Below are positions 1-32,000 of a DNA stretch of 32,000 bases, piece by piece. Below the pieces are notes generated by a model that was not told the origin of the DNA, did no database searches, and saw only the letters and a list, made by a program, of their open reading frames with translations. Where the stretch lies: the NCBI RefSeq assembly GCF_000981785.2, contig NZ_CP011304.1, positions 4,140,001 through 4,172,000 of the forward strand. The letters are read 5' to 3'. Position 1 is the first letter of the stretch. Each line of letters starts with the position of its first letter. The position numbers and the translations under genes were made by a program. This DNA comes from Microcystis aeruginosa NIES-2549. GTDB taxonomy: Bacteria; Cyanobacteriota; Cyanobacteriia; Cyanobacteriales; Microcystaceae.

Positions 1-1
1 T

Positions 2-322
2 AAACACCGTCTTTCTGCCGGAGAAAAACAACTATTAGCGATCGCTTTTTTGTGGGGATTAGCGCGAGTTTCCGGACGAGATTTACCCATCGCTATCGAT
101 ACACCCCTGGGACGTTTAGATTCTTCCCATCGCCATAATTTAGTTGAACGTTATTTTCCCGCTGCTTCCTCTCAAGTTATCCTCCTTTCCACCGATACAG
201 AAATTGGACAAAATGAGCTACTCTTATTAGAAGAACAGGAAGTAATCGCCCGAAAATACCTGCTAGAATACAATTCCCAGCAACGTCAAACCACTATTCA
301 CCCAGACCGTTACTTTTGGTAA
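2..322 (+). CDS. dndD: DndD (DNA phosphorothioation SMC-like ATPase), C-terminal end; the 5' part lies outside the window
   Basis: The frame is open from the window edge: KHRLSAGEKQLLAIAFLWGLARVSGRDLPIAIDTPLGRLDSSHRHNLVERYFPAASSQVILLSTDTEI. It carries an ABC signature (LSAGEKQ) and a Walker B/D-loop (IAIDTPLGRLD) in the arrangement typical of DndD, and a DndE-like gene follows. Confidence 0.8.
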   Translation, partial: KHRLSAGEKQLLAIAFLWGLARVSGRDLPIAIDTPLGRLDSSHRHNLVERYFPAASSQVILLSTDTEIGQNELLLLEEQEVIARKYLLEYNSQQRQTTIHPDRYFW

Positions 323-413
323 AATTATGACTGAGATAAATTCCCCAAAAATCCTCCCCCAATTAACTTGAGACATCGGGCCTTACTTTCGATTTTATCG
401 CTCAATCCAAGCT

Positions 414-535
414 TTTGGGGGGTTCTACCCCCCAAACCCCCCGTTGGGGGCGTGGCGCGGCCACTGAGCCTTTACATTGAGCCTGTCGAAATGTGTCGAA
501 GTGCCGCCCCCAAACCCCCCGCGCATTAGTTTTTC
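414..535. repeat. G/C-run repeat and hairpin element inside the dndD-dndE spacer
   Basis: CCCCC(C)AAACCCCCC occurs twice (428-442 and 507-520). GGGGGG 417-422 can pair with CCCCCC 428-433, and CCCCCC 437-442 with GGGGG 446-450. The short words tgagcc and gtcgaa are each duplicated. There is no ORF. Confidence 0.5.
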
Positions 536-664
536 GGTGGGATGCTTACACGCGGCTGCTGATACATCTGTAATAATTTAAGAGTTACTGATAATTGCCG
601 ATTGTCGTTATTTCTGCAAATTTGAGATGCACTCATCAGTTATCATTTATCAGTTCTCAGATGC

Positions 665-705
665 CAGTTATCAGTTCACTGTTTACTGATAACTGAAAAA
701 AAACT
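665..705. repeat. CAGTTATCAGTTCACTGTTTACTG...A-run motif upstream of dndE (related copy at 8159-8206)
   Basis: cagttatcagttcactgtttactgataactgaaaaaaaact matches cagttatcggttcactgtttactgttcactgaaaaaactt upstream of the 8231 ATPase gene. Confidence 0.6.
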
Positions 706-789
706 CCCCACTTTCCACTATCCTATTAAACAGGATTGAGAATGACTAACTATTTTATCATCAGTCAGATCGAGGTAAAATTATAAATT

Positions 790-1188
790 ATGGAATCACC
801 GATCGAACGTTTTAGACTATCCCAAACCGCCAAAGATAGCCTAATAAAATTAAAACGCTACACCAAAATTGACCAATGGAATATCCTTTGTCGTTGGGCT
901 TTTTGTCGTTCCCTTGCCGAACCGAGTCTCCCCTCTCCCGTTCCCATTCCTGCCGATAGCAATGTAGAATTATCTTGGAAAGTATTCGGGGGAGAAATGG
1001 CCGATATTTTCTTAATTGCCCTCAAACAACGTTGTCATCAAGACGGATTAGGAACCGATAAAGAAACCCTAACTCAACAATTTCGCTTACACTTACATCG
1101 CGGTATCGGTTATCTTGCTGGGGATACCAAGCTAAAAAAAATCGATAATTTAATCGAATTAGAGAGAGAAAATCTCAGAGAATCTTAA
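790..1188 (+). CDS. dndE: DndE (DNA sulfur modification protein)
   Basis: A 132 aa protein immediately downstream of dndD. The N-terminal FRLSQTAKDSLIKLKRYTKIDQWNILCRWAFCRSL matches my recollection of the DndE fold signature (RxS..a...L..LK..T.i...NiLcR.A...SL). Size and synteny both fit. Confidence 0.75.
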   Translation: MESPIERFRLSQTAKDSLIKLKRYTKIDQWNILCRWAFCRSLAEPSLPSPVPIPADSNVELSWKVFGGEMADIFLIALKQRCHQDGLGTDKETLTQQFRLHLHRGIGYLAGDTKLKKIDNLIELERENLRES

Positions 1189-1231
1189 TCAAGGAGGTTT
1201 ATCCTTAATCCTTTAATGGTTCAAACTCACC

Positions 1232-2746
1232 CTAAAAAACCTTCGGTCGGCCTAAAGTAGTGATATAGATAACCGCTTCATCGGAGGGAATGCCTAACAC
1301 TTCATTCACTTGATCATCAAAAAAACCACCGATACCACTAACCCCTAACCCCAGATGAATAGCTGCTAAATTTAATCTCTGTCCCAAATGGCCCGCATCT
1401 GCATGAAGATAACGATAAACTCGATCGCCATATTTAGCCACTGCTTTTGACAGATCCGCCGTATGAAAAACCACAGCAGCCGCATCTCGTCCCAAATCCT
1501 GACCTAAACAGAGATAATGTAACTCTTGCCGGAAATTTTTAAAGCGAATTTGCCGCAATTCTTGGGCTTTAGGAGCATAATAATAACAGCCTTCCTCTAA
1601 TCCAGTTACTGCCGAAACAGCGATAAAAGTTTCCAATAAATCCAGAGCAAAATAATCGGGATTGGGATCGAGATTTTGACTGGCATAATCTTGGGGTTGA
1701 TAGGTAAAATGCAGCAGCGCTCGCAATTCGTCTAAACTGAGACTAGCGCCACTATAAGCGCGGGTAGATCTGCGTTTAAGCATCGTACTTTCCAGATCGA
1801 TTAAATCTTCCCCCCAATTGACGGGACGGGATGTCACGGAAACTTTCAGACAAAAAGGAAAATTATATTTATCTTCCCAATTAGACGGAGTAACGGCTGC
1901 TTCTATCTTTTCGTCTGCATCTATGATAGTGGCTCGCTGTAGGGAGCTTAATAATTCTCCCTCGGCAATTTTGGGATAAACAGTCGTGGTTGCCGAAGGG
2001 AGTGCCGTGGTACTAGGGGGGAGATTTTGCCGGATATTGAGCAGATCTGCCAAAGGAATCACCGTCATGACACTTTCTTTCTCGGAATCAAGATAAAGCA
2101 ATTCATTCATCTGACTATCGTTAAAACCACCGATTAAATGAGCGCGATAGTCATTAATCGAGGCTGATAGCTCAATATTGCCCAATAAATGCCCTGTATC
2201 GAGGAAAATACGCCGATAAGCTCGATCCTCGTAGCGCCAAGCGGATCGATAAAAAATGGCACTGGTAACTAAAGCGATATCGGTATTTTCTAAAACAGGA
2301 TTCCAGAAACAAGCAGATTGTAGGTTCGTCCAGACATCACTTTCCCAGAATAAAAGCAGCGAGTGACTTTGACCTTGGTAACTGTAGAGACCGGCGGGTA
2401 AAAATTCCGTGCCACGAGAGATCAGATAGACCTCGGCGGGGTATAATCCACCAGCAGAGGGTGCGGAACGTAGGTACAAGGGACTGCCCATAGTGGCGAT
2501 TTTGGCAGTTAAACCATAGCTACAGCCCAAAATTCGCGATATACGTCGCCAAAAGTCTCCTTTTTGGGGAACTGTTTGACGGGAGAGGTAGGGTTTGAGA
2601 TCGAAAGTCTGACCGATTTTGTATTCTTTGAAGGGATAGGGTTGTTGACTCCAATCAAGACCTTTACTTTTTGAGGCGATCGTCTGGGGGTCGTATTTGG
2701 TCCGCTCGTGGTAGTATTGGGCGATCGAGATTGGCTGATCTGGCAT
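1232..2746 (-). CDS. SagB/ThcOx-type dehydrogenase (double nitroreductase-fold protein)
   Basis: A 504 aa protein with an N-terminal YYHERTKY motif and two nitroreductase-like halves (SAGGLYP...; RRSTRAY...GQRLNLAA). Confidence 0.7.
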   Translation of the reverse strand: MPDQPISIAQYYHERTKYDPQTIASKSKGLDWSQQPYPFKEYKIGQTFDLKPYLSRQTVPQKGDFWRRISRILGCSYGLTAKIATMGSPLYLRSAPSAGGLYPAEVYLISRGTEFLPAGLYSYQGQSHSLLLFWESDVWTNLQSACFWNPVLENTDIALVTSAIFYRSAWRYEDRAYRRIFLDTGHLLGNIELSASINDYRAHLIGGFNDSQMNELLYLDSEKESVMTVIPLADLLNIRQNLPPSTTALPSATTTVYPKIAEGELLSSLQRATIIDADEKIEAAVTPSNWEDKYNFPFCLKVSVTSRPVNWGEDLIDLESTMLKRRSTRAYSGASLSLDELRALLHFTYQPQDYASQNLDPNPDYFALDLLETFIAVSAVTGLEEGCYYYAPKAQELRQIRFKNFRQELHYLCLGQDLGRDAAAVVFHTADLSKAVAKYGDRVYRYLHADAGHLGQRLNLAAIHLGLGVSGIGGFFDDQVNEVLGIPSDEAVIYITTLGRPKVF

Positions 2747-2790
2747 GATAAAGATAGGCTGTCTAAGCTTTACTTTTTAGTGTAATATCG

Positions 2791-4155
2791 ATGACCCCCA
2801 AAAAATCAACCAGCCAGAGAGTCGATCGGCTAAAAGTAAAGATAATTACAAATTTCACCCACATAAAATCTATGGAAATTATCGCTGTTTTACTGGGAGT
2901 TTTCGGTTTAGGCACAGGTGCGGGTTTATTAGTCATCCGTAACTATTACCATATCTGTCAACCGAGCGAAGTTTTAATTTTTGCTGGTAGTCGTCGTCCC
3001 ACGGCCACGGGCAAAACCATCGGTTATCGTTTGGTAAAAGGGGGCAGCAGTATTCGTTTACCCATGATAGAACAAGTGTATCAGATGGACTTGACCAACA
3101 TGATCATCGATCTCAGGGTGGTTAATGCCTATTCTAAGGGCGGTGTGCCGTTAATCGTCACCGGGGTGGCGAATATTAAAATTGCCGGGGAGGAACCGAT
3201 TATTCACAATGCGATCGAGCGTTTATTGGGCAAGAAACGCAAGGAAATCGAACAATTAGCTAAAGAAACCCTCGAGGGCAATTTGCGCGGTGTCTTGGCG
3301 AATTTAACCCCAGAACAAGCGAACTCCGATCAGATTGCCTTTGCTAAAAGTCTCCTGGAAGAAGCGGAACAGGATCTAGAAAAATTGGGTTTAGTTTTGG
3401 ATAGTTTGCAGATCCAGAATATCTCCGATGAGGTGCGTTATCTCGATTCGATCGGACGGAAGCAAAAAGCCGAATTACAGAGAGATGCCCGGATAGCAGA
3501 AGCAAAAGCCCGAAAAACATCGATTATCAAGGCTTCCGAGAATCAACGTCTAACCGCTTTGCGTCGTATCCAAAAAGATTTAGAAATAGCCAAAGCTGAC
3601 GCAGAAAAACGGGTGCGCGACACTCAAACTAAGCGCGGCGCCATGATTGCCGAGGTAGAATCGGTGGTTATGTCCGATTTAGCTAAAGTACAGGCAGAAG
3701 TGGCGGTACAAAACGCCCGAATTAAGCAGGTGAAACAGCAATTACAAGCAGATGTGATCGCTCCTGCGGCGGCGGAATGTCAACAAGCGATCGCAAAAGC
3801 CCGGGGGGAAGCGGCCAAAATTATCGAACAGGGGAAAGCGCAAGCGGAAGGAACCAAAAAACTGGCGGCCTCTTGGCAAGGAGCGGGAAATAACGCTAAA
3901 AACATCTTTTTATATCAAAAATTGGAGTTATTGCTTAAATTAATGGTCGCTAGTGTGCCAGAAGTGCAGGTGCAAACGGTGACGGTAGTGGACGGGGGTG
4001 ATGGTAATCTTGTCCCGAAAATGACTGCCTTTGCTGAACAATTGCGTCAAGCTACCGGAGTGGATCTGGTACAAATGGCTAATCGCCTAGCACAAACCGA
4101 GCCATCTGTCAAGGGCAAAGACACAAATTTTGATTTTAAACAATTGCCCTCTTGA
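2791..4155 (+). CDS. Flotillin / SPFH (band 7) family membrane protein
   Basis: An N-terminal TM helix (IIAVLLGVFGLGTGAGLLVI), an SPFH core, then a long A/E/K/Q-rich flotillin-type coiled coil. An alternative start at 2872 (MEIIAVLL) is plausible. Confidence 0.8.
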   Translation: MTPKKSTSQRVDRLKVKIITNFTHIKSMEIIAVLLGVFGLGTGAGLLVIRNYYHICQPSEVLIFAGSRRPTATGKTIGYRLVKGGSSIRLPMIEQVYQMDLTNMIIDLRVVNAYSKGGVPLIVTGVANIKIAGEEPIIHNAIERLLGKKRKEIEQLAKETLEGNLRGVLANLTPEQANSDQIAFAKSLLEEAEQDLEKLGLVLDSLQIQNISDEVRYLDSIGRKQKAELQRDARIAEAKARKTSIIKASENQRLTALRRIQKDLEIAKADAEKRVRDTQTKRGAMIAEVESVVMSDLAKVQAEVAVQNARIKQVKQQLQADVIAPAAAECQQAIAKARGEAAKIIEQGKAQAEGTKKLAASWQGAGNNAKNIFLYQKLELLLKLMVASVPEVQVQTVTVVDGGDGNLVPKMTAFAEQLRQATGVDLVQMANRLAQTEPSVKGKDTNFDFKQLPS

Positions 4156-4157
4156 AT

Positions 4158-4189
4158 CAGTTATCAGTTATCAGTTATCAGTTATCAGT
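4158..4189. repeat. (CAGTTAT)n heptanucleotide array
   Basis: About 4.5 tandem units starting 3 nt after the flotillin stop codon. Confidence 0.9.
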
Positions 4190-4360
4190 AGGAGGATAGA
4201 GTATTGTACCATTTTTCTTTATTTGTGGCAGGCATCCTAATCCCCTCTACCCTTCTGGGAGAGGGGTTGGGGGTGAGGGTAATTAACTATCTCTGCCATT
4301 ACTTTAGAAAAATCGTATTAAGTGAGCAGTATTAAATGGCAGTAAAAGTCCTGTCTGTTC

Positions 4361-4395
4361 ACTGATTACTGATTACTGATTACTGATTACTGATT
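4361..4395. repeat. (ACTGATT)5 heptanucleotide array
   Basis: Five perfect units. The reverse complement (CAGTAAT phase) differs by one base from CAGTTAT, so this array and 4158-4189 form an imperfect inverted pair. Confidence 0.9.
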
Positions 4396-4436
4396 ATTGT
4401 CCACTAAAATATTAATCAAGTTTGGAGACCACCGCC

Positions 4437-4814
4437 ATGGATGACTTAATTAATGCTCCCTCCCCTTCTCCCCAAGACATAGAAATGACGCGGACTCCCC
4501 CCTGGGGAACGGTGACGGTATTGGAGGAAGGTCCGCGGTATCGCATCAATCGCATTGTCATTAAACCCGGCCATCACATGAGTACCCAAATGCACTACCA
4601 TCGCAGTGAACACTGGATTGTCGTCTCCGGTACAGCGCGGGTAATTTGTGATGAAAAAGAAACTCTCCTCAAACAAAAAGAATCTACATACGTTCCCATG
4701 AATACCCGTCATCGGTTGGAAAACCCCGGTTCGATTCCTCTGGTGATGATTGAGGTGCAAAATGGCGAATATTTAGGAGATGATGATATTCACCGTTTTG
4801 ATGATCGAGAATAG
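4437..4814 (+). CDS. Cupin-domain protein (mannose-6-phosphate isomerase type II C-terminal-like)
   Basis: PWGTVTVLEEG..YRINRIVIKPGHHMSTQMHYHRSEHWIVVSGTA...IEVQNGEYLGDDDIHRFDD is the classic ManC-type cupin. The ATG at 4437 is preferred over the TTG at 4422 used in the ORF track. Confidence 0.75.
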   Translation: MDDLINAPSPSPQDIEMTRTPPWGTVTVLEEGPRYRINRIVIKPGHHMSTQMHYHRSEHWIVVSGTARVICDEKETLLKQKESTYVPMNTRHRLENPGSIPLVMIEVQNGEYLGDDDIHRFDDRE

Positions 4815-4862
4815 AACAGTTTTCTTCCGTATATACTTTAGTTATTTGCCAAAATCTCGATC

Positions 4863-5414
4863 GTGGATGAAAAAATTATCCTAGTTACAGGGGCTGCCCG
4901 TTCTGGGAAAAGTGAATGGGCCGAATATTTAGCCAAAATCAGCCAAAAACCCGTTATTTATATCGCCACCTCCTCGGTGGATGAAAAAGATCAAGAATGG
5001 TGCGATCGCATTGAAAGACACCGGCAGCGACGTTTACCCCAATGGCAAACCCGAGAAATTCCCCGACAATTGAGCGAAACTATTGATAATAGCCCATTTA
5101 CTCACTGTTTATTGATCGATTCCCTCGGTACTTGGGTAGCCAATTGTTTAGAAATGTCGGCAGCTGAATGGTTAGAAATTAGCGATCGATTCTTGTCTTC
5201 CCTCAAAAACGCGGCCGTTGATGTTATTCTGGTAGCGGAAGAAACCGGTTGGGGTGTGGTTCCCGCTTATCCCCTCGGTCGTCTGTTTCGCGATCGTTTA
5301 GGCGATCTCTGTCGTAGAATTGGCACAATAGCAGACGCGGTTTATCTAGTTACCGGCGGCCATGCTCTTAATTTAAGTCAATTGGGTCAGTCTTTGTCGA
5401 TAATTGGGCAATAG
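4863..5414 (+). CDS. cobU: Adenosylcobinamide kinase / adenosylcobinamide-phosphate guanylyltransferase
   Basis: P-loop ILVTGAARSGKSEWAE, then IYIATS...HRQRR...WGVVP, in a 183 aa protein. GTG start. Confidence 0.85.
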   Translation: MDEKIILVTGAARSGKSEWAEYLAKISQKPVIYIATSSVDEKDQEWCDRIERHRQRRLPQWQTREIPRQLSETIDNSPFTHCLLIDSLGTWVANCLEMSAAEWLEISDRFLSSLKNAAVDVILVAEETGWGVVPAYPLGRLFRDRLGDLCRRIGTIADAVYLVTGGHALNLSQLGQSLSIIGQ

Positions 5415-5419
5415 AGAAG

Positions 5420-5600
5420 TTGACATCCTCACCGCCGTAAACGGACGGTGATTCCCAAACCTCACGATTTAGGTTTCTGCTTCTGTCCCGAAGGATTTTT
5501 CGCACCTGCCTTAACAGATTTACTCTGTTCTGGTCTTATGGTCGCTCTACAGACTGACACCGCAAGCCCTGCGGCCAAAATGTTTTTACTGGCGTTAACA
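5420..5600 (-). ncRNA. Putative omega-RNA (reRNA) scaffold of copy 1 (bounds approximate)
   Basis: In characterised TnpB elements the guide RNA spans the tnpB 3' end and the IS right end. Here the right end holds a conserved hairpin (5430-5450) that shows a compensatory change between the two copies. The bounds are not determined. Confidence 0.35.
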
Positions 5601-6649
5601 TCTCGGTCATGGTGAGTCCCACAGTCTGGACAGTCCCACTCTCGAACATTTAACGGCATTTTCTCAGCAATATACCCACAATTACTACACCTTTTAGAGC
5701 TAGAAAACCATCTATCTATTTCGATGTAATTTCTGCCGTACCAACGGCATTTATAGGCTAATTGTCGGGTGATTTCTCCCCAGCTTACATCAGATATTGC
5801 CTGAGATAACTTGGGGTTTTTGACCATATTCTTGACGGCTAAATTCTCAACTACAATCGTTTGGTTTTCACGAACTAATTGAGTGGTTAGCTTATGTAAA
5901 TGGTCTTGTCTGTTATCAGTAGTTTGGGCGTGAATCTTGGCTACTTTGATTCTCGCTTTTTCCCGATTTTTTGAGCCTTTCTGTTTTCTAGAAAGGCTTT
6001 TTTGTGCCTTTTGCAGTCTCCGATAATGCTTTTTAAAATGCTTGTGATTAGATACTTTATCGCCATTGCTGGTAATCACAAGGCTACTAATTCCTAAGTC
6101 AATTCCAATGGCTTTATCTGTTACTGGTAATGGCTTAATTGTTGGGTCATCAAATCTAATTGAGATATGCCAACGTCCAGAAGGATGTAATCTGACTGTT
6201 ACTGTGCTTGGTTCACAGCTTTCTGGGATTTGTCTTGACCATCGAATAGGTAAAGGTTCTGTGCATTTAGCTAAATAGATTTGTCTGTCTTTAAATTTAA
6301 AAGCAGATTTGGTAAATTCGGCACTTGCTCCTTGATGTTTTTTCTTAAAGTTAGGATACTTAGTACGACCAGCAAAGAAATTAGTAAAAGCTGTTTGTAA
6401 ATGTCTTAACCCTTGTTGTAAGGGTAAACAGCTTACTTCATTGAGAAAGTTTAATTCTTCTTGTTTTTTCCACTCGGTCAACATTGAAGAAGTTTCAGTA
6501 TATCCTACTCTTTCTTGTCTTTCGTACCATGCTTGTGTTCTGACATGGAGAGCTTTATTGTAAACCAATCTTACACAGCCCAAAGTGCGCCGCAATAGCG
6601 ACTCTTGTTCCGGTGTGGGGTAAAATCGAAACGAATAGGCTTTTTCCAT
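5462..6649 (-). CDS. tnpB: RNA-guided endonuclease TnpB (IS605 OrfB family)
   Basis: A 395 aa protein with MEKAYSFRFYPTPEQ at the N-terminus. RuvC motifs are IGIDLG, VVENL and DRDVNASKNI, with a zinc finger CSNCG...CPDCG. Confidence 0.9.
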   Translation of the reverse strand: MEKAYSFRFYPTPEQESLLRRTLGCVRLVYNKALHVRTQAWYERQERVGYTETSSMLTEWKKQEELNFLNEVSCLPLQQGLRHLQTAFTNFFAGRTKYPNFKKKHQGASAEFTKSAFKFKDRQIYLAKCTEPLPIRWSRQIPESCEPSTVTVRLHPSGRWHISIRFDDPTIKPLPVTDKAIGIDLGISSLVITSNGDKVSNHKHFKKHYRRLQKAQKSLSRKQKGSKNREKARIKVAKIHAQTTDNRQDHLHKLTTQLVRENQTIVVENLAVKNMVKNPKLSQAISDVSWGEITRQLAYKCRWYGRNYIEIDRWFSSSKRCSNCGYIAEKMPLNVREWDCPDCGTHHDRDVNASKNILAAGLAVSVCRATIRPEQSKSVKAGAKNPSGQKQKPKS

Positions 6650-6741
6650 ACCTCACATTTTAGCATATATTTCGTAAACGATGCTCATATTTAACAGTAA
6701 AGCCGCCGTAAAACGGCGGGGTTTCAGACCCAAAATTTTCG

Positions 6742-7280
6742 ATGAGCAACGATTATCAGCGTCAAGTGATTGATTTTTATGCCCGTCGTCACGATTACGA
6801 TAACGATTTTACGCAAGCTCGCGCCCTTAAATTAGTAAATTATCTCTATTTACAAAAAAGCCAATCTGTGCTAGACGTGGCAACGGGAACGGGATTTATA
6901 GCGGTCGCAATTGCCCCAAAAGTAAAAAGTGTCATCGGGGTTGATTTCACGCCGGAAATGATTGCCAGAGCCGAAAAAAAGCTAGAAGCATTAAATATCG
7001 AGAATATTGACCTAATTAACGCCGATATAGCTGCCATTGACTTTGCCGAGTCTAGTTTCGATCTGATTACCTGTTCTCTGGCGATTGCACTTTTCCCCGA
7101 TATCCCGCAAGTGCTGGCAAAATGGTATCAATGGTTAAAAAAAGGCGGTTCGATCGCCTATCGGCTGCCGAAATTGCGACTCTAGTGAACAATTATCGCC
7201 GAGAAATCGAGAAAAATGCCACCGATCAGGGGGTATGGCAAGATGCAACCACTTTTTTTGTCACTGCTAGTAAAAGTTAG
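6742..7280 (+). pseudogene. Class I SAM-dependent methyltransferase, disrupted by a frameshift or internal deletion
   Basis: Frame 1 gives the SAM motif VLDVATGTGFIA...LKKGGSIA, then stops at 7183-7185. A second frame, open from 7041 to 7280, encodes a plausible C-terminus AAEIATLVNNYRREIEKNATDQGVWQDATTFFVTASKS. The distance from the GG motif to the end is too short for the fold. Confidence 0.55.
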
Positions 7281-7289
7281 AAAAAGATC

Positions 7290-7880
7290 ATGAGTCAAGT
7301 TAAAACCATCTCCGGACGAGCTTTACCCTTGCGAGGCAACGATATTGACACCGATCGCATTATTCCGGCTCGTTTTTTGCGTTGTATCACCTTTGAAGGT
7401 TTAGGCGAACAAGTGTTCGCCGATGATCGAGCCGCTTTACAGGGGAGTCATCCTTTCGATCTACCCCAGTACCAAGGGGCGAAAATTTTGGTAGTCAATG
7501 GTAATTTTGGTTGTGGTTCTTCTCGGGAACACGCACCGCAAGCGATTTTACGTTGGGGAATTCAAGCAATTATCGGGGAAAGTTTCGCCGAAATATTTTT
7601 TGGCAATTGTATCGCTAATGGGGTTCCCTGTGTCACTGCCGAGGCTAAAACCATCACCCATTTACAGGATTTAATTACAGCTAATCCCGAAATTCCCGTC
7701 GATCTTTCTTTGACAACCATGACAGTGGAATGGGGGGATTTTGTCGCTACCGTGTCTATGAATGAAGGTTCCCGACAGATGTTAATAGAAGGGGGTTGGG
7801 ATACCTGCGGACAGCTTTTACAAAATCTCGATCTGATTCAATCTACCGCCCAAAAGTTACCCTATTTAAGTTTCGTCTAG
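7290..7880 (+). CDS. leuD: 3-isopropylmalate dehydratase small subunit
   Basis: [22 protein letters not shown]...[13 protein letters not shown]...FAEIFFGNC are canonical LeuD/aconitase swivel-domain motifs. Confidence 0.9.
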
Positions 7881-7981
7881 GGAAACAATCTAGGCTGAGG
7901 GTGCGTTAGTAATAGATTAACGTACCCCGGCAAGGATTTTGTTTGCAATGCAGCGGCTGTAAATATTGAAAAATCTGCCCT

Positions 7982-8158
7982 ATGACTCATCCTGATAATA
8001 ATCTCCAAAATATCCAAGAACCGATTTTAAACGCTCCCGAAGATGTGCGAAAAATCATTGATCGAGTTTTAAAATTGGAAAGAGATAAGTTATACCAGCG
8101 CAATCCTCGCAATATCAATGATGATGTTTTAACGATTATTAAAGAAGTCATTCAATAA
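7982..8158 (+). CDS. Hypothetical 58 aa protein (not in the supplied ORF track)
   Basis: ATG 7982 to TAA 8156-8158: MTHPDNNLQNIQEPILNAPEDVRKIIDRVLKLERDKLYQRNPRNINDDVLTIIKEVIQ. Same strand as the ATPase gene and 72 nt upstream of it. The charged, helical-looking composition suggests a real small protein rather than a random ORF, but this is unverified. Confidence 0.45.
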   Translation: MTHPDNNLQNIQEPILNAPEDVRKIIDRVLKLERDKLYQRNPRNINDDVLTIIKEVIQ

Positions 8159-8206
8159 TCAGTTATCAGTTATCGGTTCACTGTTTACTGTTCACTGAAA
8201 AAACTT
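8159..8206. repeat. CAGTTAT/GTTCACTG motif block upstream of the ATPase gene (related to 665-705)
   Basis: tcagttatcagttatcggttcactgtttactgttcactgaaaaaactt. Confidence 0.6.
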
Positions 8207-8230
8207 ACCCATCATCCCCTCTATATAAAT

Positions 8231-10303
8231 ATGAAACTACTATCAATAAAGTTATGTAATTTTCGACAATTTTATGGTAAGACTCCTGAGATACATTTAG
8301 CGGCGAGTTCTCGCAATACAACGGTAATTTATGGCAATAATGGGGCGGGAAAAACAACAATTTTAAATGCTTGTACTTGGGTACTGTATGAAAAATTTAC
8401 AGCAGCTTTTGCCGAACCAGAGTTATTAGTTAATAAACGGGCAATTACCGAAGTAACCACGGGAACTTCCATAGAATGTTCGGCAGAAGTAAACTTTGAA
8501 CATGAAAATAAACGCTATCAGGTAAAACGAAAATTTTTCGCCTACCAAGATGTAAATAGTAAAATTAAATACGGTTCAAATAGTTTATATATGCTCTACG
8601 CTGGTGATGATGGTAATTGGTACACACCCAATCAACCACCAGAGGATATTATTAATCAAATTTTACCCGAAAGTTTACACCGTTATTTCTTTTTTGATGG
8701 CGAATATATCGATCATCAATTTCGTAGTAGTAGCCAAGGTAAAATCGCCGAAGATACAAAGGAATTATTGGGAGTTAAAGTATTAGATCGAGCGATCGAG
8801 CATTTAAAAAAAGCTAAAAAATCTTTACAAGAGGATCTTAAAGATTTAGGGGAATCGGATTTAAAAAAGTTATTGAAACAGGAAAGTAAAATTGAGCAGG
8901 ATTTCGAGAAATTAAAACAGCGTCAGCAGGATATTATTAACCAGTTATCCCAGCAGGAAGAATTAAAAAAAGCCGTGACTAATCGCTTACTAGAGTTAAG
9001 TGGTGCCGAGGAATTAAAACAGTTAAAAGAAAAATTAGAACAACAGGAAAGAAATCTGCGGCAAGATTTAGTCAGAACTAAGGATAAGTTAAAGAAATTA
9101 ATTTCTCAGCAAGCTTATCAAGTCTTTTTAAAAGGAATTAATCAAAATTTTCAGCAATTAATCGATCGCCTACGACAACAAGGGGAATTACCCAGTGGTA
9201 TCAAACAGCAATTTGTCCAACAATTATTAGAGCGGAAAAAATGTATTTGTGGCCAGGAATTACAGGAAAATAGCCAAGCTTATTTAGAGGTACAAGACTG
9301 GATGAATAAAGCAGGAATGGCCGATGTGGAAGAAGCGGCCATTCGCTTATCTTCCACAGTCAAAGAAATGGATCAACGGGTCTTAGATTTTTGGCAAGAA
9401 GTCGATAATTATCAAGCTAATATTCACCAGTGGCGCTTAGAATTATCTTTGGTAGAATCAGAATTAGATGAAGTGCGGGATAAATTTCGCCATTATCCCG
9501 ATGAAGATATTAAAAATCTGCAATCTCGTTTAGATGCGTTCGAGGATTCTCTAAAAGATTTACGCTTGGAACAGGGTAGCAATAAAAATCAACTAGATAT
9601 TTATGAAAAAGAGTTAGAATCCCTGCAAAAACAGGTACATAAACAGCAACAAAAAGAGGAAAAATATAATTTAGGACAACGACGTATTTTAGCGACTCAA
9701 GAGGCAATTAATCGCATTAGTGAGGTAAGACAGAGATTAGAAAATCAGTTTCGTTTGTCCTTAGAAAAACGGGTACAGGAAATCTTTAGCTCAATTTCTT
9801 TTACTCCCTATATTCCCCGTATTAGTCCCGATTACGAGGTAAGATTATTAGAAAATACCACAGGATTTGCCATTCCCGTGGCAGCTTCTACCGGAGAAAA
9901 TCAGATTCTTAGTTTATCTTTTATCGGGGGAATTATCGATCGAGTGCGAGAATGGAGTCAGAAAAATACTTTGATGGGAATTGATAGCAGCACTTTTCCT
10001 CTGGTGATGGATTCCCCTTTTGGTAGTCTTGATCATATCTATCGTCGGCAAGTTGCGATCGCTATTCCTAAATTAGCCAATCAGTTAGTTGTTTTAGTGA
10101 CAAAAACTCAATGGAGAGGAGAAGTAGAAACCGAGATTTCTCCCTATATTGGTAAAGAATATGTGTTAGTTTATAATTCTCCGAAAGCAGATTGTCAAGA
10201 GGATTTAATTAATCTTCATGGTGTTAATTATTCTCTGGTGAAACGCAGTCCTAATAATTTTGAATATACGGAAATTATCGAAGTTAATCGATTTTCCTCC
10301 TGA
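8231..10303 (+). CDS. DndD-like SMC/Rad50-fold ABC ATPase with a long central coiled coil (orphan; function unknown)
   Basis: Walker A GNNGAGKTT (aa 35-43). A K/E/Q/L-rich coiled coil spans about aa 180-520, with CICG at aa 338-341. The C-terminal STGENQILSLSFIGGI...FPLVMDSPFGSLD...LVVLVTKTQ aligns with the DndD tail at 2-322. Confidence 0.85.
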   Translation: MKLLSIKLCNFRQFYGKTPEIHLAASSRNTTVIYGNNGAGKTTILNACTWVLYEKFTAAFAEPELLVNKRAITEVTTGTSIECSAEVNFEHENKRYQVKRKFFAYQDVNSKIKYGSNSLYMLYAGDDGNWYTPNQPPEDIINQILPESLHRYFFFDGEYIDHQFRSSSQGKIAEDTKELLGVKVLDRAIEHLKKAKKSLQEDLKDLGESDLKKLLKQESKIEQDFEKLKQRQQDIINQLSQQEELKKAVTNRLLELSGAEELKQLKEKLEQQERNLRQDLVRTKDKLKKLISQQAYQVFLKGINQNFQQLIDRLRQQGELPSGIKQQFVQQLLERKKCICGQELQENSQAYLEVQDWMNKAGMADVEEAAIRLSSTVKEMDQRVLDFWQEVDNYQANIHQWRLELSLVESELDEVRDKFRHYPDEDIKNLQSRLDAFEDSLKDLRLEQGSNKNQLDIYEKELESLQKQVHKQQQKEEKYNLGQRRILATQEAINRISEVRQRLENQFRLSLEKRVQEIFSSISFTPYIPRISPDYEVRLLENTTGFAIPVAASTGENQILSLSFIGGIIDRVREWSQKNTLMGIDSSTFPLVMDSPFGSLDHIYRRQVAIAIPKLANQLVVLVTKTQWRGEVETEISPYIGKEYVLVYNSPKADCQEDLINLHGVNYSLVKRSPNNFEYTEIIEVNRFSS

Positions 10304-10332
10304 CTACTAAATTCTGTTGTTATAACTAAATT

Positions 10333-12570
10333 TTAACTCCTAATAAAACGATCAATTGCTGTATTCATTGTCCCAACACGACGGGATAATTCCACAAGTT
10401 CCGTGGTGACAATATTATAATCTCCTAAATATTTATGGAGATTAGTTCCTTCTTTTTGATGGGCAATTTCTACTAATCTTTCCTCTCGCAATTCTTGCAA
10501 ATGATCGAGGACTTCTTCTAAAGTATCTTCGAGGGGAGGTAAGGGAAGAGGAGGATTATTTGTTTGCAAAGCTTCGGTTAATTGCGTCAAAGCTTGGGTT
10601 ATTTGTTGCGTGAACAGACTTAGATTAGGATGGGGAGGACTACCGCGATATTGTTCCAATTCCGTCAATAAAACTGTCACCCCGCGACCAAAACGAGGAA
10701 TATAATTACTTAAAGTGATTGCCGGTTCCATTTGTGGAAAGGGTGTGCTAGGATCGTCAATTAATCGTTGTAAGGCCGTTTGCATAGTTGTATTTGCTCG
10801 TCGAGCTTTATTGCGATGGGAAGATAAAATTGCAGTTTGATAGGATGATTCTCCTAAATAAACTGCCATAACTGACTGAAAAAATACTTGATTAGCTTCT
10901 AATGCTTTAATGGCAGCGAGGGAAAAACGTTCATCTTCATTAAACCTTAAAAAACCGAAGGAAAGTACAAAGGCTAAAGCACTACCGATTAAAGTGTAAA
11001 CTATTCTGATATACTCTAAATTAATGCCGTCATTGCTGGCATCCAGACGACTGATGATTAAAGCAAAAATTGTGATAAAAAATACGGCCAAACTATAGTG
11101 AAATCGCACCAAAGCTAAAGCGATCGCTATAGAAATTACACCAATAATTTCTAACCAGATCGGATTATCGATAATTGGCAACAGTGCCAAAACAAAAAAC
11201 GAGCCTAAAATCGTGCCAAACACCCGATTAAAAAAGCGTTGAAAAGTCAGGCTAAAATCTGGTTTTAACACAATAACTAAGGTTAAACCAATCCAAAAAC
11301 TATGGGTAATTCCTAGCTTATTGTAGATCAACACTCCTAGGGCACTTCCCAAACCCAAGCGTAAACCATGGCGAAATAGGGGCGATTCTAGATTAAAATT
11401 AGATTTTAAGGGTTCCCACCAAGCTTTTTCTTGACTGTACTCTTGTTCTATCCCTTCAAAGTTCCGCTGCCAGGGATTTTTTTTATCGGAAAAGTCCTCG
11501 CTTTGCCGCAAATGTTGCGCTGTTTCACTGGCTATTTTTAGCTGTTTAGATAATTTTTTTAAACGATTATTTAATTGCGAAATTGCCACATAACTGCTAT
11601 AATCATCCTGGGCATTTTCTAAAACTTTGGCTTGCAGGTTTTTTTGTTGCTCGATCGCCTTGAGTAATAGCTGCAAACGCTCACAATCCGGTCGTTTATT
11701 TCTCCCCAAAATTAACCAGGCAATATCTTCGCTAATTTCCGCCACTTGCACGAGAATATCTTCTAATAAAATAGCCACCGTGGTCAGTTGTGGCAAGGGA
11801 TGAAGATGAAGCAATTCTCGCAGCGCGATTAAGCTGGTATTAATGCGATCGCTATCTTCGATCAAGACGATTAACAATTCCCGCAGCTCACTCTTTCCCC
11901 AACGTCCCCGACGCGTTAAGGTGACAGTTTTCCTAGAACGGAGCAACAGTTGCCGGATTTTGTTAAAAGATGGCTCCTCATTAGCATTAGAACGAGAGTG
12001 TAAAGGCAAAGAGCGGAGATAGGTGGCGATACCATGAAAATTTTCCGCCGTTACCTGACGTAAAGGCTGATTAGGACGAAAAGGCCAGATAAACAGGGCC
12101 AAAAAAATTGTCCATCCCCCCCCCAACACAACGATTCCGGCCCGTTGTAAAGCGACGATAATATCCCCCGATGGCAAAGAAACAGCAAAAAGCAGCAATA
12201 AACTGATTACTACCCCAGCTAACGCCCCATTTTCCCCGTAAACCGTCAAATAACCCGCTAGAAACAACCCACAAAAAACTATCACTACGGTCAATCCTAG
12301 CCAAGCACTGGCTAATGTACCGATAATCAAAGCTAGAGCCATCCCGATAGTCGTAGCGACCAGGGTTTTCGCTCTCAGGCAGTAAAGTCCCCCTGCATCG
12401 GCTAAAATCAAGATTTGAGCCGCTAAACCGACCATTAACCCCAATTTTGACTGATTTAAAATATCACCGACAATAATCGGTACTGCGATCGCTAATAAAG
12501 TCCGAATCCCCCGCTCGATCTCAATATCGCCACTAGGACGCAATAAAAAAGCAAATCGCTGAAGTAGCAT
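10333..12570 (-). CDS. FUSC-family (YccS/fusaric-acid-resistance-like) integral membrane protein
   Basis: A 745 aa protein with two multi-TM blocks separated by a large soluble helical region, the typical FUSC architecture. Confidence 0.65.
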   Translation of the reverse strand: MLLQRFAFLLRPSGDIEIERGIRTLLAIAVPIIVGDILNQSKLGLMVGLAAQILILADAGGLYCLRAKTLVATTIGMALALIIGTLASAWLGLTVVIVFCGLFLAGYLTVYGENGALAGVVISLLLLFAVSLPSGDIIVALQRAGIVVLGGGWTIFLALFIWPFRPNQPLRQVTAENFHGIATYLRSLPLHSRSNANEEPSFNKIRQLLLRSRKTVTLTRRGRWGKSELRELLIVLIEDSDRINTSLIALRELLHLHPLPQLTTVAILLEDILVQVAEISEDIAWLILGRNKRPDCERLQLLLKAIEQQKNLQAKVLENAQDDYSSYVAISQLNNRLKKLSKQLKIASETAQHLRQSEDFSDKKNPWQRNFEGIEQEYSQEKAWWEPLKSNFNLESPLFRHGLRLGLGSALGVLIYNKLGITHSFWIGLTLVIVLKPDFSLTFQRFFNRVFGTILGSFFVLALLPIIDNPIWLEIIGVISIAIALALVRFHYSLAVFFITIFALIISRLDASNDGINLEYIRIVYTLIGSALAFVLSFGFLRFNEDERFSLAAIKALEANQVFFQSVMAVYLGESSYQTAILSSHRNKARRANTTMQTALQRLIDDPSTPFPQMEPAITLSNYIPRFGRGVTVLLTELEQYRGSPPHPNLSLFTQQITQALTQLTEALQTNNPPLPLPPLEDTLEEVLDHLQELREERLVEIAHQKEGTNLHKYLGDYNIVTTELVELSRRVGTMNTAIDRFIRS

Positions 12571-12626
12571 AAATTCACTGAAAACTTAACTCTGGAACCT
12601 GATAACATAGCTACCGATCAATAATT

Positions 12627-14072
12627 TTACGGCAGCCAACGGGGTTTAAAACCGGCGTTGAGTTCTTGAGGTAAAATTTTCGGGGTGCTATTGGGACTGA
12701 ATTGATCAGGAAGTGGTAATAACCAGAGACGACCATCGGCAATGCTTGACCCCTCCCCAGTGACTAAATCATTTCCGACTCCAAAGGGTATGGTTGCTAA
12801 CTGATCAAATAATAAAGCCACGCCATCGGGAGACATACTCATCTGCACGTCACGATAATTAGGTAAAGCCAGCAGGGGTATCATTTTACCCGTTTCTAGC
12901 TCAATAATCCCTAAAAAAGGTTCTTCTTTCACTTTGCCATCGCTGCCCATAACCAGATCGCTTTTCAGACAGTAAAGGGTTTTTTCTTGTCGCGGTTCAA
13001 ATTCACAGCTAATAATCGGATTAGCTGTTCTTAATAGTAGTCTTGACTCTCCCTGATCGTTGAGCAGAAATAGCGATCGCTGATTATCCGGTTCTGATTT
13101 CACCATGAGTTTTTGGCGACCATCCCGGGAAAAAGCGAGTATTTTCTCGTAGGTGGGCAAAAATTGCGGTTTTCCCGCCTGGACATCCAAAGGAATCACC
13201 GCCACCCCTCCCGTTTGACTGACAACCGCTTTTTTACCGTCGGGAGATAGTAAAAAATTATCCCCTTGTATTCCTAACGGTCGCGATTGTCCATCATCCC
13301 TGATTACCCATAAACTGGCATCCCCCGGATTACCGTGATTGATTCTCTGCACGATTAGGGTTTTGCCGTTATCTGAGAGATTAAAGCGCAGATTTTGATA
13401 GGTTTTCGCATCTAAAAACCTTTCTATACGACCACTGGGCAAATTTTGACCATTTTCGTCATGATTTAAACCCGTGGTAATTGTGTAAAGTTGCTGTTTC
13501 GGGGTATCTCGTCCTAAGTCAGAGCGATCAAAGGCCGAAAGTAAAATTCTCTCCCCCGTCGGATAGATTTGAAAATCCGTGACCACCAAATCCCCAGGGG
13601 TAAGGATGGTTTTTTTCAGTTCTGTGACGTTATTTGCCCCCTGAATGATATTACAGACGATTAAACGGCCTCTTTCCTCTTGGTTGACTCCAATGTAGGC
13701 AAAAGCTCGATCGTGGCTGTAAAATTCGCCGATAAAATCCTCACCTTTGGCAATGGGTAACTTTACTTGATATTTCTTGCCGTAGATTGGCAATTCTGTC
13801 AAGGTATAGGTTAAGCGATCGCCAGACCAGCTAATTTTACCCGGCAAGGGAGGATCGATCACCAAGCTGGTTTCCACGTCCGAACGGTCAATCGGTCGAT
13901 TAAAACTTAAAGTAAAATAATTGTCCCTAACGCCGATTTTTCGCCCTTGCCAGCTAAAATTCTCCCCTCGCGTAGGAACTTGATTTCCCTGGATCAAAAT
14001 CGACGATATCGCCGCAATTAAAGCCAAAATAGTCGCTAACACTAAGCGATCGAACCAAGCTAATCTTTTCAT
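12627..14072 (-). CDS. Membrane-anchored Ig-like + beta-propeller (TolB-like) protein, conserved hypothetical
   Basis: An N-terminal anchor LVLATILALIAAISSILI, an SbsA-like Ig segment (FTLSFNRPIDRSDV), then repeated LSPDG/FSRDG/MSPDG propeller-blade motifs. Confidence 0.6.
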   Translation of the reverse strand: MKRLAWFDRLVLATILALIAAISSILIQGNQVPTRGENFSWQGRKIGVRDNYFTLSFNRPIDRSDVETSLVIDPPLPGKISWSGDRLTYTLTELPIYGKKYQVKLPIAKGEDFIGEFYSHDRAFAYIGVNQEERGRLIVCNIIQGANNVTELKKTILTPGDLVVTDFQIYPTGERILLSAFDRSDLGRDTPKQQLYTITTGLNHDENGQNLPSGRIERFLDAKTYQNLRFNLSDNGKTLIVQRINHGNPGDASLWVIRDDGQSRPLGIQGDNFLLSPDGKKAVVSQTGGVAVIPLDVQAGKPQFLPTYEKILAFSRDGRQKLMVKSEPDNQRSLFLLNDQGESRLLLRTANPIISCEFEPRQEKTLYCLKSDLVMGSDGKVKEEPFLGIIELETGKMIPLLALPNYRDVQMSMSPDGVALLFDQLATIPFGVGNDLVTGEGSSIADGRLWLLPLPDQFSPNSTPKILPQELNAGFKPRWLP

Positions 14073-14096
14073 CAGTTATCAGTTATCAGTTATCAG
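14073..14096. repeat. (CAGTTAT)3.4 array abutting the start codon of the 12627-14072 gene
   Basis: cagttatcagttatcagttatcag begins one base beyond the ATG (14072-14070, minus strand). Confidence 0.9.
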
Positions 14097-14106
14097 GAGT
14101 CAAAAT

Positions 14107-14197
14107 GCAAAAGGCAAAAGGCAAAAGGCAAAAGGCAAAAGGCAAAAGGCAAAAGGCAAAAGGCAAAAGGCAAAAGGCAAAAGGCAAAAGGCAAAAG
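14107..14197. repeat. (GCAAAAG)13 heptanucleotide array
   Basis: 13 perfect tandem 7-mers, counted directly. Confidence 0.95.
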
Positions 14198-14210
14198 GCA
14201 GCTTTATTCT

Positions 14211-14285
14211 CCCCACACCCCACACCCCACACCCCACACCCCACACCCCACTTCCCCACTTCCCCACTTCCCCACTTCCCACTTT
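14211..14285. repeat. (CCCCACA)5 followed by (CCCCACTT)4 plus a partial unit
   Basis: The 7-mers span 14211-14245 and the 8-mers 14246-14277, with a degenerate unit running to 14285. Confidence 0.95.
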
Positions 14286-14410
14286 CTTATCAGCTTTAGT
14301 AATGATTGTCATCGGTTTTTTCAATCGAATAAATAAAAACGCCCCCAAAAAGGAAGCGTTTTTTAACTTATCATGAGGACTTAGCAAAATGTGTGCAGAG
14401 TTAGAACGCG

Positions 14411-14434
14411 GATGTTGGATGGGGATCCAGCATC
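14411..14434. terminator. Stem-loop just 3' of the psbA remnant (gatgttggat-gggg-atccagcatc)
   Basis: A 10 bp stem with one G:U or mismatch. A T-run follows on the plus strand only (tgtttattttt). It is probably the residual psbA 3'-UTR hairpin. Confidence 0.3.
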
Positions 14435-14443
14435 TGTTTATTT

Positions 14444-14686
14444 TTAACCATTGATCGCCGCTGCCGTCAAGGCCATGGGGATAGCATCACCGGAAGCTAA
14501 ATCGAGGGGGAAGTTATGATCGTTGCGTTCGTGCATTACTTCAAAACCAATGTTAGCGTGGTTGATCACATCCGCCTAAGTTGCGGTCTCGCGTAGCGAG
14601 CGCGTTGCGACCGCACGTCCCTGGGAATCGATAATCGACTGGTTAAAGTTGAAACCGTTGAGGTTAAAAGCCATGGTTGAGATACC
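14444..14686 (-). pseudogene. psbA: psbA (D1) 3'-terminal fragment with an internal insertion and an in-frame stop
   Basis: The minus-strand translation reads [24 protein letters not shown][[12 protein letters not shown]][43 protein letters not shown]. This matches the D1 C-terminus (…[49 protein letters not shown]…). No D1 homology is visible upstream of 14686. Confidence 0.8.
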
Positions 14687-14912
14687 TTTTTTGGGTTTAT
14701 TTATTTCAAAAATTATCTCTTTATTTGTATATTTTTAAACTTGTATAAAATTGATTTAAGTTTTGTAAAAAATAGTTGACAAAATCCGATCGAGATCAAG
14801 GATAACCCTATCCTTAAGGTGGACAAAATATGGTAAGGTGGACTGAGTAATAAAACTTATCACTAAAATCAGTGACAAGTGCCAAATTCACCAGAGAAGG
14901 CTAAATATAACT

Positions 14913-15140
14913 ATGTCCAAACGGTTTAAATTCGACTCCTCCGAGATGATTTATCTCACCGATAAACTGATGAATGCGGCCAGCAATCGTTACTCGATCG
15001 TCGTGCAAGTCGCTAGACGGGCCAAACGCGTCCGCTACGATACCGTAGAAAATATCGATGACCCGATGATTAAACCCGTCCAACGGGCCCTGATGGAAAT
15101 GACCGACGAATTAACCGAACCGGAATTATTACGCGATTAA
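14913..15140 (+). CDS. rpoZ: DNA-directed RNA polymerase omega subunit (cyanobacterial type)
   Basis: A 75 aa protein. LTDKLMNAASNRYSIVVQVARRAKR matches the RpoZ core as I recall it from cyanobacterial homologues. Confidence 0.8.
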   Translation: MSKRFKFDSSEMIYLTDKLMNAASNRYSIVVQVARRAKRVRYDTVENIDDPMIKPVQRALMEMTDELTEPELLRD

Positions 15141-15169
15141 TCCCCTAAAATTGCCGAGGAACCCCACCC

Positions 15170-15991
15170 CTAAACTTCATCCGGATTGATCCCCAGCGCT
15201 CTTAGTCTTTCCGCTAGTCGTTGGGCTTTTTGTTCCGCTTCCTGTTTGGCTAAACTTTCTTGCTGGGCATTCAAACGTTCTTGCTGGGCGATCAAACTTG
15301 CTTGCTCGGCCATTGCCGCTGCTGCCCTCGCCCTTTCCTCTGCCGTTAAATAGCGATTTCCCGATCGATCATACCAATACAGCCATTCTCGCACCCAAGC
15401 GATATGTTCTCCCTGCTCATATCCCAAGGCTAACCCGATTTCTGGCAACCATACCCGATTATTTTCAGGCTCTAAAAGCTCGTATTTCCCCGCTATCAGC
15501 TTATAAACCTCTAATCTCTCTCTATTTTTAAACCTTCCCCTTCTACCGCTCAAGGGATTATAAATTGCATAGTAGAGAACGCCTAGGGTTTGATAATCCG
15601 CTAACTTTCCCTCATATTCCCCGTTATATTTCTCGGAAATCACTTCCAGGGCCAATATCGGCATAATATAAGCTTCTTCCCAGAGAACATAGCTTAATCT
15701 TCCCCTTTCTCCGGTATCGTGTTTGACTCCAATGGCTAAAAATCCATCCGGTATGATTGCCGGTTCGTCGGGATTGTAATAAACTCCCATATCGACACCA
15801 AAATACCAATCATCCCGCTCCGCCCAAATAAATGCTAGTAAACTGAGTAATAGATTGGGAATATCGTTCTGTAACTGGTTATCCACGGCTGTTTCGTCAG
15901 AACAGGGTAATTCTTCGGCACTGGGAAGAAGGCGATTTTTATTGTAGGAAAGGTTAACCATAGCGATTGTTTTGACTAGGGAAATTACCAA
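15170..15991 (-). CDS. Uma2-family (DUF820) restriction-endonuclease-like protein with a C-terminal coiled-coil tail
   Basis: LPSAEELPCSDETAVDNQLQN...PDGFLAIGV...RLSYVLWEE...PILALEVISEK...YQTLGVLYYAIYNP is the typical cyanobacterial Uma2 pattern. An alternative start at 15961 (MVNLSY) is possible. Confidence 0.8.
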   Translation of the reverse strand: MVISLVKTIAMVNLSYNKNRLLPSAEELPCSDETAVDNQLQNDIPNLLLSLLAFIWAERDDWYFGVDMGVYYNPDEPAIIPDGFLAIGVKHDTGERGRLSYVLWEEAYIMPILALEVISEKYNGEYEGKLADYQTLGVLYYAIYNPLSGRRGRFKNRERLEVYKLIAGKYELLEPENNRVWLPEIGLALGYEQGEHIAWVREWLYWYDRSGNRYLTAEERARAAAAMAEQASLIAQQERLNAQQESLAKQEAEQKAQRLAERLRALGINPDEV

Positions 15992-16695
15992 GTATTCGGT
16001 TGAAAGTCGGCATCATTAATAATGACCACCGTATCCCCGGAGGGTTTAATCACAAATAGACCTTTTTTATAAGCGTATCGATCGATCCCCTCGTTGACTT
16101 CAATTCCCGCCACCGCACCGTAAGCTTGATAGTTTTGATAATGGGGAAAAGCGATTTTAAAACGAGTCAATTTTTCAATAAATTCATCCACATCATCTTT
16201 AGATAATCTAGATTTACATTCCACCACCACGAGATCGGTATCATCTACCGCTAGAATATCAATTTCCATGGCGATGCCCTGACGCTTGACTCTAGCGCGG
16301 GGATAAACTTCTTTAATATCGATGCCTTTTTCCTGAAAAAGCCGTAAAACCCCCGGTTCTACTAATTCTTCCACAAATCGACCCCAGCGAGTGGTGAGAC
16401 TATCTACCGCTTTGCTGGTTCGTTCAACCGTCCGTTTCAGTTCTGCCATCGAGCGATCGCTTTCTAGTTTAGATTCGGCGAGGAGGTTCTCTATTTCGAC
16501 TCTATGGCGATCATATTCCGCCTTGGATTCGGCAACCAGGCGATCATATTCCGCCTTGGATTGGGCAGCCCGGCGATCATATTCCGCCTTGGATTGGGCA
16601 GCCCGGCGATCATATTCCTCAGCCCGGCGATCATATTCCTCGGCGGAAGCGCGGAATAGCTGGTAAATATCCTCAAGAGTTACCGGTTCACTCAT
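15985..16695 (-). CDS. PD-(D/E)xK nuclease-like protein (DUF3782-like) with an N-terminal EYDRR repeat region
   Basis: The C-terminal half carries AMEIDILAVDD...LVVVECKSRLS (a D...ExK motif). The start is set at ATG 16695 (MSEPVTLEDIY) because the first 20 codons of the track ORF (up to 16755) lie inside the IS left end. Confidence 0.7.
   Translation of the reverse strand: MSEPVTLEDIYQLFRASAEEYDRRAEEYDRRAAQSKAEYDRRAAQSKAEYDRLVAESKAEYDRHRVEIENLLAESKLESDRSMAELKRTVERTSKAVDSLTTRWGRFVEELVEPGVLRLFQEKGIDIKEVYPRARVKRQGIAMEIDILAVDDTDLVVVECKSRLSKDDVDEFIEKLTRFKIAFPHYQNYQAYGAVAGIEVNEGIDRYAYKKGLFVIKPSGDTVVIINDADFQPNTW
16506..16646. repeat. In-frame coding tandem repeat, units of 33+33+33+21+21 nt
   Basis: The ggcgatcatattccgccttggatt[c/g]ggca[a/g]cc[a/c] unit is at 16506-16538, 16539-16571 and 16572-16604. 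Shorter ggcgatcatattcctc... units are at 16605-16625 and 16626-16646. They encode five (A)EYDRR motifs. Confidence 0.9.
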
Positions 16696-16786
16696 CGAAA
16701 ATTTGGGTCTGAAACCCCGCCGTTTTAGGTTGGCTTTGCTGTTAAATATGAGCATCGTTTACGAAATATATGCTAAAATATGAGAC

Positions 16787-17899
16787 ATGGAAAAAGCCTA
16801 TTCTTACCGATTTTACCCAACACCCGAACAAGAGTCGCTATTGCGGCGCACTTTGGGCTGTGTAAGATTGGTTTACAATAAAGCTCTCCATCTCAGAACA
16901 CAAGCTTGGCATGAAAGACAAGAAAGATTAGGATATGCTGAAACTTCTTCAATGCTAACCGAGTGGAAAAAACAAGAAGAATTAAACTTTCTCAATGAAG
17001 TAAGCTGTTTACCCTTACAACAAGGGTTAAGACATTTACAAACAGCTTTTACTAATTTCTTTGCTGGTCGTACTAAGTATCCTAACTTTAAGAAAAAACA
17101 TCAAGGAGCAAGTGCCGAATTTACCAAATCTGCTTTTAAATTTAAAGACAGACAAATCTATTTAGCTAAATGCACAGAACCTTTACCTATTCGATGGTCA
17201 AGACAAATCCCAGAAAGCTGTGAACCAAGCACAGTAACAGTCAGATTACATCCTTCTGGACGTTGGCATATCTCAATTAGATTTGATGACCCAACAATTA
17301 AGCCATTACCAGTAACAGATAAAGCCATTGGAATTGACTTAGGAATTAGTAGCCTTGTGATTACCAGCAATGGCGATAAAGTATCTAATCACAAGCATTT
17401 TAAAAAGCATTATCGGAGACTGCAAAAGGCACAAAAAAGCCTTTCTAGAAAACAGAAAGGCTCAAAAAATCGGGAAAAGGCAAAAATCAAAGTAGCCAGG
17501 ATTCACGCCCAAATTACTGATAACAGAAAAGACCATTTACATAAGCTAACGACTCAATTAGTTCGTGAAAACCAAACGATTGTGGTTGAGAATTTAGCCG
17601 TCAAGAATATGGTCAAAAACCCGAAATTATCTCAGGCAATATCTGATGTAAGCTGGGGAGAAATAACCCGACAATTAGCCTATAAATGCCGTTGGTACGG
17701 CAGAAATTACATCGAAATAGATAGATGGTTTCCTAGCTCTAAAAGGTGTAGTAATTGCGGGTATATTGCTGAGAAAATGCCGTTAAATATTCGAGAGTGG
17801 GATTGTCCAGACTGTGGGACTCACCATGACCGAGATATTAACGCCAGTAAAAACATTTTGGCCGCAGGGCTTGCGGTGTCAGTCTGTAGAGCGACCTGA
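16787..17899 (+). CDS. tnpB: TnpB, copy 2; the C-terminal tail is truncated by a premature TGA
   Basis: 370 aa, with 12 substitutions relative to copy 1. RuvC and Zn-finger motifs are intact (IGIDLG, VVENL, CSNCG..CPDCG, DRDINASKNI). acc-TGA-tga at 17897 replaces acc-ata-aga in copy 1, removing 25 non-catalytic residues. Confidence 0.85.
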   Translation: MEKAYSYRFYPTPEQESLLRRTLGCVRLVYNKALHLRTQAWHERQERLGYAETSSMLTEWKKQEELNFLNEVSCLPLQQGLRHLQTAFTNFFAGRTKYPNFKKKHQGASAEFTKSAFKFKDRQIYLAKCTEPLPIRWSRQIPESCEPSTVTVRLHPSGRWHISIRFDDPTIKPLPVTDKAIGIDLGISSLVITSNGDKVSNHKHFKKHYRRLQKAQKSLSRKQKGSKNREKAKIKVARIHAQITDNRKDHLHKLTTQLVRENQTIVVENLAVKNMVKNPKLSQAISDVSWGEITRQLAYKCRWYGRNYIEIDRWFPSSKRCSNCGYIAEKMPLNIREWDCPDCGTHHDRDINASKNILAAGLAVSVCRAT

Positions 17900-18067
17900 T
17901 GACCAGAACAGAGTAAATCTGTTAAGGCAGGTGCGAAAAATCCTTCGGAAAAGAAGCAGAAACCGTTCGGACTTCGGCGTGAGCTCAGTCGAACGCTGAG
18001 CTCACGGCCGAAGCCCAAATCGTGAGGTTTGGGAATCGCCGTCCGTTTACGGAGGCGAGGATGTCAA
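17860..18067 (+). ncRNA. Putative omega-RNA scaffold of copy 2, interrupted by the 52-nt palindrome (bounds approximate)
   Basis: Homologous to the copy 1 right-end region. The hairpin is at 18037-18057. Confidence 0.3.
17965..18016. repeat. Inserted palindromic element in the copy 2 right-end region
   Basis: gttcggacttcggcgtgagctcagtcgaacgctgagctcacggccgaagccc replaces a single t of copy 1. The arms cttcggcgtgagctcag and ctgagctcacggccgaag form a stem of about 17 bp with one bulge and the loop tcgaacg. Confidence 0.8.
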
Positions 18068-18205
18068 TGATGCCAATTCTAGCAGATAGCCTCGAGGCGC
18101 TCTGACCAAGGCAGTCCTGGCAGCGATAACCACAGCGCGCAACTTCCGCAAGAATGCTAATATAAAAAAGCTATTGGCTAATTTTTTCCTATTTTAACTC
18201 GCAAT

Positions 18206-18628
18206 ATGCTCCCGTCTAATCTCGATCGCATCGTCGAACGCCTCAAACGTCGTACCGATCCTAAGCAAAAATACGAACAATTACTAGCTTTTGCTAAAAA
18301 ACTAGAACCAATACCAGAATCTGCCAAAATACCTGCTAATAAAGTTCATGGCTGTGTATCCCAAGTTTATATCACTGCCGACCTCGAAAATGGCCAGGTT
18401 TGGTACAAAGGGGATTCCGACGCGCAATTAGTCAAGGGTTTAGTTGCTTTGTTAATCGAGGGGTTAAATGGACTGACTCCCACGGAAATCCTGCAAGTCA
18501 CCCCGGATTTTATCGAAGAAACCGGTTTAAAAGTCAGTCTTACCCCTTCCCGCGCCAACGGATTTTATAATATTTTCCAATTAATGCAGAAAAAAGCTCT
18601 CGGTTTTCAGTTGGGAATGTCCGCTTAG
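18206..18628 (+). CDS. sufE: SufE-family cysteine desulfuration protein
   Basis: A 140 aa protein. KYEQLLAFAKKL...KVHGCVSQVYI...DSDAQLVKGLVALL matches SufE, including the conserved Cys loop. Confidence 0.85.
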   Translation: MLPSNLDRIVERLKRRTDPKQKYEQLLAFAKKLEPIPESAKIPANKVHGCVSQVYITADLENGQVWYKGDSDAQLVKGLVALLIEGLNGLTPTEILQVTPDFIEETGLKVSLTPSRANGFYNIFQLMQKKALGFQLGMSA

Positions 18629-18632
18629 ATGT

Positions 18633-19184
18633 CTAGTTTTCCAATTCCGGTTCCTTTGATTCGGGAATCTCGCAGTTTTGGAAACGAGTATCCACCAGTG
18701 AACGGGTGCAACCCCAATTACTCGGTATTCCCGACGGCCAACCCATCCGCAAAGCTTCCGGACAGATGGCCATCACCGTTAACTGACAGTCAATTAACTG
18801 AAAACCCTCTTTCTCACACTGTTTGAGACTGTGTTTGAGAATAGAATCATTGTTAAATTCGATGGTTTTATTGCACTGAATACAGACCAAATGATGATGG
18901 TGGTGGGGATAGGGTTGATTGAGTTCGTAGTGTTTATGACCTTCGGCCAATTCCAACTCCCGCAAAATCCCCATCCGCGACATTAGTTTAACACTGCGGT
19001 AAATTGTCGATAAACTAATTCCTTCCCCCCTTTTGTCCAGTAATTCCTGCAATTCCTCAGCACTGAGATGATTGCCTTTCGGTAAATTCTGGAAAACGTG
19101 CAGAATTTTCTCTCGCTGGGGAGTTAAGCGCCACCCCCGCGCGTTGAGTTCCGCTTTCAGGGAGGAAGCAGTGTAGGCAGACAT
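18633..19184 (-). CDS. furA: Ferric uptake regulator FurA
   Basis: SLKAELNARGWRLTPQREKILHVFQNLPKGNHLSAEEL...LSTIYRSVKLMSRMGILRELELAEGHKHYELNQPYPHHHHHLVCIQCNKTIEF is near-identical in pattern to Anabaena FurA as I recall it. It carries a C-terminal extension of about 35 aa reaching the sufE stop. Confidence 0.9.
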   Translation of the reverse strand: MSAYTASSLKAELNARGWRLTPQREKILHVFQNLPKGNHLSAEELQELLDKRGEGISLSTIYRSVKLMSRMGILRELELAEGHKHYELNQPYPHHHHHLVCIQCNKTIEFNNDSILKHSLKQCEKEGFQLIDCQLTVMAICPEALRMGWPSGIPSNWGCTRSLVDTRFQNCEIPESKEPELEN

Positions 19185-19217
19185 AAGCGATCAACTCTCA
19201 ATAAAAGCTATTTAATT

Positions 19218-19236
19218 GACAATGATAGTCGTTTCG
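19218..19236. promoter_or_regulatory. Candidate Fur box in the furA-dnaJ divergent intergenic region
   Basis: gacaatgatagtcgtttcg matches the 19-nt GATAATGATAATCATTATC consensus at 13/19 positions (hand alignment) and lies 34 nt upstream of the furA start. Confidence 0.35.
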
Positions 19237-19289
19237 GCGAGCCATTGGCAACAATTTTAAGTAGTTGAAAATTCTCCCCCCATTCAAGT

Positions 19290-20555
19290 ATGAAAAATTA
19301 CTATGAAATCCTCCAAATTCCCCGTAATGCCAGTAATAATCAAATAAAAGCCGCTTTTCGTCGTCTGGCCCGGCAATATCACCCCGATTATAATCCCAAT
19401 GATCCGGAGGCACTGACAAAATTTCGGGAAATTGAACAAGCTTATCGGGTTTTGAGCGATAAAGAGAAAAGAAAAGAGTATGATCGCAGTTTATCCCCGG
19501 AAATACCCACTTTTAACCCCAGTGCCGAGGATTTTTATCAACAGGGATGGCGCTACGCTCAAGAGAAAAATTATCAACTAGCGATCGCATTTTACCAGCA
19601 AGCGATCGCAATTAATCCGCAATTTTGGCAGGCCTATCTGCAACGGGCGGAAGTTTACTACCATAATCAGCAGGATCGGCAAGTTTTAAGCGATTGTCGC
19701 CAAGTTTTGCAGTTAAAACCCGATTGTTCCCAAGCTTACTATTACCTCGGTTTATCCCGTCAACGACTCGGTTACACCCAATCCTCCCTAGAAGCTTATA
19801 GAAAAGCAATCGCCATTGACCCAGATAACCCCCAATTTTATTATCAAAGAGGATTGGCTCTAGAGGAACTCTCGGAACTGCCGGCAGCACGAAAAGATTT
19901 CCAAATAGCGGCCAATAAATTTAGGCAACAGGGAAATTTTCGCCGCTATCATGCCATTGCAAATAAATTAAGAGACCCTCATAAAAGTTATCGACAACCG
20001 CAATCTATCGAGTGGTCAAAAACTCTTTTTATTGTTTTTAATTTGCTGAAAATCTCTTTTTCATCTTTGCTCAAACCCAAGACGGGTCTAGCAGAGGCTT
20101 TTTTAAAGCTTAACCGTAATCAGGCTTTAGCTACGGGTGTATTGGCAGCAATCATCAGCAGTTTTTTCATGGCTTTTACTTGGCAAAACTGGACAGTTAA
20201 ATCTGATTTTTTGCTGTTATTAGGCTGGGCAGTATTTCCTTTTATTATTCTGACTTTATCTAGTTGGTTGGGCAGAAAATTAAGTAATAAATATGGTAGT
20301 CTCACCGGCGATATATTTTTAGGTGGCTTGATAATTTTGCCCTTTTCCCTCGTCATTTTGCTCACTTCCTATTTATCCATAAATGGCGATATTGTCGGCG
20401 CAATTATCGGTGTAACGGGCGGTTATCTAACCGGACTGCTCTACTATGGTTATCGCCATTTATCCAACATTCCTTGGCCGATCTCTGTACTTTTACTCCC
20501 TTTTGTGCTAGGTTTTCTTACGGTTAATATCTGGGGAGTTTATTATTATCTCTAA
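19290..20555 (+). CDS. J-domain + TPR + C-terminal multi-TM protein
   Basis: J domain YYEILQIPRNAS...YHPDYNP...YRVLSD. TPR-like repeats (AIAFYQQAIAINP, AYRKAIAIDP). Four to five hydrophobic helices at the C-terminus. Confidence 0.8.
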   Translation: MKNYYEILQIPRNASNNQIKAAFRRLARQYHPDYNPNDPEALTKFREIEQAYRVLSDKEKRKEYDRSLSPEIPTFNPSAEDFYQQGWRYAQEKNYQLAIAFYQQAIAINPQFWQAYLQRAEVYYHNQQDRQVLSDCRQVLQLKPDCSQAYYYLGLSRQRLGYTQSSLEAYRKAIAIDPDNPQFYYQRGLALEELSELPAARKDFQIAANKFRQQGNFRRYHAIANKLRDPHKSYRQPQSIEWSKTLFIVFNLLKISFSSLLKPKTGLAEAFLKLNRNQALATGVLAAIISSFFMAFTWQNWTVKSDFLLLLGWAVFPFIILTLSSWLGRKLSNKYGSLTGDIFLGGLIILPFSLVILLTSYLSINGDIVGAIIGVTGGYLTGLLYYGYRHLSNIPWPISVLLLPFVLGFLTVNIWGVYYYL

Positions 20556-21122
20556 ATCTTCTGGGGTATTACAGTTAAATAAAATCTCGGAATTATCGAT
20601 AATTAATTCCTCCACCACAGAGACATTTAACCATTTTTGAAAAGAAGTTCCCCCTTGCTTAATATAAGTCTGCAAAGATTCCAAACAACGACGATGATAT
20701 AAACCACAGAGAGGTTCCCAACGCTCACCGTACCGGGGAACCAAAGCCATGGCATTTTCTGGTACAGTGGCTAATAATCTTGACCATGCTTGAATAATTG
20801 GGGGCGTTAGTAAAGGTAAATCGCAAGCGAGTAATAAAACCCAATCGGTTGATACAAAAGTTAATCCCAAGGCAAAGGCCAATAAAGGCCCCCTAGTGGG
20901 CAGAGGTTCCTTGATTATTTGGCAGTATTGGGGAATGATAAGTTCATAACGTTCCGGCCAAGGCGTAATCACAGACACTTGTACTGCACAATCTTGGGCA
21001 ATTAAACAAGTATTCTCTAGAAAAGAGAGACCCTGAAAAGATAATAAAGCCTTATCTCGTCCCATCCGGGAACTTTGACCACCAGCCAGAATTAATGCCG
21101 TTAAAGCGGTAAAATCACTCAT
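20508..21122 (-). CDS. mobA: Molybdenum cofactor guanylyltransferase
   Basis: LILAGGQSSRMGRDKALL...LLLACDLPLL. The start is placed at ATG 21122 (MSDFTAL) rather than at the track start 21149. Confidence 0.8.
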   Translation of the reverse strand: MSDFTALTALILAGGQSSRMGRDKALLSFQGLSFLENTCLIAQDCAVQVSVITPWPERYELIIPQYCQIIKEPLPTRGPLLAFALGLTFVSTDWVLLLACDLPLLTPPIIQAWSRLLATVPENAMALVPRYGERWEPLCGLYHRRCLESLQTYIKQGGTSFQKWLNVSVVEELIIDNSEILFNCNTPEDLEIIINSPDINRKKT

Positions 21123-21305
21123 AATAACCAGTTCTAAAGGATAAACCACAGAGGCACAAAGAACACAAAGAAAAAGACAGACTCGACAAGTGAAGACTAT
21201 CTATCTATCAGATAAAGGACAAGAGAGCCTACTAATCTAGCCAACTTGCTCAAATCCATGCTAGTCTCTTGATAATTAATAAATATCTTCATAAACAAGC
21301 ACTAG

Positions 21306-22445
21306 ATGAATTCCAATTTAATCAAAGTTCCCTTTGTGGATTTAACTTGGCAAAATCAGCCCCTACAGGCAAAAATTACCGAGGCAATCCAAACAGTTAT
21401 CGACCGGGGAGATTTTGTTTTAGGCCAAGCTTTAGCCGAATTTGAAACCGCCTTCGCCCAAGCTTGCGGAGTCGAGTATGCTGTGGGAGTAGCTTCCGGC
21501 ACTGCCGCTCTTGCCCTCGCTTTACAAGCTTACGGCATCGGTGCCGGGGATGAAGTGCTAGTCCCCGCTAATACCTTTGTTGCTACCCTCATGGGTGTTA
21601 TACAAGCGGGAGCCAAACCGGTTTTAGTTGATTGTCACCTCGATACGGCCCTAATTGACCTTGCGGCGGCCGCCCAAAAAATTACCCCCAAAACCCGCGC
21701 CATTCTACCCGTACACCTGTACGGACAGATGGTATCACCCCAACAATTACAGGATTTTGCCCGCAGCTATAATCTGATTATCTTTGAAGATGCAGCCCAG
21801 GCCCATTTAGCCAGTAGAGAAGGTTATCGCGCCGGCAGTGTCGGTGTGGCGGCGGGGTTTAGTTTTTATCCCAGTAAAAATTTAGGTGCTTTTGGCAATG
21901 GCGGAATGTTGGTGAGCAATGATCCCGAAATTAGCCAAAAAGCCCGCAGTTTAAGAAATTATGGCGCACCGAGCAAGTATTTCCACACCGATATCGGCAC
22001 TAATAGCCGTTTAGATAGCATACAAGCCGCCATTTTAAACATTAAATTACCCCATCTGGAAAGTTGGAATCGCTCCCGTCATCGAGCGGCAAGACAATAT
22101 GATCAGTTGTTGGCCCCTTTAACCGATCAGGGCATTTTACCCATACGAGACGAAACCGAAACCGGTCATGTCTATCATCTCTACGTTATTCGCATTCTCC
22201 CCCATTGTCCCGTTGATCGCCAACAACTACAAGAAAAATTAACTGCCGTCGGTATTCAAACCGGCATTCATTATCCGATTCCTTGTCATCTGCAACCGGC
22301 CTATCGCTACCTGGGTTATCAACAGGGAGACTTTCCTAATTCAGAGATTCTCTGTGAAGAAATTTTATCTCTCCCCATGTACCCCGGCATCAGCCAGAAG
22401 CAAATTGAAATCGTGGTTGAACAGATCACTGCGATCATCGGGTAA
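21306..22445 (+). CDS. DegT/DnrJ/EryC1/StrS-family sugar aminotransferase
   Basis: FE..FA..CGVEYAVGVASGTAALALAL...DAAQAH...SFYPSKNLGA (PLP-lysine motif). Confidence 0.85.
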   Translation: MNSNLIKVPFVDLTWQNQPLQAKITEAIQTVIDRGDFVLGQALAEFETAFAQACGVEYAVGVASGTAALALALQAYGIGAGDEVLVPANTFVATLMGVIQAGAKPVLVDCHLDTALIDLAAAAQKITPKTRAILPVHLYGQMVSPQQLQDFARSYNLIIFEDAAQAHLASREGYRAGSVGVAAGFSFYPSKNLGAFGNGGMLVSNDPEISQKARSLRNYGAPSKYFHTDIGTNSRLDSIQAAILNIKLPHLESWNRSRHRAARQYDQLLAPLTDQGILPIRDETETGHVYHLYVIRILPHCPVDRQQLQEKLTAVGIQTGIHYPIPCHLQPAYRYLGYQQGDFPNSEILCEEILSLPMYPGISQKQIEIVVEQITAIIG

Positions 22446-22482
22446 CATAAATTCAGAATTTGTCACTAAATCGCTCTGTCCT

Positions 22483-23388
22483 ATGGGTATTAGTCCTTCT
22501 CTATCTCCCGTCTCCCGCAAAAATCAGCTATCTTGGCTGATTATCGCTTTCTTGGCGGTTATCTATGGTCCAGTGATCTTTCATTGGTACGATGGTTGGC
22601 TGAATAAATCGATCGGCATCGAACATGAGTACTTTAGCCACGGCTTGATTGGCCTTCCCTACGCCGCCTATATTGTCTGGCAGAATCGCAAAAAATGGCA
22701 ACGCCTCGAAGATCGCTCCCATCCCCTCGGAGCGTTTTTGTTAACCCTAGGGGCGATTTTTTATCTCCTCGGTTCCTCTGTTTGGGTTAGTATGTCTTTC
22801 CCGATTATTTTAGCGGGGATCTGTCTCTGGTTAAAAGGAACGGAAGGTTTTAAATTACAGGGATTTCCCCTACTTTTAACAGCTTTAGCGACTCCTAATC
22901 CTATCCCCTACCTGATTACTCCCTATACCCTACCCCTACAGATTTTTATTGCCGCTTGCGCTGGTTTTATTCTCCAGCAAGCAGGCTTAGATGTCTCCGT
23001 TGACGGTATCTATGTAGCGGTAGAAGGTCGGATGGTGGAAGTCGCTCCCTACTGTGCGGGACTAAAAATGTTATTCACCAGTCTTTACGTCACGCTGCTG
23101 CTGCTCCATTGGACAGATACCATCGAAAACGGTCGTAAAACGCGCTTTATGCTCCTCAGTGCCTTTGGAATTAGTGTCGGGGCTAATATTATTCGTAACG
23201 CGGTTTTAGCTTGGTTTCACGGCACAGGACAAGAGGAAAACTTTAAATTACTCCACGATAGCTGGGGGGGTGATTTGTACTCGGTCTTTATGTTATTACT
23301 CATCCTCTTGGTCTTCCAAATCATCCAGTATCGCGAGGCGGTCAGGAAACAGTCCCTGGCCCAAGAGGAACGTAACCAAGATGATTAG
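22483..23388 (+). CDS. crtA: Cyanoexosortase A (exosortase-family transpeptidase)
   Basis: A polytopic membrane protein with exosortase Cys/Arg/His motifs (VAPYCAGLK, NIIRNAV, WFHG). The ATG at 22483 avoids overlap with the upstream degT-family gene. Confidence 0.7.
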   Translation: MGISPSLSPVSRKNQLSWLIIAFLAVIYGPVIFHWYDGWLNKSIGIEHEYFSHGLIGLPYAAYIVWQNRKKWQRLEDRSHPLGAFLLTLGAIFYLLGSSVWVSMSFPIILAGICLWLKGTEGFKLQGFPLLLTALATPNPIPYLITPYTLPLQIFIAACAGFILQQAGLDVSVDGIYVAVEGRMVEVAPYCAGLKMLFTSLYVTLLLLHWTDTIENGRKTRFMLLSAFGISVGANIIRNAVLAWFHGTGQEENFKLLHDSWGGDLYSVFMLLLILLVFQIIQYREAVRKQSLAQEERNQDD

Positions 23389-24127
23389 TCAAAAAACTCC
23401 GGACGAGGTAACTTTGGTGTTAGATAAAGTCAAAAAAAAGCTCCCGGGTAATTATTTACTGCTGTTGGGTTTGCTGCTGCTGTTGATTTTAGGCGGTATC
23501 TTGCCCAATTTAATTTCTGGCCATTGGTCTTGGCTGGAGCAACCGAGAATCGGTAATATTCAGAAAATGCGGCTCCTACAAGCATCGGGAATTGAGTTGT
23601 CTGACCTGAAAACCATCAACCAGCAGCAAGGAGAAATCGGTGAGGGAAAATGGTCGGTACAAGTGGTGGAAAGTCCTGATGGCAAGAGAATCACCGTACT
23701 TTTAAAGCCACAGATCTACTATAAAAACCAACCAGGATTAGAATGGTCAGATATCAGTTCGATTAGTCGTTGGAATCAGGGGGAAACAATCGAGCTATCA
23801 ATTCCCAGCCAGTCGGGAGGAAAGGCGACGGCTCGATTCTATCGGGCTTGGACACAAAACACCTTTGCCGTGGTGCAGTGGTATGCTTGGCTAGGTGGTG
23901 GTCATTACGATCCCTCTGTTTGGTATTGGCTTGACCAATGGGCGCAATTAAAAAGACAGAGAGTACCCTGGATAGCCGTTTCCTTGGTGATTCCCTTAGA
24001 CCCGACGAAAGAACTGCAAACTCTCACTCCCTTTGCTCTCAATCTCGCCGGGGAAGTGCAAAGTTACTTAGAACAAAATGTCTTAAGTCAATTAACTTCT
24101 CTCCCTCGGATCAAAAAAGAAAAGTAA
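23381..24127 (+). CDS. Cyanoexosortase A system-associated protein (single-pass membrane protein)
   Basis: Its ATG lies inside the last codons of crtA (an 8-nt overlap). It has an N-terminal TM helix LLLLGLLLLLILGGILP. The family name is from memory and the call rests on context. Confidence 0.5.
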   Translation: MISQKTPDEVTLVLDKVKKKLPGNYLLLLGLLLLLILGGILPNLISGHWSWLEQPRIGNIQKMRLLQASGIELSDLKTINQQQGEIGEGKWSVQVVESPDGKRITVLLKPQIYYKNQPGLEWSDISSISRWNQGETIELSIPSQSGGKATARFYRAWTQNTFAVVQWYAWLGGGHYDPSVWYWLDQWAQLKRQRVPWIAVSLVIPLDPTKELQTLTPFALNLAGEVQSYLEQNVLSQLTSLPRIKKEK

Positions 24128-24258
24128 TTTTTCTGCCGCTAACCATCTCTTTGAAAAAACTAGCTCAAGGCACTTTTGTAGCCATTAATAGCTGCTTTGT
24201 TCCTTAAATCCCAGAAAATAAATTATCATCGTCAGAACCCAAAAATTGATAGATCTGT

Positions 24259-25485
24259 ATGATTCCACCAATGCTCAACAAGTTTTCGCCAGTTAGTTTC
24301 TTCAGAACTGGGGTTATAGCCTTATCAGGGTTGAGTCTGACAGGGTTCTTATGGGTAATTCACTCCGAGAGCCTCAAGGCCCAGGGTCCTTTGTCCATAC
24401 CCCAGACTCAACCGGGAGCCTGGTTGGAATTTTTGCCCCCCGAACCGCCTAATCCCACCTTTCCTGAAAACACGATTCCCCCCACTGGCTACAGTCCACC
24501 GGTTTACTCTCCCAATAATCGCCAATCCCGACAAATTCAGGCCTATCGACTCGATATCGGCGATCAAATCAGTGTCTCGGTTCCCGATTTTCCCGAATTT
24601 AATTCCGCAGGTCCTGTGGATCCGGATGGTAATTTTCTGGTGCCGATTTTAGGGCGTATTCCGGTGCTGGGCTTGACTTTAGACGAAGTGCAAACTAAGA
24701 TCCGCCTCGAATTGGGGCGAAAATACTTGCGGGAGGAACCGGAAGTCATTGCTGTTTTAACCACTGCCCGTCCCGTCCAGTTGACCATTCTGGGAGAGGT
24801 ACAGCGACCGGGGTTTTATAGTGTTGCTTCCAATACTTCCCTAGCACAGGTAATTTTGGCGGCGGGTGGTGGCACTCCCAGAGCCGATCTGCGTTCGATC
24901 CTTGTCCGTCGAGTTTTAGTCGATGGTACAGTATTAGAGGAGAAACTTGACCTTTATACTCCCTTAATTAAAGGCGAACGCTTGCCAGATCTGCGTCTGC
25001 AAGGGGGTGATGCCGTGATTGTTTCCAAGTTAGAAGTGGGCCAAGAAACGGGATATAATCGCACACTAGTGGCTAGAACCACCCTCGCCCAGCAGAATAT
25101 CACCATCAGGGTTTTAGCTCCCTCAATTCCTTCGGGAATTGCCCTGAGAAATGTTTCGATTCCTAATGGCAGTACCTTCCTCGATGTGGTGGCCAGTTTA
25201 CCGGTTTCCGATCGCCTGCGGATTAATGTCAATGAAGTGTCTCTGCTCCGTTTTGACAGTGCTAAAGGGGGAATTGTTAGTCAAACTTTGAGTCCGATAG
25301 CGGCAGTTAGGGGAGATATCTCCCAAAATGTTCCCCTAGAAGATCAAGACGTAATTATTGTCACCCGCACCCTATTAGGGAAAATTTTCGCCGCTTTTAA
25401 TATTATTACCCAACCTATCCGGGATATTTCCAGTTTTACCAATACAATTCTCAACCTGAGCAATCAATTCGATGGCTCCCGATAA
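24259..25485 (+). CDS. Polysaccharide export protein (Wza-like; Poly_export + SLBB domains)
   Basis: YRLDIGDQISVSV...VDPDGNFLVPILGRIPVLGLTLDEVQTKI...GEVQRPGFY. Confidence 0.8.
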   Translation: MIPPMLNKFSPVSFFRTGVIALSGLSLTGFLWVIHSESLKAQGPLSIPQTQPGAWLEFLPPEPPNPTFPENTIPPTGYSPPVYSPNNRQSRQIQAYRLDIGDQISVSVPDFPEFNSAGPVDPDGNFLVPILGRIPVLGLTLDEVQTKIRLELGRKYLREEPEVIAVLTTARPVQLTILGEVQRPGFYSVASNTSLAQVILAAGGGTPRADLRSILVRRVLVDGTVLEEKLDLYTPLIKGERLPDLRLQGGDAVIVSKLEVGQETGYNRTLVARTTLAQQNITIRVLAPSIPSGIALRNVSIPNGSTFLDVVASLPVSDRLRINVNEVSLLRFDSAKGGIVSQTLSPIAAVRGDISQNVPLEDQDVIIVTRTLLGKIFAAFNIITQPIRDISSFTNTILNLSNQFDGSR

Positions 25486-25602
25486 TTGACGAGCAACCGG
25501 CTCCCCTCACTCCTTAACACAACTTCATCAGCTAGGATTTCAAGGCCGAGAATAACTCTTGACCGCTAGAATGTAAAAAATCTGGGGATATATTAAAAAG
25601 CT

Positions 25603-27825
25603 ATGGCTGTACCAATTGTTAAACGATTTCTCATCTCGCTAGATCAGAACAAATTTGTCGGAATATTCGTCTTCCTCGTCTGTTTAGGCGGTTCTGCGAT
25701 CTTTGCTCTCCTCCCCGATCCAGAGAAACCCCCCACCTTTTATCGGGCGGTGGGACAATTGGCCTATCGGGTGCCGCCGCCGGCTTTTACCAGTACGGGA
25801 AGCCAACTGCAAGAACAAGGGCGGGCTATCGATCGCGATTTACTGCTATCTCCCCGGGTATTGGTCAATACAGCCAAAAAATTGCAATTTAATCAAGAAC
25901 AGATCGTTAAAATTCGCGATCAAGATTTAAAAATTACCTTCCCTGGTGAAGGGGAGGCACAAAACAATAATAACAATCGGCCGACAACAACCGACCAACC
26001 CCAAGAGATACTTTTAGAGTTAACGGCCGATTCCCGGGCCAAGGCGGAGTTAATTCTCGAAACCTTGATGAAGGAAATGGTGGAATACAGTCGCTGGCTT
26101 AATACTTCCCAGTTACGCGCCCGCATAGAAGCTCTTGGTGTCCGGCTTAACGAAGTCCAAAAAGATTTAACCAGAGCCGAAGAAAAGTTTTATCGCTACA
26201 TTAGTACCCAGGGTTCGGATTTACTGGCCATTCAAGATGGGAGTTTATTCACCGCCATCACCAGTAGTCAACAGCAACAGCGAGAAATTCGCCTAGAACT
26301 GCAAGGCATTCAAGGACAAATTGATAGTCTAAGTGAACAACTCGATTTAACCCCCGATCAAGCCTACACCTCCTCAGCCCTTAGTGCCGACCCGATTATT
26401 GCCAGTATCCGAGCGCAGATCTTGGGCACGGAAGCCCAATTGGAGCGACTAGAGAAGGATTTACGTCCCGAACATCCCACCGTAGTTAAATTACGCAAAG
26501 AACAGCAGGTTAACGAATCTCTCTTACAAAAAAGAGCCGCCGAGGTGATCGGAAAAGATGGCGTTCTTACCGCTCTTCCCAGCAGTCGCATCCGTCAGCA
26601 AAGTAATCTCGATGCCACCCGTCAACAACTAGCGGCTCAATTAGTCACCCTGCAAACCCAGCGTCAGGGTTTAATGAAACAATTAGAATCCTTAGTGATT
26701 CAGGAAAAGCAATTACGCTCCCAATACGAGAAATTCCCCGATAAACAGCTACAGCAAGCTCGTTTAACCCAAGCCGTCGCCTTTCAACGGGGTATCTACG
26801 AGAATATTCTCAATTCTCTGGTAGATGCTCAGGCCGCAGAAGCGGAAACCGTGGGTAGTCTCACCGTCGCCCAACCGCCAGTTGCTGAACCGATCGAACA
26901 GGTGTTTAACCGCAAGAATCGTCTCTTGATTCTCTTGGCGGGTGCTGGTTTGGGAACCTTAGCAGGATTGGGTACAATCCTGCTGTTAGCAGTGATCGAC
27001 GATCGCCTGCACAGTCCCCAAGAATTGCGGGAAGCTTTGGTTAGTCGAGATATCCTCCTCTTGGGACAGTTGCCCATTGTCCGCAATTTAGAGGGCGATG
27101 AAATCGATCCGATTCTCGCCGATGCTAATGCCAATTATCTCCCCTACTACGAACGTTTACGCAGTACCCTGCGACTTGTTGGCGGCGGCGAAACGGTGAA
27201 AGTGGTTGTTGTCACCAGCATTACTGGCGGAGAGGGGAAAACCGCCACTGCCTATAATCTGGCCATCGCTGCGGCTTTAGCGGGGCGACGGACTCTGTTA
27301 GTAGAAGGAGATCTGAGAAGTCTTTCCAAAGCTGAAAAAATCGGAGTCATTCCCGATCCTAATTCTTTCCGAGAACCCCTACTTTACTACGGGGCAAAAA
27401 GTAAATCGGTCCGTCTGGCCCCAAATATTGAAAACCTTTCCATTTTGCCTAGTCCCGGTCCGCAAAAACAAGCGGCAGCTATCATTGAATCGAGCGAATT
27501 ACAATTAATTCTCAAAGATTCTCGCGGCCGTTTCGATCTGGTGATTGTCGATACTCCTTCTCTGTCTAGCTGTAATGATGCACTGCTCTTAGAAGAACTA
27601 GCGGATGGGATTATTCTGGTAACGCGCCAGGCGATCACTCGTTCTAGTCTCTTGAGTGAAGCAACTGATCAGTTAGCAGAAGCGGAGGTGAAAATTTTAG
27701 GGGCGGTGATTAACTACGTCGATATTACAATGACTCTCAACACCGCCGAACCAGAACTGCCAGCTTTGATAGTTCCCTCAACACAGGGACAAACAGAGGT
27801 GGAGGAAGTGAAAGTGGAGGTGTAA
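25603..27825 (+). CDS. Wzc/GumC-type chain-length determinant fused to a BY-kinase P-loop domain
   Basis: N-terminal TM helix, long periplasmic coiled coil, second TM helix (LLILLAGAGLGTLAGLGTILLLAV), then VVVVTSITGGEGKTATAYNLA...LLVEGDLR...VIVDTP. Confidence 0.85.
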   Translation: MAVPIVKRFLISLDQNKFVGIFVFLVCLGGSAIFALLPDPEKPPTFYRAVGQLAYRVPPPAFTSTGSQLQEQGRAIDRDLLLSPRVLVNTAKKLQFNQEQIVKIRDQDLKITFPGEGEAQNNNNNRPTTTDQPQEILLELTADSRAKAELILETLMKEMVEYSRWLNTSQLRARIEALGVRLNEVQKDLTRAEEKFYRYISTQGSDLLAIQDGSLFTAITSSQQQQREIRLELQGIQGQIDSLSEQLDLTPDQAYTSSALSADPIIASIRAQILGTEAQLERLEKDLRPEHPTVVKLRKEQQVNESLLQKRAAEVIGKDGVLTALPSSRIRQQSNLDATRQQLAAQLVTLQTQRQGLMKQLESLVIQEKQLRSQYEKFPDKQLQQARLTQAVAFQRGIYENILNSLVDAQAAEAETVGSLTVAQPPVAEPIEQVFNRKNRLLILLAGAGLGTLAGLGTILLLAVIDDRLHSPQELREALVSRDILLLGQLPIVRNLEGDEIDPILADANANYLPYYERLRSTLRLVGGGETVKVVVVTSITGGEGKTATAYNLAIAAALAGRRTLLVEGDLRSLSKAEKIGVIPDPNSFREPLLYYGAKSKSVRLAPNIENLSILPSPGPQKQAAAIIESSELQLILKDSRGRFDLVIVDTPSLSSCNDALLLEELADGIILVTRQAITRSSLLSEATDQLAEAEVKILGAVINYVDITMTLNTAEPELPALIVPSTQGQTEVEEVKVEV

Positions 27826-27831
27826 ATGGGG

Positions 27832-29280
27832 TTAGATTTGACAAAATCTTCTGGCTCGATCGAATTGTGGTTCTTGCCAAGAAAAAGCAAAATGACTGAT
27901 ACCATCTATTGTGGGAAAAGCGATCCGAATCGCTTCCATTTGCACTTCTAAGGAGGGACGATTGTTATAGGGTTGTCCCCATAAACCCGCTAAAGCTGGG
28001 ATAAGACGATTTTGATTTCCCCTGCTTGCCACTACTCTTTTGATCTGATTAACTACACAGGTGGTATCGTTACAATTAGCGTAGGACATGGGATGCCATT
28101 CTAGGGAAGCGGGAAAACTATCCCAAGCTTGTAAACGAGAATCAAAACCTTGATTACCCACAAGACGATTCCCATCAGGAAAAAACACTGCCCCAGCGGG
28201 AATTCCCTGACGTTCCACTAGGGCGGAAAAATAACTAATATAATCAATGACACCCTGGGCAGCATGGGCAACCGCTAGGAACCAAAGTTCTAATTTGAGG
28301 CGATCAAAACGGGTTTTAACTGATTGTTTCATCTCCTCCTCTAAAGGTATTCTTCCTTGCCAAAGAGGGGCGGTTTCTTGGGGATAAAGGAGGTCGGCTT
28401 CGACGATATCATCGGGGGAAATTTGCCCACGAGTCAGATAGCGATCGATTAAAAATTTGCCCTTATTATTCAATGCTCGATTAATGAAAGCTTGTCGGGA
28501 TGCGGGACTAAAAATCCATAAATCTTTGACATCATCGGCAACGGAATCGACTCCTGTTCCCCTCGGATAGCGAATATAATCGAATAAAACTCCATCGGGA
28601 CGACGTTGTAAAATGGCTTCTAGGAGAATTAAATAATCCTGTCGCGCTTGATTACTGTAGGGATCGACAAAAGTTTGGGATTGATCATCGACAAAAGAGG
28701 TGCTATCTTGTCCTTTACCATTGCGTGCTAACACCTCCTGTCGATCGGGTTTTAAACTATAAGCATAGCCAAAATTGAGGCTAAATAACCAAGCATAAAC
28801 CTTTAAACCGCGTTTATGTCCCTGTTTGATCGCCTGTGCTAATAAATCGACATTTCCGGCACTGGGATTTTTAATGACGCTATCCCAAACGGTGGGATTA
28901 TTGTTAGGAGGTAATAGGACTTGACCATCGGCAAAAACTTCCAGATAAACTGTATTATAACCTTTGGCCACGATGCGATCGAGGATACTTTCGATCGAGC
29001 CTGGACGGGTATCACAGGAGTAGAGACGTAACCAGATCGCCTGTTCCTGTAACCAATGTCGGGAACGACAAAAGCGCAATTGTTCAGCATATTTCTGTAC
29101 TAAAATGTTATATTCTTGGGGGGAAGTTTGACGCAGATTTTCTTGTTGTTTGATTTCTGATTCGGACAGTTGACAATTATCATTGACAGCGAGGCTAGAG
29201 TTAATCCCTAGATGACTACTCCAGAGGATTGTAGCGAGGAAACAGGATAGAGATCGCAGACAATTAATTTTTTTTAACAT
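27832..29280 (-). CDS. Secreted glycoside-hydrolase-like family 10 (DUF187/YngK-like) protein
   Basis: A signal peptide, then GYNTVYLEVFADGQVLLP...GLKVYAWL...FVDPY...DGVLFDYIRYP, consistent with the GHL10 TIM-barrel pattern. Confidence 0.65.
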   Translation of the reverse strand: MLKKINCLRSLSCFLATILWSSHLGINSSLAVNDNCQLSESEIKQQENLRQTSPQEYNILVQKYAEQLRFCRSRHWLQEQAIWLRLYSCDTRPGSIESILDRIVAKGYNTVYLEVFADGQVLLPPNNNPTVWDSVIKNPSAGNVDLLAQAIKQGHKRGLKVYAWLFSLNFGYAYSLKPDRQEVLARNGKGQDSTSFVDDQSQTFVDPYSNQARQDYLILLEAILQRRPDGVLFDYIRYPRGTGVDSVADDVKDLWIFSPASRQAFINRALNNKGKFLIDRYLTRGQISPDDIVEADLLYPQETAPLWQGRIPLEEEMKQSVKTRFDRLKLELWFLAVAHAAQGVIDYISYFSALVERQGIPAGAVFFPDGNRLVGNQGFDSRLQAWDSFPASLEWHPMSYANCNDTTCVVNQIKRVVASRGNQNRLIPALAGLWGQPYNNRPSLEVQMEAIRIAFPTIDGISHFAFSWQEPQFDRARRFCQI

Positions 29281-30202
29281 AGTTGTTCACAGCGTTTGCT
29301 ATTTTTTTATTGTTGGCATTTTCAGATAAATAGCCATTTTTCAGGAGAAAAGCGCTCAGGGCAGTGGGAAAGTCTGGATATTTGCCGATCGCCGTACTTT
29401 CGCCATGGATATCGAGACCCCAATCGGAGTTTTTATCGTAATTAGCGAGGAGAAATTGCCAAGCTTCTTCGTATTCTCCTAGTAGAATTTTTTGGGCTAC
29501 ATAACCGGCCAAAATGCCATTAACTTCGGCCTTTTCTTTTTTAGCTAACTGCAAGGCTTTCAACATTTCAGCTAAAGTTTTTATTAATTTTTGAGGATAT
29601 TTTCTGGTGACATCTGCTAATTTACCCTGTTGAAAAGTATAAATTCTGGAGGGAGGAAAAGAGGCGGCGTAGGAACTAAAAGCATACAAAAAAGCATTAT
29701 CAACGGTGACAAATTCGTAATTATTATCTCCATCTAAATCTTCAAAGGAACCTCCACTACCATCTAAAAACCCCGTTTCTTCTCTAATAAATTTATCTTT
29801 TTGCCAAGTATAAATTACCAAAGATGTGCAGCAGTGAGCGCCGCCGCTATAGGTAGAGACGATAATCTCATCGATGCCATTATTATCTAAATCTCTTAAT
29901 TCAACATAGCCAGATCCAAAGGCACTATAACCACTATTTTGCTGATAAATTTGCTCGTTATAAAAGATTTGATAAGAAACATTATTAATATCAGAATTAT
30001 CATCAACTCTCTCGTTTAGTTCGATGGGTTGATAGCTAACTTGTACCTTAATTTTCCCCGATCTAACCACTTGATTTGTGAGGGTTTGACTGGCATCAAA
30101 ATCGAGTTTAGTCACGGCTAAACTCGCGGCTGCATTGCCCAAGAATTGAGATAATAAGCAGAAAATAAAGCAAGTTTTGCTAATATTCATCGGCCGATTC
30201 AC
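29264..30202 (-). CDS. Secreted hypothetical protein with FG-GAP/VCBS-like DxDxDG motifs
   Basis: A signal peptide plus DLDNNGIDEIIV and DLDGDNNYEFV. Its 3' end overlaps the next gene's start by 17 nt. Confidence 0.5.
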   Translation of the reverse strand: MNRPMNISKTCFIFCLLSQFLGNAAASLAVTKLDFDASQTLTNQVVRSGKIKVQVSYQPIELNERVDDNSDINNVSYQIFYNEQIYQQNSGYSAFGSGYVELRDLDNNGIDEIIVSTYSGGAHCCTSLVIYTWQKDKFIREETGFLDGSGGSFEDLDGDNNYEFVTVDNAFLYAFSSYAASFPPSRIYTFQQGKLADVTRKYPQKLIKTLAEMLKALQLAKKEKAEVNGILAGYVAQKILLGEYEEAWQFLLANYDKNSDWGLDIHGESTAIGKYPDFPTALSAFLLKNGYLSENANNKKIANAVNNYVKKN

Positions 30203-30274
30203 AGAGAGATTAATTTCAGTGTATCTTACTTATTCCTCCCGACAATCAGCCGTGAACTTTCCGAGAAAAACTAT

Positions 30275-31639
30275 CTATTCCAAGGTTTTAACGCTCAAAA
30301 CTTGGGGGGGTGTGGCATCGGGGGGATAGAGAAAATCGAGATTAATGTCGCGTCTGGCTCCGGGGGGAAGTTCCACCTGTACTAAAGCTTCTCCCTGTTG
30401 TCCTTCCCGTTGAACGAGATGGAAAAAACGTTCCTCGGTGCGTCCCAGGGCGTTACGATAGGTAACGCGCACGGCCCCCCGGAAAAATACCGGTCCCTGG
30501 ACGGGTTCAACAAATAACAAGCGATCGAGATAATTTTCTTCTTTAATTGGGGTTTGAATACTCAAAGCCACCACCTGGGTTTTGCTAGTGTTGTTATATA
30601 GAGGTAAAGTCAGATAGTAGTGAACACCGTAGTTACCGTGAGCTTTGAAAGCCGTATCGGGATAACGCACTAACATGGGGGCGCTTTGGATTTGTCTGGT
30701 TCCGAAAGTAGCTGCCGTCACCGTACTTAAAGGATAGGCAAAAGCTTGACCGGGTTGAGGAATGGTGAGATTAATTCCCCCTTTAGGATCGACAATGCGG
30801 GTTGCCCATTCCGAACCGACAGAAATTCCGGCGACGCGACCATAAAAATTTCTTCTTCCGGGGGACCATTGATCGGGGGGAGTGGGGGGAAAATCGCGAG
30901 GGGCGGCTAAATCACCTTTAACTAATAGGGTACGCCATTCTTCTAGGGTAGGGGGACGAAAGGTTTCTATTTCCCGATCTTCGATTTTGACTTTTTGGGG
31001 AACTTCGTAGAGGGCTAAATTGGCCATATAGACCGGTCCATCGCTGTAGAGACGTAGGAGGGTCGAGCGGGCGCTACTTCTGGGGATAACCAGATCGAAG
31101 AGCATCCGACTTTGGCCGGGGGGAATGACGATCTGGGTGGGAAATTGGGTATCATGGCGACGACGCATGATATCGCTGGCTAAACGGGAACCGGGACCAG
31201 AAAAAACCCGGCCGTTGGGATCTTCCACCAGAGAGGGTAAATCGACAAAAGGGGCATCAGCGGAGGTGACGTAACTGACTCCTTGCAGGATGCGGATAAC
31301 GAGGTTTCTGGAGGTGGGATTAGTAACGATCAGGCCCTGGTGTAAGTCGCGATCGGGATCGGTTTGACGGGCGATGTGGTGGGTGAAAACGTCAAAACGT
31401 CCTTGTAGGGGATGATTGAGATGGGCTACGGGATAACGTTTTCCTTTGCCGGGGAAAGTGGAGAGGAGAATTCCCTCTTTTTCTACGACTTCGGGACTAT
31501 TGCTATTAAAAACCAGCACATCATTCAGTTGACCGGGCAACTGACGCACTTCTTGATATTGGGTGACTAATTTCCTCTCTATCTGGGGCAAGACCGAGGC
31601 GGACTGAGCTAAAAGAATAGTGGGTAAGAAAGAAAGCAT
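30275..31639 (-). CDS. Conserved cyanobacterial secreted protein (possibly DUF3370 family)
   Basis: A 454 aa protein with an N-terminal signal-like segment and no recognisable catalytic motif. The family name is from memory only. Confidence 0.5.
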   Translation of the reverse strand: MLSFLPTILLAQSASVLPQIERKLVTQYQEVRQLPGQLNDVLVFNSNSPEVVEKEGILLSTFPGKGKRYPVAHLNHPLQGRFDVFTHHIARQTDPDRDLHQGLIVTNPTSRNLVIRILQGVSYVTSADAPFVDLPSLVEDPNGRVFSGPGSRLASDIMRRRHDTQFPTQIVIPPGQSRMLFDLVIPRSSARSTLLRLYSDGPVYMANLALYEVPQKVKIEDREIETFRPPTLEEWRTLLVKGDLAAPRDFPPTPPDQWSPGRRNFYGRVAGISVGSEWATRIVDPKGGINLTIPQPGQAFAYPLSTVTAATFGTRQIQSAPMLVRYPDTAFKAHGNYGVHYYLTLPLYNNTSKTQVVALSIQTPIKEENYLDRLLFVEPVQGPVFFRGAVRVTYRNALGRTEERFFHLVQREGQQGEALVQVELPPGARRDINLDFLYPPDATPPQVLSVKTLE

Positions 31640-31886
31640 AGAGATTCTATATTTATAGGATCTAATTAAGGGTGAGTCGATGGAGAGATGAAGTTATACA
31701 ACAATATAAGCGAGTGTGTCCGTGCGATCGATAAAGAATCTTAATATATTTTTCAGGTTTGAGCAAGCCATGTCAGGGGTGATGTGAGCTAGGGGCGGTT
31801 TTCTGGGTGAGCAAGGGAGAATACCCCTTGCTATTGCCGATGTTAACGGTTAAGTTGAGAATGACCCATAACTGCTCACCCTAGCT

Positions 31887-32000
31887 TTAAATTTCGCCGC
31901 GAATTTCTTCGACTATGCCATCTCTAAGGACGAGTTCTACATTCATTTTTGCTACTAAGTTATCGCCTTTTTCGACGCGGAAAAAGCTTTCTAATTGTGC
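31887..32000 (-). CDS. 3' end of an unidentified gene running off the window
   Basis: An open minus-strand frame: ...AQLESFFRVEKGDNLVAKMNVELVLRDGIVEEIRGEI*, with the stop at 31887-31889. Only 37 codons are visible. Confidence 0.3.
   Translation of the reverse strand, partial: AQLESFFRVEKGDNLVAKMNVELVLRDGIVEEIRGEI

Follow-up and report, generated by a model that had tools for sequence, protein, structure and literature searches.

Two adjacent genes of Microcystis aeruginosa NIES-2549, one coding for a coiled-coil ATPase and the other for a very small protein, stand alone between leuD and a convergent FUSC gene and raise the question of whether such a pair is a system in its own right or part of one already described. 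They lie in a stretch of 32,000 nucleotides that was analysed as a whole (the window). An original prediction, made from the letters alone, described them as a candidate uncharacterised two-gene module built on an orphan, DndD-like ATPase, apparently acquired horizontally and placed inside an IS-bracketed segment 7 kb from a PT-modification operon. Both reading frames and the interval between them were found where they had been predicted (Table 1), as were the leuD and FUSC neighbours. Also as predicted, no helicase, nuclease or DndA/C/E gene adjoins the pair; a helicase is missing from the whole 32-kb window.

Table 1. Position of the pair and of the nearby Dnd genes in the window, with the evidence for each feature
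Feature	Position	Strand	Evidence
3' end of canonical dndD, last 106 codons	2..319	+	PADLOC DndD PDLC02668, E 1.6e-57
Canonical dndE, dndD partner	790..1188	+	Pfam PF08870 DndE, E 3.7e-45; PADLOC DndE
pbeB-like small protein gene, 58 aa	7982..8158	+	Homologous ORFs upstream of ATPase; annotated gene
Spacer between pbeB and pbeC, 72 nt	8159..8230	+	Tandem-repeat search
pbeC-like CxC-type ABC ATPase gene, 690 aa	8231..10303	+	PADLOC PbeC profile; invariant motifs

The ATPase matches the PADLOC PbeC profile PDLC02753 over its entire length (model positions 1–648 of 648; 999.5 bits, E 1.5e-301), compared with 147.8 bits for the best PADLOC DndD model and 140 bits for TIGR03185 DndD, which is under the equivalog cutoff of 245.85; its Pfam matches are AAA_23, SMC_N and AAA_29. 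The N-terminal half of the head carries Walker A (GNNGAGKTT, aa 35–43) and the C-terminal half carries the signature (STGENQ, 553–558), Walker B (FPLVMD, 589–594) and D-loop (SPFGSLD, 595–601), and all of these are invariant, together with the CIC motif, in an alignment of 20 cyanobacterial sequences. In an AlphaFold2 model (mean pLDDT 64.5; heads below 50), two helical arms (aa 182–316 and 364–521, about 290–300 residues in total) flank a non-helical segment (317–363) that holds C338-I-C340-G at the coiled coil's apex. The Walker A site, the C-I-C-G motif (aa 338–341) and the coiled coil with a mid-protein cysteine motif had all been placed correctly by the original prediction. The CxC spacing, which it had regarded as merely suggestive of Rad50, is instead the defining motif of this ATPase clade; CIC is also present in the relatives from Pseudanabaena, Pontibrevibacter and Natrinema, proteobacterial and haloarchaeal proteins included.

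An alignment with the DndD tail at the left edge of the window had also been claimed, and the signature, Walker B and D-loop blocks do align with it. DndD (TIGR03185) and the window ATPase share a split ABC head with a coiled coil, and both have Ser/Thr-Pro after the Walker B aspartate. However, the ATPase is 19.6% identical to Microcystis DndD, which has no CxC, and its gene is not beside dndE or dndC. Rad50 and SbcC likewise are coiled-coil ABC ATPases with an apical cysteine motif, but the window ATPase has CxC and no CxxC hook, a much shorter coiled coil, and no Mre11/SbcD partner or nuclease neighbour at its locus; it reaches 44.6 bits on NCBIfam SbcC and 44 on Rad50, far from their cutoffs of 478.5 and 700 (cutoffs 478–1000). 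The top Foldseek matches of the model were Rad50, JetC, MukB and LmuB, with Rad50 chains as the best PDB matches, and the profile of the ATPase matched no PDB sequence at E ≤ 0.001. The 690-aa protein is a Rad50-like ABC ATPase and a DndD paralogue rather than DndD itself. The public labels of AKE66508.1 are 'Exonuclease SbcC' and AAA family ATPase, and the former is a misnomer.

The small ORF had been reported as absent from the gene track; it is missing where a 60-aa cutoff is applied, but only there, as it is annotated in GenBank (AKE66507.1, Microcystis aeruginosa NIES-2549, currently labelled 'hypothetical protein') and called in other Microcystis records. No family in Pfam, NCBIfam or PADLOC matched it, and a low-confidence, single-sequence model (pLDDT 64.6) predicts a helical protein. 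In the survey of co-occurrence that had been proposed for cyanobacteria, a homologue lies immediately 5' of the ATPase gene in 79 of 80 cyanobacterial loci, with 54–76% identity outside Microcystis and the conserved core VQEPIxxAPxEVRxIIxRVLxLEKDKLYxxxPRNINDDILxIIKEVIQ. In 58 of these 79 loci, all non-Microcystis, its stop codon overlaps the ATPase start (ATGA, −4). Among 19,578 six-frame ORFs searched with the cyanobacterial small-protein profile, ORFs in the PbeB position were matched in Natrinema (E 1.1e-9), Halorhabdus (3.6e-6) and Arthrobacter (2.6e-5). On these comparisons the ORF encodes a real protein, and its position, size, ATGA coupling and similarity to haloarchaeal and actinobacterial PbeB-position ORFs argue that it is PbeB-like. 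PbeB would then be a recognisable conserved family common to cyanobacteria, actinobacteria and haloarchaea.

The two genes form a genuine unit and are inherited together. This part of the original prediction stood; that the unit was uncharacterised did not. Rakesh et al. 2024 (PMC10853773) give the name PbeC to the CxC-type ABC ATPase and PbeB to the small protein encoded upstream of it, and describe the family as having a universal link to a cognate DndE-family gene. The Pbe family has been connected experimentally with phosphorothioate-dependent antiviral defence in haloarchaea, where protection requires both pbeB and pbeC and the viral DNA remains intact (Xiong et al. 2019, PMC6459918); phosphorothioate-dependent protection was obtained only with genes of Haloterrigena jeotgali, Natrinema being the expression host (PMC6459918). 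Both window proteins thus fall within an already characterised system, an outcome that the original prediction had itself set against its claim.

The partner genes were sought in related loci. A PbeA-type helicase is encoded in 31 of the 80 related cyanobacterial loci, directly upstream in 23 and nearby in 8 more. With TIGR04095 this helicase reaches 657.8 bits, above the cutoff of 600, and it aligns to positions 246–681 of the 682-position PADLOC PbeA model, the HKD nuclease part being missing. In Microcystis, the helicase was detected at a locus separate from the pair with a closer query from Gloeothece; an earlier Gomphosphaeria query had no Microcystis among its matches. It forms a genus-wide cluster of 426 sequences, and in NIES-843 the gene is found near 2.087 Mb, where a UPF0093/CopD-family gene and nusB flank it. 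Hence the ATPase is not an orphan, and the system in Microcystis is genomically dispersed, not absent. Helicase and pair are 555 kb apart in Gloeothece verrucosa, and solitary pairs also occur in Pannus, Aphanothece, Gloeothece and Crocosphaera (Chroococcales).

Of the 80 related cyanobacterial loci, 18 encode TIGR04062 dnd_assoc_4, the counterpart of PbeD, and its profile had no match in the window or in the Microcystis loci L084–L087 and L090–L092. ORFs of 155–157 aa that lie close to the solitary Gloeothece and Microcystis helicases were considered as PbeD and rejected by the same profile. Plasmid loci of Pseudanabaena, Pontibrevibacter, Natrinema, Halorhabdus, Halobaculum and Lactiplantibacillus show the order helicase–small ORF–ATPase–gene of about 140–160 aa; the last of these genes is above the TIGR04062 cutoff in Pontibrevibacter and below it in Natrinema, and on the Pseudanabaena plasmid a gene named dnd_assoc_4 is placed further downstream. 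Of the PT-modification operon 7 kb away, the DndD-DndE pair was recovered and nothing more, with no DndA, DndB or DndC seen adjacent to dndD-dndE in four related Microcystis contigs. The dndD gene is complete (661 aa) in four related Microcystis records (L084–L087), and no DndE-family gene other than dndE lies within 7 kb of the pair. The dndD end and dndE are context and lie outside the pbeB-pbeC pair.

We consider it probable that the two genes are the pbeB-pbeC core of a Pbe-type system, centred on the CxC-ABC-ATPase, that has been split from its helicase partner. The likeness to PbeABCD lies in the CxC apex and full-length PbeC match of the ATPase, in the 50–65-aa gene directly 5' of it that mostly overlaps its start, in the PbeA-type helicase and DndE-cognate PbeD (dnd_assoc_4) of related cyanobacterial loci, and in the canonical dndD-dndE near the window pair. 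The window locus differs in holding pbeB and pbeC only; PbeA of Microcystis is encoded elsewhere and lacks the HKD nuclease domain of most bacterial PbeA. Cyanobacterial PbeB is well conserved across orders, whereas PbeB in the literature is rapidly evolving and mostly disordered, and cyanobacterial inheritance looks vertical and chromosomal, not island-borne. The explanation is weakened by PbeD, which was not found in the window or the Microcystis loci searched despite the universal DndE-cognate link that has been described.

In the model that we propose, PbeC is a Rad50-like ABC ATPase with an antiparallel coiled coil of roughly 300 residues between its two head halves. By analogy with its family, two protomers would be joined by zinc at the apical CxC cysteines, and ATP would drive engagement of the heads on DNA. 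PbeB is probably a small helical protein, translationally coupled to PbeC in most cyanobacteria; such coupling suggests that it partners the ATPase stoichiometrically or regulates it. PbeA is the SF2 helicase, without the HKD nuclease in cyanobacteria and, as other Microcystis genomes show, encoded apart in Microcystis. The complex probably scans DNA and keeps unmodified invader DNA from replicating without cutting it, as reported of the helicase-only haloarchaeal system, and modification or DNA recognition may be provided by DndD-DndE, 7 kb upstream.

Vertical-looking conservation in fixed housekeeping neighbourhoods is unusual for a defence system and counts against this explanation. It raises the alternative that a nuclease-less PbeA, PbeB and PbeC have been inherited vertically since early in the phylum and now serve as a domesticated housekeeping machine for chromosome maintenance, DNA scanning or repair, for example of polyploid genomes. 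ATPase relatives are present in at least 580 species-level genomes, and identity declines smoothly with taxonomic distance (78% in Pannus, 68–71% in Gloeothece and Aphanothece, 62–65% in Crocosphaera, 57–60% in Oscillatoriales and 51% in Pseudanabaena). Between orders, helicase sequences share about 70% identity. Gene order is fixed as leuD-pair-FUSC in all eight Microcystis species-level genomes, where presence of the pair had been proposed as a check, and as hemC-pair within Chroococcales. In cluster size the ATPase (490 distinct sequences) resembles the FUSC gene beside it (573). Domestication would also explain why conservation persists after the genes were scattered among housekeeping genes, in Gloeothece verrucosa as in Microcystis, and it is consistent with a PbeA that has no HKD nuclease domain. 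However, the genes of Oscillatoriales and of the Pseudanabaena plasmid still have surroundings typical of defence or Dnd loci (DGQHR/DndB-like, dnd_assoc_4, MazG-like, Uma2 and CRISPR-Cas I-D), and the tested haloarchaeal Pbe system is likewise helicase-only yet antiviral (PMC6459918). The cyanobacterial system appears to be vertically inherited, and its domestication is unlikely. If true, every part would have been kept under strong constraint after the scattering, the system would have ceased to be a mobile defence island, and island-based defence finders would not see pairs of this kind.

A very improbable reading is that the pair is a decaying leftover of a pbeABCD operon broken in the highly rearranged Microcystis genome, perhaps transcribed and functionless without adjacent PbeA and PbeD. 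Both of these are indeed missing at the locus, and Xiong et al. suggested that pbeAC genes on their own might be inactive (PMC6459918). The ATGA coupling has also been lost: the spacer measures 65–279 nt across seven Microcystis loci, carries two 7-nt tandem arrays in the window (ATCAGTT and GTTCACT, three copies each) and replaces the ancestral 4-nt overlap. Against decay, both ORFs are intact and 94–98% identical across 7–8 Microcystis species-level genomes, all residues invariant in cyanobacteria are kept, the helicase is retained throughout the genus, and the solitary arrangement persists in many genera of Chroococcales. Promoter and terminator scans around the pair stayed at chance level, and an Rfam scan of the window gave no match.

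The AT-richness on which horizontal acquisition had been argued is real, with G+C of 0.34–0.37 across 8000–10500 versus about 0.44 elsewhere in the window and a GC3 of 0.28, the window minimum. The observed G+C is 0.357, and 0.395 is expected from amino-acid composition against a background of about 0.445. Amino-acid composition accounts for about half of the deficit, and the remainder is family-wide: in 71 of 75 cyanobacterial loci the ATPase gene has a higher A+T content than the genes around it, and its GC3 follows that of each host. A low G+C that is common to the gene family across hosts is no transfer signature, and with gene order fixed in Microcystis the claim of horizontal acquisition was rejected. 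Least probable of all is a novel, horizontally acquired defence module independent of known systems, which would suit a small protein without a database family, a pair alone at its locus and the lowest GC3 in the window, but not an ATPase that is PbeC, a small ORF homologous to PbeB-position ORFs, a complete four-gene system in related cyanobacteria, a family-wide low G+C or the constant gene order.

Two Microcystis genes, one of them labelled 'Exonuclease SbcC / AAA family ATPase' and the other 'hypothetical protein', can now be named correctly as members of a Pbe-type system, which can persist with dispersed genes. System rules that require adjacency (PADLOC, DefenseFinder) would probably miss such genes, a matter of importance for cataloguing cyanophage resistance in bloom-forming Microcystis. 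The split system is also relevant to how helicase-only Pbe systems stop viruses without DNA cutting.

The IS-bracketed segment resolved into two separate TnpB elements (5462–6649 and 16787–17899). The first is a strain-specific insertion missing from the four other Microcystis records (L084–L087), and a composite transposon formed by two TnpB copies around the pair was rejected since the upstream copy is missing in strains with identical gene order. The HIP1 site predicted at position 10055 is present.

Profile searches of the 690-aa ATPase gave a match to the PADLOC PbeC model PDLC02753 that runs end to end (E 1.5e-301, positions 1–648 of 648), while the best PADLOC DndD model reached only 147.8 bits, the NCBIfam DndD equivalog 140 bits, under its cutoff of 245.85, and the NCBIfam Rad50 and SbcC models ~44 bits against cutoffs of 478–1000. 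Rakesh et al. 2024 (PMC10853773) identify PbeC of the PbeABCD system with their "CxC ABC-ATPase", a clade that is sister to DndD and defined by the CxC-type zinc hook carried at the apex of its coiled coil, which DndD does not have. In that system PbeB is a small protein encoded beside PbeC, PbeD is a cognate DndE, and the SF2 helicase PbeA in most cases forms a fusion with an HKD nuclease. The likeness to DndD noticed in the original prediction is real: the C-terminal block STGENQILSL...FPLVMDSPFGSLD aligns with the end of DndD whose codons lie at window positions 2–319. The CxC motif was present where predicted, but its description there as only suggestive proved too weak. CIC is invariant across 20 cyanobacterial ATPase sequences, holds its position in the Pseudanabaena, Pontibrevibacter and Natrinema relatives, and is missing from Microcystis DndD, and is therefore the defining motif of the family. 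An AlphaFold2 model with 20 homologues as input (mean pLDDT 64.5; coiled coil predicted well, heads poorly) places both cysteines in a non-helical segment (residues 317–363) between helical arms 182–316 and 364–521, and its best structural matches in the PDB are Rad50, JetC, MukB and LmuB. Judged by sequence, the ATPase is assigned to PbeC, and the public label of its entry (AKE66508.1, "Exonuclease SbcC") is wrong.

Features of the two-gene pair in the window
Feature	Position (nt)	Strand	Length or residues
Small ORF	7982–8158	+	58 aa
ATPase ORF	8231–10303	+	690 aa
Walker A, GNNGAGKTT			aa 35–43 of the ATPase
C-I-C-G			aa 338–341 of the ATPase

The 58-aa ORF is already known to databases (AKE66507.1, Microcystis aeruginosa NIES-2549). 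Relatives of the ATPase are encoded in at least 580 of the species-representative genomes scanned; the best 80 loci were fetched, and every one comes from a cyanobacterium or from a contig that is evidently cyanobacterial but mis-binned. In 79 of these 80, the ORF immediately preceding the ATPase encodes a homologue of the small protein, 54–76% identical outside Microcystis; the lone exception has just 100 bases of sequence upstream. At 58 of the 79 loci the stop codon of the small ORF overlaps the ATPase start as ATGA, the classic layout for translational coupling. Annotated plasmid loci of six genera (Pseudanabaena, Pontibrevibacter, Natrinema, Halorhabdus, Halobaculum and Lactiplantibacillus) share the order helicase, small ORF (48–64 aa), ATPase and a gene of ~140–160 aa. 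When a profile of the cyanobacterial small protein was run against 19,578 six-frame ORFs from the fetched loci, it matched ORFs of Natrinema (E 1.1e-9), Halorhabdus (E 3.6e-6) and Arthrobacter (E 2.6e-5). Because these are exactly the ATPase-abutting ORFs in three distant loci, and the small proteins have a common core (VLxxEKxKL...P..INDDI..II.E), the 58-aa ORF is a PbeB homologue. PbeB is a recognizable conserved family and not just a rapidly evolving disordered peptide, a point unstated in the cited literature.

No PbeA-type helicase, TIGR04062 gene or DGQHR/DndB-like gene was found in the window. Among the 80 loci, an SF2 helicase of 470–500 aa lies upstream on the same strand in 31 (immediately adjacent in 23), the PbeD/DndE cognate, TIGR04062 ("DNA phosphorothioation-associated protein 4"), occurs in 18, and a DGQHR/DndB-like gene in 11. 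The cyanobacterial helicase scores 657.8 bits against TIGR04095 ("DNA phosphorothioation system restriction enzyme"; cutoff 600) and, since it covers positions 246–681 of the 682-position PADLOC PbeA model, is PbeA minus the N-terminal HKD nuclease. With the Gloeothece helicase as query, a Microcystis cluster of 426 sequences was found. In NIES-843 the gene stands alone at ~2.087 Mb, flanked by a UPF0093/CopD-family gene and nusB, and in Gloeothece verrucosa the helicase lies 555 kb from pbeB–pbeC on one chromosome. Dispersed Pbe genes are maintained in cyanobacteria, which the cited literature does not state.

The pair had been suggested to be a horizontally acquired module inside an IS-bracketed segment, 7 kb from a phosphorothioation operon. 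Both ORFs, 72 nt apart, were confirmed, as were the same-strand leuD gene that precedes them, the FUSC membrane gene that converges on them, the HIP1 site at 10055 and the G+C dip (0.34–0.37 over the pair, ~0.44 elsewhere). The low G+C of the ATPase gene (0.357, background ~0.445; GC3 0.28) is partly due to its K/E/Q/L/N-rich composition, as 0.395 is predicted from its amino-acid sequence and window codon usage. The deficit beyond composition extends past Microcystis: in 71/75 cyanobacterial loci the gene has a higher A+T content than the genes around it, and its GC3 follows the host (Aphanothece 0.18, Pannus 0.54). The order leuD–pair–FUSC holds in 8/8 Microcystis species-level genomes, and a hemC–pair order is kept across several Chroococcales genera. 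Identity to the Microcystis ATPase declines in step with taxonomic distance, from 78% in Pannus through 68–71% in Gloeothece/Aphanothece, 62–65% in Crocosphaera and 57–60% in Oscillatoriales to 51% in Pseudanabaena. This evidence argues against recent horizontal transfer. The supposed bracket also dissolves, as the upstream TnpB element (5424–6740) is a strain-specific insertion absent from the other strains examined and the second TnpB (16787–17899) is a separate copy. Comparison of 5424–7280 with another Microcystis contig, L084, shows that the 1.3-kb TnpB (IS605 OrfB) element, which has subterminal hairpins, went in with cobU on one side and a SAM-methyltransferase gene on the other; a ~247-nt internal deletion splits the latter's reading frame into 147-aa and 52-aa fragments, so that it is a pseudogene in NIES-2549.

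The nearby operon, at the left edge of the window (2–1188), proved to be just DndD (661 aa) and DndE (132 aa) in four related Microcystis contigs (L084–L087), with no DndA, DndB or DndC adjoining and an unrelated VCPO-like or TPP-enzyme gene upstream. Published accounts of dndC linkage in Microcystis conflict (PMC2442094 vs PMC8546630).

Phosphorothioate-dependent protection from virus SNJ1 in Haloterrigena jeotgali requires both pbeB and pbeC; the viral DNA is neither cut nor degraded, but its replication is blocked (PMC6459918). We propose a model whereby a PbeC dimer, joined by a zinc ion on the CxC cysteines, would use ATP to engage DNA, with PbeB as a helical stoichiometric partner or regulator; translocation would come from the PbeA helicase, which lacks the nuclease, and the nearby canonical DndD–DndE, or an undetected PbeD, may provide DNA recognition or the self mark. 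Taken whole, this Pbe-type reading of the pair is likely. Domestication of the cyanobacterial Pbe genes to a housekeeping role would suit their vertical inheritance, dispersal and strong conservation, and the missing nuclease, but is improbable given the defence-type contexts kept in Oscillatoriales and on a Pseudanabaena plasmid. Decay to a remnant is very hard to credit, with intact ORFs, every invariant residue retained and the helicase kept genus-wide in Microcystis. Least probable is the novel, acquired module of the original prediction, contradicted by the PbeC match, the helicase- and PbeD-bearing loci of related cyanobacteria, the family-wide low G+C and the PbeB profile matches; the observation behind it is confirmed and its interpretation partly supported.

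A 4-nt pbeB/pbeC overlap is the state in most other cyanobacteria. In the Microcystis species-level genomes a spacer of 65–279 nt replaces it, so translational coupling may have been lost there; the window spacer (8159–8230) holds two 7-nt tandem repeat arrays. In Okeania sp. SIO3B5 (locus L067, 5785–7062) a 167-nt unit, comprising the last pbeB codons, the ATGA junction, the first ~24 pbeC codons and a CTTCTTC heptamer run, is tandemly amplified ~7.8 times between the genes, and the spacer is also expanded (302–368 nt) in three related Okeania/Dapis loci (L069, L071, L078).

PbeB of many filamentous cyanobacteria (Oscillatoriales loci L046, L047, L051, L053, L057–L061 and L064–L079) carries a conserved N-terminal extension of 25–40 aa (e.g. 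...AEKRSSY...), for a total of 80–97 aa, which may be a lineage-specific extra segment. Loci L032 and L061, with the pair at 58–63% identity, are filed as 'Candidatus Gracilibacteria' and 'Actinomycetota' MAGs, in what looks like mis-binning. Thirteen loci, the window among them (15170–15991, minus strand, 4.9 kb downstream), have genes for Uma2-family (DUF820) putative endonucleases close to the pair, and in Gloeothece verrucosa one lies directly upstream of pbeB; this recurrence may be chance, because cyanobacteria carry very many genes of this family.
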